Shown piece by piece: positions 1 through 64,000 of a DNA stretch of 64,000 nt. Under the pieces are notes generated by a model, which worked only from the letters and a program-made list of their open reading frames with translations, had not been told where the DNA came from and made no database searches. Source of the stretch: a virus; the IMG/VR virus record IMGVR_UViG_3300043438_002264, positions 32,001-96,000 of that record; one strand, given 5' to 3'. Each line of letters starts with the position of its first letter. Position 1 is the stretch's first letter. Made by a program: the position numbers and the translations under genes.

Positions 1-493
1 CAAAAGAATCTGTATCTACAATTGCTTGTAAAGCTGTTAGTGGACTTGAGTCTGAATAGGCTGGCTGAAGAAAAATTGAGCTGTAGCCCTTAGGGGTTCC
101 TACTGACCAAAACGGAAAAATTCTAAACAAATCTTTATGGTACATGTCTTTGTTTATTGGAAGATGCTCATACTGCTCTCTAGCATGAACAGCAAACATG
201 TCAGCCTGTAGTTTTAAGATGCCTGCAGGAATAGACCACTCTAGCTTTTCTGGATTTGTTGCGTCTACATAAATGTCACAAGGGGCTGGAATCATATATC
301 CAGCAGTGATCAAGTCAAATATTGGCATACATTTTTTTATTGTTGTCCCAATCATTCCAAATGATATGCCACCGTTATTAATAAGAGATGGGGCTTTTTT
401 ATACCACTCTGGCAAAAATTTTGAGGAAGCTTCTGGGCTTATATCAAGTGCAACGGTTTCTTCGCTGTATGGGTAAAACTTAATTTTTTTCAT
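1..493 (-). CDS. Conserved phage protein (DUF6065/dUTPase-like fold family), runs off the left window edge
   Basis: Not in ORF track. ATG at 493, reads MKKIKFYPYSEE...PEWYKKAP...TIKKCMPIFDLITAGY...WSVGTPKGYSSIFLQP...AIVDTDSF, open to position 1. The motif pattern recurs in freshwater phage proteins. Confidence 0.7.
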   Translation of the reverse strand, partial: MKKIKFYPYSEETVALDISPEASSKFLPEWYKKAPSLINNGGISFGMIGTTIKKCMPIFDLITAGYMIPAPCDIYVDATNPEKLEWSIPAGILKLQADMFAVHAREQYEHLPINKDMYHKDLFRIFPFWSVGTPKGYSSIFLQPAYSDSSPLTALQAIVDTDSF

Positions 494-1121
494 AAAAATC
501 CTTTATTCTTTCTATCATTATAGCACTTGAATCAAACACCATGTCAAACATTGGGGAGCCTTTCTTTATTTTGCCAAAACCATAATCGATCATGTGCTTT
601 CCTTTTCTTTTAAACTTAAAAGGAACAAGGTGAGGCCTGACGTACTGAGTATCTACTGAAATAGGTCTATAGTTAAAGAAAGACTCATATGTCAGAAATG
701 GTGAGTCTTTGATTGTTTCAAATTTTACACTAACATTATCGTCAATAAACCAAGGAACATAGAAAACAAAAGCTGGATCAAAAAGATTATCTTCTTTTGG
801 ATACTCCTTTTTTGTTTGATAATACTGCCTCATATGAGGTCGATCAACATTTCTAAAATTTCCGTTTTTTTCTAACAAAAAGATATCTGCATGAGTTTTT
901 TGTCTTAGTCTTACCTGAGTCCCCTCTATAGAAATTAGCTCAGGCCTAGGATATAAGAATTCTACATAACGGTTAATCGGTTTTATTATAGAATGGTCAT
1001 ACTTGTCTCTACTAATTGACTGATACCTTATCCACTTATCTGGTATCCTAGATTCGTGGCTTATTTTTATAAAGTCTGGGTCATACGTATCATACCAAAG
1101 ATTAAAATTAAATGATTCCAC
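480..1121 (-). CDS. Hypothetical protein, possibly related fold to the downstream ORF
   Basis: 213-aa ORF overlapping the next start; ends GKIKKGSPMFDM, reminiscent of the dUTPase-like 'I.KG.P' tail. Confidence 0.6.
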   Translation of the reverse strand: MESFNFNLWYDTYDPDFIKISHESRIPDKWIRYQSISRDKYDHSIIKPINRYVEFLYPRPELISIEGTQVRLRQKTHADIFLLEKNGNFRNVDRPHMRQYYQTKKEYPKEDNLFDPAFVFYVPWFIDDNVSVKFETIKDSPFLTYESFFNYRPISVDTQYVRPHLVPFKFKRKGKHMIDYGFGKIKKGSPMFDMVFDSSAIMIERIKDFYEKN

Positions 1122-1145
1122 AATACCTTTTCTTGTTTAGTTCCG

Positions 1146-1217
1146 AGCCTTTTGTCAGGATTGAACTGACGACCTACGCATTACAAGTGCGTTGCTCTAC
1201 CACTGAGCTAAAAAGGC
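1146..1217 (-). tRNA. tRNA-Thr(TGT)
   Basis: GCCTTTTTAGCTCAGTGGTAGAGCAACGCACT-TGT-AATGCGTAGGTCGTCAGTTCAATCCTGACAAAAGGCT; full cloverleaf; no encoded CCA. Confidence 0.95.
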
Positions 1218-1226
1218 AGCTAGACA

Positions 1227-1250
1227 AGTATAACATTCTTGTGATATAAT
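1227..1250. promoter_or_regulatory. Back-to-back extended -10 promoters for tRNA-Thr (minus) and the rsmI-like gene (plus, leaderless)
   Basis: Minus TGTTATACT (-10 at 1227-1232); plus TGATATAAT (-10 at 1245-1250) 7 nt before ATG 1258. Confidence 0.6.
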
Positions 1251-1257
1251 TGCAAGT

Positions 1258-1983
1258 ATGCGGCCTGGGACTCTTATTGTTTGTGCTAACCATATTGGTA
1301 ATATTTTAGATGTCCCCCCAAGAACTATAGAAAAAATAAGACAAACTAAACATATTTTTTGTGATCATTTAGAGACTTTTAATCAAGACATTGCCATCCC
1401 TTATAAAATAGATATGGATGACAAAATTGTCTTTGAGGTTGGGATAGATGAAAATGGAGAAGAAAACAACACCGTAAGAGCAGCATTGTCTGTCCTACAA
1501 AAAGGAAAAGATATTGTATTCATTTCTGATAACGGTCTCCCAGGATTTGCTGATAGAGGAACAAGAATAATTGATATAGTCTATGAAAATAACATCCCTG
1601 TAGAAATTATTCCTGGTCCAAGCATAGTGTCAGCATCTGTTGCTGTGGCGGGAATACCGTCTTCGTCTTCTGATGTTTTGTTTATTTCATTTTTTGAATC
1701 TACTGAAAAAGAAAAACTTAACAAGCTAGAATTAATAAAAGATTTTGATGCTAGCATTGTCTTTTTAGATTTTCCAGAAAACATGCAATGGCTAATTTAT
1801 AATATAGAAAAAATTATTGGGGAAAAGCGATTGGCAGCCTTGTGTATAAACGTTGGCATTGAGCCCCAAAGAATAATTAGAAAAGAAATCTTTCTCTTTA
1901 AAGAAGATTTTCCAGACTTAACAGACAGCTATGTAACTTTAGTCTTAGAAGGCTCAGTTTCCAGAAGAATTGAAGACTTGTAG
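1258..1983 (+). CDS. rsmI: RsmI-like SAM-dependent methyltransferase (tetrapyrrole methylase family; 16S rRNA C1402 2'-O-methyltransferase-like)
   Basis: GTLIVCANHIGNILDV, ISDNGLPGFADRG and IIPGPS match RsmI motifs GTLY.V.TPIGNL.D, VSDAG.P..SDPG, IPGPS; divergent. Confidence 0.8.
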   Translation: MRPGTLIVCANHIGNILDVPPRTIEKIRQTKHIFCDHLETFNQDIAIPYKIDMDDKIVFEVGIDENGEENNTVRAALSVLQKGKDIVFISDNGLPGFADRGTRIIDIVYENNIPVEIIPGPSIVSASVAVAGIPSSSSDVLFISFFESTEKEKLNKLELIKDFDASIVFLDFPENMQWLIYNIEKIIGEKRLAALCINVGIEPQRIIRKEIFLFKEDFPDLTDSYVTLVLEGSVSRRIEDL

Positions 1984-2054
1984 GGAGTACGGGACTTGAA
2001 CCCGTGACCGACGGATTATGAGTCCGCTGCTCTAACCAGCTGAGCTAACTCCCT
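1981..2054 (-). tRNA. tRNA-CAT (probably Ile2, lysidine type; Met not excluded)
   Basis: AGGGAGTTAGCTCAGCTGGTTAGAGCAGCGGACT-CAT-AATCCGTCGGTCACGGGTTCAAGTCCCGTACTCCCTA; lacks initiator features. Confidence 0.9.
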
Positions 2055-2060
2055 TTAATG

Positions 2061-2134
2061 CGACTCTGACCAGACTTGAACTGGCGACCCCTACCGTGAC
2101 AGGGTAGTGCTCTAACCAACTGAGCTACAGAGCC
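2061..2134 (-). tRNA. tRNA-Asp(GTC)
   Basis: GGCTCTGTAGCTCAGTTGGTTAGAGCACTACCCT-GTC-ACGGTAGGGGTCGCCAGTTCAAGTCTGGTCAGAGTCG; G73 discriminator. Confidence 0.95.
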
Positions 2135-2216
2135 AAGAATAAAAGTATAGCAGGAAAGTATTTTTTTTGCAAATTATGGATCTATGCTCCTAGCTGCCTT
2201 ATGGTACAATTTCTAT

Positions 2217-3104
2217 GTGAATAAAATTTTTATAAGCATTCCGTCTCTTAGAGATCCAACCCTAGAAGCAACAATGAAAATTGCACTAAAGAATGCGGAC
2301 AATCCTAAAAATGTTATTTTTGGCGTTGGAGCACAATATTATGATGATGAAATGCCAGAGTTTAATTTTATAAATAAAGATCAGCTAAAGCTTTTAAAAA
2401 TTAATCCAGATCATAGGCCTGGGGTTGTAAAACTAAGATATGAAATATCAAAGTTAATTACAGACGAATCATATTTTATGAGCATTGATTCTCATATGTT
2501 ATTTTCTCCGCACTGGGACACTAAATGTTTAGCTTGGATAAAAGAATTACAAGAAAAAATTGGAAACCAGAAAGTATGCGTTACTAATGGAAGAATTATT
2601 GCTGACAATACGCAAAGTGATCATCAGGTAATTTGTAGAATTTCTAGCAAAAATACCATTGATGACGGGGGGCTTCTTAAAGCAAAAAGCTTTAAGGATG
2701 GTTGGCTAGAAGCGGTAAACATTTGCTGCAATTTCTTTTTTGCCCCAATAGAAATTATAAAAGATGTAGGCTGGGATCCATACTCTCAATTTACTTGGGA
2801 AGAACAGTATATGTTTTTTAGAGTTTTTATGTCTGGATTTGAGTGTTTTATTCCAACAGAGGATGCTGTAGTAAAGCAGTCTCCAGATTTTTACTACCAT
2901 TATGTTTGGCCAGATATGTCAAAACACTATTTTACAAGATTAGAAAATCAAGACCCAACAAACCAGAAACTTGAGCTACAACGTGCTATGACAACAAACG
3001 AAAAAAGCAACAAGTTTTCAATTGAAAATTCTACAAAACATGTTAGAGAATTTTGGGATAGACTGGGTCAAGGAGAGCTGTTTGATAAGTATCAGACAGG
3101 CTAA
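2217..3104 (+). CDS. GT60-like (Skp1 hydroxyproline GlcNAc-transferase-like) GT-A glycosyltransferase
   Basis: IFISIPSLRDP..., NADNP.NV.FGV, YFMSIDSHMLFSPHWD and WEEQ match the family pattern IF.SI.SYRD / QIDSH..F...WD / GEE. Start set at GTG 2217, 6 nt after TGGTACAAT (leaderless). Confidence 0.75.
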   Translation: MNKIFISIPSLRDPTLEATMKIALKNADNPKNVIFGVGAQYYDDEMPEFNFINKDQLKLLKINPDHRPGVVKLRYEISKLITDESYFMSIDSHMLFSPHWDTKCLAWIKELQEKIGNQKVCVTNGRIIADNTQSDHQVICRISSKNTIDDGGLLKAKSFKDGWLEAVNICCNFFFAPIEIIKDVGWDPYSQFTWEEQYMFFRVFMSGFECFIPTEDAVVKQSPDFYYHYVWPDMSKHYFTRLENQDPTNQKLELQRAMTTNEKSNKFSIENSTKHVREFWDRLGQGELFDKYQTG

Positions 3105-3301
3105 TCTGCAAGTCTTTCATATGCCCAGCCTAAAAGGTCAGCAGCATCCTGGTCTTTTTCATATTCTCTTTCATAAATAAGATTACGAAGTTTAGAAAAT
3201 ATTTTAATTCGCTCAGAGAGTTTAATCATCTCAACAAGCATAGGATCTATTTCGGCGGTAGCCTTCGAGATATCAAAATCAATCTCATTGGGATTGTCCA
3301 T
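3101..3301 (-). CDS. Hypothetical protein
   Basis: 66-aa ORF preceded by TGTTATAAT 5 nt before ATG. Confidence 0.6.
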   Translation of the reverse strand: MDNPNEIDFDISKATAEIDPMLVEMIKLSERIKIFSKLRNLIYEREYEKDQDAADLLGWAYERLAD

Positions 3302-3316
3302 GATTAATTATAACAG

Positions 3317-4450
3317 CTATTCGCAAATATAACTAAATGACATATAAAATTTATCAGCAGTGACTAAATTAATGGGAGAATTATGATCAAATATTTGATC
3401 TTGAGATGAGCCAGAAATATACCAAAGTGTCATCGTAGAGCTGGTGGGCAACAGGTGACCCTTTAAACTATAGTGATCTGTAGTAGAACCAGTGTTGTGT
3501 ATAGACCCGCCATATACGTCTGCGTGGTATTTAGATGGATGCGGCAGCGTTAATGAGTATTGACCAGATCCAAAGTTTGTCACATTTGTAAAATTAACAT
3601 CAAGATATACTTGAACAAGGTTGCCTATTTTTATATAGGTTCCAGTGGCTGGTGTTCCAGTAAATGCTAACCCAGTTCCGCTCCAAACTGGAGAATAGCT
3701 GGTGATAGCAGAAACTGTATTATTAATATCTCCAATAGTTGCAATCTGATTTTCAGGGTCAGTTTCATCATTAAGAAATTCTCCAGTAGCACCATTCAAA
3801 ATTACCTGGTCTGATGAAGATGAAAGTTTTAGTGAGCTTTCTGGAGCAGTTATCCAATATGTATAGAGGGTGCTCATTCCTGGACCAGAAAGAATTCCAT
3901 CCGACCCAAAACGCCAGATGTTTGTAGCTGTCTCTGAAGTGGTTCTAATATCTACATAATCCCCAGTATCCGAGACAAGAAGATTGGTGTCTTCTCCACC
4001 AATAATCAAGTCTGCGTTAGAAGCATCCTGTGTTCCGCCTGCACGAATGTGGATATGGTTAGGTGCAGTAGGATCAATAATTATGTACTGGTCTGAGGTA
4101 AGATCTCCGTCTGGAACTAGCTCAATAGTTCCTAGGTTAGCACCATCCCCTGATGCTGTGCCAGCACCAATAATTTTTACGCCATCAAAGGTAATGTCTC
4201 CAGTGTTTGCAGCATCGCCTTCGGCTGCAATTAGAGTCCAGAAAGTTCCTTCTGCTGGAGTATCTCCAACATTTCCACCATTAGAATTTAAACGATACCA
4301 AGTTTGTCCATTGTAAGTTGCAACATCTCCTACTGCATATGCTGCACCGCCACTATAGGCACCTCTAAAGTTCCAAAGAGCATCTGCCCCTGCTGGACCC
4401 TCTGGGCCTGGTGTACCTTCTCCACCTGCACCGCCACTAAACCTAGCCAC
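3317..4450 (-). CDS. Fibre/decoration protein with a short collagen-like stretch and a CBM5/12-like module
   Basis: GTPGPEGPAG; YAVGDVATYNGQTW (chitin-binding-like); C-terminal fibre-tip-like beta domain (TGTYIKIGNLV...YSLTLP). Confidence 0.6.
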   Translation of the reverse strand: MARFSGGAGGEGTPGPEGPAGADALWNFRGAYSGGAAYAVGDVATYNGQTWYRLNSNGGNVGDTPAEGTFWTLIAAEGDAANTGDITFDGVKIIGAGTASGDGANLGTIELVPDGDLTSDQYIIIDPTAPNHIHIRAGGTQDASNADLIIGGEDTNLLVSDTGDYVDIRTTSETATNIWRFGSDGILSGPGMSTLYTYWITAPESSLKLSSSSDQVILNGATGEFLNDETDPENQIATIGDINNTVSAITSYSPVWSGTGLAFTGTPATGTYIKIGNLVQVYLDVNFTNVTNFGSGQYSLTLPHPSKYHADVYGGSIHNTGSTTDHYSLKGHLLPTSSTMTLWYISGSSQDQIFDHNSPINLVTADKFYMSFSYICE

Positions 4451-4731
4451 TAGTGGCCTGACTCTAAGTTAGTCTTAATAACTGCAACCTGAGATCCATT
4501 TGTACCAGTGATTGCGTAGAGAGCATCCTTTCCTGGAAGCTCAAAAGAAATAGCTGATCCAGGATTTAGGCGGTATCCATAAGAGGAAGCTGTTACACCT
4601 TCTCCACCAATATAAACATAGGCAGAAGCGTGAATATTCTGAATGGTAACGTCCATTCCAGAGTGAACTCCATTAGGAGTTAAAAGGGTAGCAGCAGAAC
4701 TGCTAAGGGTAGTTAGAGCATGAGATGTCAT
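4450..4731 (-). CDS. Small beta-rich virion-associated protein, coupled to the fibre gene
   Basis: IQN...VYIGG..VT...YG..L.PG pattern common in phage decoration proteins; leaderless TGATATAAT promoter. Confidence 0.55.
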   Translation of the reverse strand: MTSHALTTLSSSAATLLTPNGVHSGMDVTIQNIHASAYVYIGGEGVTASSYGYRLNPGSAISFELPGKDALYAITGTNGSQVAVIKTNLESGH

Positions 4732-4751
4732 GCACTAATTATATCATTCTT

Positions 4752-5342
4752 TTATGAACAGCTAGAACCAACTTTAACCTTTTTTAACCACATTTGGGTT
4801 CCTTCATAAATTTTTGTAAGATCAAACCAGTGAATATTAATAAACGAATCTATCGCATATTTAGGACAACACATGATTGATTGGTGACCCGAAGCAAAAA
4901 TGTAATCATCAAAAATTAGCAATCCATTATCAGCCAAACAGTCAAAAGCATTAACTGCATCACGCAAAACAGACCCACCAGAATGATCTCCATCTATGTA
5001 GATAATGTCATACATGTTTTTATTTTGTTTAAAAAACTGATCGCTAGTCATTTTAATAGAAGAAACTTTGTTGGAGTAACTGGATAGTTTATCCTTATAT
5101 TCATCATAAGCAGTTTCCCAAGTAAACCCCTCTAATCCCGAATAGCCAGTCCAGCTATCTACGTCTGTTAAAGTTGATTTTGAATTAGTTAAAATATTTT
5201 CCAATAACCAAACTGAGGCATCTCCAGTAAAAGCACCAATCTGCAAAAAATTTATTTTTTTACCTGCATAGTCAGATAAGTTTTCTTCAAATATTTTTTT
5301 AGCACCAGTTTCTACAAACCAGTTAGGGTGGATGCTTTTCAT
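4752..5342 (-). CDS. Class I SAM-dependent methyltransferase (Methyltransf_24-like)
   Basis: FLQIGAFTGDAS, DVDSW, YDIIYIDGDH, GLLIFDDY. Confidence 0.85.
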   Translation of the reverse strand: MKSIHPNWFVETGAKKIFEENLSDYAGKKINFLQIGAFTGDASVWLLENILTNSKSTLTDVDSWTGYSGLEGFTWETAYDEYKDKLSSYSNKVSSIKMTSDQFFKQNKNMYDIIYIDGDHSGGSVLRDAVNAFDCLADNGLLIFDDYIFASGHQSIMCCPKYAIDSFINIHWFDLTKIYEGTQMWLKKVKVGSSCS

Positions 5343-5386
5343 TTTATTTCTTTCTGTGTAAAATAATTAAGAAAATAATTATATCA

Positions 5387-6820
5387 TTAATAGATTATCT
5401 TAGTGTTATATTGTTCTTCCCAAAGTTTAATATCTTGGTAATCATTTAGTAGTGGTTGACCTTTTATATTAAGACTGGTGTTTAGCAATACTGGTACCCC
5501 AGTTTTTTCATAAAACTTTTTTAGCACAGCGTAGAGGCCAGGATGCTGCTTAGCATTTACTGTCTGTACTCGTGAGGTACCATCTACGTGGACCACAGAG
5601 GGGATAAGGTCTGGCTTTAAGCATCTAGGCGTATATTGCATATAAGGGCTTGTATAGTCCATATCGAACCATTCAGAGGCATGTTCTTCCATGACCACTG
5701 GGGCGAATGGACGGAACAATTCTCTTTGCTTAATTAGATTAACTTTATCCTTAATGTCTGGATCTCTAGGGTCTGCAAGGATGCTTCTATTGCCAAGTGC
5801 TCTTGGACCGTACTCTGCCCTGCCAGCAGCCACTGCACAAATTTTATTTTTAGTTAACTCTTTAAAAATTCTATCTACTGGATACTCATTTCCTAAATCA
5901 TAGCCAAGGTATGCACCTTGCCAATTCAAATGCTTCCCATACAAAGCAGCAGCAGCACCAAGAGATGAGCCTGCGTCTCCTGGATTTGGCATAATCCAAA
6001 TATTATCAAAAAGATTCCAGAGTAAAGTATTTGCTTTGCTATTTAAAGCACAGCCGCCCATAAAGACTAAGTTGTATTTTTTAGTTTTGTTAATTGCCAT
6101 CTTCATAAATTCAATTAGACGATCTTCATATACTTTCTGAACGGCTGCAGCAATATCAAATCTCTCTTCTTCGTAAACTTTACATGGCCAATCAAAGATG
6201 CCTTTATGAAAGTTATACCTTTGATCTTTAATGCTAGAAAAATATTTATTTACAAGGTCATAGTATTTATCTGGATTTCCATAGCCTGCCATGCCCATAA
6301 GGATGTACTCTTCTTGGTTTGGCTTCAGTCCTATGAGCTGAGTAAAGGCAGAGTAGAATAGTCCAAAGCTAAACGGATAGTTGTCTTTGTGTATTGGAAT
6401 AATGTCATCGTCTTCTCCTATCCAGATACTAGAAGTATTAAACTCTCCAATGGCATCTATTACTACAATTACTGCATCTTTAAATGGACTTGTGTAATAC
6501 CCCGCAGCTGCGTGAGAATAGTGATGAGAAAAGTTTTTACGTTTTAGATCTGCAAGCTGAGTGTTTTCAAAAAAAGGCTGCCCCCCACCAAAGCCACCAA
6601 ACATCTTTAGTCTAAGGTCTTTAAGCCAAGGCTTTTCATAATAGGCAAGGACATCTGGAGATCCATACCTAAGAGCATCTTCTAAAATATCTGGATTATT
6701 AAACCAATCATTTTTAATTTTGCTGTATCTTTCAGCATGTCCAGCAAAAAGAATGTTGCCGTCTTCTACTAATGACACTGATGCGTCATGAGTTGTTTCG
6801 TTAATCCCAATTATTTTCAT
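5387..6820 (-). CDS. O-carbamoyltransferase (NodU/CmcH/TobZ family)
   Basis: HDASV..., AERYSKIK, HHYSHAAAGY, IDAIGE, MGMAGYG, GGCALN, GDAGSSLGAA, EYGPRALGNRS, RELFRPFAP, HVDGTSRVQTV, LLNTSLN. Confidence 0.95.
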   Translation of the reverse strand: MKIIGINETTHDASVSLVEDGNILFAGHAERYSKIKNDWFNNPDILEDALRYGSPDVLAYYEKPWLKDLRLKMFGGFGGGQPFFENTQLADLKRKNFSHHYSHAAAGYYTSPFKDAVIVVIDAIGEFNTSSIWIGEDDDIIPIHKDNYPFSFGLFYSAFTQLIGLKPNQEEYILMGMAGYGNPDKYYDLVNKYFSSIKDQRYNFHKGIFDWPCKVYEEERFDIAAAVQKVYEDRLIEFMKMAINKTKKYNLVFMGGCALNSKANTLLWNLFDNIWIMPNPGDAGSSLGAAAALYGKHLNWQGAYLGYDLGNEYPVDRIFKELTKNKICAVAAGRAEYGPRALGNRSILADPRDPDIKDKVNLIKQRELFRPFAPVVMEEHASEWFDMDYTSPYMQYTPRCLKPDLIPSVVHVDGTSRVQTVNAKQHPGLYAVLKKFYEKTGVPVLLNTSLNIKGQPLLNDYQDIKLWEEQYNTKIIY

Positions 6821-6824
6821 TTTG

Positions 6825-6896
6825 CTCCCCCTCCTGGGTTCGAACCAGGGACCTTAGAGTTAACAGCTCTCTGCTCTGCCGCTGAGCTAAGGAGGA
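6825..6896 (-). tRNA. tRNA-Asn(GTT)
   Basis: TCCTCCTTAGCTCAGCGGCAGAGCAGAGAGCT-GTT-AACTCTAAGGTCCCTGGTTCGAACCCAGGAGGGGGAG. Confidence 0.95.
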
Positions 6897-6901
6897 TAAT
6901 C

Positions 6902-7150
6902 TTACAACTTAAAGTTAGAGTTGGTTGCTCTCCATACAGATGGGGAGTGGTTTTCTTCTACTGCAAGCTTTGTTTCCTCGTCTTCGTAGAGTCTTAAGAT
7001 ATGAATGCATGGATCACCACCATCATCAAATTCTTGTTCCTCTTGAATCGTTAATGGCAGCCCATCGTGAGGATAGCAAATTGCTGGGCCACAAAAATTA
7101 AGGTCTAAACCTTCTTGCAACCATTCATCAAAACTTTTTTTATTTGTCAT
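6902..7150 (-). CDS. Conserved actinophage hypothetical protein
   Basis: FDEWL..G...FCGPAIC.PHDGLP...E..EFD.G.DPCIHILRLY; Cys/His possible metal site. Confidence 0.65.
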   Translation of the reverse strand: MTNKKSFDEWLQEGLDLNFCGPAICYPHDGLPLTIQEEQEFDDGGDPCIHILRLYEDEETKLAVEENHSPSVWRATNSNFKL

Positions 7151-7748
7151 TTATACTCCCCATGGCTTTGTTTGGTAGTTGATCCCTAGTGTCTTTTAAA
7201 TCTGGAGTGTAGGTTTCTAGATCATAATCAGGTCTCCATTCTGATGGATGGACATCTGAATAAAATCCAACAACGGTAGAACGATTTCCAGAAGTTACTG
7301 GATAAACTTCATGGACCAGGTTCTTGCATGGAAAAATAATTAGATCTCTTGCTTTTGGCTTATACTGAATCTCTTGTTCTGGAAACTCAATTTCTCCGCC
7401 CTCATAGTCTCCAGTTAAGTAAAGTATAGAGCTATAGTTAACATAGCCAGCATTCTGAGTATCAGTGTGTGGCCCAGAGCCTTGTCCCAAATCCCAAATA
7501 CCAATTTGACTATCCTGACAAAAAAATTCTTTTGTTAGTCCAAATTCTTTAGAAATTTTTTCTGTTATATTTTTAACCTGTTTAGAAACAAAGGCAAGGG
7601 CGTCTACGTGAAAAAGGGGAACTACCTTTACTGTCTTATTATCTTCCCAGGGCACAGTCTCAAATGTTGAAAGTATTCGAAGGCCTTCTTCTTGATCTTC
7701 TTCACTAATAAAATTATGTATGATTTTTATGTCTTCTTTTTTTATCAT
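7140..7748 (-). CDS. 2OG-Fe(II) oxygenase, prolyl 4-hydroxylase-like
   Basis: GPHTD...SSILYL..DYEGGEIEF...IIFP...HEV.PV.SGNR: intact HxD...H triad and 2OG-binding Arg. Confidence 0.88.
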   Translation of the reverse strand: MIKKEDIKIIHNFISEEDQEEGLRILSTFETVPWEDNKTVKVVPLFHVDALAFVSKQVKNITEKISKEFGLTKEFFCQDSQIGIWDLGQGSGPHTDTQNAGYVNYSSILYLTGDYEGGEIEFPEQEIQYKPKARDLIIFPCKNLVHEVYPVTSGNRSTVVGFYSDVHPSEWRPDYDLETYTPDLKDTRDQLPNKAMGSINDK

Positions 7749-7763
7749 ATTTTAATTATACTC

Positions 7764-8291
7764 CTACGTAGAAAGAATGTCAATTGTTCCAGAGCAGGTT
7801 GGAGAGAATTTTATAGCTGCCTTAACTGCTCCCTCTACAATTTTTTCAGGGTTGTCAAAAGACGCAACCCCATACAAATAACCTAAAGCAAAATGAAAGC
7901 CAGAGCCTATAGAAAGGTATCCCAAAGAATAATCATTTAAAGACATGTCGGAAGAGCTGTGCTCATAAAGCCTGTCTTTAATTCCAATAACCATCTCTAG
8001 CTCTGAATCTTTTGCTGTATCTATCCACCACTCTTCATAAAATTCTCTTAAGTATTTTAAGAATGTGGTGTGCATAAAAATATCTAGATCTTCATCATCA
8101 TGTGGTTTTGGTGGATTAAAGGTGTAGGCTAATCTCTGCCCCTCCATAGTTCCAGCAAAGCCAATTACATACGGACCAAAGCGATGGACTTTTGGTTTTG
8201 TCAAATGCATTATGCTATCTTCAGTAGAAGCTCCACGCTCCCCAGCAATATAAACCTTGTTATTAGCCTTCAGGCCAACTATGCATGTCAT
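7764..8291 (-). CDS. HslV/proteasome-beta-like Ntn peptidase
   Basis: M-T-CIVG N-terminal Thr nucleophile; K.., GFAG, SIGSG..FALG. Confidence 0.8.
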   Translation of the reverse strand: MTCIVGLKANNKVYIAGERGASTEDSIMHLTKPKVHRFGPYVIGFAGTMEGQRLAYTFNPPKPHDDEDLDIFMHTTFLKYLREFYEEWWIDTAKDSELEMVIGIKDRLYEHSSSDMSLNDYSLGYLSIGSGFHFALGYLYGVASFDNPEKIVEGAVKAAIKFSPTCSGTIDILST

Positions 8292-8353
8292 GACAAAACC
8301 CCTCGTAGATGATTTACTGTATCAGTATACACCATCCAGAGGGGGTCTGTCAA
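8291..8353 (-). promoter_or_regulatory. Consensus sigmaA promoter (TTGACA-N18-TATACT) nested in a long hairpin covering the RBS and start of the peptidase gene
   Basis: -35 at 8348-8353, -10 at 8324-8329; inverted repeat TGACAGACCCCCTC...GAGGGGTTTTGTCA. Confidence 0.7.
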
Positions 8354-8367
8354 CTAGGGTTTAAAGC

Positions 8368-8643
8368 CTATTTTTTGCCTGATTTCTTATCAACTGTAGC
8401 AAAAGCATCGTTGATTTCAGCCATGGTTAGCTTACCATCATCTAGGTAGGCACGTGCTAGCTTCTCAACTACTGCTGCCACTCCTAAGATTCCAGCCATC
8501 ATTACAGCAGAGATTAGGTCTACGCCTACAACTGCTCCTGCACCCAGGACGGTAAGTCCAGATGCTGCAAATACTGCTACAATCCTAAAGATGATGTTCT
8601 TAACTGTGGCCCAGCCACCAGTTACTCCATATTCTTCTTCCAT
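8368..8643 (-). CDS. Small two-TM membrane protein (holin-like or surface-complex subunit)
   Basis: Two hydrophobic segments; DDGKLTMAEIN EF-hand-like tail. Confidence 0.6.
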   Translation of the reverse strand: MEEEYGVTGGWATVKNIIFRIVAVFAASGLTVLGAGAVVGVDLISAVMMAGILGVAAVVEKLARAYLDDGKLTMAEINDAFATVDKKSGKK

Positions 8644-8661
8644 TTTTGGGTTTCCTATCTA

Positions 8662-8847
8662 CTAATTATCTTCTTTTTCATAACGAAAAATCGGAAATGT
8701 TACAATCCATACTAATAGGGTAATTAGTATGAGGTTTCCTGTTAGCTCTTTGGCAGAACCTTCCAGGACAAGCCAAGCCACGACCATGCCAAGCAATGTC
8801 CATGCCTGATCTATGACGTCCTTAACTAATGCTGTTAAAAATTTCAT
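8662..8847 (-). CDS. Small two-TM membrane protein
   Basis: QAWTLLGMVVAWLVLEG...LILITLLVWIVTFPIF. Confidence 0.65.
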   Translation of the reverse strand: MKFLTALVKDVIDQAWTLLGMVVAWLVLEGSAKELTGNLILITLLVWIVTFPIFRYEKEDN

Positions 8848-8848
8848 C

Positions 8849-10312
8849 TTATGCTCCGTTCCTTATGTTTACTGTTGTTGCTATACCACTTATAGAAATT
8901 GCTGATAGTGCAGCTTGCACTGCAACAATTGCTGTAACTACTACCTTTTCTGAATCTTCTCTAACTTGTGGGCTCATGTCTGCCCCCGCATTTCCAAGAA
9001 AGTTAACGAGTTCTGTTGCTCCACCAAGTACGTCACCAAGTAGCGGGATGGCTGCTAGGGATTCGTCTAGAACAATATCATCCTGCTGGGCTGCTACAAG
9101 TAGGGCTTCAAGAGCCTGATCATACTCCTCAGAGCCTGGCTCTGCTGTTTCAAATATTTCTAGGGCAGCCTCAACAAGAGCTTCTGCCTGAGCTTCTGTA
9201 AGATCTGTAGCTACAATTTCTTCTAAGTCTATTTGCATTAGCAGTTCTTCAGAAATTTCTTCTGGAAGTTCCTCAGCAGTAACAATTGGATCTATTGGTC
9301 CAGGCTCTTCTGTTTGCTCTGGCTCTGGTAGCGGTTCAGGCTCATTCTCTGTTGGCTCTTCAGTAGGTTCCTCGCTAGGCGTAGGTTCAGGTGCTGACTC
9401 TTCCTCAGGTGAAATGGGGGTGGGTTCTGGGCTAGGCTCAACTTGCGGTTCCCTTTCTGGTTCTGGTATAATTGGGTCTATAGGTATTACAGGAGGATTA
9501 GGTGAAGGTTCTGGAGAAGGTTTTACAGGTTCTGGGGTTGGCTCTACTGGTGGCTCTGGTTCCTCTGGCTGTGGTGGTGTCGTTGGTTCTGGCGATGGCT
9601 CCTCTGACGGTTCTGGTTCTGGGGTTGCTGGTGTGGAGGGCTGTGGCTCTGGTTCAACGGGCGGCTCAGGGGATGGCTCAGGGGTAGGCTCAGGGGTAGG
9701 CTCAGGGGTAGGCTCTATTACTGGGTTCTCAACTGGAGGCTCAGTAATTGTTTGAATTTCTAGAGGCTGTACTGGACCGCCCTGTGTGTAACGAACTCCA
9801 TACCTAGCACCTGCAGGGGCAGCATTACTTACTTGGTAAGTAGGAGTCCAGGTGTAATTAACTGGGTTTACTTCTGCAATCATTCTTATATAGACAGGAG
9901 CTCCAGAAGACTGACCCCAAGGTAGGACTTTCCAGTCAACACAAATGGACGTTGATGTTGATCCATATCTTACGTATAAATCATTTTGAGCTGCCCAGGG
10001 ATGAGTCCCAGTTGCAAAAGCATGGTAGTCCCAGGAAGCTATAGAGATTGATGGAGTTTGAGGGTAATCCCAAAAGGTGTAGTCCCCCTGACCAAAAGTC
10101 ATTGTTCCTTTTGGACTTACATAAATGTTACCATCATAAACAATGCCACCAAACTCAAGAGGCGTGTTTAAGTTCATCAAGAATGCCTGATCGCCACCGT
10201 TGACTTGGTGGGTATCACAAACTGCGTTATTAGCCTGAGCAGCGTCGGCGGCGAGAAAAAGGGGGCCAAACGATATAGCAAAAGCTAAGAAAATTCTAAA
10301 TTGGGTTTTAAT
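8849..10312 (-). CDS. Secreted, membrane-anchored Pro/Glu-rich surface protein (probable ATT start)
   Basis: Frame open upstream of track start 10180 to ATT 10312, encoding signal peptide IKTQFRIFLAFAISFGPLFLAADAAQA; AAGGAG 6 nt upstream; beta-rich domain, long PEPT stalk, hydrophobic C-terminus. Confidence 0.75.
   Translation of the reverse strand: MKTQFRIFLAFAISFGPLFLAADAAQANNAVCDTHQVNGGDQAFLMNLNTPLEFGGIVYDGNIYVSPKGTMTFGQGDYTFWDYPQTPSISIASWDYHAFATGTHPWAAQNDLYVRYGSTSTSICVDWKVLPWGQSSGAPVYIRMIAEVNPVNYTWTPTYQVSNAAPAGARYGVRYTQGGPVQPLEIQTITEPPVENPVIEPTPEPTPEPTPEPSPEPPVEPEPQPSTPATPEPEPSEEPSPEPTTPPQPEEPEPPVEPTPEPVKPSPEPSPNPPVIPIDPIIPEPEREPQVEPSPEPTPISPEEESAPEPTPSEEPTEEPTENEPEPLPEPEQTEEPGPIDPIVTAEELPEEISEELLMQIDLEEIVATDLTEAQAEALVEAALEIFETAEPGSEEYDQALEALLVAAQQDDIVLDESLAAIPLLGDVLGGATELVNFLGNAGADMSPQVREDSEKVVVTAIVAVQAALSAISISGIATTVNIRNGA
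9663..9715. repeat. 12-bp tandem repeat (GGCTCAGGGGTA, about 4 copies) encoding PEPT/PEPS
   Basis: Seen directly; lies within the Pro-rich stalk. Confidence 0.85.
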
Positions 10313-10372
10313 TTTCTTCTCCTTGTTAGCGTTATACTAACAAGATAATTATAACATTTTATTTAATTGAAA

Positions 10373-13423
<3,051 letters not shown>

Positions 13424-13431
<8 letters not shown>

Positions 13432-13825
13432 ATAGCAGACCTAGCCTTTCTTTTACTTTATTAACATCATCGTCTGTGCCGAATATTTCTACTCTAGCAA
13501 TAACTGGTACCCCAGTTTTTTGTGCGATTAGCTCTGCGGCTTTGCAGTAGTTATCGCCAAAATTTGTGTTGCCAAATCCTACTACCCCACGTAATAGATT
13601 TCTGTTTTCTTCTATGTTAAGAAAACTTTTTACCTGCTTAGGTATTGCGGATCTTTCAGAACCTCCGCCATAAGTTGGAACCATCAGAACGTATTCTTCT
13701 TTTACAAAAACTGGTGAAGCAGGGTCCCAGCTTATTGGAATACGGATGGATACATTGTCCATTTTTTCTACAAATCGTTTTGTATTTCCAGAATAGTTAG
13801 AAAAGTAGACGATTTGTATAGACAT
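13424..13825 (-). CDS. nrdI: NrdI flavodoxin
   Basis: [29 protein letters not shown]. Confidence 0.95.
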
Positions 13826-13857
13826 CTATTCTAACTCCTTTTTAAAATTTTAGGATA

Positions 13858-13890
13858 ATAAAAGGGAGGGATTTTCGCCCCTCCCCTTTA
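13858..13890 (-). terminator. Intrinsic terminator after the secreted-protein gene
   Basis: GGGAGGGG-CGAAAA-TCCCTCCC-TTTT hairpin with U-tract. Confidence 0.75.
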
Positions 13891-13905
13891 CTATTTTATA
13901 AAATA

Positions 13906-14787
13906 TTACTTTAGAGCAACTCGCTTGCTCTTCTTTACCAGCTTGTTGTACTTCTTAGCTAGCTTATTGTAGTCAGCCTTTAGAGCTGCGTTGTTTGCGT
14001 TCAAGATAGCTACCTGAGCAGCTAGGTCTGCAGCTGCAATAGAGAAAGAAACTTCCTTTACTGCCTTTGGCAAACCAGTCACATCTGTAGCGGAAATGTT
14101 TGCAAGACCTGCAACAGTGCCAGCAGTAGCAGGAGTGGTAATTACACCCTTGTACAGCTTGTCAGTTGAGTTCCAGGTTAGTGCTGTCTTAACAGTTCCA
14201 CGAAGAAGTGTTGTTGTAATTGATGCATTCTCAACTGCGTTACCAAATACGTCAGTAGCGGTTGCAGTAAAGTCTACATCTGAACCAAGACCAGCAACAG
14301 TTGGGACTGAAGCTGACAGGTTGTATGCAGGACCTGCAAGGCCCTTTAGGTAGTAAGTGGAAGATGATCCACCAGCTGTAACAACTACTGAACCAGCAGT
14401 AGTCTTAGTTGTAAATGCATAGAATGTAGCAGTAGTTCCTGAGCCAGTATTGATCTCAACGCTAGCAGTTCCTGCAGAAGCTGAAACCTCAGCACCAACT
14501 GCATCCAAAGCTGTTACTAGCTTTGCATCCGCTGCAGTTGCACGAACAGTTGTACCAGTTGGTACTGTAACAACAAACTTAACAGTGTCAGCAAGGTCAA
14601 CCTTGTTGTCTGATGGAACTGTTGGTGTTGCTGGAGTTGTTGATACCTTAGATGTAGTTGCTACGTCAGTCGATCCAACTGTAACAGCAGCTACGACAGA
14701 AGCGTTAGCTGGTCCTGCAATAATCGCTGATGCTACCAGAGCAAAAGCAGAAATAGCAGCTAGGCTAACTTTCTTAAATGAATTCAT
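13906..14787 (-). CDS. Secreted Ala/Thr/Val-rich Ig-like (S-layer-like) protein with C-terminal coiled coil
   Basis: Signal peptide MNSFKKVSLAAISAFALVASAIIAGPANA; ATDVFGNAV Big-like motif; basic coiled-coil tail; AAGGAG RBS. Confidence 0.7.
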   Translation of the reverse strand: MNSFKKVSLAAISAFALVASAIIAGPANASVVAAVTVGSTDVATTSKVSTTPATPTVPSDNKVDLADTVKFVVTVPTGTTVRATAADAKLVTALDAVGAEVSASAGTASVEINTGSGTTATFYAFTTKTTAGSVVVTAGGSSSTYYLKGLAGPAYNLSASVPTVAGLGSDVDFTATATDVFGNAVENASITTTLLRGTVKTALTWNSTDKLYKGVITTPATAGTVAGLANISATDVTGLPKAVKEVSFSIAAADLAAQVAILNANNAALKADYNKLAKKYNKLVKKSKRVALK

Positions 14788-14817
14788 TTATTTCTCCTTA
14801 TATTTTTTATTTTTGAT

Positions 14818-16593
14818 TTATATTAAATCAAATCTTTCTAGATATTCCTGCACATCGCTGGGCATAGGCTTATATTGTATCACATTATCGGGCAGGTTGT
14901 CAACTTGCTTTGGCCTATCTTTAAAAGTGTGAATTTCAACTTCAAGGTTTTGATCTTTTGGCGTGTGGCTAATGGCCCCAAAAATTGCACCACATACGGC
15001 ATCCGCTAAGTCTTTTGAAAGTTTTCTTGGGTGGTCAACCCTATTATTTTTCATAATCTTTAATTCAGTTAACTCTTCAAACAATAATTCAATTGCTGGC
15101 ATAGCTAATCGTTCTTCATACATTAGCATAGCCATATCCTCATAGTGTTTCTTAGCAACAGAGACTGTCTCAGTTCTCATTCCTACAGATTTTAATTCAT
15201 TCTGAATGTCAAAGGATTGCCAACGGTCAAATGATACCATTCCGATATCAAATCCAATTCTTCTTAGGTTTTGAATCCATTGTTTTACCTCAGAAAGGTT
15301 TACTGGACCCTCTATCTTTGGCTCCCAATAAACAACAGCATCTACTATTACCATTGGAACTACTTGCTCATAGTCTTTCATGACTTGAACTGATACCCAT
15401 TTTTCTACGTGAGCAATTGCAACGGCACACTTGTCGTGTTTCTGTGCAAGGTCAGCATGTACAAAATATTTCTTGTTGGGATCTGGTTTAAACGTATCAT
15501 CAAATCTTTTGGAAGAGTCTATCGGGTTTCTAATTGTCATGCATGCTCGAACTTTTTCTCTTTGTTTAAAGAATGCATCAGTAGCAAAAGTTGGAACACA
15601 TGCAAATCTTTGCATAGCATCCCCCATGTCAGTATAAAAAGCTAATTTAAAATCATCAATCTGTCTTGTTGGGTTTACTACCCAGGTAGGACGTTTTAAC
15701 GCAAAGACGCCTGGATACTTGTATGAAGTGATGGTATCTTCTTCCCATTCAATTTCTAAAGAGTTGCCCTCAGCATCATCTGGTAAATCTGGATTCATAA
15801 TGAACTTGTGTGTTTTACGAACACTGTCTTTCTCAGCAATAACGGCATCATATTTTTGAGAGATAAAGTCTCCTGGAAAGCGTGGGAAGGATAGCAAAGC
15901 CACCTTGCCAAGATCTGGAAAACGGGAGTCTACTGAAGCACGAAACGCTTTATAAATGTTATCCGCAGTTTTGCCTTGATCATTCCCAGTTCCAATTTCA
16001 GTAGCAAATCCAGAGATCTCATCAAGTACTGCCAGAATAAGGTTAAGACCTTCGTGTGATTCTCTTTCCGAGTGTCCTGAGTATACTGTGATAGATTTAT
16101 CAAATTCAATAGACTCAGCTTTGGCGTTAAACTTTCCAGAGAACCAAGGCGACCTTTCAATCTTTGACTTAAAGCCTTTAAAGAATACATTTTTCGCTTG
16201 TTGTGCGTTAATCGCAACGTTGATGATATCAATGGCATCACCACCAGGTTTTCCAAAATACCGTGCAGGATCTTTAAGGCATAAAAGTTTATATACAATA
16301 TAAGAACACGCAACCGTAGAAGTAAAGTCTTTTCCTGAGCCCTTACCCAGCTGTAGAATGACTTCGTTTTTTGTATATTTTTTATAATATCTTCTTCCAC
16401 TTTCTTCTCCCATCAAATTAATTAAATCTTCTAGCCTATATATCTGACTCATAGCCTCAACAATGTCATACTGAACATCTGAGAGCGGTGGCTGGCCAAG
16501 AAAATCTTCACCCTCTACAAACGTTTTTGCATCTACAGGAAGTTCTTCAAAATTGCTGTCTTGCAAAACCTCTAAGAATTCATCAAACATCAT
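14818..16593 (-). CDS. Terminase large subunit
   Basis: Walker A LGKGSGKD, Walker B LAVLDE, nuclease HADLA, FDRWQS, DHPRK.SKDLADA. Confidence 0.92.
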   Translation of the reverse strand: MMFDEFLEVLQDSNFEELPVDAKTFVEGEDFLGQPPLSDVQYDIVEAMSQIYRLEDLINLMGEESGRRYYKKYTKNEVILQLGKGSGKDFTSTVACSYIVYKLLCLKDPARYFGKPGGDAIDIINVAINAQQAKNVFFKGFKSKIERSPWFSGKFNAKAESIEFDKSITVYSGHSERESHEGLNLILAVLDEISGFATEIGTGNDQGKTADNIYKAFRASVDSRFPDLGKVALLSFPRFPGDFISQKYDAVIAEKDSVRKTHKFIMNPDLPDDAEGNSLEIEWEEDTITSYKYPGVFALKRPTWVVNPTRQIDDFKLAFYTDMGDAMQRFACVPTFATDAFFKQREKVRACMTIRNPIDSSKRFDDTFKPDPNKKYFVHADLAQKHDKCAVAIAHVEKWVSVQVMKDYEQVVPMVIVDAVVYWEPKIEGPVNLSEVKQWIQNLRRIGFDIGMVSFDRWQSFDIQNELKSVGMRTETVSVAKKHYEDMAMLMYEERLAMPAIELLFEELTELKIMKNNRVDHPRKLSKDLADAVCGAIFGAISHTPKDQNLEVEIHTFKDRPKQVDNLPDNVIQYKPMPSDVQEYLERFDLI

Positions 16594-17116
16594 TGACAAT
16601 TGTTAGAACCTCTCGCTCTTTAGACACTGCTGAAAGACGCTTCATAATTTCATTACGAATTTCTGGATATTCTGAAGCTATATCTTTTAAAATTCCAACT
16701 AAAATTTCTTGCTTACGCTCAATCTCCAGCATTTCTTCTGCAAGCTCTTTATTCTCTAGCAAGCCTGCCTTTTGTAGCATATCAATTCTTCTTGCTTCTA
16801 TATCCAGGACAAGCTTAATTGCTGAAGTTTTAGCACTAAGGTTTGCCGTTGTAGTTGCATCGTCAATAACCTCATAGGCTTTGCTGATTAACTTGTTATA
16901 GTGGGTGTCTGCTCCAACTAGAGCTTCTTTAGCTCTTGCTCTAATTGCGGCATTGTCTGAAGCCATCTGTCGCCACTCACTAATGTAAGCAACAACCTTC
17001 TGCCTAGGGATATCTAGATCTTTTGATATCTGAGTAGGCTCAGCACCTTTTAGATATTCCTCAACTACCCTGTTTACCTTATCTAAGTGCTCAATTAAGT
17101 TTTCTTCAGTTGACAT
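16583..17116 (-). CDS. Putative terminase small subunit
   Basis: N-terminal HTH (PTQISKDLDIPRQKV), helical body, directly upstream of TerL. Confidence 0.6.
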   Translation of the reverse strand: MSTEENLIEHLDKVNRVVEEYLKGAEPTQISKDLDIPRQKVVAYISEWRQMASDNAAIRARAKEALVGADTHYNKLISKAYEVIDDATTTANLSAKTSAIKLVLDIEARRIDMLQKAGLLENKELAEEMLEIERKQEILVGILKDIASEYPEIRNEIMKRLSAVSKEREVLTIVNDV

Positions 17117-17387
17117 TATTTTTACCCCTTTTTATTGGCATTAGTTTAATTCTATCAGCTTTAAAGGATCTCCATGCAGAAACAATATTTTTATCTAACT
17201 CAAAACAGTCTATCCAAGTAGAGCCAGTTTCTTTGTTTGTAACTACGCTAAGAAACTTAAACTTGGCTCCGTGCTCTCCATTAATTTTAATGACTTCTCC
17301 AGGGACAAGGGTTCTGCTTCCAACCTGCAGCTCATAGGATCTTTCAAACTTAGTTTCTCTTATTGCAGAGGATTTCCTGTTAATCAT
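17106..17387 (-). CDS. Hypothetical protein (SH3-like beta)
   Basis: 93-aa ORF translationally coupled to both neighbours. Confidence 0.6.
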   Translation of the reverse strand: MINRKSSAIRETKFERSYELQVGSRTLVPGEVIKINGEHGAKFKFLSVVTNKETGSTWIDCFELDKNIVSAWRSFKADRIKLMPIKRGKNNVN

Positions 17388-17539
17388 CTTTTAGATTTCC
17401 TTAGCTTAAACTTTGCCAAGTAAACATAGATAGTCTCGACTGTTGCTCCACACTCTTTAGCAATTTCTTCTGGAGTTTTTTTATCAACCCAATATCTTTT
17501 TTTAAGCCAGGCTTCACTTGTATATAACTTATTTGGCAT
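17384..17539 (-). CDS. Small HTH DNA-binding protein (51 aa)
   Basis: Below track cutoff: MPNKLYTSEAWLKKRYWVDKKTPEEIAKECGATVETIYVYLAKFKLRKSKR; fills the gap with an ATGA overlap. Confidence 0.8.
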   Translation of the reverse strand: MPNKLYTSEAWLKKRYWVDKKTPEEIAKECGATVETIYVYLAKFKLRKSKR

Positions 17540-18115
17540 TTAAAAGCCTACCTTAATTAAATTATTAATTGCGTAGTGGCCTATAGCAACTGCATCAGCA
17601 ACATCATTATCAGAAATATCTCTGTCATAGTAGGAATTTACAAAGCGAATTGTTTTTTGCTTTCTTACTTCTCTTTCAATACTTTTTAGTGTTGATGCAG
17701 CCTTGTTTGGATTTTGCTTAGCTATTTCAAGTTTTTCTACATTGTCTAATTTTTTATTTCCAATATAATTTTGCCAAGTAATTGGGCTAACAGATCCAAA
17801 CCTTTTTACCCCAGCAATCCTTGCTGCCCCAAGAAGGCCTCCCTGCACTAAGGCTAAGTCTGCAGCTGTCTTTGGGCTATTCATAAAAACTGTGTGTTCT
17901 ATTACAATAGCATCAATGTTAAATTTTTCAAGAAAGGCCAATGATTTTCTAGCAGCGTCTCCAACCTTTACGTACGTGTCTGTGCCAGCAAATTTAATTT
18001 TTCCAAAAGCTTTTAATTCTTTGTCAGAAAAAATAGCAAATGCAAGACTGTTTGTACTTGCATCTATTGCACAAATATTTGTAGGGTGATTGCTAAGTAA
18101 ACTAATCTTTACCAT
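17540..18115 (-). CDS. RuvC-like Holliday junction resolvase
   Basis: AIDASTNSLAFA, IVIE, DNDVADAVAIG. Confidence 0.85.
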   Translation of the reverse strand: MVKISLLSNHPTNICAIDASTNSLAFAIFSDKELKAFGKIKFAGTDTYVKVGDAARKSLAFLEKFNIDAIVIEHTVFMNSPKTAADLALVQGGLLGAARIAGVKRFGSVSPITWQNYIGNKKLDNVEKLEIAKQNPNKAASTLKSIEREVRKQKTIRFVNSYYDRDISDNDVADAVAIGHYAINNLIKVGF

Positions 18116-18386
18116 TAGACAACCTTTTTATATCTTTTAAAGCAATTGATATATCAACTGGATTAATTAAACATTTACTACAGATTTGATCATCATTATA
18201 TATTGATAATTGCTGTTCGCAGGTTTTGCATTTTCTAACTTTTCCAGTCCTACGACTAATTCTTGAAAGCTGATACCTTTCTGCAATCTTTTCTTTGGTT
18301 GCAGCATCCCTACACCCTGGCGAGCAATATATTTGATAAGAAACAGATGTTTCAAAAGCTTCATCACACCATTGACAGTGTTTCAT
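18102..18386 (-). CDS. Cys-rich zinc-finger protein
   Basis: MKHCQWC...YCSPGC...CKTC...CSKC; start set at MKHC. Confidence 0.7.
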   Translation of the reverse strand: MKHCQWCDEAFETSVSYQIYCSPGCRDAATKEKIAERYQLSRISRRTGKVRKCKTCEQQLSIYNDDQICSKCLINPVDISIALKDIKRLSNGKD

Positions 18387-19170
18387 CCAACGACTCCAAA
18401 GATTTAATTTTAATCTCTCCAGAGCCTGCAAGATCACAAGTTGCCCGAATAGGACAAGTCTTACAAATTTTTGAGTTAGACCTATAGTTTTTCTCTGGCA
18501 GGGTTTTGTTTTCCCAAGCCTTTCTAACTGTTCTCATCCACTCAAAAGCGTTCTCTACCCACTTAAAAGAATACTCATTTAATTCTACAGGAAAAATCAG
18601 AAGTTCGTGATTGTTCTTGTTTTCATAAATAAGGATTGCCTTGCTTTTGTTTAGTACCTTCATGTAAATTAATAGCTGGATTAAGTGACCAGCTTTTGGC
18701 TTACCCGCAAGTTTACGATACTCAAAGCCTTCATTTGGCATTGTTTTAATTTCACCAAGAAGGTCTTCGTTTTCCCACTCTAGGATTACATCTCCATATC
18801 CAAAAATTGGAGGATCTGGATATGTAATTTTGAATTCAGAATTCTTTAGAATCCCTGCATCTTCCATGGCTTGCTGGATTCTTTCGTGAGACTTGGTTCC
18901 AGCTGTCATGTTTGCTCCGCCATAAGCGTCTGCATTATCCTCAAACATTGCACCCTCAAAGGCCAGGTACCAATATCTGGGACACTCTCCATGAGAATAG
19001 GCAATAGTGCTTGGGGCAAATGTCTTTTTAGTCTGGAATTTGTCTACACGTTTAACAGTATACCCAGACTTAATCTTTTCAATTAATGCTTCTTTGTCCA
19101 CAAATGATGGACGAGACATAATTTTTTCTTCTGTTTTTAACATTACTTGTTGCAATAAACTTTTTGTCAT
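18364..19170 (-). CDS. Cas4-like PD-(D/E)XK exonuclease
   Basis: CPRYWY, GTKSHE, GYGD, EIKT, QLLIY, C-terminal CxxCP...C Fe-S-type cysteines. Confidence 0.85.
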   Translation of the reverse strand: MTKSLLQQVMLKTEEKIMSRPSFVDKEALIEKIKSGYTVKRVDKFQTKKTFAPSTIAYSHGECPRYWYLAFEGAMFEDNADAYGGANMTAGTKSHERIQQAMEDAGILKNSEFKITYPDPPIFGYGDVILEWENEDLLGEIKTMPNEGFEYRKLAGKPKAGHLIQLLIYMKVLNKSKAILIYENKNNHELLIFPVELNEYSFKWVENAFEWMRTVRKAWENKTLPEKNYRSNSKICKTCPIRATCDLAGSGEIKIKSLESLDETLSMV

Positions 19171-19205
19171 TTTGAAAACTCTTTTCTATATCCTTATAGT
19201 ATACA

Positions 19206-19511
19206 CTATCTGGCAATATATTTCAAGGCGGACACTAGGTTGTTGATAGATTCTGCTGCAGTGTAATAAAGATTTTTCTTGCCCCTGTCGCTTTTATCAA
19301 CATTTGCCATCCAGGTGGCTCTGAAAGCCATTTTAGCTGCAATTGCTTGCAGTCTGACAATTTCTACAGTAACCACATTAAGTGGTATATCTGGCTTTAA
19401 TATTACTTTTGCTATAAAAGTTAAAGCGGTGTTTAATTCCTCATCATTCATATAATCAGCAATTTCTGCTAGACCATTGATTGAGTCAATCGTTGTTTGC
19501 TGCTGCTCCAT
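19206..19511 (-). CDS. Conserved helical hypothetical protein
   Basis: 101-aa ORF within the recombination block. Confidence 0.65.
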   Translation of the reverse strand: MEQQQTTIDSINGLAEIADYMNDEELNTALTFIAKVILKPDIPLNVVTVEIVRLQAIAAKMAFRATWMANVDKSDRGKKNLYYTAAESINNLVSALKYIAR

Positions 19512-20289
19512 TTTTGATCTTTCCGTGAGTGTTTGCGTCTATTCCTATTTGTAAGCCTAAATCATTGTACAAGTCCCATGCTGAGGTAAACTCTGTCCTT
19601 GTTGTTAAGTCTTTCATATGTTCCTGAATTCTGTCTGAATGGAATCTTGGGTCTAGGGGGTCTTCTCCGTTTGTGAATCTCCAGTCATCAAGTGGAGAAT
19701 AATCAAACGTAAGTATTTCACAAAAATCTCCTTCTTGCCACTCTCTTTTTGGTCTCCAGTGAACTTGATTAACTGCACTAAAAACTAAAGCGTCTCCCGC
19801 TTTTAAGGCATAGGGAACATTGTCAACATAAACGTCCCACTCAATATTTGTATCCAGGCAATAGTTAAAAGTAACAAGAGTATTTGCAGCGTCTATGTGT
19901 GGTGGTAGCGATGGAAAATACTTACCTTCTCCATACTTCATGTTGTAGTCTAGGTAACTGTAGTGACCAAGCTTAATTGGTTCTTTATAGACTGGCAAAA
20001 CATAGGAGTCCATAATGTCTTCTGCTTCTTGGGTACACTGAAACTCAATGACCATTCTTGACATGTGAGTCATAATTCTTGGATCAAACCGATCCATGCT
20101 CATATACTCTTCTTTGTCAACCTCTGCTGGTATAGAGGCTAGTGGACGATTTTCTTTTGCTTCTTCAATTATCTGCCTTAGGCCTTCTACTTGTTTTTTA
20201 TTAAAAGGCTGCTCTACATAAAATGGAACTGATAAATTAAATTTATCAAACCCAGATAAATAATCGTGCATTCCTTCTACTTTTGACAT
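19486..20289 (-). CDS. 2OG-Fe(II) oxygenase-like protein
   Basis: PSLPPHID...TFNYCL...W...ALVFS..NQVHWR; start set at MSKV. Confidence 0.75.
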   Translation of the reverse strand: MSKVEGMHDYLSGFDKFNLSVPFYVEQPFNKKQVEGLRQIIEEAKENRPLASIPAEVDKEEYMSMDRFDPRIMTHMSRMVIEFQCTQEAEDIMDSYVLPVYKEPIKLGHYSYLDYNMKYGEGKYFPSLPPHIDAANTLVTFNYCLDTNIEWDVYVDNVPYALKAGDALVFSAVNQVHWRPKREWQEGDFCEILTFDYSPLDDWRFTNGEDPLDPRFHSDRIQEHMKDLTTRTEFTSAWDLYNDLGLQIGIDANTHGKIKNGAAANND

Positions 20290-20290
20290 T

Positions 20291-20878
20291 TTAATCTTCC
20301 TCATATTTCTGGGAATAGTGTTTTGCTTTTTCTTGCATCTCTTTGGCTAAGTCTGTATCATAAGGCTGAGAATTCTTTTTTCTTAAATGAAAGAATATCA
20401 TATCAATGTAATCACTGTCAGCAAAAACCTTTTTCTCTCTCCAGTGAATCTGATGGGTTCCACTAAATGTTAAGGCAGAATTATTTGTTAGTGTAAATTT
20501 TTTATCCTCCACAACAAGTGGCCAGGTGGCGTTTCCACCAATCTGATAGTCAAAAGTAAACCTTGGTTCTGCAAATGCTGCGTCCCAATGAGGTGTTAAA
20601 TTTGGGAAAAGACTTTGTCCAGATTCTGGATCAGTAACGTTTCTATATCTAGCAAACTGATATTCTGCTATTTCTAAATCAGATTCACCAGAAATCTTTT
20701 CTGAATAATCAATTATTTTTTTTGCTACGCCATCTGGCAATTCAAAATCAGAAACGGTTTGAGCAAATAACTTCATGATATATTTTGATCTAGGATTGTT
20801 TATTGTAGAGTAAAGGATAGACATCTCGTCTTCAGTTAAAACATCTTCTACAATTACGTTTTCTTCGTTATGCTTCAT
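20291..20878 (-). CDS. 2OG-Fe(II) oxygenase-like protein (paralogue of neighbour)
   Basis: PNLTPHWD...TFDYQI...WPL...ALTFSGTHQIHWR; leaderless start MKHN 6 nt after TATAAT. Confidence 0.75.
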   Translation of the reverse strand: MKHNEENVIVEDVLTEDEMSILYSTINNPRSKYIMKLFAQTVSDFELPDGVAKKIIDYSEKISGESDLEIAEYQFARYRNVTDPESGQSLFPNLTPHWDAAFAEPRFTFDYQIGGNATWPLVVEDKKFTLTNNSALTFSGTHQIHWREKKVFADSDYIDMIFFHLRKKNSQPYDTDLAKEMQEKAKHYSQKYEED

Positions 20879-20885
20879 ATATCTA

Positions 20886-21170
20886 TTATACACCATCTAT
20901 CAATTGCTCAAGAATTGACATTTCAATAACAGCCAGCCTTGTTTTGATTCCAGATTCCCCTAAGACTACGACGATGGCTGGGTCATTACCATTTCTTATG
21001 GCATCTGTAGTTGCTTTGGCCCATACGTCTTTATTCAAAGTAAAAGATTTACTTACCTCTTTAAAGTCTATGGTAAAATTTTCCCAAGAGGCGTCCCCCT
21101 TGTGGTTCCCTCTTCCAGAATTTTTATGCTGCTTGGCCCCTAGGCGTTTGCTTTCACTTTTTTCTGTCAT
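20886..21170 (-). CDS. Small PD-(D/E)XK nuclease / Hjc-like resolvase
   Basis: E.KRLGA....SGRG..KGD......DFKE....FTL....W. Confidence 0.7.
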   Translation of the reverse strand: MTEKSESKRLGAKQHKNSGRGNHKGDASWENFTIDFKEVSKSFTLNKDVWAKATTDAIRNGNDPAIVVVLGESGIKTRLAVIEMSILEQLIDGV

Positions 21171-21333
21171 AGTCTTTTTTACTTTTCTTTACATGTAGTT
21201 TTGCTGAGCTTAAATGTTTTTCTATACACATCCAAGTTACTTCTTTTTCTTCTGCATACCATCTTAAAGACGTAACTTCTGCTTTACAAGTATGACAAAC
21301 AAACTTGCCATTAATGACAGAGTATTTAGCCAC
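21154..21333 (-). CDS. Small zinc-ribbon protein (59 aa)
   Basis: Below track cutoff: GTG start, MAKYSVINGKFVCHTCKAEV...TWMCIEKHLS...; fills the gap between recA and the resolvase. Confidence 0.7.
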   Translation of the reverse strand: MAKYSVINGKFVCHTCKAEVTSLRWYAEEKEVTWMCIEKHLSSAKLHVKKSKKDYDRKK

Positions 21334-22333
21334 GTAGCTTTTCCTTAATAGCTTCCTGAAGCTCTAGGTCTTCTCTAACACGATTTACGAAGCCATCTCT
21401 ACCCTGGACCTTTGACCCATCTGGTAGCACGTACCAGGCTCCTGTGCGTTCTACAATGCCCGCTAGCTCTGCTGTGTCAACCAAATCACCAATAGAGTCA
21501 ATGCCCAAGCGATCACCACGGAAATAGAAATCATACTCCCCAGATGCAAAAGCAGGGCTAGTCTTAGAGAACTGAATTTCCCAACGAATTTTTCTTCCAA
21601 TTTTTTCTTCAATTAATTTATCTCCTACCTTGATCTTGCCTTTGATTGCCTGATTGTCTGACTCAGATGAAAAAAGTTTAATAACAGTCGAGGAATAAAA
21701 CTTAGTAGATTGACCACCAGATGGCTGCTGACTAGTATACATAGCACTAATATTATTTCTAGACTGCGAAATAAGTAAGAGCATTGTTGGCTTAACTTTG
21801 TTATTAGCATAATTTAACATCTTCCATGCATTGCTAAAGTCTCTTGACTCAGCACCAATTTGTTTTGTATTTTCAAGTTCTTTAAGCTCATCTGTTCCCT
21901 TTTCAAAATAAATTGCTGGAAGCAATGAAGTTATAGAGTCTATAACAATTATATCAACTCCTACATTCATTAAGCTTGTTCCAACATCTACCATCTCATT
22001 AATAGTTCTTGCCTGAGAAACAATTAGGTTATCTGTATCTACTCCCATGGCTTTAGCCCATTCCTCAGAATAAGACATTTCTGCATCAATCCAAGCACAC
22101 AGCTTTCCTTCTGCCTGTGCCTGGCCAATCATCTGAAGGCACAGGGAAGACTTAGCACTAGACTTGCTTCCCCAAATAAGAACCTGCCTTCCCATAGGAA
22201 GCCCACCCAGCAGAGCACGGTTCATTCCAAAACTTGGGGTTTCTTGACGCTCAATTTTAAACCCTACGCCAGTTGATAGTCGCTTTCTAATTCTAGGATC
22301 TAAAGACGCTAGAGCTTCTTCCATTGTAGTCAT
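21326..22333 (-). CDS. recA: RecA/UvsX-like recombinase
   Basis: GGLPMGR, Walker A GSKSSAKS, WIDAE, IVIDS, GAWY. Confidence 0.92.
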   Translation of the reverse strand: MTTMEEALASLDPRIRKRLSTGVGFKIERQETPSFGMNRALLGGLPMGRQVLIWGSKSSAKSSLCLQMIGQAQAEGKLCAWIDAEMSYSEEWAKAMGVDTDNLIVSQARTINEMVDVGTSLMNVGVDIIVIDSITSLLPAIYFEKGTDELKELENTKQIGAESRDFSNAWKMLNYANNKVKPTMLLLISQSRNNISAMYTSQQPSGGQSTKFYSSTVIKLFSSESDNQAIKGKIKVGDKLIEEKIGRKIRWEIQFSKTSPAFASGEYDFYFRGDRLGIDSIGDLVDTAELAGIVERTGAWYVLPDGSKVQGRDGFVNRVREDLELQEAIKEKLRG

Positions 22334-22554
22334 TAAGCTGCCAATCCAGAAATCTTATCTGGATTAAAACCAGACCAGGCATCGTTGTCTGCAATTACTA
22401 CTGGAGCAGATTTAAATCCTTTAGAAATTATCATGTCAAACGCTTCTGTGTCAACTGTAATATCGACAGTAGAGTATTCAATTTTTAACTTATCCATCAT
22501 TCTTTTTGTTGCTTCGCACTGTACGCACGAAGGCTTTGTATATACTGTAACCAT
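22333..22554 (-). CDS. nrdH: NrdH glutaredoxin-like redoxin
   Basis: VYTKPSCVQC...APVV...WSGFNPDKI. Confidence 0.95.
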   Translation of the reverse strand: MVTVYTKPSCVQCEATKRMMDKLKIEYSTVDITVDTEAFDMIISKGFKSAPVVIADNDAWSGFNPDKISGLAA

Positions 22555-25500
22555 TACTCTACATCCTCCATAATAACTGTTCCATCCTTTGTTTTTCCAA
22601 AGCTAAATTTGTATGCCGTTCCTTCTTGAATCTTCATATAAGCCTTAGGAAAGGCTGTGGGAAATACCGTCACAGAATGCAAGTCTCGTGAAGTATCTGC
22701 TAAAGTTAGTGATGCCATTTTCTTTCCAGCTTTAGTAATTCTAGGCTTAAATGATACCACAAACATCTCTTCATCCTTATAAGGCAGTTGCTTGTATCCT
22801 AAAAATTTAACCAGTCCACTGTCAGATTGTTTAATTTCATCCACAGGGATAGCAGTAACAATCCGATTGTTATCGCATAAAAGGAGGTAACTCCTACCAG
22901 GCTCAATAGTTGTTTGCTCTTCATCAAATATTCCTACGCTTCCAGTTTTGTCTAGCATTTCTACACGAGACCAGCCCTTGCCACGCTTGATTGATTTTAT
23001 CATTCCCATCAAAACAAACGCACCCTTTTCTTCAAAGTCTTCTACAGGATTAATAAATGCGTAGTAGTGGGATGGAACTGTGATATTAAACTCTGGAAGA
23101 TTTAGGAACTCATAAAGATTTTCTTTAATGTCTTGTTCGTTCCTTGGCTGATCTTCAAACGTTGCTGCACCAATTACTCTCAAGGCTTGCAATGATCTAC
23201 TGTTAACTCCACTACCCTTGGTAAAAGTAAACTCTTCTAAGTGCTTATAATTTTTAAATGGTCTTGCAGCAATATACTTTGACGCAATGTTATCAGAGAT
23301 ATATTTAATAGCTGTAAGTCCAAATCTGATTCCCTTACCCTCAATTTTAAAATCTGCATCAGAATCATTTACGTGAGGAAGCTTAACAGCAATCCCCATA
23401 CGCTTAGCCTCAATCAAATACTCTGTTCTGGCATCCTTGTCTTTTTCATTCTTAAGCAAAGAGTACATAAACTCTAGAGGGTGGTAATACTTTAGCCATG
23501 CAGTCCAGTACGACAAGGTAGAGTATGCCACAGCATGTGACTTATTAAATGAGTAGCCTGCGTGAGCCTCAAAGTCAGACCACAGTTCTCTGGCAGCGTT
23601 TGGGACCAAGAACCTAGAGGCTCCTTCTACGAACTTATCTCTAAACTGGTCAAACTCTTTGGCGTCTTTTTTCTTACCGATAATCTTACGAACCTTGTCA
23701 GCTTCTGCCATTGTCATACCACCAAGCTCTGTACAAGCCTGCATAACCTGCTCTTGATACAAAATACATCCGTAAGTATCTACAGTAAACGCCTTCATTA
23801 CTTGGTGGTGATAAGAAATATTTTGCTTTCCATGCTTACGGGCAATATAGTCTTTACCAATAGTATTCATGGCACCTGGACGAACTAAAGCATTAGAAGC
23901 GGCTAGCTCGTTAAAGTTTTTAACACCCATCTTAATAAGAAGGTTTGTATATGGGGTTGCTTCACACTGGAACACTCCCTTTGTATACCCTGAAGAAAGC
24001 ATGTCGTAGACTTTACTATCTTCCATATTTATTGATAGTGGATCAATCTTTTTACCAGATCTCTCTTCAATAATTTTCAAGGTATCCTGAAGAACACTAA
24101 GAGTCTTTAGACCAAGCATATCAATCTTGATTAGTCCAATCCGTTCAGCTTCTGCCATGTCTACAGCAACTACGGGAATTCTTTCTTTTGTTCCAGGGGC
24201 AGTCCGTGTTTCCATTGGGGCATATCTAAAGATTGGCTCTTTTGCTGTTACAACTCCTGCAGCATGAATTCCAGTGCCACGAATACGGCCTCTAAGCTGC
24301 TCTCCATATTTTTCAATCTCTGGATACTTCTGTCGGAACTCTGCAGTAGATTTTGATGTACAATACTCATCCCAAGTATCGACAAGCTTCATAACCTTAT
24401 TTACATCTGGTAGAGGAATATTTAGTACACGTGCAATATCACGAACTACACCCTTGTCTTTAAACGAAAGGAATGTGGCAATAGAGGCTACGTGACGATA
24501 CTGTCTAACAAGATAGTCTCTGACTTCTTCACGACGGTTGTCCTGAATATCTGTATCAATATCTGGAAAGTCATTACGTTCTGGATTAATAAAACGGAAG
24601 AAAAGAAGTCCGTGTTTAATTGGGTCAATGTCTGTAATACCCAGGGTGTAGCATAGCAGCGAACCAGCAGAAGACCCACGTCCTGGGCCAACCATGATGT
24701 CCTCTTTTTTGGCCCAAGCAATCATGCTTCTAACAACCAAAAAGTAAGGTCCAAAGTTTTTATCTTTAATAACCTTTAGTTCTTCATCAAGTCTGTCTAA
24801 GTATACTGGGTCATTATCCAATCCTCTAGATTTTAAACCTTCTAGTGCAAGACTCTTTAGCTCTCCATCTGGATCTTGGTACTGTACTGGCAAAAGATTT
24901 AGGTTGTCTTTAATTCCGTAGTCTTTAATTTTCTCAGCAACCTCTAAAGTATTTGAGTACATATCTGGTCTATTAATACCCTGGGCTTCCATAGCAGCCT
25001 TAATTTCTTCATAAGACAAAAGGTGAATATCAAACTTATTAAAGCTCATCTGCCTGTCTGCTCCATACAAATAGTCAAGCCTGTCCATTAAGTTTTCATG
25101 CTTCTTAGACTTTTCATAAGTAGCATCTTTTTGTACTTTATTGGAGTAGGTATTAAGAATTAACTTTAGCTCTTGAATTTCTTTTTGACCAGTGTGTGAG
25201 TGATGACAGTCTGGAGTTGCAACCATCTTTACACCAAACTCGTCAGCTAATTCAACCAGTACGTGGTTAATTTCTGCAGCAGTATGTGGCATCATCTCGA
25301 TATAATAATCATCGCCAAAAACATCTTTGAACCATTTGATGTGCTTCTTGGCGACAGCTAGCTCTCCAGCCTCAATAGCTTTTGCTAGAACTCCAGATGG
25401 GCATGCAGAAGAAACAATAATTCCTTCTTTGTATTTTTTTAGAACTTCGTAATCAATTCTAGGCTTCTTAAAGAATCCTTCTGTCCAAGCAATTTCATTT

Positions 25501-25826
25501 AGCTTGTTAAGATTTTCTAATCCTTTTTTGTTCTTGGCAAGAAGGATAATATGATTGTAAACTAAATCCAGTGGACCAGTTCTTTCGTCTTTGTCACGGT
25601 GGTCAAAACGATCCTCAGTGATATATCCTTCTATGCCAAGTATTGGCTTAATGCCCTTCTCTTTTGCAGCACGATACATTTCTCTGTGACCAGATAACGA
25701 ACCGTGATCCGTGATTGCCAAGGCAGGCATCCCTAACTCTAGGGCACGATCTACATACTCTTGTGGTGTGGCTATGCCATCAAAAAGAGAGTAGTGTGTG
25801 TGAACGTGTAAGCCAACGTAACCCAT
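22554..25826 (-). CDS. dnaE: DNA polymerase III alpha subunit (family C)
   Basis: PHP HVHTHYS/TDHG, GRGSSAGS, PDIDTD, HAAG, KIDMLGL, YSFNKSHA, C-terminal OB folds. Confidence 0.96.
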   Translation of the reverse strand: MGYVGLHVHTHYSLFDGIATPQEYVDRALELGMPALAITDHGSLSGHREMYRAAKEKGIKPILGIEGYITEDRFDHRDKDERTGPLDLVYNHIILLAKNKKGLENLNKLNEIAWTEGFFKKPRIDYEVLKKYKEGIIVSSACPSGVLAKAIEAGELAVAKKHIKWFKDVFGDDYYIEMMPHTAAEINHVLVELADEFGVKMVATPDCHHSHTGQKEIQELKLILNTYSNKVQKDATYEKSKKHENLMDRLDYLYGADRQMSFNKFDIHLLSYEEIKAAMEAQGINRPDMYSNTLEVAEKIKDYGIKDNLNLLPVQYQDPDGELKSLALEGLKSRGLDNDPVYLDRLDEELKVIKDKNFGPYFLVVRSMIAWAKKEDIMVGPGRGSSAGSLLCYTLGITDIDPIKHGLLFFRFINPERNDFPDIDTDIQDNRREEVRDYLVRQYRHVASIATFLSFKDKGVVRDIARVLNIPLPDVNKVMKLVDTWDEYCTSKSTAEFRQKYPEIEKYGEQLRGRIRGTGIHAAGVVTAKEPIFRYAPMETRTAPGTKERIPVVAVDMAEAERIGLIKIDMLGLKTLSVLQDTLKIIEERSGKKIDPLSINMEDSKVYDMLSSGYTKGVFQCEATPYTNLLIKMGVKNFNELAASNALVRPGAMNTIGKDYIARKHGKQNISYHHQVMKAFTVDTYGCILYQEQVMQACTELGGMTMAEADKVRKIIGKKKDAKEFDQFRDKFVEGASRFLVPNAARELWSDFEAHAGYSFNKSHAVAYSTLSYWTAWLKYYHPLEFMYSLLKNEKDKDARTEYLIEAKRMGIAVKLPHVNDSDADFKIEGKGIRFGLTAIKYISDNIASKYIAARPFKNYKHLEEFTFTKGSGVNSRSLQALRVIGAATFEDQPRNEQDIKENLYEFLNLPEFNITVPSHYYAFINPVEDFEEKGAFVLMGMIKSIKRGKGWSRVEMLDKTGSVGIFDEEQTTIEPGRSYLLLCDNNRIVTAIPVDEIKQSDSGLVKFLGYKQLPYKDEEMFVVSFKPRITKAGKKMASLTLADTSRDLHSVTVFPTAFPKAYMKIQEGTAYKFSFGKTKDGTVIMEDVE

Positions 25827-25839
25827 ATATTATTACCTA

Positions 25840-26496
25840 CTACCAATCAATGTTGGTAGATGAGGTAAGAGATGGTGTGTCAAAGCCCAGATAAAAGGCT
25901 TCCTGCTCTGCGTAAGGAATGTTACGCAATGCTAGCTCTAGTGGATATGGTTCTACTCCACTCCAGTTGTATGGCTCTGTGTCTGGACCAGATGGAATTA
26001 GAGTATAGGTGGTTTCAGTTCCCTGACCACTACGTTTTAGCTTCCAGCTTAGGTTTGAGATGCTTCCAGTCTCTAAAGCAAATTCACGAATTGTGTTAAA
26101 TGCAGACTGCTTGCTAATTCCCATTGACCAGATTGCGACATACGGATCTTCAATTCCATCGTCAATCAGAACGTTGCAGTAAAATCTTAGACGAGCCTTC
26201 CAGCCTGCCTTAGGATCCTTACGGTGCATTTCTTCTGCCCAGTCACGTCCTTCTGAGTCCATGGTGTCTACAGCCTTACGCTTGTAGTCCTTTGGATTTG
26301 TGTGCTCTTTTACGACAATCGCTAGGCCACGCTTTGCGTCGTAGTTCGATGAATCCTCATCCAACTCTTCAACAAAACGAATCTTTACAGACTGTCCGTC
26401 TGCCAGCTTTAGCCAGCGGACCTTGCTTCCTGTTCCTTCGTACTTTGGTTTGTCAAGCAGGGCGTTGATATCTTTTAGTCCCTTTGTTACGCTCAT
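25840..26496 (-). CDS. Single-stranded DNA-binding protein (gp32-like)
   Basis: WLKLADGQSVKIRF, RFYCNV, KRSGQGTETTY, acidic/aromatic tail; between primase and polymerase. Confidence 0.7.
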   Translation of the reverse strand: MSVTKGLKDINALLDKPKYEGTGSKVRWLKLADGQSVKIRFVEELDEDSSNYDAKRGLAIVVKEHTNPKDYKRKAVDTMDSEGRDWAEEMHRKDPKAGWKARLRFYCNVLIDDGIEDPYVAIWSMGISKQSAFNTIREFALETGSISNLSWKLKRSGQGTETTYTLIPSGPDTEPYNWSGVEPYPLELALRNIPYAEQEAFYLGFDTPSLTSSTNIDW

Positions 26497-26522
26497 TATT
26501 TCTCCTATGTTTGTTTGTTATG

Positions 26523-27467
26523 TTATTTTAGCATATTGGCAATAGCATTGTCAAATGTGAAATCTAAAGATTTAATATCCTCATCTGACATATCACCAAT
26601 ATCCTTATATTTATTATTTAGTTGTATAACGGATACACGAGATCCAAGCTTTTCTAAAAGCCTTTTTTTCATGTTTCCGCCTGCTTCATCATTATCTGCA
26701 ATAACAATTACGTTATTGAAATATTTTTGAAGAAGTTCTATTTGCATTGCCGAAACATTTGCACCTAAGGTAGCAACTGCTGGAAATCCTATTTGGTCTA
26801 ATCTAATTGCGTCAAAAGATGATTCTACTACATAAACTTTGTCTGCAGTCTTAACACGATTTAGATTAAAAAGAGTTTTGCTTTTTGGTAATCCTGGGGT
26901 ATTTTTAAAGTCTTTACCCTCAACAGATCTTCCAACAAAGCCAAGCAGCATGCCGTCTGGAGAGTGTACTGGTATAGTGACCATATCTTGATTTTCAGAA
27001 AATCCTAGGCCAAATTTTAAAATAGACTCTTGGGTAATCCTTCTGCCATAGAAGTAGCTAGTTGCTCTTGGAGAGTCTACAGCTTGCTGGTGAAGTCTTT
27101 TAACTTGCAGCTCGTCATAAAGAACATAGTCTTGCTTTGTGTGAAGCTGCCTAACCATCTCCTGCTCAAGGTTGCTTTCTTGTTCTTTGCTTTTAATAAA
27201 ACGTACTGACTCAAAGTATGTTCTATTGGAAGTAAACATTACAAACTCAACAAGGTCAGATGTTTTTTGACAAGAAAAGCAATAAAAAATTCCTGTGCTT
27301 TTATTTATTTCTCCAGCTGGGCTGCGGTAGTTATTGTGAAAAGGACAGAAGATTATGAAGTCAGCGTCTAGTTCAGAATAAACATCTACACCTGATCCTG
27401 CAAGAACTCTTTGGACTTGCTCTTTTGTGTATAGATTACCTTTGTTCCGTCTAGTCCTATTATCCAC
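26523..27467 (-). CDS. DNA primase (CHC2 zinc finger plus TOPRIM)
   Basis: CPFH...CFSC; VVESSFD; ADNDEAG; KDIGD. Confidence 0.92.
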   Translation of the reverse strand: MDNRTRRNKGNLYTKEQVQRVLAGSGVDVYSELDADFIIFCPFHNNYRSPAGEINKSTGIFYCFSCQKTSDLVEFVMFTSNRTYFESVRFIKSKEQESNLEQEMVRQLHTKQDYVLYDELQVKRLHQQAVDSPRATSYFYGRRITQESILKFGLGFSENQDMVTIPVHSPDGMLLGFVGRSVEGKDFKNTPGLPKSKTLFNLNRVKTADKVYVVESSFDAIRLDQIGFPAVATLGANVSAMQIELLQKYFNNVIVIADNDEAGGNMKKRLLEKLGSRVSVIQLNNKYKDIGDMSDEDIKSLDFTFDNAIANMLK

Positions 27468-27712
27468 TCTGTCTTTTTCTTTCCTATGTATATTCCGTAT
27501 ATTGATAACTTAAATTCAAATATTTCTGCTTTTTCATTATACACTATTGTGAAGTCTGGGTCAATGTCAAATCTTGGAACATACCCCGAAATTCTCATTT
27601 CAGAAACTAATAGCCTTATGTATTCAGTTTTTAGTCTTAAAATTGCTGAATCATCATAGATGTTTCCATCAAGGATAAATCTTTTAATGGGTTTATGGTG
27701 AAATGTTTCCAT
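27386..27712 (-). CDS. Conserved hypothetical protein
   Basis: 108-aa ORF with leaderless TATAAT promoter. Confidence 0.6.
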   Translation of the reverse strand: METFHHKPIKRFILDGNIYDDSAILRLKTEYIRLLVSEMRISGYVPRFDIDPDFTIVYNEKAEIFEFKLSIYGIYIGKKKTEWIIGLDGTKVIYTQKSKSKEFLQDQV

Positions 27713-27724
27713 ACACCATTATAA

Positions 27725-28945
27725 CTACTTATCTTCATAATCCTTGTACTTGTACCAGCCTTTATCAAAGTCTGCCTGAACTAAGAAATCCCCCATAAAT
27801 CCGTTACGGTTCTTTCTAAATACGCATTCTAGGATATCACTGTTAGCAGCCCTACCCATTGCAAGCACCCAGTCAGCATCATAAGCTATCTGACGTGACC
27901 AAGCTGTTTGCCCCAAAGTAGGAACGGTATCTAGTTTTGTTACATCGTCTGGTGTAGCTGAAGAGATTGCCATAATAGGAACCTCTTCTCCAATTGCCAT
28001 AAGCTTTAGCTCACGAGATAAATTTTTCATTCTAACAGTTTCGTTGTCAGACTTTTGGTTTGGGCTCATGAGCTGTAGGTAGTCTACAATAACAAAGTCT
28101 GGCTTATACTGATCAATTTTTCCACGAAGAACGGATGGGGTAATTTCTCCGCCAGTATCATTAGAAATAATGTGAAACTCTGGCTTGCCCTCTACGTTAG
28201 CCTTGTGCCAACGCTTTAGGTCATCAATATCAATTTCGCCATTACTAATCTTTCTGTGGGACCAAAGACCTTCACCCATGATTGTAAAGACACGATTACG
28301 AACTTCTGTTTCAGACATCTCAAGGCTAATAACCATTGGAGACTTACCCTGTTTCCAAGCTTGAACTGCAAAGTATAAAGACAGCCAAGACTTACCAATA
28401 CCAGGATAGGCAAGAAATACTCCAAGCTGTCCTGGCATAATTCCAGATGGAAGATAGTTGTCAAAACCTGGCAATCCAGTTTTAATACCCAACATTCCTA
28501 AATCTTTTTGACGCTGAACATTCTCAAAATACGCAACTGCTGAATCAATATCTGTAACATCAATGTCTCTAATTACTGCAGTGTTCTTTTTAAGCTCTGA
28601 AGTTTTTGTAATTATGTTTTCTAATGCTTCTGAACCTTTGCCACCCTGGACATCAGAGGCCGTCGTCATTAAGATTTCTTTTAAGCTGTCGTTTAGATAC
28701 TGCCCCTGTAATTCTTCTAAGTGATGTTTTGTTGCACCTACATTATCTACAACAGAAAAATCTCTAAACTTTTCTACGACTAGGCTTGTAGGAGGAACTG
28801 TTCCATTAGCCTCAGCATATTTACGAATAAACTGCCAGACGTCGTTGTGTGTTCGCAAGATATTTTCTACGTTTGCTTGCAACAATACGTGAACCTGTTT
28901 GTCTTGCAACACTGCAGATATTAGTCTGGCCTCTGTGTTATTCAC
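27725..28945 (-). CDS. DnaB-like replicative helicase
   Basis: AYPGIGKS, SLEMS, IVDYLQLM, DAD, KNRNG. Confidence 0.93.
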   Translation of the reverse strand: MNNTEARLISAVLQDKQVHVLLQANVENILRTHNDVWQFIRKYAEANGTVPPTSLVVEKFRDFSVVDNVGATKHHLEELQGQYLNDSLKEILMTTASDVQGGKGSEALENIITKTSELKKNTAVIRDIDVTDIDSAVAYFENVQRQKDLGMLGIKTGLPGFDNYLPSGIMPGQLGVFLAYPGIGKSWLSLYFAVQAWKQGKSPMVISLEMSETEVRNRVFTIMGEGLWSHRKISNGEIDIDDLKRWHKANVEGKPEFHIISNDTGGEITPSVLRGKIDQYKPDFVIVDYLQLMSPNQKSDNETVRMKNLSRELKLMAIGEEVPIMAISSATPDDVTKLDTVPTLGQTAWSRQIAYDADWVLAMGRAANSDILECVFRKNRNGFMGDFLVQADFDKGWYKYKDYEDK

Positions 28946-29246
28946 TTAACCACTCTTTTGCTTTCTTTCGTCTTTCAGTTCGTTCTCTTAAATCTTGAAT
29001 AAGCTGTTCCCTAGAATTAATAATGTTGTCTGCGTAATTTGCAAAATACTTCCAGCTTGGATTTGGGCTAACATCAAAATAGTATTGTAGCATATCATAG
29101 CAAATGTCTAGGCCAAACGATTCAATGAGGGCATCAGCCGCCCACTGCTCTACATTTAAATTAACTATTGGCTTTTCTTGATACTTTATCTTATGAAGTT
29201 TACTGTATCTGCTTAGCAAAGCCATTCGGTCTTTGCGGTCTGCCAT
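28938..29246 (-). CDS. Hypothetical protein (possible helicase partner)
   Basis: 102-aa ORF coupled to the helicase gene. Confidence 0.6.
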   Translation of the reverse strand: MADRKDRMALLSRYSKLHKIKYQEKPIVNLNVEQWAADALIESFGLDICYDMLQYYFDVSPNPSWKYFANYADNIINSREQLIQDLRERTERRKKAKEWLSE

Positions 29247-29455
29247 TATCTACTTTCGATTTCGGCAGAAGCCTCTTTAACCTTTTCTGCTAGCTTGTTT
29301 TCAACAAACTCATAAACTCGCTCGAAAGCCTCGTTTGTAGTTTCGGCTTCACGCTTATTGTCAGAAACCTCTAGATCGATTCTTAGTGACTGAAAGTTGC
29401 CAAGATTCAATGTGTATCCTAGTGCTACCTTGACTTTAGTGTTTTCGTTTTCCAT
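29246..29455 (-). CDS. Conserved phage hypothetical protein
   Basis: LGYTLNLGNFQSLRID motif. Confidence 0.65.
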   Translation of the reverse strand: MENENTKVKVALGYTLNLGNFQSLRIDLEVSDNKREAETTNEAFERVYEFVENKLAEKVKEASAEIESR

Positions 29456-29470
29456 ACCCGTATCTTTCTA

Positions 29471-30013
29471 TTAAATAGATTCAGACCAAACTGGAATGAA
29501 TCGCCCATCTTCTGTTTTAGTATAAGTAAGTATACCATCTCCCATACGCCTTGTCAACTCTTGACGTGTTGGCGTAATATCGTTGGTTATCAGCTTATCC
29601 AATCTTGGTCTACCCATGTGGTAGGTAGCAAGTATATCACGAATTTCTCTTACCTGTGATTCTGAATAATATGATCTAACTTGCCATGCAGTTTCTCCAC
29701 CTTTTTGAGATCCTGTAGGAAGGGGAATTACCCCTCTTTTCATTAGACTAGGCATATACTTTTTATGACGATTAACCAAAGAGGCTGTTTCACCAACTGT
29801 ATAAGCTCTCTCTCTGTTCTTTTTAAAGTCTGAGATTAGGCAGCTTTCTATTTGATCTTTAATAATATTATAAACAGACATGATTCCGTTTGACTTATTC
29901 AAGTGATGAACTCTTACAAGGTGCCCGTTTAAAAACCAAACTTTTTTGTTTCCTGGAATTGCTGGGGCAGAATTATATTCTGACATATCCATTGGACCAT
30001 GTTTTTTGCCCAT
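29471..30013 (-). CDS. Putative MerR-type HTH DNA-binding protein
   Basis: YTVGETASLVNRH...KRGVIP...YYSESQV. Confidence 0.6.
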   Translation of the reverse strand: MGKKHGPMDMSEYNSAPAIPGNKKVWFLNGHLVRVHHLNKSNGIMSVYNIIKDQIESCLISDFKKNRERAYTVGETASLVNRHKKYMPSLMKRGVIPLPTGSQKGGETAWQVRSYYSESQVREIRDILATYHMGRPRLDKLITNDITPTRQELTRRMGDGILTYTKTEDGRFIPVWSESI

Positions 30014-30017
30014 TATA

Positions 30018-30461
30018 TTAGTCTGGAATACCTATTGCAATGATGTGAACTTTAAGGGCCAAAGACCCTCCTGTATTAAAGCGAACAATGCCGTTAACAG
30101 ATGAGTTGGTAACGCTTTGAATAATAACTGACACGTTTTGGCCAGAAGAAGTTCCTTCAATTAAAACTGGAGTAATCGTTACAATTGGCGGGTACCTGTA
30201 TTCTCCCTTAAAAGAGTAAGAAAAAGACTGTGTGGTTTCGGCTGTCACATTTGTAAGGGTGGGATAGATTACTTTTTCTCCAGCGACTACCTTGGTGTCT
30301 GTAAGCAAGGTGCTTTCATTTCCACTTGTAGTATCAATAGATGCGTACTTATATCTTGCTGAAGATATTTGTGACGAAAGGTCATTAATTGCTTCTACAA
30401 TTTGATAAACATATGATACGTCTAGAGGCTGTCCTCTATCTGGAGTTGGTATTTTGGCCAT
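30018..30461 (-). CDS. Small tail-associated protein
   Basis: F...Y.YPPIVTIT...VHIIAIG fibre C-terminal-like fold. Confidence 0.55.
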   Translation of the reverse strand: MAKIPTPDRGQPLDVSYVYQIVEAINDLSSQISSARYKYASIDTTSGNESTLLTDTKVVAGEKVIYPTLTNVTAETTQSFSYSFKGEYRYPPIVTITPVLIEGTSSGQNVSVIIQSVTNSSVNGIVRFNTGGSLALKVHIIAIGIPD

Positions 30462-30503
30462 AGCTAATTATAACACAAACCTGGCAAAATAGCTATCTAC
30501 TTG

Positions 30504-30953
30504 CTATCTTGATGTTGCCTCTAGGCTGCAGATTGTCAAGACGTTGTTTACAACCTTTTCAATCCCAGCAAGTTGAATTTTTACACGGATATCCGTGTGA
30601 ACCTCTTGCTTTAAAAATGAGTATGTGTGTATTGGAGAAGACCCGTGATAGAAATATTCTTGCCAAGCAATTGTACTAGTTCCTGGATTATAGATACCAA
30701 AACTTACAAAAATATCATATAATGATTTAAGGTTTGTGTCTCCCCAGATCGCCGTCACACCAGAGGCACTATTTATTTGTAAGTCTCCAGAAACTTGCTC
30801 TATAAACGGTGTGGCATCTAATTTATAAACTGGGGACCAGTGAGAGGTTCTGTTTTTGTCTTCTGAAATAATTCTATATCTTAGCAAGTATTCACCATCA
30901 GGAGATAATGGTGGAAAATCTTTTTTTTCAATAGTTACTTTTTTAACTGACAA
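30504..30953 (-). CDS. Tail/baseplate protein
   Basis: YLLRYRIISEDKNRTSHWSP; position in tail operon. Confidence 0.55.
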   Translation of the reverse strand: MSVKKVTIEKKDFPPLSPDGEYLLRYRIISEDKNRTSHWSPVYKLDATPFIEQVSGDLQINSASGVTAIWGDTNLKSLYDIFVSFGIYNPGTSTIAWQEYFYHGSSPIHTYSFLKQEVHTDIRVKIQLAGIEKVVNNVLTICSLEATSR

Positions 30954-32112
30954 CGTCTATCCCCAAGTCAACATCTAAAGCAAAACGAAATTCTACTAGG
31001 TTTGCAGTATTAGGAATTTTAACAATTGGCAAAGCATCTTGAGATTTTACTACAGAATATCCCGTTAATCCGTAAAGAGGATTGACAGATGTAGTGTTTT
31101 CTAGCCTCAAAGCATCTAAGGCAACGTAGTAATCGTCTGTTGGATTTCCTACAGAGTCTAATACTGATGCCCAAATTTTAACAACAGTCACAGAGTTCCA
31201 AGTAAAGGTTGAACTTTTAACTAAATCTTTTAGTGGTTTTGTGACTACGACATATCTATTATTCTCAAAGTCTTGTTGACCAGACCCAGTTCCGTTTTGA
31301 ATATCTACCTGAAGCTGAGCATAGTTTGTTGCAGAGTCGCTATCTGATGAAGCAAACTCCACCAAAACCTTTACTCTGCTTGGCTCTACACTATCATATG
31401 CATTTTTGTTAACTACAGAAAAAGCAAACCTTAACTCATCAGAAGCAGAATTTCTATTAAAATCAATACTTGCTCCAGTTAAATGTATATGATTTGAACC
31501 CACTGCTGGAACCATTCTTGAACCACTTAGAGACAAAGTTGATTCTCCGCCAGCCATTAAAATAATATTGTTTAAATACCTACAAGATTCATACCTTGTT
31601 ATCCTAGACTCATTAAGCAGTGTTCTGTTGTCTGCATTAGTTTGAAAAACTGGTGATGTCTGAATAATATCGTCTGGGTCTGCTTCTGTTCCTAGCGGCT
31701 GAGTAATTGTTGGAATTGTGACGGCAGCTGTATCAGTATGATATTCCCAATTTTCGGTTCTAGTAAAAGAGTAAATTGGTTTGCTGTCATAGGCTCCTGC
31801 AGTTGGATTTGATCCTGAAGAGTAAACTCCAATCTCAGTAATTTCATATCTTTCAATAGTTGGAAGCTCTGCAGTTAAAACAATTTTTGATATTCCATTT
31901 TCATTGACATACCCTCTTGAAGTAATGGGCACACGAAACATTTCAAAGTCTAGCTGCTTTTTATCTAATATATCTTGAATATCATTACCCGTAAAGGCAT
32001 AATCTATAGCCTTTGGAGTTGCCCCACATCCTAAAGCAATGTGCGATGCATAGGCTGGAGCCTGGCCAATTAAATATTTGGCTAATATGTTTTTTCCAAC
32101 ATTAGTAATCAT
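30943..32112 (-). CDS. Tail/baseplate protein
   Basis: MITNVGK.ILAKYL...IALGCG...EITEIGVY, typical tail-tip N-terminus. Confidence 0.65.
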   Translation of the reverse strand: MITNVGKNILAKYLIGQAPAYASHIALGCGATPKAIDYAFTGNDIQDILDKKQLDFEMFRVPITSRGYVNENGISKIVLTAELPTIERYEITEIGVYSSGSNPTAGAYDSKPIYSFTRTENWEYHTDTAAVTIPTITQPLGTEADPDDIIQTSPVFQTNADNRTLLNESRITRYESCRYLNNIILMAGGESTLSLSGSRMVPAVGSNHIHLTGASIDFNRNSASDELRFAFSVVNKNAYDSVEPSRVKVLVEFASSDSDSATNYAQLQVDIQNGTGSGQQDFENNRYVVVTKPLKDLVKSSTFTWNSVTVVKIWASVLDSVGNPTDDYYVALDALRLENTTSVNPLYGLTGYSVVKSQDALPIVKIPNTANLVEFRFALDVDLGIDVVS

Positions 32113-32885
32113 GAGACATCCTCTTCATATATTGTATCATTAAAAATTTGGCCAGAAGCCATCATCTGGACCTCTATCTCATAGTCTGCTTTTAAATTTA
32201 CAGTTTCAATAACTATATTTCCATTAACAGAATCAATATAAACAGATTCTGGGGGTGTTTCATTTGTATCCTGTACAATATGATTTTCCATCTTTATGGC
32301 AAAATTCTTAAAGTATATCTCTGCAGTATCTGGAATATTTATAATGTTTTGTGGATTATAGCTAATTGCTATATCTGAAATATTTTTAACTGGCTGATAA
32401 ACTATGTTCTGTCCATTAACAGTATCATGTCTTACAAGGCTTATTAATTCCTGTGCCCCAATTTTTTCTAAAGTTAATTTTAAGATTAAGTCTATTGGTA
32501 AATCGTTTTGATCAACAAGAATTATATCTGGAGATGCTGATTTTATAGACTTATCTTCTGTTACTGGAACTGGTTGCGGAACGGCTGGGACTGCGGGTAC
32601 TGAAGCTACCACTGGACTAGACGGTACAAACGCTCCGCCTGGATCCATGTTTGCTGGAGAATAAAGCCTTACATTATCTAAAGGTGTAGATGATGGGGTT
32701 GATATGCTCACACCTTTTCCAAGTTTTACATTTTCTCCAGAGTCAAAAGCAGCCCCTCTTTTTTGATTGTTAAGCTCCAGTATTTGATCTGCTAAAGCTC
32801 TTTGCTGCTTAGCTGTACCGTCTGGCAATGCTTGTTTAGCAAGACCAATTGCTTTTATTGGCTGTACTACTTTTGTTTTTGCCAT
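32109..32885 (-). CDS. Tail protein (possible degenerate LysM-like N-terminus, Pro-rich linker)
   Basis: Operon position; ILELNN...GENVKL; PAVPAVPQPVP linker. Confidence 0.5.
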   Translation of the reverse strand: MAKTKVVQPIKAIGLAKQALPDGTAKQQRALADQILELNNQKRGAAFDSGENVKLGKGVSISTPSSTPLDNVRLYSPANMDPGGAFVPSSPVVASVPAVPAVPQPVPVTEDKSIKSASPDIILVDQNDLPIDLILKLTLEKIGAQELISLVRHDTVNGQNIVYQPVKNISDIAISYNPQNIINIPDTAEIYFKNFAIKMENHIVQDTNETPPESVYIDSVNGNIVIETVNLKADYEIEVQMMASGQIFNDTIYEEDVS

Positions 32886-35800
32886 TATATAACCTCACTT
32901 AAATAAATAGTCATGCCTGGACCAGAAACATCTTTTTGATGCTCAATACTGTACACAACAAACCTTTGCTGAGGATCAAGGACATACCCCGTATCTGTTT
33001 CTGAATAATCAATTGTTACAATATCACCAAGCTGAATTGTCGGTGTTGCGAATATTCTTACACCAACAGACTTTCTGGGCTTCATAGTTTTAGAAATAAT
33101 CCACTCCATAATTTTTGTAGCTTCATCTTTGCTTTGTATGTATAAAGAATCTAACGAAAACTCATTACGTCCGTAGGTTATGCGACTATTTTTTACATCA
33201 TTATATAGCTCTTTTTGCTTTACTGGAGATAAAATAGTCATGTCTTCTTTTGTTTGTGGATTTGAAAAATCCGAAGTTTTACTAAAATAATCATCTACTG
33301 TTAGTTCGCTTTTTGAGTCTTGGGTAAAAGTGATTCCCTGAATTCTTAAGTAGTTCCCAACCATTTCATCAAAACGTAAGAATGTGTCTGTGGCATTAAA
33401 GATTAAGAACTCTGCTCCGTATGCCCCAGCAAAAAATCCAGATACGGTATAGCCACGAATCTTGTTAAAGGTTGGAGAAATTGTTGCGTATAAGGCTGGG
33501 TAGGCTTTATCATATTTTACATTAAAGTAAGCAACCTCTCTCATGATAGTTCCGAACTCATCATAAAAAATATTATACTTTGGTGGTTCAGAGGGGCTAA
33601 TCCCAGAAAGATATGTTGGCTGAATAATTCCACTAATTGCATACTTTCTAAAAGATTCATTGGCAGAAATATCAATTTTATTAGTAAATATAGAATTTGC
33701 CACTGAGTCTAAAGTAAAGCTAGTGTTTTGACTATAGTTGTTTGCTAGGGCATAAATGTTTTCAAACATACACTGAGACCCTCCACGAACAAAAAGAGCC
33801 ATATTGTTTGAATTAACTATTGGCAATGGCTTTGTGTCATCTACAGTTGCAACTTGGGTATCATTTATATAGAGGTAGAATCTTCTAAAGGAGCCAAAGT
33901 CTTGATACTCTAGAGCAAGATCGTACACGTTTGTGTTTTCTTCTGCAACAACTCTAGCCTGTCCAGCAAAATTTCCATCATCAACAATTATTGTAGTCAA
34001 GCCGCTCCAAAGCTTAACTGGAATTCCAGCCTCATCTCTTGTTAGCAACCACTTTTCAGTTGATGAGCCAACAGCCGTTACTTTGTAATATCCGTCGTTG
34101 TCCGCAATCGTTTGGTTAGTTAAACGAATTCTTTCTCCTACAGATACAGCAGATCCTCCAATAGTCAGTGCCCCATTTGTTTGTGCGGTTAGAGTTGTTG
34201 TAGTAGAGGCCCCTGGAAGATTTGTTGAAGATGTTTTGTCATAGCTTTGATTTTCAACTATTTTATAAAAGAAAACATTTGCAACACCATCAGTTGGAGC
34301 ATACTTATCAACATTGCTTTCTGATAAAGCTGCTATTTCAAAATAATAACCGTTATTTGTTTGAGGATTAAGAAGTGCAACAATTCCTCCGCTGCCTCCG
34401 CTAACAGCTAAGTTTTGCTCTGGGGTAGTTGTTGGAACATTGTAATAAGTCGTAGCTCCCGCAGCTGTTTGAACAGAGGTTTCATTATTTTCAACTTTTC
34501 CAACTATTCTCATTCTTGTTCCAAAATGCTTAAAAGAATCATTTAAAGGTTTGTTTATATATGAAATAAAATCAATTGAATTTTCTTGTGCAGAAAATGA
34601 TGGACCCTTCATAACAAGGGCTGAAGACTGAACAGTTTCTGATGTTGCAGATAGCTTGTTCTTTCTAGAAACTTCTTCATTATATGAGTAAGACAAATAA
34701 TTTTTTATCAAACTAGATCTTGATGATTTAGTGGCAAGAGATTTGTTGATACCAGCCTTGCCAGTGCCTGTGGTTTTTTCAAAAACAGAATTTCCAAATA
34801 AATATTTAGAGTCCATGGAGCATCCAAAAACATTATCGTTACTTGTCCAGTATTGATTAAGCCCAGCAGAGTGTTCTGTAATTTTAGTTCCAAACTGCTC
34901 TCTTCCGTGCTTGGAGACTGGGCCATTTGACATCTTAGTCACTCCAGCTTGAGTCTCATAGTTTGGCTCGGCATATATCCTTACACGGCCTGTTGGATAA
35001 ATTTTTCCATTAAAGGAAAGTTTTGAGAAATAGTTTTCGTACTCCTCTGCATTTGTTATCCAAACGTTACCGCCAACAAACCCAGAATTAAGAACGCTAG
35101 AGGGCAATACGGATACGTTATACTCTACAGCATCATACTTTATGACTTCCCCATTAGAATAAAAGTATCCATTGTACTGACCTATATATAAAATTCCATC
35201 GCCAAAATCAATAATGTTATTGACAATTTCATGATTAACGACTTCTGGAATTTGACTGCTTAAGTCTGAATTCAAAGGAATGGCTGACAAAGCATACTTA
35301 TTTCCAGTTGCTGCCTGACCGTTTGTCGGTGTCATGTTTTCTGTTCCCGAAACTTCCCAAAGAAGAGATGGCTTGTATATCCAAGTAATGTCTTTATCTG
35401 CAACATAAGCTTGCTTAATAGAGCCCATTGTTTTTTGAATATATCTAGTTATATAACTAATCTTTCCATCGTTGTATGCATTATTGTCTTGAGAGCTTAT
35501 ATCTATAATATTTGCAATTGATGGTATTATTGGATTAGTCAAATTTTCTACAATGCCCTGCTTAATTTGATCTTTTGAACCTACAAGAACAAGATCAGAT
35601 TCTCTGTCAGTCCTAGAAGGCAAAATATAATTTTTGCTCATCATTATAAAATTATTATACTCATCAAAGAACATTGCCGTTTGAGTTGATCTTGCCAAAT
35701 CTTGCAGTACTTCAGCAATGCTTTTGTCTGGAGCAACAAAGAAAAATGGAATTATAGGGTCTGGTTCGCCTGGAATTCTTTTAAAAGAGTAGTTGCTAAA

Positions 35801-37522
35801 ACCAATACTGTCGAATATAGTGGCTATGGCATAGGACAGAGAGGTGTTAGGAATTAAAATTTCTGGAGCAGTTTGTGATTCAAAATAAAAAAACAAATCT
35901 CTTAGCTCAATGCTCAGCTCTCTTGTTTTTGGATTTGAGGCTGGAAAAAATTCAGAGTACATAGTTTTTAATGGAACATAAAAAGTTTTTTTAATTATGT
36001 TATTATCTATGTCAGTAATCTCTATATCTGAAATAATTTCATAAAACTTTATCTGAATATTTTTATTTATATATTGAGCAATAACGCTTCCAGTTTGAGA
36101 ATCTGGGTTCCAGGTATTGTTAGGGTTAAAGGATTGGTCATAATCAAATAAAGCTAAGCTGCCTGTAGAAGCCAGCAACTGACCTACTGGCAAACCACTA
36201 ATGCCAAGGTCTGAGGCATTCTTCTTTAAATTATAAGCAATTGTTTTGCCAGTTAAGTCTACTGCTAATCTGGGGGAAAGTTCAATTAGGTCAAAGGTTG
36301 CACCAAACTTATTCATTGTATCTACAACTATTCTAATTCCAGATATAAAAGTAAATTCTTCATAATCTAAAATACCGTTTTGGTTTGAACCATACTTTTG
36401 TGGAGTTGTGGTATCAGTTAAAAAGTTTGTAAGCTGATCAACATTTTCGTCAGCAACGTACCAGCCATACTGTGGGATAAAGGTTTTGTACTCTCCAGAA
36501 TTCCAAATATAGAAAACTCCTACGTCAGAGCTGTTTGCTTTAACTAGATATGCCTGACCCTCTTCATTTTCGTCTGGCAAGACAGTAGTTGAAGCTAGAA
36601 TGCCGTTATTAATAAAACTTTTTCTAAATTTTTCTGGGACGATTAAGCCATAACCAAGCTCTAGATATCCATCTGTTCCAAATATAGAATCTCCGTTTGA
36701 CCGTACAGAATTTTTGTCAAAAGAAATTGCATCTATCCAAATATTATTTTTTAGGTATTGAACCTTCCATTTGGTTGGAACGGTCTTATTCTGTTCTCCA
36801 AAAAATGGATCTGCAAAGGTTCCAGCTGGGCCAGAGAATGGCCCTAAGTTTATGTCTCCAACGTTTGTCTGTGTCTTTATAATAATTCTGTTAACTGGAA
36901 TTTCTTCCTTATAAACAATATAAGGGGCTGCATCTTGTATAAAATAGTCAAGCCCTTCCTGGCTAAGCTCTTCAAAGCCAATTCCAGTCAGTGAGTTTGT
37001 TTCAAAGGCAATCCCATACTCTTGTCCATTTTCAGTTCTATACGATGTCCAGTATTTAAATTTATCATTTTTATCTGGCATATAGTATCTGGGACGATTA
37101 AACATTTCAGTATTGCTGTGATGTAAGTAATTACCTGTAATGCCATACCTAAGTTTGTTAATTCCAGATCTTGGTCTAAACTTTCCAAAGCATTCTTCTA
37201 AAGAAAATAAAAGCTTTTCTTTTTCTTTTTTAGGTTTAAACAACACAGGAGTCTGACCGTCTTCTTCAAAACCGCCGTCAACAACTATGTCTGCATCTGT
37301 TGCATCAGTATAAAAATTACCTGTATCTCTAGGATCATAAAAATTTATTAATGATCTATACTTTTCATCTTCAACAGAAGAAGAGTATGGCCTATATCTG
37401 TAGTTTCCAATATCAGCAATATTGTCAGAAAAGTTCATATTCCATTCTGCAATTACTGCTGTCTGAGATTTAATTGTAGAAGAATTTTTTAAGTGGTCGT
37501 TTAGCTCTTTGCTCTCAAACAT
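32885..37522 (-). CDS. Large minor tail / hub protein
   Basis: 1545 aa after the distal-tail gene; C-terminal P.IQLGDIVTI hub motif. Confidence 0.7.
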   Translation of the reverse strand: MFESKELNDHLKNSSTIKSQTAVIAEWNMNFSDNIADIGNYRYRPYSSSVEDEKYRSLINFYDPRDTGNFYTDATDADIVVDGGFEEDGQTPVLFKPKKEKEKLLFSLEECFGKFRPRSGINKLRYGITGNYLHHSNTEMFNRPRYYMPDKNDKFKYWTSYRTENGQEYGIAFETNSLTGIGFEELSQEGLDYFIQDAAPYIVYKEEIPVNRIIIKTQTNVGDINLGPFSGPAGTFADPFFGEQNKTVPTKWKVQYLKNNIWIDAISFDKNSVRSNGDSIFGTDGYLELGYGLIVPEKFRKSFINNGILASTTVLPDENEEGQAYLVKANSSDVGVFYIWNSGEYKTFIPQYGWYVADENVDQLTNFLTDTTTPQKYGSNQNGILDYEEFTFISGIRIVVDTMNKFGATFDLIELSPRLAVDLTGKTIAYNLKKNASDLGISGLPVGQLLASTGSLALFDYDQSFNPNNTWNPDSQTGSVIAQYINKNIQIKFYEIISDIEITDIDNNIIKKTFYVPLKTMYSEFFPASNPKTRELSIELRDLFFYFESQTAPEILIPNTSLSYAIATIFDSIGFSNYSFKRIPGEPDPIIPFFFVAPDKSIAEVLQDLARSTQTAMFFDEYNNFIMMSKNYILPSRTDRESDLVLVGSKDQIKQGIVENLTNPIIPSIANIIDISSQDNNAYNDGKISYITRYIQKTMGSIKQAYVADKDITWIYKPSLLWEVSGTENMTPTNGQAATGNKYALSAIPLNSDLSSQIPEVVNHEIVNNIIDFGDGILYIGQYNGYFYSNGEVIKYDAVEYNVSVLPSSVLNSGFVGGNVWITNAEEYENYFSKLSFNGKIYPTGRVRIYAEPNYETQAGVTKMSNGPVSKHGREQFGTKITEHSAGLNQYWTSNDNVFGCSMDSKYLFGNSVFEKTTGTGKAGINKSLATKSSRSSLIKNYLSYSYNEEVSRKNKLSATSETVQSSALVMKGPSFSAQENSIDFISYINKPLNDSFKHFGTRMRIVGKVENNETSVQTAAGATTYYNVPTTTPEQNLAVSGGSGGIVALLNPQTNNGYYFEIAALSESNVDKYAPTDGVANVFFYKIVENQSYDKTSSTNLPGASTTTTLTAQTNGALTIGGSAVSVGERIRLTNQTIADNDGYYKVTAVGSSTEKWLLTRDEAGIPVKLWSGLTTIIVDDGNFAGQARVVAEENTNVYDLALEYQDFGSFRRFYLYINDTQVATVDDTKPLPIVNSNNMALFVRGGSQCMFENIYALANNYSQNTSFTLDSVANSIFTNKIDISANESFRKYAISGIIQPTYLSGISPSEPPKYNIFYDEFGTIMREVAYFNVKYDKAYPALYATISPTFNKIRGYTVSGFFAGAYGAEFLIFNATDTFLRFDEMVGNYLRIQGITFTQDSKSELTVDDYFSKTSDFSNPQTKEDMTILSPVKQKELYNDVKNSRITYGRNEFSLDSLYIQSKDEATKIMEWIISKTMKPRKSVGVRIFATPTIQLGDIVTIDYSETDTGYVLDPQQRFVVYSIEHQKDVSGPGMTIYLSEVI

Positions 37523-38224
37523 TTAAACCTCTTCTAGAGTTACAGAAATATTCCAGAAATCATAATTTGATCCACCACGTTTTTCAACAGAGTAACTAAA
37601 ATCAGAGATATACATTTCTATGATTTGGTTATACTGTCCAAGTTTTTTATATCTATTTACATCGTCTTCGCTAAAGTTAGTATACTTATCGTAAGCTAAA
37701 TACACCCAAAAAGAATCCTGATGGCTGTTATACCAATCTAAAATTTCTACCCCGCCAGCTCCGCCATCAGTTGTATACTGCTCTGAAGCTGTAGTTGCAT
37801 TCGGAAGAATTTTAAAAGATCCATCTGTTCCAGGACTACGAACTCCAGAAACTATCAGGTCTGGATCTGCTATTTCAGAATCAAAATTCGGGTATTCTGA
37901 AAATGACCTAGATGGAAGCATATTCCAAGATGTTGAAATAGTAAGCTTATCTGCAATGTGATAAGACCTCATTCTTCCGTTAATCATTCTTTCTCTGCGT
38001 TCCAACCTAAAGGGCTGAAACTGTAATGGCTGACGATTATCATCAGACAACACAATAAATTCATTTAAAAGGTCTCCAGACTCAGTCTGTGAAATATCTT
38101 GACCAACCTCAAAGCCGTTAGGTATGTAAAGGCCAGATGAAAGAGTCCCTGGATTATTTGCCCATAGCATTGCCTGAGGCCTTTGGTACTTTTTCCTACT
38201 GGTCATATATACGTTAGTAGCCAT
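37523..38224 (-). CDS. Distal tail-like protein
   Basis: Immediately follows tape measure; RMINGRMRSY...WNISVTLEEV. Confidence 0.6.
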   Translation of the reverse strand: MATNVYMTSRKKYQRPQAMLWANNPGTLSSGLYIPNGFEVGQDISQTESGDLLNEFIVLSDDNRQPLQFQPFRLERRERMINGRMRSYHIADKLTISTSWNMLPSRSFSEYPNFDSEIADPDLIVSGVRSPGTDGSFKILPNATTASEQYTTDGGAGGVEILDWYNSHQDSFWVYLAYDKYTNFSEDDVNRYKKLGQYNQIIEMYISDFSYSVEKRGGSNYDFWNISVTLEEV

Positions 38225-41200
38225 TAGAACCTGTTGCTCCTTATTCTTTGAGAATCGATTCTACGAATCTGCCCCATAACTGTTTGTGCAATAGCATTTG
38301 GATCTGATACAGAAGACACATTTACACTCAAGTTATAATTATACACTGAACTGTTGTCTGATATCGAAGGTACATTAATGTTTACTGGAGCAGAGTCAAC
38401 TCCATAGTTGCCAGTTGTACCCTTAAAGCTTGGATTATTAAAAGATGGAATCATTCCATTATTAAGTTGTTCAAAGAACTTTGGTCCAAATTTTCTAACT
38501 GCTGGTCGTCTTATTACAAACTCTCCAGGAGTCAGCATTGCGGGGACGATATCTGATCCTAGAGGAGACCCTCCATTTGAGTAGTTAGCCATAATCTTGC
38601 CACCCATGGCCCTCTTAACCCACTGGACTCCATTCCAAATAAACTGTCCTCCAGGCCCTACCTGACCAGGCTTATCTCCAGGCTTTTCTGGTCCAGGTCT
38701 TGTATTGCCAGGAGTTGGTTTAAATTCTGGATTAGGAGTTAAGATATTCTTTCCTGTTTCGCTACCTATCTTTACCCAAGACTTTCCATCCCAGACAAAG
38801 TTGCCCTGAGGACCAAGCTGTCCAACAAAAGACCCATCTTTTTCTGGTCCAGGTCTTGAACCTTCAAATCCTCCTGATCCTCCTGGCAACTGCATTCCCG
38901 CCATCTGCTGCAAGGTAGCCAAAGCTTCTTTAAGACTATCCGCATACTCTTTAGTAGAAAACTTTGCACTGTTAATCTTATTAACAAGATCATCATACTT
39001 TAGGCTTTGCAGCTTCAAGCTTGCCAAAGCCGTTTCTCTTTCAACCTCTATAAGCCTTACTCTTTCCCTTGCTGGCTCAAGCCTATCTTCTTCAATCGCA
39101 AATATTTCTTTTTCTTTTTTAAGAATATCTTCTTCAAGCTGCAACCTTGACTTGCCCTTTGAAGAACGTACAAAGCCTAGCTCTTTTTCTCTTGCTGACT
39201 CAAGAGCAGAAGACTGTCTTTCAAAAGCTTGCTCAGCCTGAGTTTCTCTTATATTTTGAACTGCTTGAGCCGCAGCTGAAAGGTCTCCTCTAGTGATAGC
39301 TTCTGCAAGTGATAGCTGTCCTTTTTGCTGATCAGAAATATCAGAGTTTATGCGTCTTACTTTATCTAGAGCTTCTGCTCGTTTATCATACTTATCATTG
39401 ATAGCATCTTCTTTCCAGCTTATCTCCTGAAGTCCTGCTTGGAAGTCATCTATTTGGAATTGTAAAGCAGCAATATCAGATTCAGCTGAACGTATTGCCG
39501 TCATGTCTCCAGATACTGCAAACTCAAAATTAATCTCAACTCTTTCTGTTGCAGAGTCTATGCTTTCTTTTAAGAAGCTAGCAAGGCTTTCTGGGCTTAT
39601 CTCCCTTATTGCTTTTTCTGCTTCTTTTGCAGAGTTAACGATAGTCTTTAATTCTTCCCTGCCTTTTTTACCAAGTTTCATTGTTGCAATACCAGCAGCA
39701 AAGGCAGCATCCTCCACTGCACTGTAAGCATCTGAGGCAGCCATTCCAGCAGAGATTAGTCTTTCAGCCGCTATCTTTTGGTTTTTTGAATTTGCAATAG
39801 CTCTTTGCTGATCTATAACAAAACCACCGATAGAAATTTCATTAAAGGTTTTTTGCAAAGCCTTTCCTTCATTGGTTAGCTTTGCTACACCCTTGCTAAT
39901 TTTAAATAGCTTATTTTGTTCTGATTTATCTAAGCCTGATATAAAGCTTTGAAACTCTTCTGTTGTTCCTCCAGCTACAAGGGCGTTCATAGTGCCCTTA
40001 AAAGGCCTCATGTCTTTAGCCTTGCCCAACCACTTAGTTAGCTCCTTAAGGCCTCCTGTGGCCTTCACAGCGTCTTGGCGGAGCTCTTTAAGATCTGTTA
40101 GGACATTCTTGTAAGGGCTTTCTTTTTTAGTTCCACCTGTAGGGGTTTTCTCGGTGTCAATTTCACCAGTAGGATCTTTTGCTAGGTTTCCTGTAACATA
40201 TTGCTCTGCATCTTCTCCCGCAATAATTGAAGCAACTTGCTCATCTGTAAGTTTGCTTTCAAAAGCTGGCTTTTGTGTATTTCTCCAGGCTTGAATCATA
40301 TCAGGAGCTTTCAAAACTGTTTCATATTGAGTAGCATATACCTGTGTGTAAACAACCTTTTGATCTGGTGGAAGATCTTTGTAGAAGTCGTCGAACTGTG
40401 CACCCTGCTCTGCAGTAATAATTTTTTGTTCTATAAGACTTTCTACATTGAGCATTCCTTTATTCTCTAGGTCTTTTAGCTTGTTAAATTTTTCCGTTAG
40501 CTCTGTTAGTTTATTTAAATTTTCTCCATAAAATTTCAAAACAACTTCTGGCTCAATTGCATTGCCATCAAATGTTGCTATTTGGGTTAAGGTATCTACT
40601 GTATCTTTTGCCTGCTTTTCGCTTTTTCTATTGATGCTTAATGAAATTTGATAAGCAACCTCTGGATCTTTTAATATTGCAAAAACTGTTTCAAGCTGGC
40701 CCAAAGACTGAGGCCCAACCTTTGTGCTTATGTCTGCTAAAACTGATAAAGTAGCCTGCCCCTTACCAGTAGTTGGATCAAACATTTTCATTAACCCATT
40801 AAAAGTTTCGGAATCTATGTTTCCTGCTGTAAGCTCTCCCAAAATTTGAAGCTTAACCTCTTGAAAGGCTGCCTCTTTTGCAATATTTTCTGCTCCAGTT
40901 AATCTGCCACCACCAGTAGCTCTAAGAGTCTTTGTAGAAACATCTTGGCCAAATGCATTTTTGGCCACTACAGCTGAAGAGCCTTGTAACTTTCTAGCAG
41001 CTTCACCAACCTTTGGGTCTAAGCCTATTGCAGTGTTTGCTAGTTGTGATAAAATTCCTTGTTGGTTTGCAAAATCCGCTGCCGAAAAGTCTTTTTGCAA
41101 CTTATAAATTTCTGATGTATAAGTCTCTATAAGTCCAGCTCTTTCAATTTGATACTTTTCTTCTAAAGCAAGAGCTTCATCGTATTTTCCTTCAGCATAA

Positions 41201-44200
41201 AGCTTATCAATATTTTTTAGATTTTCTACATCAAAAGCATCAACTAGTTGTTGGTTTTCATCATAGAAATTAGCAACTATTCCAGCTGCTTCTCCTTCTA
41301 ATTTTGCAACTCGTTCAGTATCCATCCACCAGAGTGGGCCAGCTTTATCTGTAAAGTCTTTTGACTGAAGAATTCCTCCTGCTCCAGCGATGCCAGAGGT
41401 TGACCCTTTGACAAACTCTGTGTAAATCTTTATAGTGTTTCCTTCTAACAACTTTCCGTCTGGTCCAATAATTGATTGAATTGACGCATTTATGTTTGCA
41501 GTTACATTGTAGTCGTTTAGCTTTTGCCCTAAAGAATTTGCTATGCTCTTTGCTTGCTCTGGACTTAATACTCCTGTGGCTACGGCTGTGGTTAGTTTTT
41601 TCTGTAAAGATTCTATAGCCTTAGATCGTCCAAATTTTTCTGTTTGATTTTCAAATTCAGAAAGCATTCCTTGGCCAGCTTCTGATTGAACAAACGACTG
41701 GCCAAAAGTTGTCTTTCCTGTCTGTACAGTAAATGGAGAAAATTGCTGTTGCCTTCTTTTTTCCATAAATTCAGATGGCGTTACTGTTCCTGCAGCTTCA
41801 GCAAACCTTGACATTGCATCTTTACCAGAACTTAGCGATCTAGTTGCATCGAACGATTCTTTTCTAATGTTTTGTAAAGCTATTTGAACAGCTACAAAAC
41901 CGCCAACAACGGCTGCAAGAGCAGCAACAACTAGTCCGACTTTGCTTGCTAGCATTGGAGCTATCATAGAAAGCATCATCACTGGCATCATTAGCTGATT
42001 TGCAATTTCTCCAATTTGTCCACCAACCATGGATCCGCCAATTACACCAACCATTGCAGCTGCTCCTACCCCGCCAGCAACTTTTCCTCCCATACCTCGC
42101 ATCTTAGATTGACGAGCTAACCGCTTTTCTTCTTTAGTCGCTAGGCGTGTCTTTTCTTCTGCAACTTTTTGTTCGTCAACAAGTCTAGCTTTTGTCTCAG
42201 CCACTCTTCTTTGTTTTTCTGCAGCTTCATTCTTTTTTCTTTGTGCCCGAAGTTTTGCCTGCTCATCCTTTGTAGCCTTATCCCAGTCTTTTGAGGACAT
42301 CCCATAAGCTTGACTAATGCCAGAAGATCTTCTATCTGGAGTTTGCCCCTCTGGAAAACCATCCGCAAATCCTGGAAGTCTTGGGAAATTACTTGACCCT
42401 AATGTAGCAAGCCTTCCTATTCCAGGAAGCATAACTCCCCTACCCCGCATTAACTCTCTGTTTGTTTTTTTAGTTAGAATTGTTTCCCCAGGAGTTACTG
42501 CAGCCATTCGTGTATCTGATGCTGAGCCACCAGATACCCTAGCCCCAGCTGGAACCTTTTCATCTGATCCACCGATAGTTTGAGACTGCCTCCTTTTGTC
42601 CTCAATAACGTTTTCGCCTATAAGTTGAGAATAAGTCCTTAGACCTCTATCGTAAAGGTTGCGTTCAAATCTTCGATCTAAAAGCTTTCTGGTTAGTATG
42701 GCCTGATATTTTCCTTCTCTAACCTTACTGTTTCTGCTGTTTTTTGACCATACCTTTTCATCAAATGTTGTAATTGCTTTAAGGGTTGCAGCTGCAGCTT
42801 TGGTTTTTGGATGATCACCAGACACTAGTTTTTCAAGCTCTTTTCGATCTTTAATTTTTAATCGTCTTAGCTGTCCATCACTTAAAGACATTAGGTGTTT
42901 TCCTAGGTTTCCGCTTACTCTATTTAGGTAATTATTTAGACCACCAACGTCTGGACCTATCTTAGATATATCTTTCCAGTCTTTAATGCCGTCGCCTTTT
43001 GCCGCAAAGTGTGATGCATCAATTTTTGTAAATCTTGCAAGCTGGCTGTTAGAAATACCTAGCTTTTTAGCCTCAGCTTCTAAAAATTTTATTTCGTCAT
43101 TAAAGAGTCCTGATTTAATAACACTACCAGTTAAAGTTCCAACTCCCGAACCTGAACCTCCAGAAATTGTGTATTCGTGTCTTTTTCCACTTGAGGTAGC
43201 AGTATTGTTAACTCTAGAAGGAGTTAAAATTTGTTCTCTGTCAGAAAGATCTGTTAGCCTTCTTAAAATGCTCTCATCTGGTCTTCCGCTTACTCGCATT
43301 GCTTCAATAGTCTCTGGAAGTTTTTTAGCATTTCTTTCAGCAAATCTACCTCTAGTTTTAAATCTTTTGCCCAAGAATTCAACCCAATGTTCTCCATCGG
43401 TACTGCCACTAATTGCTTTTGATCCTTGACTATACCCAGGAACACCCATCTTTTTAAATAGTCTTGCAACAAAGCCAGATCCAACAACACGAACTGACCC
43501 CATGCCTGCAGCCCTTAACTCTTGTTTTAGCTGTTTTGCAATGGCTGGGTCACGAGCAATAATTTTGTCAATTTCTTTAAATGCAAATCCGCCAGGAGTA
43601 TAGGTCTCTATGTATGGTGGTTTTGGATTAGTTGTAAAGCTGTTTCCACCAGTTGGGATATTTCCAAATGGCTGTCCAAATCTTCCAAATTGAGCTGCTT
43701 GTGACTGACTTCTTGTTGCCCCACGCATTGGTGCTGGAGAACTTGATAAGTTTCTGTTTCTAGAATAATCTAAAAGAATATCTCCAGCATAAGCAGATGA
43801 TCTTTTGGCTACAGATCCCTTTGTTATTAAGGAAAGATCTCCGTATCTATCTAGCTTAGATGATCTTGGGTTCATTGCTCCTGAAGCTCTTGCTCCAGTT
43901 TTTCCAAAAAGAAGTGTGTTTAAAATTGTTTGAAGAGGTGATGATGAAGCAAACCCATATGTTGGACGTTGACCTGCTGAGGTAGAGCCTGGCAGGCCAA
44001 AAACATCTTGCTCTAATTTAGTTCTTAATTGCTTTTGCTTAGGCTTCTTTAGTCCATATTTACTTAAGAAGTCGTCTCCAGTTCCTGTAGCAAAACCACT
44101 TTGATACTTTTTGTTTCCAGATGCTAGTGCCTGAGAAAAAGCCTGAGATTGCATCCTAACGCCAACATTTGATCTTCCAAGCATTGAAGCAAATGGATTT

Positions 44201-46356
44201 CTACCAATTCTAAATCCAGGAACGTTGTCTGAAATAAGAGAAGAAATAATTCCGCTGTATTTCTTTGATTGCTTAGCTGGAATAACTGCTTCTCCTGGGG
44301 AAAGCATTGCTGGAACAACATCTCCAGCCCCCTTTGGTCCAGGAACAGACAGAACTCCAGAGGCATACTTTTTAGGAGCTCTTGTCCTTCCAATTACACC
44401 ACCACTCATGGCTGTTTGAGCTGCCAAGGATCTTCTGTATGCAGCTGTCAAGGCATCTACGGCACCAGCTTCTGAGGTAAAAGTCTGCCTTAGTGTTTGG
44501 TGTACCTGGTTCAAGGATGAGGCTACTGCAGCAGCTTCAAGCTGTTGCTGAGTCATATACTCTGTTTGTAATCCTAGCTGTGTGCTAGAGCTTGCTGCTT
44601 TATTCATTGCAGTTTTAAAGAATACAAATCCTTTTATTACGTTTGCAACACCGTTAGCAATAAGACCAAAGCCCATTAAGAATACTGGACCAATTACTCC
44701 AGCAATTGCTGTTAAGCCCACAACAAACTGTTTAGCTCCAGCATCCAGTTCATTAAACTTTTCAAGAATCTTTGTTCCAAATTCTAGAACTGGAGTTACA
44801 GCCTTTAAGAATGCCTCTCCAAGAGGAACAAGTGTGACCTTGATATCTTCAACAGCTTTTTGGAACTTAAACATTGGAGAGTCTTCAACTTTTTTCAACT
44901 CTCGCTCAGAAAGGATTGCTAGCTCTTCAGTAGTTGCATTTGCTAGCTTTAAAACACGACTAGCTTGGTTACCTTCTTTAATAACGTTTTGGAACAATGT
45001 AGATAGACGTGCAAACTGGAACTTACCAAATAGCTGTTCAATTGCCTGTGCACGATTTAGCGGGTCTAAGGTATCTAAAGCCTTAGCAAAATCTATTACA
45101 ATTCCTTTAACGTTCCCCTTGTTTGCTTCAACAATACCCTTAAGATTAATCCCAAATCCTTGAAGCATTTCTGCAGCTTTACCAGTTGGGTTAATCATGG
45201 ATGCAAGACCAGACTTTAGTGCGTTTGCACCTTCTGAAGCATTAATGCCTCCCTCACGCATGGCGGTGAGGAAGAAGGTCAGGTCTTGAACATCTCCACC
45301 AAGCTGCTGAACTACTGGACCAGCTTTTGGAATAGCAATTGTAAGATCTTCAATAGAAGTAACCGTTTGGTTTTCAACAGCGTTTAGGAAGTCAATCTTA
45401 CCTGCTAGATCTTCTGCAGAAACTCCAAATGCGTCTGTTAATGATATTGTAGCTTTAAGGGCTTCTGCTTGCTCTACCCCACCCAAAACAGCAAGGCGTG
45501 TAGATTCTGCAACTTGAGCAGTTAGGTCTGCACCCATTTTACCAGTAGCAGCAATGTCAGCAGCTAGCTCCATGGTTTTTGATACAGCTATGCCATACCT
45601 TGTAAACTCATTAGCAAGGTCTTTTATTTCTGCTAAAGCTTTGTTTGTTTGTTCTGTTGTAGTAAACAACTCTCCATAAACACGTTTAAACCTAATAGCC
45701 TGTTTTTCCATGTCCATGAATGTTTTTGATGCAACGCTACCAAACATTACTAGAGGAATTGTAAAACCAACCATAAGCTGACGTCCAGCCCACTGGGTAT
45801 TCTTACCAAAGTTTAGAAGATTGGTTGAGCCTTGCTTTAACATTTGGTTTAGCAAAGCTTGACGTTGAGCAGCAATCTGAGTTTTTGTTCCCAGACTTTC
45901 CATATCTAAAGCAAGCGGTCTAACTGCAATTGCTTTTATTGCACCGTTTGCATCACGGCCCATTCTAATGTACTGGGTCTGAAGGTCTTTGACACGTTCA
46001 CGTGCGACCTTGTTTATTGTATCAAATTCAGTTCTAAAGAATCTACCAAAAGTTTTTGTTGCAGCACCAGAGTATCTAAAATACTCTCGCATAGAAAGCT
46101 TATTTTTTTCTAATGCGTTTGTAAAGGACTCTGTGGTAGATTTTACATTTTTTATAGTTGCAGAGAATTGGCCAGTTCTGTTTATACTATTAAGCAGTCC
46201 CTGCTGCAAATTCATGGAGGTGGCAGCGGCAGCTGCACCACCCTTGGCCATATTAGTATGGAAGGCTGAAATCTGCCGTTGAAGATTCTTGATACTTGCC
46301 AATGCGGCAGCGGTATCAATATCAACTCTTATATTGGCATTGGCGTCTTCAGCCAT
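38224..46356 (-). CDS. Tape measure protein (TP901-type core) with inserted globular cassettes
   Basis: 2710 aa, helical Ala-rich core (EGANALKS...LFGK), hydrophobic segments, coiled coils, repeated D.VPAML.PGE motif. Confidence 0.92.
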   Translation of the reverse strand: MAEDANANIRVDIDTAAALASIKNLQRQISAFHTNMAKGGAAAAATSMNLQQGLLNSINRTGQFSATIKNVKSTTESFTNALEKNKLSMREYFRYSGAATKTFGRFFRTEFDTINKVARERVKDLQTQYIRMGRDANGAIKAIAVRPLALDMESLGTKTQIAAQRQALLNQMLKQGSTNLLNFGKNTQWAGRQLMVGFTIPLVMFGSVASKTFMDMEKQAIRFKRVYGELFTTTEQTNKALAEIKDLANEFTRYGIAVSKTMELAADIAATGKMGADLTAQVAESTRLAVLGGVEQAEALKATISLTDAFGVSAEDLAGKIDFLNAVENQTVTSIEDLTIAIPKAGPVVQQLGGDVQDLTFFLTAMREGGINASEGANALKSGLASMINPTGKAAEMLQGFGINLKGIVEANKGNVKGIVIDFAKALDTLDPLNRAQAIEQLFGKFQFARLSTLFQNVIKEGNQASRVLKLANATTEELAILSERELKKVEDSPMFKFQKAVEDIKVTLVPLGEAFLKAVTPVLEFGTKILEKFNELDAGAKQFVVGLTAIAGVIGPVFLMGFGLIANGVANVIKGFVFFKTAMNKAASSSTQLGLQTEYMTQQQLEAAAVASSLNQVHQTLRQTFTSEAGAVDALTAAYRRSLAAQTAMSGGVIGRTRAPKKYASGVLSVPGPKGAGDVVPAMLSPGEAVIPAKQSKKYSGIISSLISDNVPGFRIGRNPFASMLGRSNVGVRMQSQAFSQALASGNKKYQSGFATGTGDDFLSKYGLKKPKQKQLRTKLEQDVFGLPGSTSAGQRPTYGFASSSPLQTILNTLLFGKTGARASGAMNPRSSKLDRYGDLSLITKGSVAKRSSAYAGDILLDYSRNRNLSSSPAPMRGATRSQSQAAQFGRFGQPFGNIPTGGNSFTTNPKPPYIETYTPGGFAFKEIDKIIARDPAIAKQLKQELRAAGMGSVRVVGSGFVARLFKKMGVPGYSQGSKAISGSTDGEHWVEFLGKRFKTRGRFAERNAKKLPETIEAMRVSGRPDESILRRLTDLSDREQILTPSRVNNTATSSGKRHEYTISGGSGSGVGTLTGSVIKSGLFNDEIKFLEAEAKKLGISNSQLARFTKIDASHFAAKGDGIKDWKDISKIGPDVGGLNNYLNRVSGNLGKHLMSLSDGQLRRLKIKDRKELEKLVSGDHPKTKAAAATLKAITTFDEKVWSKNSRNSKVREGKYQAILTRKLLDRRFERNLYDRGLRTYSQLIGENVIEDKRRQSQTIGGSDEKVPAGARVSGGSASDTRMAAVTPGETILTKKTNRELMRGRGVMLPGIGRLATLGSSNFPRLPGFADGFPEGQTPDRRSSGISQAYGMSSKDWDKATKDEQAKLRAQRKKNEAAEKQRRVAETKARLVDEQKVAEEKTRLATKEEKRLARQSKMRGMGGKVAGGVGAAAMVGVIGGSMVGGQIGEIANQLMMPVMMLSMIAPMLASKVGLVVAALAAVVGGFVAVQIALQNIRKESFDATRSLSSGKDAMSRFAEAAGTVTPSEFMEKRRQQQFSPFTVQTGKTTFGQSFVQSEAGQGMLSEFENQTEKFGRSKAIESLQKKLTTAVATGVLSPEQAKSIANSLGQKLNDYNVTANINASIQSIIGPDGKLLEGNTIKIYTEFVKGSTSGIAGAGGILQSKDFTDKAGPLWWMDTERVAKLEGEAAGIVANFYDENQQLVDAFDVENLKNIDKLYAEGKYDEALALEEKYQIERAGLIETYTSEIYKLQKDFSAADFANQQGILSQLANTAIGLDPKVGEAARKLQGSSAVVAKNAFGQDVSTKTLRATGGGRLTGAENIAKEAAFQEVKLQILGELTAGNIDSETFNGLMKMFDPTTGKGQATLSVLADISTKVGPQSLGQLETVFAILKDPEVAYQISLSINRKSEKQAKDTVDTLTQIATFDGNAIEPEVVLKFYGENLNKLTELTEKFNKLKDLENKGMLNVESLIEQKIITAEQGAQFDDFYKDLPPDQKVVYTQVYATQYETVLKAPDMIQAWRNTQKPAFESKLTDEQVASIIAGEDAEQYVTGNLAKDPTGEIDTEKTPTGGTKKESPYKNVLTDLKELRQDAVKATGGLKELTKWLGKAKDMRPFKGTMNALVAGGTTEEFQSFISGLDKSEQNKLFKISKGVAKLTNEGKALQKTFNEISIGGFVIDQQRAIANSKNQKIAAERLISAGMAASDAYSAVEDAAFAAGIATMKLGKKGREELKTIVNSAKEAEKAIREISPESLASFLKESIDSATERVEINFEFAVSGDMTAIRSAESDIAALQFQIDDFQAGLQEISWKEDAINDKYDKRAEALDKVRRINSDISDQQKGQLSLAEAITRGDLSAAAQAVQNIRETQAEQAFERQSSALESAREKELGFVRSSKGKSRLQLEEDILKKEKEIFAIEEDRLEPARERVRLIEVERETALASLKLQSLKYDDLVNKINSAKFSTKEYADSLKEALATLQQMAGMQLPGGSGGFEGSRPGPEKDGSFVGQLGPQGNFVWDGKSWVKIGSETGKNILTPNPEFKPTPGNTRPGPEKPGDKPGQVGPGGQFIWNGVQWVKRAMGGKIMANYSNGGSPLGSDIVPAMLTPGEFVIRRPAVRKFGPKFFEQLNNGMIPSFNNPSFKGTTGNYGVDSAPVNINVPSISDNSSVYNYNLSVNVSSVSDPNAIAQTVMGQIRRIDSQRIRSNRF

Positions 46357-46374
46357 CCATTAACACCTCTTTAT

Positions 46375-46698
46375 TTAGTTGCTAACAAGACCGTTAAGAG
46401 AAACTTCTCCAAGCTTAACGCCTGATGCTTCCTCAACAATCTTGTAAACTGTAGGGAGATCTAGAATCTCCTCTAAAGCCTTTAAATCTTCAGCCAGTTC
46501 TGGCTTGTACTGCTTCATTGCGATTTGAACACAGTCCATCAAAATACTCATTGACTTGTCGTTATCCTCTGCAACTTCTGCAATACCCTCAAACTTCTTC
46601 ATAAAAGGACGAAGCAAAGAAATCTTCAAGGGACGAACCTTGATCTCTGTTCCGTCAATTAGCTTAATTGTCTTTTCTTCGTATACTTCTGTGCTCAT
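46375..46698 (-). CDS. Tail assembly chaperone, short form
   Basis: Between major tail and TMP; paralogous to the N-half of the upstream gene. Confidence 0.7.
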   Translation of the reverse strand: MSTEVYEEKTIKLIDGTEIKVRPLKISLLRPFMKKFEGIAEVAEDNDKSMSILMDCVQIAMKQYKPELAEDLKALEEILDLPTVYKIVEEASGVKLGEVSLNGLVSN

Positions 46699-46751
46699 AT
46701 TATTTTAGTCCTTCCGCTATGAGGCTTTACCTATTATAACATAAAAGGCTT

Positions 46752-47453
46752 TTAATTTATAGGCTTTTTGGTTAAATCTTCGTATCCAAGGCCCATCCCA
46801 ATACCAAATCCTGCCTTTTGAGCATTAACCCCCTGTAGGGCAAGAACATCGTTTGCATTGGCAGCTTTACCACCACTAAAGACTTTGGCCTTCATTTCTT
46901 CCCATTTATTACCAGAACTATTCCCATTATTTTTATCTAAATCTACCCCTTGCATTGCTGCAAGAAACTTTTTTTCCTGATAGTCTAAGTCTCTTTTAGA
47001 TTCAAGAGTTAGCATTAGTTCTGGCATAGATAAAGATATCTCAAGCTCTTCATAATCTTTCCAAATACCAAGCAAAAATAGCTCAGCTTCAAGCTTTGCC
47101 AAATCTAGTTTTTCCCAAGAAGATCCGCTGTCTTCTGCCTGCTGCTTTACTGGATTTTCAGATTTTCCATCAATTTTTATTCCAGCAGCAATGTCTAAAA
47201 TTTTATAGATTGTTGGCAAATTAACGCTGTCTTCTAGTTCTGATATAGTTGATATTTTAGGATAGTATTGCCTCATTGCTATTGCTGCACAATTTGACAA
47301 AAAGATAATAGCTTCTTCATCATTGTCAGCTGTTTTTACAAGCTCAAAAGCCTCCATAAACTGTCTTAAATATTTTATTTTTAGCGGTACCAGAGTTAGT
47401 TCTGTGCCATCTATAAGAGTAATGTTTTTTGATTCATATGCTTCTGTTGCCAT
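46752..47453 (-). CDS. Tail assembly chaperone, long form
   Basis: N-half homologous to the short chaperone plus a C-terminal extension; leaderless start MATEAY 6 nt after TATACT. Confidence 0.7.
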   Translation of the reverse strand: MATEAYESKNITLIDGTELTLVPLKIKYLRQFMEAFELVKTADNDEEAIIFLSNCAAIAMRQYYPKISTISELEDSVNLPTIYKILDIAAGIKIDGKSENPVKQQAEDSGSSWEKLDLAKLEAELFLLGIWKDYEELEISLSMPELMLTLESKRDLDYQEKKFLAAMQGVDLDKNNGNSSGNKWEEMKAKVFSGGKAANANDVLALQGVNAQKAGFGIGMGLGYEDLTKKPIN

Positions 47454-47469
47454 ATTATAAGTATACCGC

Positions 47470-47506
47470 AAAAACAAAACTGCCCAGCCTAAAAAGACTG
47501 GACAGC
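47470..47506 (-). terminator. Intrinsic terminator after major tail gene
   Basis: CTGTCCAGTC-TTTTTA-GGCTGGGCAG-TTTTGTTTT. Confidence 0.7.
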
Positions 47507-47532
47507 TTCGTGTTATTAAGTTATATATTAAA

Positions 47533-48201
47533 TTATGATACTGCTGGGATAGTGCGGTCTACGATCTTACCGTATGATGCATCATCGTTTGGTAGCAAAC
47601 GGAATGAAACTTCGTACATTGTAGGCTCGTCACGCTTTGCAGATACTGTAACACTCTCAATTGAAAGTGCACGGTATGCTACATAGATACGCTCAATCTG
47701 CTCGTCTGGGTTACAGTCACCTGTACCTGGACCAACAGCTACGAGTCCACGCTCTACTGGACACTCACCAATGTCACCTGCTGTTAGGTTTAGGGTTGGA
47801 GATCCAGCCTTAATACCTGTAGCACCTGCACTTGCGGTTAGGTCATCGTCCTTACCAGCTAGTGAGAATAGCAAGTTCTCTAGTGTTGCCTCAGCAAAAG
47901 CAGTGTTCAGGTTAACCTGCATACCCTGCTTGTATAGCTTTGCAACGTCAAGAACCTGGTCAACCTGTACCTCACCGAAGTCAGGCTGGAACTGTAGCTC
48001 TAGACCATTCATTGTGTAACCTACGTTACGGTAGTCTGCGTCATTTGCTAAAGTCTCACGGTAAGTTCCTGTTGTGTTTCCAACAGTTCCTTCAGCCTGG
48101 TAGGCTGGAAGATCTGCATCCGTCAATACACCTGCTTCGTATGTAAACAAAGCGGCTGCACCAACGATAATGTTGGTACTTGTACCTCTTGTATATGCCA
48201 T
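47533..48201 (-). CDS. Major tail (tube) protein
   Basis: NIIVGAAALF, VGYTMNGLE...PDFGEVQVDQ, FAEATLENL, V.FRLLP; GAGG RBS before MAYTRG. Confidence 0.8.
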   Translation of the reverse strand: MAYTRGTSTNIIVGAAALFTYEAGVLTDADLPAYQAEGTVGNTTGTYRETLANDADYRNVGYTMNGLELQFQPDFGEVQVDQVLDVAKLYKQGMQVNLNTAFAEATLENLLFSLAGKDDDLTASAGATGIKAGSPTLNLTAGDIGECPVERGLVAVGPGTGDCNPDEQIERIYVAYRALSIESVTVSAKRDEPTMYEVSFRLLPNDDASYGKIVDRTIPAVS

Positions 48202-48267
48202 GTAATTCACCTCTTTTTCTTAGAAATAGGGGGCTTGTTTCCTCAAAATTAAGTATACCAGTCTATT

Positions 48268-48852
48268 TTAAATAATTTGTTTTGTTGCTAGTTTACGCTC
48301 TGGAGTCCAGTCTGAGCCAGTGAGTTCTGGCATTGCGTGGTAGTCATACTCTATAATAATCTTATTTCCACCATAAGTTCTGGCGGTTCCAAAGTCAATA
48401 ATATCTCTGGATTCTTCTAGCTGGTATACCTTAAAATCATGAAAGAAAAACATGTTATCTATTAGGTCTGGAGACTGAGATGTCCCTAGGTTTACCTGAC
48501 GGTTCATGGCCCAGTTATTAATTTCTTCTGCTGTTTCATTGCCACGGTCCATTAGCCTCAAAACTTGCTCTTGAATTTGAACCATTTTTTCTATGGGGTT
48601 GTCACCAGTTGCGTAAAAGTAATACATAATCTGCTCACATTTTATGTGTGGAAAGCTTTTCTTGTTCATTTTAATAAGTCTATCCCAAGTAGCCATGGTT
48701 CCGCCTGTTGGAAAATATTGAGTTAAGTCATTAATAGTTGCTGGCAAAGTTGGAAAAAATGGAGTATCCAAACCAGTACTATTAAGAATTTTGCTTTGAA
48801 GATATTTGTTTATCCAAAGAATTGGTGTGTTTAATAATGTATCGTTAGCCAA
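48268..48852 (-). CDS. Putative tail terminator / neck protein
   Basis: Position upstream of major tail gene. Confidence 0.5.
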   Translation of the reverse strand: MANDTLLNTPILWINKYLQSKILNSTGLDTPFFPTLPATINDLTQYFPTGGTMATWDRLIKMNKKSFPHIKCEQIMYYFYATGDNPIEKMVQIQEQVLRLMDRGNETAEEINNWAMNRQVNLGTSQSPDLIDNMFFFHDFKVYQLEESRDIIDFGTARTYGGNKIIIEYDYHAMPELTGSDWTPERKLATKQII

Positions 48853-49522
48853 CCTTAATCACCCCTGCATTTGCTATCCATCGATATCCAGTTGACAACC
48901 CTTTTGAACGGCCAGCACGTTTACCAGCTGCTAAATTATTCTTATAAGCAACAGGGTTTTCAAGATATGAAGCCATTCCGCTAACCCTTAAGAATGCCTG
49001 TGTAAAGTATTTATTAAAGAAGCTGTCAAATGCTTGCTCAAATCTTCCTTGTACATTTCCTCCTGGGTTTTGAACAGTTACTTCTGACTTTGTAAAAACT
49101 TCTTCTCCATCTTGAATAAACCTTAAGGCCTGGGCCTGCTTTGGCCTAATCTTTACTGGAATGCCCTCTTCCATAATCTTAGCCTTATTATAGAACGGGG
49201 TATTAGATCCGTCCTGAATACTATTTGACTGCCTAAATGAAGACCTAAAAGAAAGCCCTAAATTGCTAATTGAATAGTCAATGTCGTATAGCCTAGCTGC
49301 TGGGCTTCCCGTCTGGTTCCACTCGTATACGTGATGAAGTATTGATGGGTTGGTTTTTGCATTAGCATCTATGTAGCTTTTTAAAACTTCTATTGTTTGT
49401 ACTCCTATAGAGTGCATTAATTGCTGCTTTCCCATCTGAATACCGTCCAAAAATCCAGCAGAGTAATCCATTATGTTTTTCATATCTTTTGCAAACTGTC
49501 TTCCATCAAAGCGAACTCTCAT
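48845..49522 (-). CDS. Putative neck / tail completion protein
   Basis: Position; LHHVYEW...ARLY...KAKIME.G. Confidence 0.5.
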   Translation of the reverse strand: MRVRFDGRQFAKDMKNIMDYSAGFLDGIQMGKQQLMHSIGVQTIEVLKSYIDANAKTNPSILHHVYEWNQTGSPAARLYDIDYSISNLGLSFRSSFRQSNSIQDGSNTPFYNKAKIMEEGIPVKIRPKQAQALRFIQDGEEVFTKSEVTVQNPGGNVQGRFEQAFDSFFNKYFTQAFLRVSGMASYLENPVAYKNNLAAGKRAGRSKGLSTGYRWIANAGVIKVG

Positions 49523-49968
49523 AGGTCTACCGCCTGATTCTCGGACCTGCGTACAACAACCTTGTAATATTCTGGAGACCCAAAAGGTCCCACAAAAGGC
49601 TCAACAGTAGCAACCTCAAATAAGGTTGACTTGCCAGCTCTTGGGCCAGAGGTTTCTAGGTAAACCTCATTAAGATTTCTATCTTTAATATTTGTCACAA
49701 TTATATTGGTAATTGAGTTTTTATTTTCTGTACTAGAAAAACGAATATCTGATTTTACACGGCCTAGCATAACACTATCCTGTGTAATATTAGCATTTGG
49801 CTTTACGTCTTCTTTCCAGGCTGTTCCAGCTGAATTAAAGTTACAAGCAATTGTCTTGTCATGTATCCAAGTTTTTTGAACATTTCCGTACGCTCCTTGA
49901 TCTACAATTGGATAGTAAATATCTGCAAGCATTGGAAATATAAAAGAGGTCTCTTCGCAGGTAGCCAT
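49519..49968 (-). CDS. Putative head closure protein
   Basis: Position; Q.AYG.V.K.W pattern of SPP1 gp16-like proteins. Confidence 0.55.
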   Translation of the reverse strand: MATCEETSFIFPMLADIYYPIVDQGAYGNVQKTWIHDKTIACNFNSAGTAWKEDVKPNANITQDSVMLGRVKSDIRFSSTENKNSITNIIVTNIKDRNLNEVYLETSGPRAGKSTLFEVATVEPFVGPFGSPEYYKVVVRRSENQAVDL

Positions 49969-50864
49969 TATAGCACCCCAAGTCTAGTAATAGATTTAGC
50001 ATACTTTGACAGTATCTTATCTACAACAATGTTTCCTGTTCCCTCAAACATTCTCTTGTCAAACTGAAGCCTAAACTGGTCAGTATTGTAAGACGTAATG
50101 TACCTCTGGTAGTAATCAATTCTTCCACACTTGATATCATCAATTAGCAAAGTCGCAGCTCTTGCAATATCTGATGGAACAGCTGGGTATCCTGATTCTA
50201 AAATAAACTTGTAGTCGTATCCGTTAGGGAATCCTTTAAGTGGTGGTAGGTTTGCGTCAACAATATCAGAGCTTGCAAGTGGAATAATTAGAGGGGCCTG
50301 CTCGTTTCTATTTACTCCGTCAACAACTGTTTCTGTAATTGCTGTTTTGTCTTGTGTTATTTCAAATGTGCGGTCTGTTACCAAAACGTTATTTTCGTAT
50401 ACCGCCAAAATCTTTTTTGCATCCATCCACAATGGGATATAGTCTGCCCCTAGGCCTACAGTATCTAAGACCTTCTTTTTGTAGTAAAAACCTTCTGGAA
50501 TTACTGAGTCAATAACCGCTCTAGCAATTTCTTCAAACCTAGTGTATTCTGCAATTTGTGAGGCAGTCTCACCCAATGTTGATGGATTAACATATGGCCT
50601 TACAATGCTAAAAACATCATCAAATAAGGTCTCTGTGTCTTCTAAGTCTACTGTAATAATAACCTGATAGTCTGTATCATACTTTGAGTTTAATGGGTAC
50701 TGAATAGTATCCCCAGACATTGCTAAATAAGAAAAGGTATCTTGAACTGAAAGGTCGGCCAAATCAATTACGGTTACTGTTATGTCTGAATCCAGAGTAA
50801 CTATGCTTGGAATTTCAAAACTAATCGTAAGGTTAGAGTATGGCTGAGCTCTCAGGATTTCCAT
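49968..50864 (-). CDS. Head-tail adaptor protein
   Basis: ARAVID...GY..VP.DI..AA..L, TGN..VD.IL..Y. Confidence 0.65.
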   Translation of the reverse strand: MEILRAQPYSNLTISFEIPSIVTLDSDITVTVIDLADLSVQDTFSYLAMSGDTIQYPLNSKYDTDYQVIITVDLEDTETLFDDVFSIVRPYVNPSTLGETASQIAEYTRFEEIARAVIDSVIPEGFYYKKKVLDTVGLGADYIPLWMDAKKILAVYENNVLVTDRTFEITQDKTAITETVVDGVNRNEQAPLIIPLASSDIVDANLPPLKGFPNGYDYKFILESGYPAVPSDIARAATLLIDDIKCGRIDYYQRYITSYNTDQFRLQFDKRMFEGTGNIVVDKILSKYAKSITRLGVL

Positions 50865-51169
50865 TACTTACCAAATTCCCTGGCAACTTCTTCTGGGGTT
50901 GCAATTCGAACATGGTTACGCTCTAGCCACTTTTTAGAATTTCCCTTAGTTACAATATTGTAACCTTTTAAAACTTTTCCTACACCTGGCCAAGAAACAT
51001 TCTTTGTAGAATGAATGGCTACCGTCTCTTTTTCATCGGTTTCTGGGGTGTTGCCAGTATCTGTTTTTCTTATTGAATTAGAGCCAATTACATCATTGCT
51101 GTCAGAAACAACTGATACATTTTTATTGGCTACTGGATCAGCAGAAGTAACGACATTATTTTCTTGCAT
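50864..51169 (-). CDS. Hypothetical protein (post-capsid)
   Basis: AGGAGG RBS; C-terminal VRIATPEEVA. Confidence 0.65.
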   Translation of the reverse strand: MQENNVVTSADPVANKNVSVVSDSNDVIGSNSIRKTDTGNTPETDEKETVAIHSTKNVSWPGVGKVLKGYNIVTKGNSKKWLERNHVRIATPEEVAREFGK

Positions 51170-51205
51170 TTAATAGCCTCCTAGGCTTATATTATAACAG
51201 ATATT

Positions 51206-51240
51206 AAAAGAGGGCAGGAGCCGAAACTCCTGCCCCCTCT
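51206..51240 (-). terminator. Intrinsic terminator after major capsid gene
   Basis: GGGCAGGAG-TTTCGG-CTCCTGCCC-TCTTTT. Confidence 0.85.
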
Positions 51241-51256
51241 AAAGGTTAGCTAAGAC

Positions 51257-52369
51257 TTAGGAGTCTGAGCCATCTGCGTCAGCGAACGCAATGGCGTCCT
51301 CTTCCTCCCACTGAATACCGAAACGTACGAATACGGTGTACTCAATGGTGTCCTTCTTTGGTACGTACTGACGGTTTACAGTGATGTCTCTCTGGAAACC
51401 CCATACACGGTTCTGAGGGAATGTAAGGTCTACATAACCTGCAGGGTAGTAAGGAACTTCCTGAACATCAATGCCTAGAACACGAGTTGTACGTGCTCCA
51501 CCGAATGTCTGGCCCTGTCCATCAAGGTAAGCCTGGGTGTTAGCCTGGGTGTTACCGTTCTTTCCAAGTGCCTCAGCAATTGCATCTGACAAGGTTCCGT
51601 TATTCTTAACGATTCCCTGGAATGCATCTGTACCAGCGTAGAACTTAAGGTTTGCCTTAAGTGCACGGTACTTACGTGGCAATGCAGTAATAATCTTCTG
51701 CATAACCTCTGGTGTCCATGCGTTGTCAGCTACTGTTACAACAGCTTCGTGTGCATCTCCATTGGTCTTGACCTTGTTAACAAATCCATTCATAATAGAT
51801 GTGAATGGGTTGCTTCCAGTGCCAGTACCGTTGATTGCTAGATCCTCAATGTCATTCGCAAAAGCGTTTGTCATCAAACGAACTAGGTGATCTTCAAGAG
51901 CACCACCTTCAACGTTGTCTTCTAGTGCTTCAGATGAAACTTCCCAGTCCAGACGAATCTTCTTTGTAGTAAGTTCGACCTTTGAGAATGTTGCACCTGT
52001 GTTTGTGTACTCTGCGTTAGCCTGGGCTGCTGCACGAATAACACGCTCTCCTACGTTAACTTTCTCAAGTTCCATAGAGTTAGCTCTCATCGTTACACGA
52101 CGACCATCCTTGGCGAGAACTGTAGCATCCCATACGTAGTCAATAAAACGACGTGCCTGTTCAGGGCGTAGGATACCACTTGCCGCATCACCCGAAGGAT
52201 TTACGGCGTTTGGACCAGTTGTTAGACCAAGTTCGGCAGTTGGAATGTTACCTAGTGTATTAGGACCAGGGTTGCTCACATTTCCAACACCTCCAGACGC
52301 AAATGCACCTTCGCCATTAACTTCGTTAGCACCAGCACCTGGGTAGTTTTTAATAATCTCTTCCGACAT
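51257..52369 (-). CDS. Major capsid protein (HK97 fold)
   Basis: GILRPEQARRFIDY, LTTKKIRLDWEVS.E.LEDN, FANDIEDLAING; AGGAGG RBS before MSEE; followed by terminator. Confidence 0.9.
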   Translation of the reverse strand: MSEEIIKNYPGAGANEVNGEGAFASGGVGNVSNPGPNTLGNIPTAELGLTTGPNAVNPSGDAASGILRPEQARRFIDYVWDATVLAKDGRRVTMRANSMELEKVNVGERVIRAAAQANAEYTNTGATFSKVELTTKKIRLDWEVSSEALEDNVEGGALEDHLVRLMTNAFANDIEDLAINGTGTGSNPFTSIMNGFVNKVKTNGDAHEAVVTVADNAWTPEVMQKIITALPRKYRALKANLKFYAGTDAFQGIVKNNGTLSDAIAEALGKNGNTQANTQAYLDGQGQTFGGARTTRVLGIDVQEVPYYPAGYVDLTFPQNRVWGFQRDITVNRQYVPKKDTIEYTVFVRFGIQWEEEDAIAFADADGSDS

Positions 52370-52394
52370 AATTGTCACCTCCTAGTGATTTTGT

Positions 52395-53714
52395 TTATCT
52401 AAATAGATCGGCAGTTTTGAGGAAACGTCCGCCCCATAGGGATTTCTCAATCTGTTCTGATTGAGCTTCCTGTACGATCTCGCCTAGATCGCCAGACTTG
52501 CGGAAAGCGGTGTCAGCCTCAACAGCGTCCACTCTCTTTCCAAACTCGTTAAACTGTCCCTTGGCTTCTGTTACCTCTGTTTTTACAGAATCAATTGACT
52601 TGCTTAGTGCAGATACCTGCTCGTGTAGAGCTTTTACAGTATTTGCTAGATCGCTAAAGGCTGATGTTAGAGTACCCTGAATCTCAGTAACTGCATCTGC
52701 AATTACCTGATTCGACTTAGATACCTCATCCACCTCTGGTGCAGCTTCTGCCTTCATTTCATCCTCAGACTTCATTTCTTCGTCTTCGTCCATGTCGTCA
52801 GACTTCTTATCTGGATCCATAGACTTCTCTACGTCATCAGAAGAAGCTTCTGCTGCATCTTCGGTTGGGGCATCTGCCTCTGGAGCGACCTGTGACTCTT
52901 CTACTACCTCATCAGACTTCTCAACGATGTCTGCTGTGATTGTTTCTTCATTCATAGGACTTGCCTCCTTCTTAATCTCAATTGTATTAATGCCTTTAGC
53001 ACTATCAACTAAGAACTTTATCATATCTGTTTTTTCGTTATCGTTCTTTTCAACGAAACCTATATTTTGCATTGGAGCATTTGATGTAGGGCTTACCTCA
53101 GAATCATTTTCTGACAACATGACTATGCCAGACTCTGCATCCCAGAAAACATTTTCAATGGGGGTATCTAAGCTTTCGCCCTTAATCATATCTACTCCGT
53201 CAACTTTTTCGACAGACAATACATTCGCAAACTGATTTGCTGGATTATCTACTAGAGACAATTCTACCAGATCATAGTCTTTAATAATGCGAATTTTTGA
53301 ATCAATTTTTTCATCATATCCGTCATCCCATTTGTTCATCTTTCCACCGATAGAAAAGCCAGACAGAGTTCCGTCTAGAACTTTCTCCCAAGTGTTCTGT
53401 GCACCCTTTGAGATGTATGTTGAAACATAGACTCCAGAATAAAACTTTTTAGCTTCTGGATCAAAATATTTATCTTCTTTAAAAGAAATCATTTTTCCAA
53501 CTGCTGTTGGCTGATGCATTTCTCTTATGTTCCCACGAAATTTAGCAAAAGCCTTTAGGCTTGCATCTGTGGTGACTATGTCAGCTTGCTTGTCTACGTT
53601 ATCAAGTGTAGCAAATCCAGAGACAACACGTCTCTCCTTATCCACTTTAGTGAACGGCATTGATAGGCGAACGTTGTCGCCCTCTGTGTCCCAATGGGCC
53701 TTTTGCATAGTCAT
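52395..53714 (-). CDS. Prohead protease (HK97-type) fused to acidic scaffold
   Basis: REMH, GFSIGG, ELSLVD.PAN; acidic linker and coiled-coil C-terminus. Confidence 0.88.
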   Translation of the reverse strand: MTMQKAHWDTEGDNVRLSMPFTKVDKERRVVSGFATLDNVDKQADIVTTDASLKAFAKFRGNIREMHQPTAVGKMISFKEDKYFDPEAKKFYSGVYVSTYISKGAQNTWEKVLDGTLSGFSIGGKMNKWDDGYDEKIDSKIRIIKDYDLVELSLVDNPANQFANVLSVEKVDGVDMIKGESLDTPIENVFWDAESGIVMLSENDSEVSPTSNAPMQNIGFVEKNDNEKTDMIKFLVDSAKGINTIEIKKEASPMNEETITADIVEKSDEVVEESQVAPEADAPTEDAAEASSDDVEKSMDPDKKSDDMDEDEEMKSEDEMKAEAAPEVDEVSKSNQVIADAVTEIQGTLTSAFSDLANTVKALHEQVSALSKSIDSVKTEVTEAKGQFNEFGKRVDAVEADTAFRKSGDLGEIVQEAQSEQIEKSLWGGRFLKTADLFR

Positions 53715-53762
53715 GTTATCTCAATTATAAGGGCTTTTTACAAAAAAGTTACAAAAATGTTA

Positions 53763-55394
53763 CTAATTTGAAGACCTGCCCTCGCCTGCTGGATTTCTTC
53801 CAGATATTGTGGCGGGGCTATCTGAAGAGTTATTTGCTCTTTCAGAGTCTCTTGATCTATTCTGAGAAGTATTAGCTCTTGTATCGGCAGACTGTCTTGG
53901 GGACATTTCAAATGGTTCGTCCCCGTCTGGACGCTGAGGAAGACCCAGCTTTTCACGTGCCTCATTTGGAACCATAATCTGAGTCTTTACGTAACGCTCC
54001 AAAATCTGGGACTGAGCAATTTCATCTGTAAGGGTTAGCTCATTAAACTTAAAGTCTAGAATATCTGTCTTTTCTTTAACAATCTTGCTAATAATTTTTT
54101 CTAGATTTGCCTGGGCTGGTCTTGCAACCTGCTCTTTGAACGTACGGTCTTGAGCAAGTGCTGCGGCAATCTGAGAAGAATCTCCTCCACCAATCTTGGA
54201 TAGAGGAACCTGATGTGCAACAAGAATATCATCACGGTTTCTAAGGCGGTAGTCATTAAACGATGCCTCCTGAACTCCTGCTTCAATTGGTTCCATCTTA
54301 AACTCTACCTTGTTTGTATCTGTGTCAGCTGGAAGCGGGATGTACAGTGTTCTGTGAGATTGTCCCTTTAGGCTAGTCTGTAAGAATCTAAACATCTTAT
54401 CTTCTGCGTCGGAAGATAGCTTTGCACCCTTTAGCGTTACAATGTATCTAGGAACACCCTTATTTCCAAAGTAGTCAATGTTGTATTGAGAAGCTAGCTG
54501 ATCTCCATGCAAAGAAGAGATGGCAGACATGATATCTGGCACCCCATAAAAAGTATTTAATGGTGAGTATTCTTTGTAATGAATAATCTCATTTGGTCTT
54601 GGGTCTCCAGTAATTGGATTTGGATTCTTTGCCCCGAAATTTCTAAAGTATACAACCTTTTGTCCAATAATCTGAACATAGCCGTCACGCAATCTACGCA
54701 CACGCATAGTGGTTGCTGGGATGTGTCCGATATATCCAATTTCTCCAGCAACTGTTCTTCCAATTTCAAGATAACCATTTCCAGTAGCCTGCACATCAGT
54801 ATAGAACTTTGTCATTACATTTGTGAATGAATCATCACTATTAAGACTCTCTAGCCATTCCTTTAGTTCTACCTTAGCTCTTTCAATACGCTTTCTTGCT
54901 TTCTCAACCGCAGAATCGCTACTAGATGCCTCTAGCTGCATAAGAGTTCTCTTAGAAACATGGAAGTCATAACCTAAACCAACAATGTTTTCTACCTTAG
55001 CATCAATTGCTGCGTGGTTAGCAAATGAGGTATCGTAGTAGTTTGCAAGCTCGTAAAGATTCCATGGTGGGGTAATAACATCAAACATTCCGTAGCCGTT
55101 GTGGAAAACGGAACCTGGGTTTATCTCTTTAGATGTTGATCCATTTATTCCAGTGTTTCTTGCTAGAGCACTATTTTGATACCCCTGATTTGTGGTATCT
55201 ATTCCAGTAAAGTCTAGGCTTTCGTAGGACTTGGCAATGCGATCAGAGCGTCTCTTAAAGTTCTTTTCTAAGCCAGAAAGGGTTTTTAAGTCTTCCCACT
55301 TCTTCGCAAATGGATCTTGCTTTTTAAAAACATTTTCTTCTTGCTCTAACTCTGGAGCAAAAATTTGAATTGGGTACTGATAATCGTCTGACAT
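53763..55394 (-). CDS. Portal protein
   Basis: TGNGYLE, HIPA.TMR, YGVPD, YF.N.GVP, PNEARE.LGL. Confidence 0.9.
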   Translation of the reverse strand: MSDDYQYPIQIFAPELEQEENVFKKQDPFAKKWEDLKTLSGLEKNFKRRSDRIAKSYESLDFTGIDTTNQGYQNSALARNTGINGSTSKEINPGSVFHNGYGMFDVITPPWNLYELANYYDTSFANHAAIDAKVENIVGLGYDFHVSKRTLMQLEASSSDSAVEKARKRIERAKVELKEWLESLNSDDSFTNVMTKFYTDVQATGNGYLEIGRTVAGEIGYIGHIPATTMRVRRLRDGYVQIIGQKVVYFRNFGAKNPNPITGDPRPNEIIHYKEYSPLNTFYGVPDIMSAISSLHGDQLASQYNIDYFGNKGVPRYIVTLKGAKLSSDAEDKMFRFLQTSLKGQSHRTLYIPLPADTDTNKVEFKMEPIEAGVQEASFNDYRLRNRDDILVAHQVPLSKIGGGDSSQIAAALAQDRTFKEQVARPAQANLEKIISKIVKEKTDILDFKFNELTLTDEIAQSQILERYVKTQIMVPNEAREKLGLPQRPDGDEPFEMSPRQSADTRANTSQNRSRDSERANNSSDSPATISGRNPAGEGRSSN

Positions 55395-55765
55395 TAGCCT
55401 TCATCTCCGTAAGCTTCTATGGTTTTCTTTGCAGCCATAACCGCACCAATATCATTTAGTGATGGGATTAGGCCCTGTTTCATGCGATCAATCTGTTCGC
55501 TATATTCTTCATCGCTGATTCGAGCTGAGCCAGGAAAGAATACTGGAGAACCGTTTGGCTCTCCGTGATAGGCTGCTGCCTGTTTTAGCTTGGCTATTTG
55601 GTTTTCATCACCTTTGTTTGCTGGAATGTTTAGAATATTTCCGCTGCCGTCAGTAAACCATTTACCGTTAGCTTTTTTCCAGACATAAACTCCCCAGGCA
55701 TACCCTGTTTGCTCAACTAATGTTAGCTTTGCTTTACCAAGTGCTTCTGCAAATTTGTCTTCCAT
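55394..55765 (-). CDS. Conserved hypothetical protein upstream of portal
   Basis: WGVYVW...DG.GN.LNIP...EQ.DRM.QGLIP. Confidence 0.65.
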   Translation of the reverse strand: MEDKFAEALGKAKLTLVEQTGYAWGVYVWKKANGKWFTDGSGNILNIPANKGDENQIAKLKQAAAYHGEPNGSPVFFPGSARISDEEYSEQIDRMKQGLIPSLNDIGAVMAAKKTIEAYGDEG

Positions 55766-55783
55766 AACCACCAGTATACCATA

Positions 55784-58700
55784 TTATACAGCAGAAACAA
55801 CCCTGTTTTGCCATCCAATGTTCTGATAGTTTGTGTATTCATAGTTATTAATCTTTAATGGGGTATCGTCATCAATAATTATCTTATTTGTTCCAGTATA
55901 AGTTTTATAAATGTCTGCTGGGTTTACCCCAAAATATGTAGATGAAGAGAAGACCAATACGCCGTTCCAGGTATAGTCTTCATTCCAGAAATCCCAGTCA
56001 TAAACGTCTATATTATCAAACTTAGCGGTATACCAAGACCTAAGAGTTTGTCGCTGAATTTCTTGTAAATTAGTAGACTGATACTGAGAGATGTTGTTAA
56101 TTAAAACTGATCCAGTTACCCTAAATCCTCCAACATAGGAGCTAAAATCTAGCACATTTGAAAAAGATATACCTAACACACCCCAGTCATTAAGAGTAAT
56201 TACTGGCTCTCTAACAATCCTTCCATTCCAATAAAATGCAATTCCGTTTTCAAATCTACCAGTTTTAGCATTAATTCCATAAATTCTTGCACGGCTTCCA
56301 GAGGTGTCATTAGCAACTATAAAGAATTTTATGTAAGTATCTTTGCTTTCAATTTCAAAGATTTGCTCTGGAGTTGTTGGGAATCTTGCTTGACCATATC
56401 TAATAAATGCTTGAAGAGCAATTACTTTATAATTTTCTGCTAAGTTTTGATTAATAGGAATTGAAAGCCCACGGTTTACTAATGGGTCATAATTTCCAAC
56501 TTTCTCAATGCCGCTGCGTTTTGTGAGATATAAGTATGGAGTGCTTCCTTTATAGATTCTAAATGGGTTTTTAGATTTATAGTCAAAGTAAGAGCCGTAC
56601 TTTAAGTATGGAAATATAGATGTTCCAAATCTTGTTCCGACGGGATTAGAAGTTCTTTCATTAAAGGCTTGTGAAGCATACTGCATTTTCTTTACAACTA
56701 ATGGGTTGGAAATAATGCCATCAATACTCCACTCTAAGTGTGTAACAATAGAGACATCTGCTAACTTAATATTTTTTGGTGGATAGATTATTGTTCCATC
56801 TACAACCTCATACTTGGTAGTTAACCATTCATCTCCAGGACTTACTACGTTATTCTTGGGGGCAAGAGCTTTAGTAAAATAAGAGTTTTTTGCAGATGTA
56901 TTAGTTTTTAAATATTGAAATGAAACATATGATTTAACAAGGCTGCTGTCAGTATTATAATAATTACCAGTAAAGTTTTCTAATGCTGGATAATCTAAGT
57001 TAAACTGAATAAAGTCAAGATCGTAATACTTCTTATCAAAAACATCTGAAACATATTGTGCAAAATATGTTAATGGCAAGTAATCTTCCCAGTATCCATC
57101 TATGGCAATGTCCATAAACATCGACTCAAAACTTATCTTTGGAATGAGTGTGTAGCTACCAATAAAGCTATCTATAAGGTCAAAGCTAAGTTGGCTGGCA
57201 AATGAGGTTGGAGAACCGCCATCAAGCTCTTCAGTATATGCTGGGCTATTGCTAAAATATTCACTTCCCGCATCGTAAGCTATTTCTGCTGGATAATCTT
57301 CAAATACATCCTCATAATTATAATACGTAAGCAAGCCTGAATTATCAAATAAAGCTGAAATTTTTTCTAAATTTGTCTGTGTACAAAATCCAAATTTATA
57401 AATTTTTCCAGAAAATGTATTTTCAAAAGTTGCATCTCCTCCGATTGTTAAAGATAGGTTTTGCTTATTATTAAAAAATGAGGTAGCAGATTGTCCAAAG
57501 TATTTAGAGAACTTATCTATGTCAACTCCAACGGCAAGGCTTTCGTTTGCTAAAACCATTGACTCTGAATATATCGCCGAAATAGTTCCTGCAAAACTAA
57601 GGCTGTAATATAAAACATTGTTCTGAATATAGCATTCTAAATATGTGTCTTTCCTAGTTTTATCGTTTATTTTAAACAATATTTGTTTTGATGAGCTAAG
57701 GGATCCTGGCTTAAATACCCCAAAAAACCCTTTTAGATTTTCTTTAATAATGTTTATATCTTCAAATAAAAGATATCCATCTTTTCCAGTAAGCCCAATA
57801 AAAGAATCTCCCAGCTGATCGTCGTATAACTCCTCATACCAGACTTTTTGAGTCGTACCATCTTCAAATATTACCTTTGGTAGTTTATATTCTGGAACTG
57901 AGAGTGCCTCATCTTTTACTAACAGGTTTTCTACAATTGCTTGATTCCAACGGCCAATGTCTGGGTAGCTATAGTTGCTTGTATAGTCAGCAAAAGCATA
58001 GTCTATAAGAACAGAGGTTCCTCCATATGCACTGTTTGCATTTTCTGGGTATTCTACCGCCTGGCCATAAGCAAAGCGTCTTTTGGCAACAATAGCTGGA
58101 ACCAAGTATGGGTATATTGCAACACAATCAATATCTAAAAATGGAACATTCTCAGATGCATAAAATCCTAGCCAATCATTGCTTTTTGTTGTTCCGCTTT
58201 GAATAATTGTTTCTGATGCTAAAGCAACATCTGAAGTAGAAAAAGAAACTTCTATTGCCTGTTCTCCATTTATCAATAATGAAGCAGTATTTTCAGAAAT
58301 TTTAAAGTCTAAAAGCATTGGCCTGTACCACTCTGTAATCGGGTGTGCACCAACAGAATCTCCAACCTTAATCTTTATAAATGGACCATCTACGTAAATT
58401 CCATCGGCTGAGCCAATTGGCCCAAAGATCCTAGTTGGAGAAGTTGCCTTTGAGTCAATCCTTGCCCACATCTCAGCAGTGTATTCCCTATATCTTCCAG
58501 CCTCATTTAAAAATCCTTGTCCAGGAATTATCACCGATGGATCTGATCCATTTGGTAAAATTCTTGTAACGTTTGATGAACCATAAACAATTGGTACCCC
58601 AGAATTTTTTGCAGTCAAATATCCGTTATTAATAAAGTAATACCCGTCTAAATCTTGTAAGCCATATGATTTTGCAGGGATTGACAAGTAGCTAAATGGA

Positions 58701-59344
58701 ACATTGGATGGTAGGGTTTCTCCAAAAAGTCCAGGGGATGTTGCTAAAAATTCTTCTGACCACTGTCCAAAAGTAACTCCATTAACATAAAACTTATACT
58801 CATCTGGCAGGCCACCATTATTAACATGATTAATTTTTATTACCATCTTTATAGGATTTATAGTTTGGGGGATGCTAAAGGTTTCTGAAATTAAGCTCCA
58901 CCTATTGCTAATTTGAGAATCAAATTTTCTAAGAACTGGACTGGCTAACCCATCATAGGTATAGCCAATTTCATAAGAAAGCACAAATGGATTTGCAGCA
59001 AACATATAGGCACTAACAGAAAAAGTCTCTAAGTCTGCATTCATCAAAGCTGGGCTAATAATTGCAGAGCTAGTTAAAGTTATTTGATTAGTCTGCTCTA
59101 GCCCAATAACTGCTTTTACAGTGGTGGTTGAGGTAGTTGATAGTGGTTCATTCAGTATGGCCAGGTTTTGTTCTTTTGTACCGTTGGAAATTGTCCAAGC
59201 ATTGGCATCTGGAGAAGATCTATAGATATCTCTTTTTGCATCAGAAATCAGGGAAATATAGTCAGCTTGATCATCTAACGCCCACATCGCAATAGGATGC
59301 TCGCTAAAAATCTTTTCTGCGTACAGGTTTGAAGGATTGGGCAT
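55784..59344 (-). CDS. Large virion structural protein (LamG/concanavalin-like domains)
   Basis: 1186 aa, beta-rich; HPIAMWALDD, YTAEMW LamG-like motifs. Confidence 0.6.
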   Translation of the reverse strand: MPNPSNLYAEKIFSEHPIAMWALDDQADYISLISDAKRDIYRSSPDANAWTISNGTKEQNLAILNEPLSTTSTTTVKAVIGLEQTNQITLTSSAIISPALMNADLETFSVSAYMFAANPFVLSYEIGYTYDGLASPVLRKFDSQISNRWSLISETFSIPQTINPIKMVIKINHVNNGGLPDEYKFYVNGVTFGQWSEEFLATSPGLFGETLPSNVPFSYLSIPAKSYGLQDLDGYYFINNGYLTAKNSGVPIVYGSSNVTRILPNGSDPSVIIPGQGFLNEAGRYREYTAEMWARIDSKATSPTRIFGPIGSADGIYVDGPFIKIKVGDSVGAHPITEWYRPMLLDFKISENTASLLINGEQAIEVSFSTSDVALASETIIQSGTTKSNDWLGFYASENVPFLDIDCVAIYPYLVPAIVAKRRFAYGQAVEYPENANSAYGGTSVLIDYAFADYTSNYSYPDIGRWNQAIVENLLVKDEALSVPEYKLPKVIFEDGTTQKVWYEELYDDQLGDSFIGLTGKDGYLLFEDINIIKENLKGFFGVFKPGSLSSSKQILFKINDKTRKDTYLECYIQNNVLYYSLSFAGTISAIYSESMVLANESLAVGVDIDKFSKYFGQSATSFFNNKQNLSLTIGGDATFENTFSGKIYKFGFCTQTNLEKISALFDNSGLLTYYNYEDVFEDYPAEIAYDAGSEYFSNSPAYTEELDGGSPTSFASQLSFDLIDSFIGSYTLIPKISFESMFMDIAIDGYWEDYLPLTYFAQYVSDVFDKKYYDLDFIQFNLDYPALENFTGNYYNTDSSLVKSYVSFQYLKTNTSAKNSYFTKALAPKNNVVSPGDEWLTTKYEVVDGTIIYPPKNIKLADVSIVTHLEWSIDGIISNPLVVKKMQYASQAFNERTSNPVGTRFGTSIFPYLKYGSYFDYKSKNPFRIYKGSTPYLYLTKRSGIEKVGNYDPLVNRGLSIPINQNLAENYKVIALQAFIRYGQARFPTTPEQIFEIESKDTYIKFFIVANDTSGSRARIYGINAKTGRFENGIAFYWNGRIVREPVITLNDWGVLGISFSNVLDFSSYVGGFRVTGSVLINNISQYQSTNLQEIQRQTLRSWYTAKFDNIDVYDWDFWNEDYTWNGVLVFSSSTYFGVNPADIYKTYTGTNKIIIDDDTPLKINNYEYTNYQNIGWQNRVVSAV

Positions 59345-59348
59345 ATGT

Positions 59349-59364
59349 CTATTTTAACACATTA
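59349..59364 (-). promoter_or_regulatory. Leaderless promoter TGTGTTAAAAT; identical 16-mer also at 60736-60751
   Basis: CTATTTTAACACATTA on plus strand at both sites; TAAAAT lies 6 nt before ATG in each. Confidence 0.6.
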
Positions 59365-59412
59365 GAAGATTGTTTTTATTAACATGGATTGCTTTTATCA
59401 GAGAGCTAAAGA

Positions 59413-59868
59413 TTAGCATCTGACGCATTCCGCCCACATGCCACAGCTTCCGTCTGCATAGGTAGTACAAATAAACCCTCCAGTACATGAAGGCTGCTGA
59501 TATAAGATGGTGTATAAAGATGGGCAGGGTGCAGGTGCAAAGCTGAATGGTGCAAAAGAAAATGTTGTTGTTATTTGAACAGAATACGGAGACCAATCTC
59601 CTAAGCCAACTGCATTTTGTGCACGTACACGATATTTCTGGCCAGTTCCAGCTTCTTGCGATACAATAGCAGATGTGCTTACCGTTGTTCCACTCTTGCC
59701 GTCATCACTTTCCCAATAATAAAGTAAAATTGGGCTTCCTCCATTATTTGGAGCAACCCAGCTAATGTTATCTTGGTTAGCATTTGGTGAGGATACAGAT
59801 GGGGCAGATGGGGCGGCTGGGACCGTTAGACCCAATGATCCAACAAGCCCGCCTAAAATTCCGCCCAT
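59413..59868 (-). CDS. FN3-domain protein with FSFAPFSFAP motif and six-Cys C-terminal tail
   Basis: SWVAP.NGGSPI..Y, YRVRAQNAVG.G.WS FN3 signature. Confidence 0.75.
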   Translation of the reverse strand: MGGILGGLVGSLGLTVPAAPSAPSVSSPNANQDNISWVAPNNGGSPILLYYWESDDGKSGTTVSTSAIVSQEAGTGQKYRVRAQNAVGLGDWSPYSVQITTTFSFAPFSFAPAPCPSLYTILYQQPSCTGGFICTTYADGSCGMWAECVRC

Positions 59869-60731
59869 TAGGTTAGTCCACTACCAGAAACTATCCACGT
59901 AGTTGATTCTACTTTTACAGCTGTTGCTAGTCCGTATGCGGCAAGAGACCTAGTTCCTGTAAGGGAACTTCCAGCAAGCCTAAGGGTGTCAGTTGTAATT
60001 GCAATAGAGCTGGTTACGTTTCCATTTATAATAACAATAGCTGTTCCAATTTCAAACGGTACTGAAGAGTTAGCTGGGATTGTAATAGTTTGTGAAGAAC
60101 CAGTTACATAAATATGTTCACCTGCGTGAGCTTTACTTAAGGTTAATCCGCCAGAAGCAAGAATATTTTGTGGCATTCCAATATAACCAACTGATGATGC
60201 CGTGTTGGTGTTTGCAGATGGTTCAGCTGTCAAAAGACCAGACTTTGCATTTAACTGAGTTTGAATTGCAGAGGTTACGCCATCTACATAGTTAAGCTCT
60301 GTTGCTGTTGCACTAAGGGCTACATCCTCATTAATCTTTGGCGAGGTAAGTGTTTTGTTGGTAAAAGTCTCTGTTTTAGATGCAGTTGATTTATCATTTA
60401 ACTGAGTCTGTATTGAAGATGTTACCCCGTCCAAATACCCAATTTCAGTATCGGATACGTTGGTAACTTTGTCTTGCTTTGTTGATAGATCTACAGTTGC
60501 CCAGCTAGCAGCTGTTCCATCAGTAGTTAAAAACTTGCCAGAATTGCTTGTTTGAGTTGGGAGTGCTTGTTCAGAAATTGATTTTAAGGAATTCCAGGCG
60601 GTAGCCCCATCGCCTATCTTAAAAATCTTTGTATCATAAGCAAATCCAATTTCGCCAGCAGCTAAAACGGTATTTGCGGTAGACCATTGGCTGGCAGTAC
60701 CACGTCTTTGAAGCATTCTGTATAGGGTCAT
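59868..60731 (-). CDS. Tail-fibre-like protein (Mtd-N/hyaluronidase-N type start, internal repeats)
   Basis: QRRGTASQW...N.VLAAGEIG...KIGDG.TAWNSL; two TE(I/L).Y(L/V)DGVTS.IQTQLN repeats; C-terminal TIP.N.SV.F.IGT...W.VSG domain. Confidence 0.75.
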   Translation of the reverse strand: MTLYRMLQRRGTASQWSTANTVLAAGEIGFAYDTKIFKIGDGATAWNSLKSISEQALPTQTSNSGKFLTTDGTAASWATVDLSTKQDKVTNVSDTEIGYLDGVTSSIQTQLNDKSTASKTETFTNKTLTSPKINEDVALSATATELNYVDGVTSAIQTQLNAKSGLLTAEPSANTNTASSVGYIGMPQNILASGGLTLSKAHAGEHIYVTGSSQTITIPANSSVPFEIGTAIVIINGNVTSSIAITTDTLRLAGSSLTGTRSLAAYGLATAVKVESTTWIVSGSGLT

Positions 60732-60756
60732 GTTACTATTTTAACACATTAAAAGA

Positions 60757-61356
60757 TTAAAATCCTTTTATTTCCCAGTCATCCCAATTTGTGGCTTCGT
60801 AGTCTACCCCAGGCATCCAGGCTTTTCCAACCTTACCTACCCAGGCTTCCGAAAGAAATAGGGGGCTATCTTCAATTGTGTTAATTCTATATCTATTTTC
60901 TTCATTTTCAACAAAAAAGATTAAGTCGCCTGATTCTAAATTAAAAGTTTTATCCCATCCTGGAAAGCTAATAGATCCTCCATTAAAGTCATCGTTCCAA
61001 TAAATGTAGGATTTATAGGTTCCTTCTGGCTTTTCTGGGTCAAACTGTGGGCCTAGGCAAGTGCCTGGCTTATACCTTGCAATATAGTGTTTTGAAAACA
61101 TTGGGGGATGGTATTCATCATTTTCTATACTCTGAACGTTCTCGTAATATCCCTTAGAGTATTTTGAAAAAATTTCTAATATATCATCTGGCATTTCTCC
61201 ACGAGTATGCAAATCAAAAACAGCATTGTTTTTTTCAAAAAGCTCATTGTGAAGCGGTACGTGATCTTCTTTTGTATTAAACTTAATTGACTTAATGTAA
61301 TCCTGAACAATTTTTACATCTTCTGGAGATATAAACTGTTTTACTAAATGTATCAT
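60757..61356 (-). CDS. 2OG-Fe(II) oxygenase-fold protein with degenerate iron ligands
   Basis: IYWNDDFNGGSISFP...GDLIFF is retained, but HxD reads QFD and the distal His region reads NRYRI. Confidence 0.7.
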   Translation of the reverse strand: MIHLVKQFISPEDVKIVQDYIKSIKFNTKEDHVPLHNELFEKNNAVFDLHTRGEMPDDILEIFSKYSKGYYENVQSIENDEYHPPMFSKHYIARYKPGTCLGPQFDPEKPEGTYKSYIYWNDDFNGGSISFPGWDKTFNLESGDLIFFVENEENRYRINTIEDSPLFLSEAWVGKVGKAWMPGVDYEATNWDDWEIKGF

Positions 61357-61502
61357 TTAAAGCTCATTCTGCTGCCATGAGAACGATTGTCTGGGCCGCA
61401 GGAGGTACAGGAAGAAAGCTTAGCCCCTGTAACGGGACAAGATTCAACAACTTTTTTATGATTAAACAAAAAACATTTTAAATTTTTAATAAAATTATGC
61501 AA
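61353..61502 (-). CDS. Small Cys/His zinc-finger-like protein (49 aa)
   Basis: Below track cutoff: TTG start overlapping upstream stop; MHNFIKNLKCFLFNHKKVVESCPVTGAKLSSCTSCGPDNRSHGSRMSFK; ATGA overlap with next gene. Confidence 0.65.
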   Translation of the reverse strand: MHNFIKNLKCFLFNHKKVVESCPVTGAKLSSCTSCGPDNRSHGSRMSFK

Positions 61503-62148
61503 GAGGTATCCAATGCTGTTCTTGTGTCATGCCAATTTCATTTTGAAGTCCCCTAAGAGGTAAGACATCGTAGGCAACGCTTATTCTTGGACCTTCCCAA
61601 TCCCAATCGCCCATTGCGTGTGGATGCCCCATTTCTGATAAAATTGCACGATTATTTTTATTATGATTTTCTATTTTTTTATCAAAAGTGACGTAATGGG
61701 TGACAGATGGCTCTGCCGAAACACAGTAATATCCATGAAAAAATGGAGCACCCTCTGCTCCGTGATCGTGCCAATCAAGTTTTCCTTTATGAGCTTCATT
61801 AATATTAAACCAGCCCTGAAGCATAAATTGCTGTTTCTCAAAGTCTATATCGTAGTAATCGCAGGCTTCGTGAACCATCGTAGATATTCCATCATAAAGT
61901 TTTCTAATTCCATCAATATGAAATTGAAAAACATTATACTCTCTCCACTTAATTGTAGAAAGGCTATTAGACTCTAGCCAAAGTTCTTGGTCATGAATTT
62001 TTGTGACTCCAGGAACTTCGATTTTTTTTATTTGCATATATCGGTCTACAAGCTCTCCTGAAAGTTGCTCTAAATCATTTTCTAAAAATATATCAAAAAA
62101 TTTATGTGGTTGTGTAGATTTGCTTACGCTTTTAATTTCATTATCCAT
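61495..62148 (-). CDS. 2OG-Fe(II) oxygenase-like protein (TIGR02466-like)
   Basis: GWFNIN...WHDH...FHGYY...HPHAM...PRISVAYD. Confidence 0.75.
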   Translation of the reverse strand: MDNEIKSVSKSTQPHKFFDIFLENDLEQLSGELVDRYMQIKKIEVPGVTKIHDQELWLESNSLSTIKWREYNVFQFHIDGIRKLYDGISTMVHEACDYYDIDFEKQQFMLQGWFNINEAHKGKLDWHDHGAEGAPFFHGYYCVSAEPSVTHYVTFDKKIENHNKNNRAILSEMGHPHAMGDWDWEGPRISVAYDVLPLRGLQNEIGMTQEQHWIPLA

Positions 62149-62206
62149 ATTTCATGCCCTTCTTTTACGATAATTTTGTATAATAATTATACACTATAAA
62201 GTTTTA

Positions 62207-63562
62207 TTAGCAAGCAATTATGTCGCCAGCTATAAAGGTATTGTCTCCGTCTGGCGTAATTAAATAAACAGTTTCCTCAATATTATCAAGAATTTGAACA
62301 TCTTCAATAAGTACCTCTTCGAATTCTTCTTCCAAAGGGTTGTACTGCATAACTATATCTCCAGCAGCAATTGTGCCAGTTATTTCCCAAGCAAAAGTTT
62401 CAGTACCCTGTTTTTTTGCAAGAATGGGCTGAAGTTTTGAAAAGTGCTTTTTTGCATCAGAATTAAAAATTATTGTGTCTGTTACAACTTTAGAGGAAAT
62501 GTCTTTTACATAAGCAAAATTGTGTTTAAGACTAGTTATCTGCTTATAAAAAACTTTTTCATGTTGATAGTCTAAATAGTCGTCGACATCAAACTCTTCC
62601 CAAATAGGACAGATTAGTTTATCTCCAATTTTAAGGTCTTCAGCTGCAACAAGAACAACCTCAAGGTAGTCATTTATTGTAGATATTTTAGTTTTTGATG
62701 CAATGCAGCTTGGAGCAAATCCAAAAGCCCTAAATGGGGCAAATCCAAAAGCATTAAAAGGATAGAAGTAAAATGGAGAAAAACTAAAAGCCATAAAAGG
62801 AGAAAAACCAAAAGCATTAAACGGTGAAAAGCCAAAAGCCATAAAAGGAGAGAAACCAAAAGCACTAAACGGTGAAAAGCCAAAGGCTCCAAAAGGAGAA
62901 AAGCCAAAAGCTCCGAATGGAGCAAAAGAAAATGTAGTTGTAATAGAATTGGATGCTGCAGAAGCTAGAGAGTTTCCATTTGCATTAATAGCATAAACGG
63001 TATAAGTTTGTGCTGTAGCTGCTTCTTGGTTTACAGTAACAGAAAGGTTAGCTGTTGGTCCACCTCCTGGAGTACCTCCAGCAAGGTTTGTCTTGCCATC
63101 AGAGGCTGTCCAAATATATCCTGTAATAGTTTTTCCGCCAGTATTTGGTGCAAGCCAGACAACTACGTCTTGGTTTGCATTTGGAGAAGACGCTGTTGGA
63201 GCTGCTGGAGTCGCTGGAACGGTAGTGATTAGTGTAGCTGTGGATGGATCACTGGGGGCACCTTCATCGCCTTCGCTATTAAATCCTGTTACAGTAAAAG
63301 TATATAAAATATTTGACTTAAGACCTGTAATAATTATTGGAGAAGAAGCTCCAGTGGCAGTTACGGTAGTTTCTCCAGCACTTGCCGCATAAATTTTATA
63401 GGAAACAGCTAGGTCTACAGAACTAAATTCAACAACTGCAGAACCATTGTCAAAAGGTCTATCTGTTCCTACATCATTTGCTGTTGGTGGACCTGGTGGT
63501 AGTGGAATTAGGAAATCATTTGCCGCTAGGGACTTTCTACCAGTTCTTTTACTTACCGCCAT
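62207..63562 (-). CDS. FN3-FN3-(xAFGFSPF)n-Hint domain protein
   Basis: Two FN3 signatures, Phe-rich octapeptide repeats, then CIASKTKI...AEDLKIGD...TVY.I...NTFIAGDII Hint signature. Confidence 0.8.
   Translation of the reverse strand: MAVSKRTGRKSLAANDFLIPLPPGPPTANDVGTDRPFDNGSAVVEFSSVDLAVSYKIYAASAGETTVTATGASSPIIITGLKSNILYTFTVTGFNSEGDEGAPSDPSTATLITTVPATPAAPTASSPNANQDVVVWLAPNTGGKTITGYIWTASDGKTNLAGGTPGGGPTANLSVTVNQEAATAQTYTVYAINANGNSLASAASNSITTTFSFAPFGAFGFSPFGAFGFSPFSAFGFSPFMAFGFSPFNAFGFSPFMAFSFSPFYFYPFNAFGFAPFRAFGFAPSCIASKTKISTINDYLEVVLVAAEDLKIGDKLICPIWEEFDVDDYLDYQHEKVFYKQITSLKHNFAYVKDISSKVVTDTIIFNSDAKKHFSKLQPILAKKQGTETFAWEITGTIAAGDIVMQYNPLEEEFEEVLIEDVQILDNIEETVYLITPDGDNTFIAGDIIAC
62708..62933 (-). 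repeat. Degenerate 24-bp tandem repeat encoding xAFGFSPF
   Basis: FSFAPF GAFGFSPF GAFGFSPF SAFGFSPF MAFGFSPF NAFGFSPF MAFSFSPF YFYPF NAFGFAPF RAFGFAPS; synonymous codons vary between copies. Confidence 0.9.
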
Positions 63563-63577
63563 CAGTTTTTCTCTCTA

Positions 63578-64000
63578 CTAAGCTTCTAGGTCTCCGAATA
63601 GCACCCAGCTATTTCTAGACCTCTTAAATATTGTACCAGATGACCACTTAGTTCGTAGCTTATTTCCTGGAGTAAAAGCTAATCCAACCTTAAAAGTTAG
63701 TGTACCAGAAACTTGATCAGAAAACGGAGTATCTACTGTTACTTCTGTTCCATTTGTACTAACTACTAAAGTTCCTGGAACAATTCCAGTACCAGAAATT
63801 CCCTGTCCAGCTTCAACGTTTAAGTTTTGTGCTGAAAGAGTAACGGTTATTCCACTAGATGATCCTCCAGAACCATAAGTGGAGGTTGTAATTGGACTTG
63901 AGGTGACAGTAACTTGTCCAGAATTAGCTTGTAGAACATCTAAAGATGAACCTATTGGAAAATCTACTTCCTGGTCTGTTGGAATAGTTAGAACAATTGG
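63578..64000 (-). CDS. C-terminal part of a fibre-like protein (start outside window)
   Basis: Not in track: ...LTIPTDQEVDFPIGSSLDVLQANSGQVTV...TPGNKLRTKWSSGTIFKRSRNSWVLFGDLEA*. Confidence 0.75.
   Translation of the reverse strand, partial: PIVLTIPTDQEVDFPIGSSLDVLQANSGQVTVTSSPITTSTYGSGGSSSGITVTLSAQNLNVEAGQGISGTGIVPGTLVVSTNGTEVTVDTPFSDQVSGTLTFKVGLAFTPGNKLRTKWSSGTIFKRSRNSWVLFGDLEA

Follow-up and report, generated by a model that had tools for sequence, protein, structure and literature searches.

The stretch of DNA analysed here (the window, 64,000 nucleotides) belongs to the 124.5-kb genome, with direct terminal repeats, of an uncultured, lake-type phage that is related to the Streptomyces BE-cluster siphoviruses (47% identity to the portals of Streptomyces phages). 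Close to the end of the window, a tail-fibre-like gene is followed by a gene for a 451-aa protein, in which an FN3 region, a phenylalanine-rich repeat tail and a predicted C-terminal Hint domain succeed one another, and then by genes for two oxygenase-like proteins with a Cys/His mini-protein between them, a second fibre-like protein and an FN3 paralogue (Table 1). The open reading frames and coordinates that an earlier note, made from the sequence alone, had assigned to the block at 59413-63562 were correct as given. A full-text literature search retrieved no published description of such a system.

Table 1. Genes and protein regions at the repeat protein locus and a distant P4H-like gene of the same window.
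Feature	Position	Strand	Remarks
Upstream tail-fibre-like gene, C-terminal 140 aa	63578..64000	(-)	Extends beyond window end; terminus ...WVLFGDLEA
451-aa ORF	62207-63562	(-)	FN3 region, Phe-rich repeat, predicted Hint
N-terminal peptide and FN3 region, aa 1-210 of 451-aa protein	62933..63562	(-)	
Phe-rich repeat tail, aa 211-285	62708..62932	(-)	Ten units, mainly xAFGFSPF
Predicted Hint domain, aa 286-451 and stop codon	62207..62707	(-)	Cys286 as residue 1
F217 (217 aa), DSBH / 2OG-oxygenase-like	61495..62148	(-)	Putative distant PF13759 relative
49-aa Cys/His mini-protein	61353..61502	(-)	C-x4-H ... CP.T ... C-x2-C
199-aa degenerate prolyl-4-hydroxylase (P4H)-like protein	60757..61356	(-)	Homology to L004 174-aa protein
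287-aa second tail-fibre-like gene	59868..60731	(-)	Pfam Mtd_N 5.7e-11; PHROG tail-fibre families
151-aa FN3 paralogue	59413..59868	(-)	Short FSFAPFSFAP tail, Cys-rich end
Canonical P4H-like gene	7140..7748	(-)	H-D-H-R intact (hmmalign to P4H profile)

Pfam fn3 matches aa 54-109 of the 451-aa protein (E 6.2e-8), the sole fn3 domain above the Pfam cut-off. The earlier note had counted two such domains, and the other is suggested indirectly by residues 110-220, which share 55% identity with the 151-aa paralogue; this paralogue in turn matches fn3 at 22.4 bits (1.5e-4), under the 25-bit cut-off. An N-terminal peptide, MAxxKRxGxKSxAxNDFLxP, is kept across 17 aligned homologues, and aa 1-210 are 79% and 82% identical to their counterparts in the related loci L003 and L090, respectively (dN/dS 0.12-0.15). 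In the related loci compared, the FN3-repeat gene is always preceded by a fibre gene; the C-terminal pattern of the upstream fibre, ...TPGLKLRTQWSSATLFKR..W..GDLxA, also precedes it there, and full-length homologues of this fibre gene begin with an Mtd_N domain (L004, 678 aa, 7.3e-13). The Mtd_N match of the 287-aa protein and the identity of the paralogue bear out the fibre gene and the second FN3 protein that had been noticed further downstream, and together the two constitute a second pair of fibre and FN3-tail genes in the window. L003 has no counterpart of the 287-aa gene at the equivalent position; L053 and L120 likewise carry a duplicated fibre and repeat pair. We infer that the 451-aa protein is a fibre-associated structural appendage which, going by gene position, would be displayed on the virion.

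The repeat tail comprises ten units rather than about nine as first counted, namely FSFAPF, six octapeptides, YFYPF and two further octapeptides, and the eight octapeptides begin, as had been read before, with G, G, S, M, N, M, N and R in this order. Phenylalanine makes up 28 of its 75 residues, and the array stops exactly at residue 1 of the Hint domain, Cys286 (...GFAPS/CIAS), just as originally described. Tandem Repeats Finder reports a 24-nt period with ~6 copies and 78-79% matches, and mean pairwise identity among the eight octapeptides is 75% for DNA and 77% for protein. The codon differences between units that had been pointed out hold for Gly, Ser, Pro and Ala, with two to four codons each, whereas Phe is encoded by TTT in 25/28 cases. 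Over aligned units the tail is 85-86% identical to those of L003 and L090. The array cannot be put down to chance, as 103 distinct relatives of the protein have a homologous tail at the equivalent position. Among relatives the units change freely in length and type (FGFSPF, PPFF, YN-rich, AP-rich).

Profile and structure predictions for 62207-62707 agree with the earlier assignment of the C-terminal domain and support a Hint fold with Cys286 as residue 1. The best matches of its profile in the PDB include the KlbA intein (1.9e-7), the RadA intein (4e-7) and a BIL domain (7e-4). With the AlphaFold2 model (pLDDT 93.3), Foldseek found 44 PDB matches at E<=0.001, all of those listed being Hint domains of inteins (from 1.5e-6), BIL domains (Tetrahymena BIL2, 4.8e-6; 2lwy, 1.4e-4) or Hedgehog (1at0, 9.1e-5). 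Pfam Intein_splicing is matched by the window Hint at 17.6 bits, under the 35.8-bit cut-off, and by 20/28 family members at E<=0.01. Block B of the window copy reads S-x-x-Q (S-K-L-Q) and not T-x-x-H, glutamine replacing the histidine of inteins and Hedgehog, and the protein terminates in GDIIAC, with neither a terminal His-Asn nor a C-extein. Protein splicing is excluded because both of the latter are missing. The block-B histidine is required for Hedgehog autoprocessing, so that cleavage by the window copy may be poor or absent altogether; self-cleavage by a Hint lacking this residue as well as the terminal His-Asn is plausible but unproven. The Hint part (51% identical to L003, 36% to L090) evolves much faster than the FN3 part.

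Of 103 distinct ORFs with a Hint, 65 have Cys and 21 have Ser as residue 1, the remaining 17 being mostly fragments; one of the two residues is thus found in 86/86 ORFs with a located junction, and 83 of these 86 have at least six aromatic residues among the 30 preceding it. The N-terminal parts of the proteins vary (FN3, PASTA, large proteins). At the block-B histidine position, Gln occurs in 54, His in 36 and Glu in 13 of the 103 sequences; the terminal His-Asn is retained in 58, and an H-N/R/K/D motif near the end is missing from 31. When the family is viewed from its other end, 53 of 103 distinct FN3-repeat homologues have a Hint and 50 have none, the latter ending 0-12 residues beyond the repeat, and the tree of these proteins has no fewer than 16 changes between presence and absence. 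The Hint is dispensable in the FN3-repeat family.

F217, the protein in which the earlier note had seen an oxygenase, has no Pfam match at E<=0.1, and its homologues, at least 931 proteins, form a separate family. H127, H129, H138, E146, H175, H177 and R188 are invariant in 16/16 aligned sequences (pattern H-x-H ... H-x-H). Its AlphaFold2 model (pLDDT 80.9) matched 2rg4 (6.8e-6) and 3bvc (2.9e-5), each with a TM of ~0.6 and both of which we take to be PF13759 members, and then 2OG oxygenases; ThoJ, a non-heme monooxygenase, is also among the matches, and vCPH is a weak one (2.5e-3). The named Atlas clusters nearest to F217 have PF13759 (score 0.96). These results support a 2OG-oxygenase-type (DSBH) fold for this putative enzyme and a distant relationship to PF13759. 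A weak tblastn match leads to a hypothetical protein of Synechococcus phage S-RSM4 (22.6% identity, 4e-4). The second, degenerate oxygenase that had been proposed is a P4H homologue: the 199-aa protein is 29% identical (E 8e-18) to a 174-aa protein of L004 (PF13640, 1.3e-10) and has Q-D-Y-L at the catalytic H-D-H-R positions, the Arg being missing in 21/21 distinct orthologues. It is the only P4H-like protein encoded in the block; the canonical gene elsewhere in the window could possibly supply an enzyme acting in trans, and the part of the genome upstream of the window contains two more PF13640 genes. The Cys/His mini-protein, also found as announced, has no match in Pfam or PHROG, is possibly a zinc ribbon and was detected by tblastn in 56/158 loci, each time right after the last F217 gene.

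A fibre gene, an FN3-repeat gene that may or may not include a Hint, and oxygenase genes follow one another in 81/82 loci picked by the oxygenase and in 42/44 picked by the repeat protein, and an FG-repeat gene lies zero to two genes upstream of F217 in 81/82 loci, the last one being cut at a contig edge. In repeat-picked loci an oxygenase-like gene occurs within the first three downstream genes in 42/44 cases as against 5/290 upstream genes (nine upstream genes per locus; 0/267 in a second count), so that the co-occurrence suspected in the earlier note lies far above local background in related phages. Adjacency holds across 34% to 85% repeat-protein identity, with enzymes that differ in type and in number of copies. 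In relatives the place between the Hint protein and F217 is taken by a sulfotransferase gene (PF03567, 1.5e-7) or by one for an Asp/Asn beta-hydroxylase (PF05118, 3.7e-11), and active P4H genes also occur in their block. In raw counts, 44/46 FG-type loci combine F217 with fewer than three P4H genes and 35/39 Pro-Pro-type loci have at least three, a match that is not significant after correction for shared ancestry (p ~0.25; six independent contrasts of repeat type, about three in the expected direction and none opposite). All synteny loci come from a single phage lineage, and the pattern could go back to one ancestral arrangement. Many relatives also have a ribonucleotide reductase gene within the block, which is therefore not purely a modification operon. 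The putative link between oxygenases and repeat, including hydroxylation of the latter, is drawn from synteny in this lineage.

The best explanation we can offer, to which we tentatively give a little less than an even chance, is an appendage with a Hint-capped, Phe-rich tail that is probably hydroxylated by products of the downstream block. It starts from the computed folds, protein anatomy, synteny and Hint dispensability, and extends them by conjecture to self-cleavage, a place in the virion and a role of the tail as enzyme substrate. By the most likely mechanism, Cys286 would attack the carbonyl of Ser285 and form a thioester through an N-to-S acyl shift; hydrolysis or a small nucleophile would then resolve this thioester. 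Release of the 166-residue Hint would leave an FN3 protein with the Phe-rich tail as its C-terminus, the product that Hint-less homologues would encode directly. The Hint would be a removable cap that might, for example, hold the very hydrophobic tail soluble until assembly. The genes for F217, the Cys/His protein and the pseudo-P4H, joined in relatives by sulfotransferase, Asp/Asn beta-hydroxylase and active P4H genes, make up a conserved block whose probable role is hydroxylation of the tail and, in relatives, its further modification. On this reading the Phe-rich tail is a candidate target, one that can be tested, of orphan phage oxygenases that form a widespread family.

It is unlikely in our estimation that the Hint is instead catalytically dead or very slow and stays on the appendage as a folded cap or structural domain at its C-terminus, the remnant of a module that once cleaved itself. 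The S-x-x-Q block B, the missing His-Asn and C-extein, the fast evolution of the domain, its variable catalytic positions and the 31 sequences without the motif near the end would fit such a relic, but residue 1 is Cys or Ser wherever the junction was located, most family members have the Gln variant, which is conserved rather than randomly decayed, and the ORF remains open with a confident predicted fold. Moreover, inteins without the block-B histidine are still able to activate the N-terminal junction, and Hint-less homologues terminate at the junction as if the mature form had no Hint. The further proposal of the earlier note that the array is cut into peptides, with the octapeptides as RiPP-like cores that are tailored and excised once the Hint releases the array, was not borne out and appears very improbable. 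Short repeated units do adjoin tailoring-type enzymes, and ThoJ, a structural match of F217, tailors a RiPP; however, Pfam and PHROG revealed no peptidase, protease, leader, leader-recognition or export gene in 59413-63562, the freely drifting units have no conserved cleavage sites, and the array forms the tail of a structural protein whose FN3 part of 210 residues is conserved and whose gene always follows a fibre gene.

Somewhat unlikely, too, is that the oxygenase-like genes are unconnected with the repeat protein and, like orphan phage 2OG oxygenases elsewhere, have host proteins, nucleic acids or small molecules as their targets, adjacency reflecting the inherited gene order of a variable island between fibre genes and portal. 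This would accord with the ribonucleotide reductase in the same island, with P4H-like genes far from the locus in the same genome, with the single lineage and the loss of significance after phylogenetic correction, and with the interpretation of tandem dioxygenase arrays in cyanophage Syn9 as secondary-metabolite enzymes by Iyer et al. 2010 (PMC2938197). Against it stand the adjacency maintained despite enzyme turnover, the near-universal downstream and rare upstream occurrence, the enzyme type that follows repeat type in raw counts, and the insertion of sulfotransferase and Asp/Asn hydroxylase immediately after the repeat gene.

Among known systems, BIL domains, including Tetrahymena BUBL BIL2 (2lwy, 6y75, 6tmm), resemble the window Hint in having no endonuclease, Cys as residue 1 and a place in variable surface-type proteins instead of conserved enzymes. 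BIL domains cleave or ligate their flanks, whereas the phage-encoded window Hint sits at the extreme C-terminus with no C-flank, has S-x-x-Q in block B and no His-Asn, follows an aromatic repeat and adjoins a fibre gene. Hedgehog (1at0, TM 0.64) shares the C-terminal Hint behind an N-terminal functional part and removes its Hint through a thioester at Cys1; the window Hint differs by the absence of the sterol-recognition extension and the block-B histidine, and we know of no acceptor molecule for a Hint of this type. Classical inteins (Pho RadA and Mja KlbA mini-inteins) are its best profile and fold matches and share the terminal His-Asn with many members of the family, but the window Hint has no C-extein, +1 nucleophile or homing endonuclease and does not interrupt a conserved host protein. 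F217 finds its best fold matches among the "cyanophage" oxygenase-like proteins of PF13759 (2OG-FeII_Oxy_5), yet stays under every Pfam threshold, with its own H-x-H ... H-x-H pattern and family. Chlorovirus PBCV-1 has a prolyl 4-hydroxylase, for which its Pro-rich repeats are the proposed substrate. In their in-silico study, Iyer et al. (PMC2938197) describe bacterial operons of dioxygenase, sulfotransferase and tail-collar/collagen-like genes and predict hydroxylation followed by sulfation of the co-encoded tail-collar/collagen-like proteins. These systems share with the window a hydroxylase gene beside a repetitive structural protein as proposed substrate, whereas the window repeat is rich in Phe, has a single Pro in each unit and is capped by a Hint, and its candidate active enzyme is PF13759-like and not a P4H, the local P4H homologue being degenerate.

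The virus record whose bases 32001-96000 form the window comprises 124,540 bp and carries direct terminal repeats. Its host is likely an actinobacterium, because the portal, a 543-aa protein identified in a Pfam/PHROG scan, resembles those of Streptomyces phages (47% identity with portals of BE-cluster siphoviruses, Stanwilliamsviridae) and because some of the Hint protein's relatives contain PASTA domains. An ORF check recovered all genes of the 59413-63562 block at the coordinates that the earlier note had assigned to them, all on the minus strand. The block contains a second 'fibre + FN3 short-tail' pair, whose 151-aa FN3 paralogue bears a 40-residue Cys-rich C-terminal stretch with seven Cys. 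A 1186-aa protein without any Pfam or PHROG match is encoded between the oxygenase block and the portal, and an equivalent of about 1200 aa is present in most related loci.

Positions of features in the window and in related loci from other phage contigs (L numbers)
Feature	Locus	Position	Strand	Basis
FN3-repeat-Hint protein, 451 aa	window	62207-63562	-	
F217 protein, 217 aa	window	61495-62148	-	
Fibre-like gene, 287 aa	window	59868-60731	-	Mtd_N fibre N-terminus (Pfam)
FN3 paralogue, 151 aa	window	59413-59868	-	
Second fibre + FN3 short-tail pair	window	59413-60731	-	
1186-aa protein	window	55784-59344	-	
Canonical P4H-like gene	window	7140-7748		P4H alignment
Hint-capped pair	L010	10001-11476 + 20090-21466		
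Hint-capped pair	L012	9929-12811 + 18017-19324		
Extra modifying-type gene	L024	6224-6949		
Extra modifying-type gene	L037	5729-6965		
Extra modifying-type gene	L087	8399-8998		
Extra modifying-type gene	L011	4614-5471		
Class II ribonucleotide reductase	L024	8487-10517		

The 451-aa protein consists of an FN3 region, a Phe-rich repeat tail and a C-terminal Hint domain. Two FN3 domains had been claimed for it; the first exceeds the Pfam fn3 cut-off at residues 54-109 (33.2 bits against 25 bits, E 6.2e-8), while the second remains putative. The tail spans residues 211-285, of which 28 out of 75 are Phe, and is built from ten units in the order FSFAPF, six 8-mers of the xAFGFSPF type, YFYPF and two further 8-mers. 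The variable first residues of the 8-mers (G, G, S, M, N, M, N, R) are those originally described, and the array does run straight into the Hint cysteine (GFAPS immediately followed by CIAS). Tandem Repeats Finder detects a period of 24 nt with 78-79% matches, and identity between units amounts to 75% for DNA and 77% for protein. The codon differences that had been pointed out between units consist of modest synonymous variation in the Gly, Ser, Pro and Ala codons.

The proposal that the C-terminal domain has a Hint fold is confirmed by the combination of intein-profile matches, an AlphaFold2 model and Foldseek matches. As a single sequence, the domain found no match among PDB sequences; a domain-only profile of 17 sequences retrieved the KlbA intein (1.9e-7), the RadA intein (4e-7) and a BIL domain (7e-4). 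Pfam Intein_splicing stays below threshold on the 451-aa protein itself (E 0.048; cut-off 35.8 bits) and is matched at E<=0.01 by 20 of 28 family members. The model of the domain (pLDDT 93.3, pTM 0.88) gave 44 Foldseek matches in the PDB at E<=0.001, Hint-type throughout among the matches listed, including inteins (from 1.5e-6), Tetrahymena BIL2 (4.8e-6), Hedgehog 1at0 (9.1e-5, TM 0.64) and a Clostridium BIL (1.4e-4). The subfamily is small. When the last 166 residues were compared by HMMER with the complete set of 1.84 billion representative proteins, only 38 representatives were obtained at E<=0.001, and the match almost always stops a few residues short of, or at, the C-terminus.

The catalytic set of the window's Hint is non-canonical. 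The nucleophile at Hint residue 1 is present (Cys286), as it is in most of the 103 distinct family members (Cys in 65, Ser in 21, not located in 17, mostly fragments). Block B T-x-x-H is absent and replaced by S-K-L-Q, in which HMMER alignments place Ser opposite the Thr and Gln opposite the His of the KlbA and RadA inteins. Across the same 103 members, block B reads S..Q in 54, S..H in 22, T..H in 14 and S..E in 13, such that Gln takes the His position in 54 cases and Glu in 13, with His itself present in 36. Some inteins that lack the block-B His still work. The window's protein ends with ...GDIIAC followed by the stop codon, with neither His-Asn nor C-extein; HN occurs near the C-terminal end of 58 of the 103 members, and relatives aligned with the window's protein that have HN carry just 1-5 residues beyond it. 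The Hint part diverges faster (51% and 36% identity to L003 and L090) than the FN3 part (79% and 82%), and its dN/dS is unreliable because dS is saturated or, against L003, undefined. A separate Hint sub-type in L050, L059, L068, L072, L085 and L097-L105 combines Ser at residue 1, Lys at position -1 and block B S-P-x-H with a C-terminal extension of 14-29 residues (...LTHDG..., ...GLTFDGYPT...).

An aromatic or Pro-rich low-complexity stretch directly precedes the first Cys in every full-length Hint member that was fetched, be it of the FGFSPF, YN-rich, PPxFF or FPFFPDF type or, in two cases, Ala-Pro-rich, and at least six aromatics are found among the 30 residues ahead of 83 of the 86 located junctions. 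The N-terminal parts vary and comprise FN3, PASTA and large proteins. The loci L010 and L012 each encode two Hint-capped repeat proteins, both after a fibre-like gene, one of the FN3 type and the other with PASTA domains or a 960-aa N-terminal part; neighbourhoods of PASTA-type and large Hint proteins were viewed at L010-L013. The Hint is dispensable in the family. Selection by regular expressions yielded 134 ORFs representing 103 distinct FN3-repeat proteins, 53 with and 50 without a Hint, and its gain and loss on the tree require at least 16 state changes (label shuffles: mean 34.7, minimum 29). Hint-less proteins stop 0-12 residues past the repeat, e.g., with ...GFSPSY, ...FGVFGFR or ...NWYNCPGPC. 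A short Cys motif (...NWYNCPGPC, ...NWYGCAGWC) ends several such tails, encoded by the upstream ORFs of L017, L019 and L020. The predicted 283-aa protein P0038 fuses an F217-like N-terminal half in frame to an FN3 end, a short FG repeat and a Hint, and may have arisen as an assembly chimera or by recombination between the two neighbouring genes.

Neither the 217-aa nor the 49-aa nor the 199-aa neighbour belongs to a Pfam family at E<=0.1; the 217-aa and 199-aa proteins as single sequences and a profile of the 217-aa family (F217) found no match among PDB sequences. F217 comprises at least 931 proteins, and no Pfam domain was detected on any of the 120 homologues listed. Classification of the 217-aa protein as a 2OG-Fe(II) oxygenase, as put forward in the earlier note, holds with respect to its double-stranded beta-helix (DSBH) fold: the AlphaFold2 model (pLDDT 80.9) matches the uncharacterised marine bacterial proteins 2rg4 (6.8e-6) and 3bvc (2.9e-5) in Foldseek, followed by non-heme and 2OG oxygenases, among them ThoJ, FtmOx1, the collagen prolyl hydroxylase of PBCV-1 and further prolyl hydroxylases. 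The canonical H-x-D motif is not seen. Invariant in all 16 aligned sequences are H127, H129, H138, E146, H175, H177 and R188, of which H127-x-H129 and H175-x-H177 offer candidate iron ligands and R188 is a candidate for binding 2-oxoglutarate. Although the gathering threshold of PF13759 (2OG-FeII_Oxy_5) is not reached, the protein adjoins viral clusters carrying PF13759 in the ESM Atlas (score 0.96, language-model features), and its likeness in fold and in such features suggests a distant PF13759 relative.

The 199-aa protein is a degenerate oxygenase, as had been noticed originally. It shares 29% identity (E 8e-18) with a 174-aa protein from L004 that matches PF13640 at 1.3e-10, and carries Q-D-Y-L at the catalytic positions where active relatives have H-D-H-R. 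All 21 distinct orthologues lack the 2OG-binding Arg, while H-D-H-R is intact in 46 of the 48 other P4H-like genes. The genome also contains P4H-like genes elsewhere, a canonical one in the window and two more ahead of it. The 49-aa protein has the pattern C-x4-H ... CP.T ... C-x2-C, and its gene was found in 56 of 158 stored loci, directly behind the final copy of F217.

Gene order around F217 was deduced from 82 loci (the best 80 of 414 relatives, L003 and the window), with ORFs derived from simple longest-ORF pruning. It runs fibre, FN3-repeat protein with or without Hint, optionally sulfotransferase or Asp/Asn hydroxylase, one to three F217 genes, optionally class II ribonucleotide reductase, zero to two P4H genes, the ~1200-aa protein, a ~127-aa protein and the portal. 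The repeat gene is located 0-2 genes upstream of F217 in 81 of the 82 loci, and the last one is cut at a contig edge. A second set of loci was picked by the FN3-repeat protein and is hence unbiased as to enzymes. Among 44 distinct repeat genes with at least three downstream genes, 42 have an oxygenase-like gene within the first three and 29 as the very next gene, compared with 5 of the 290 genes that occupy the nine positions upstream, and co-occurrence with oxygenases is therefore above background in related phages, as predicted. The corresponding values for the F217-picked set are 58/58 downstream and 0/267 upstream. The relatives' post-Hint block also contains sulfotransferases (PF03567, 1.5e-7; PF00685, 2.3e-6), an Asp/Asn beta-hydroxylase (PF05118, 3.7e-11) and a weak match below cut-off to Skp1-type GlcNAc-transferase (PF11397, E 0.002). 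In many relatives, a class II (B12-type) ribonucleotide reductase gene (~676 aa) lies between the F217 and P4H genes, so the island is not purely a protein-modification operon.

Repeat type appears to co-vary with enzyme type. Relatives with Pro-Pro-Phe-Phe repeats (L005, L006, L007, L012 and others) have four to eight P4H paralogues and DUF6065 genes downstream. According to raw counts for 85 proteins with at least six downstream genes (the other 18 of 103 were dropped), F217 occurs with fewer than three P4H genes in 44 of 46 FG-type loci and 35 of the 39 loci of the Pro-Pro type have at least three P4H genes. Placed on a tree of the N-terminal parts, these reduce to six independent contrasts, about three in the expected direction and none opposite (p ~0.25, underpowered), and the association is suggestive, not established. 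The survey HMMs were seeded with ten P4H, four DUF6065-like and three sulfotransferase sequences and with one each for Asp-hydroxylase, ribonucleotide reductase and GlcNAc-transferase; 'REP' labels on P4H genes in the survey are false positives of the aromatic-content filter.

The strongest argument about function is that the Hint is facultative. Since Hint-less proteins end just after the repeat, the working form would be an FN3 protein whose aromatic tail is free, and the Hint would act as a removable cap. N-terminal cleavage between Ser285 and Cys286 is plausible. Protein splicing by the window's Hint is excluded, as the terminal His-Asn, the C-extein and a +1 Cys/Ser/Thr are all lacking. 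The protein would reside on the virion near the fibre, and its tail would be hydroxylated by the neighbouring enzymes and further modified in relatives. A complex prediction for the fibre C-terminus (140 aa) and the N-terminal 120 aa of the 451-aa protein scored 0.00, which gives no answer and is neutral either way.

The suggestion in the earlier note that RiPP-like peptides are cut from the repeat found no support: neither a peptidase nor a transporter family was detected by Pfam and PHROG among the nine proteins scanned, and the place of a 'leader' is taken by a 210-residue FN3 structural part. We regard it as improbable that the aromatic repeat and Hint constitute a phage-encoded protein-ligation device, in which the thioester at the tail end would react with an amine or hydroxyl group on a second molecule instead of being hydrolysed and the modified tail would serve as a sticky adhesive spacer. 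Acceptors in such a device might be the upstream-encoded fibre protein, a cell-wall amine or a lipid, and different heads (FN3, PASTA, large Ig-like proteins) would be covalently tethered by analogy with Hedgehog and BUBL proteins. If the Hint, as we prefer, cleaves and frees the tail, it would be a naturally occurring C-terminal tag that removes itself by non-canonical chemistry; ligation, in contrast, would amount to a novel mode of virion construction.

2OG-oxygenase-like genes, including those of the PF13759 'cyanophage' type, are among the commonest unexplained genes of aquatic phages. Here, conserved gene order ties a probable distant relative of PF13759 to a protein tail that is simple, repetitive and easily expressed, which makes this tail a concrete candidate substrate. 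The Hint subfamily, which is unusual in conserving Gln where block B normally has His, caps aromatic low-complexity tails of phage fibre-region proteins. The module is real, conserved and built from known parts, and the window holds a Phe-rich, PF13759-like variant with a non-canonical Hint.

The module is apparently unpublished. GenBank phages contained no match to the 451-aa protein (tblastn) or to 53000-64000 (megablast), and full-text literature searches gave no account of fibre-region phage proteins whose aromatic repeat is capped by a Hint. The available parts of PMC3556154 and PMC5259590 mention inteins in terminases only, that of PMC7824862 mentions 2OGFeDO clusters but not Hint, and none of the five terms sought occurs in PMC6802176. 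Hedgehog-type proteins have a sterol- or adduct-recognition region after the Hint, whereas the window's protein ends at this domain with nothing beyond, and inteins possess a terminal His-Asn and a C-extein, both of which are missing here. The closest prior idea that we found, in the available part of PMC2938197, is an in silico one: tail-collar or collagen-like proteins are predicted to be modified by the dioxygenases and sulfotransferases of the bacterial operons that also encode them. The tandem dioxygenase array of cyanophage Syn9, from the same source, forms part of this precedent.
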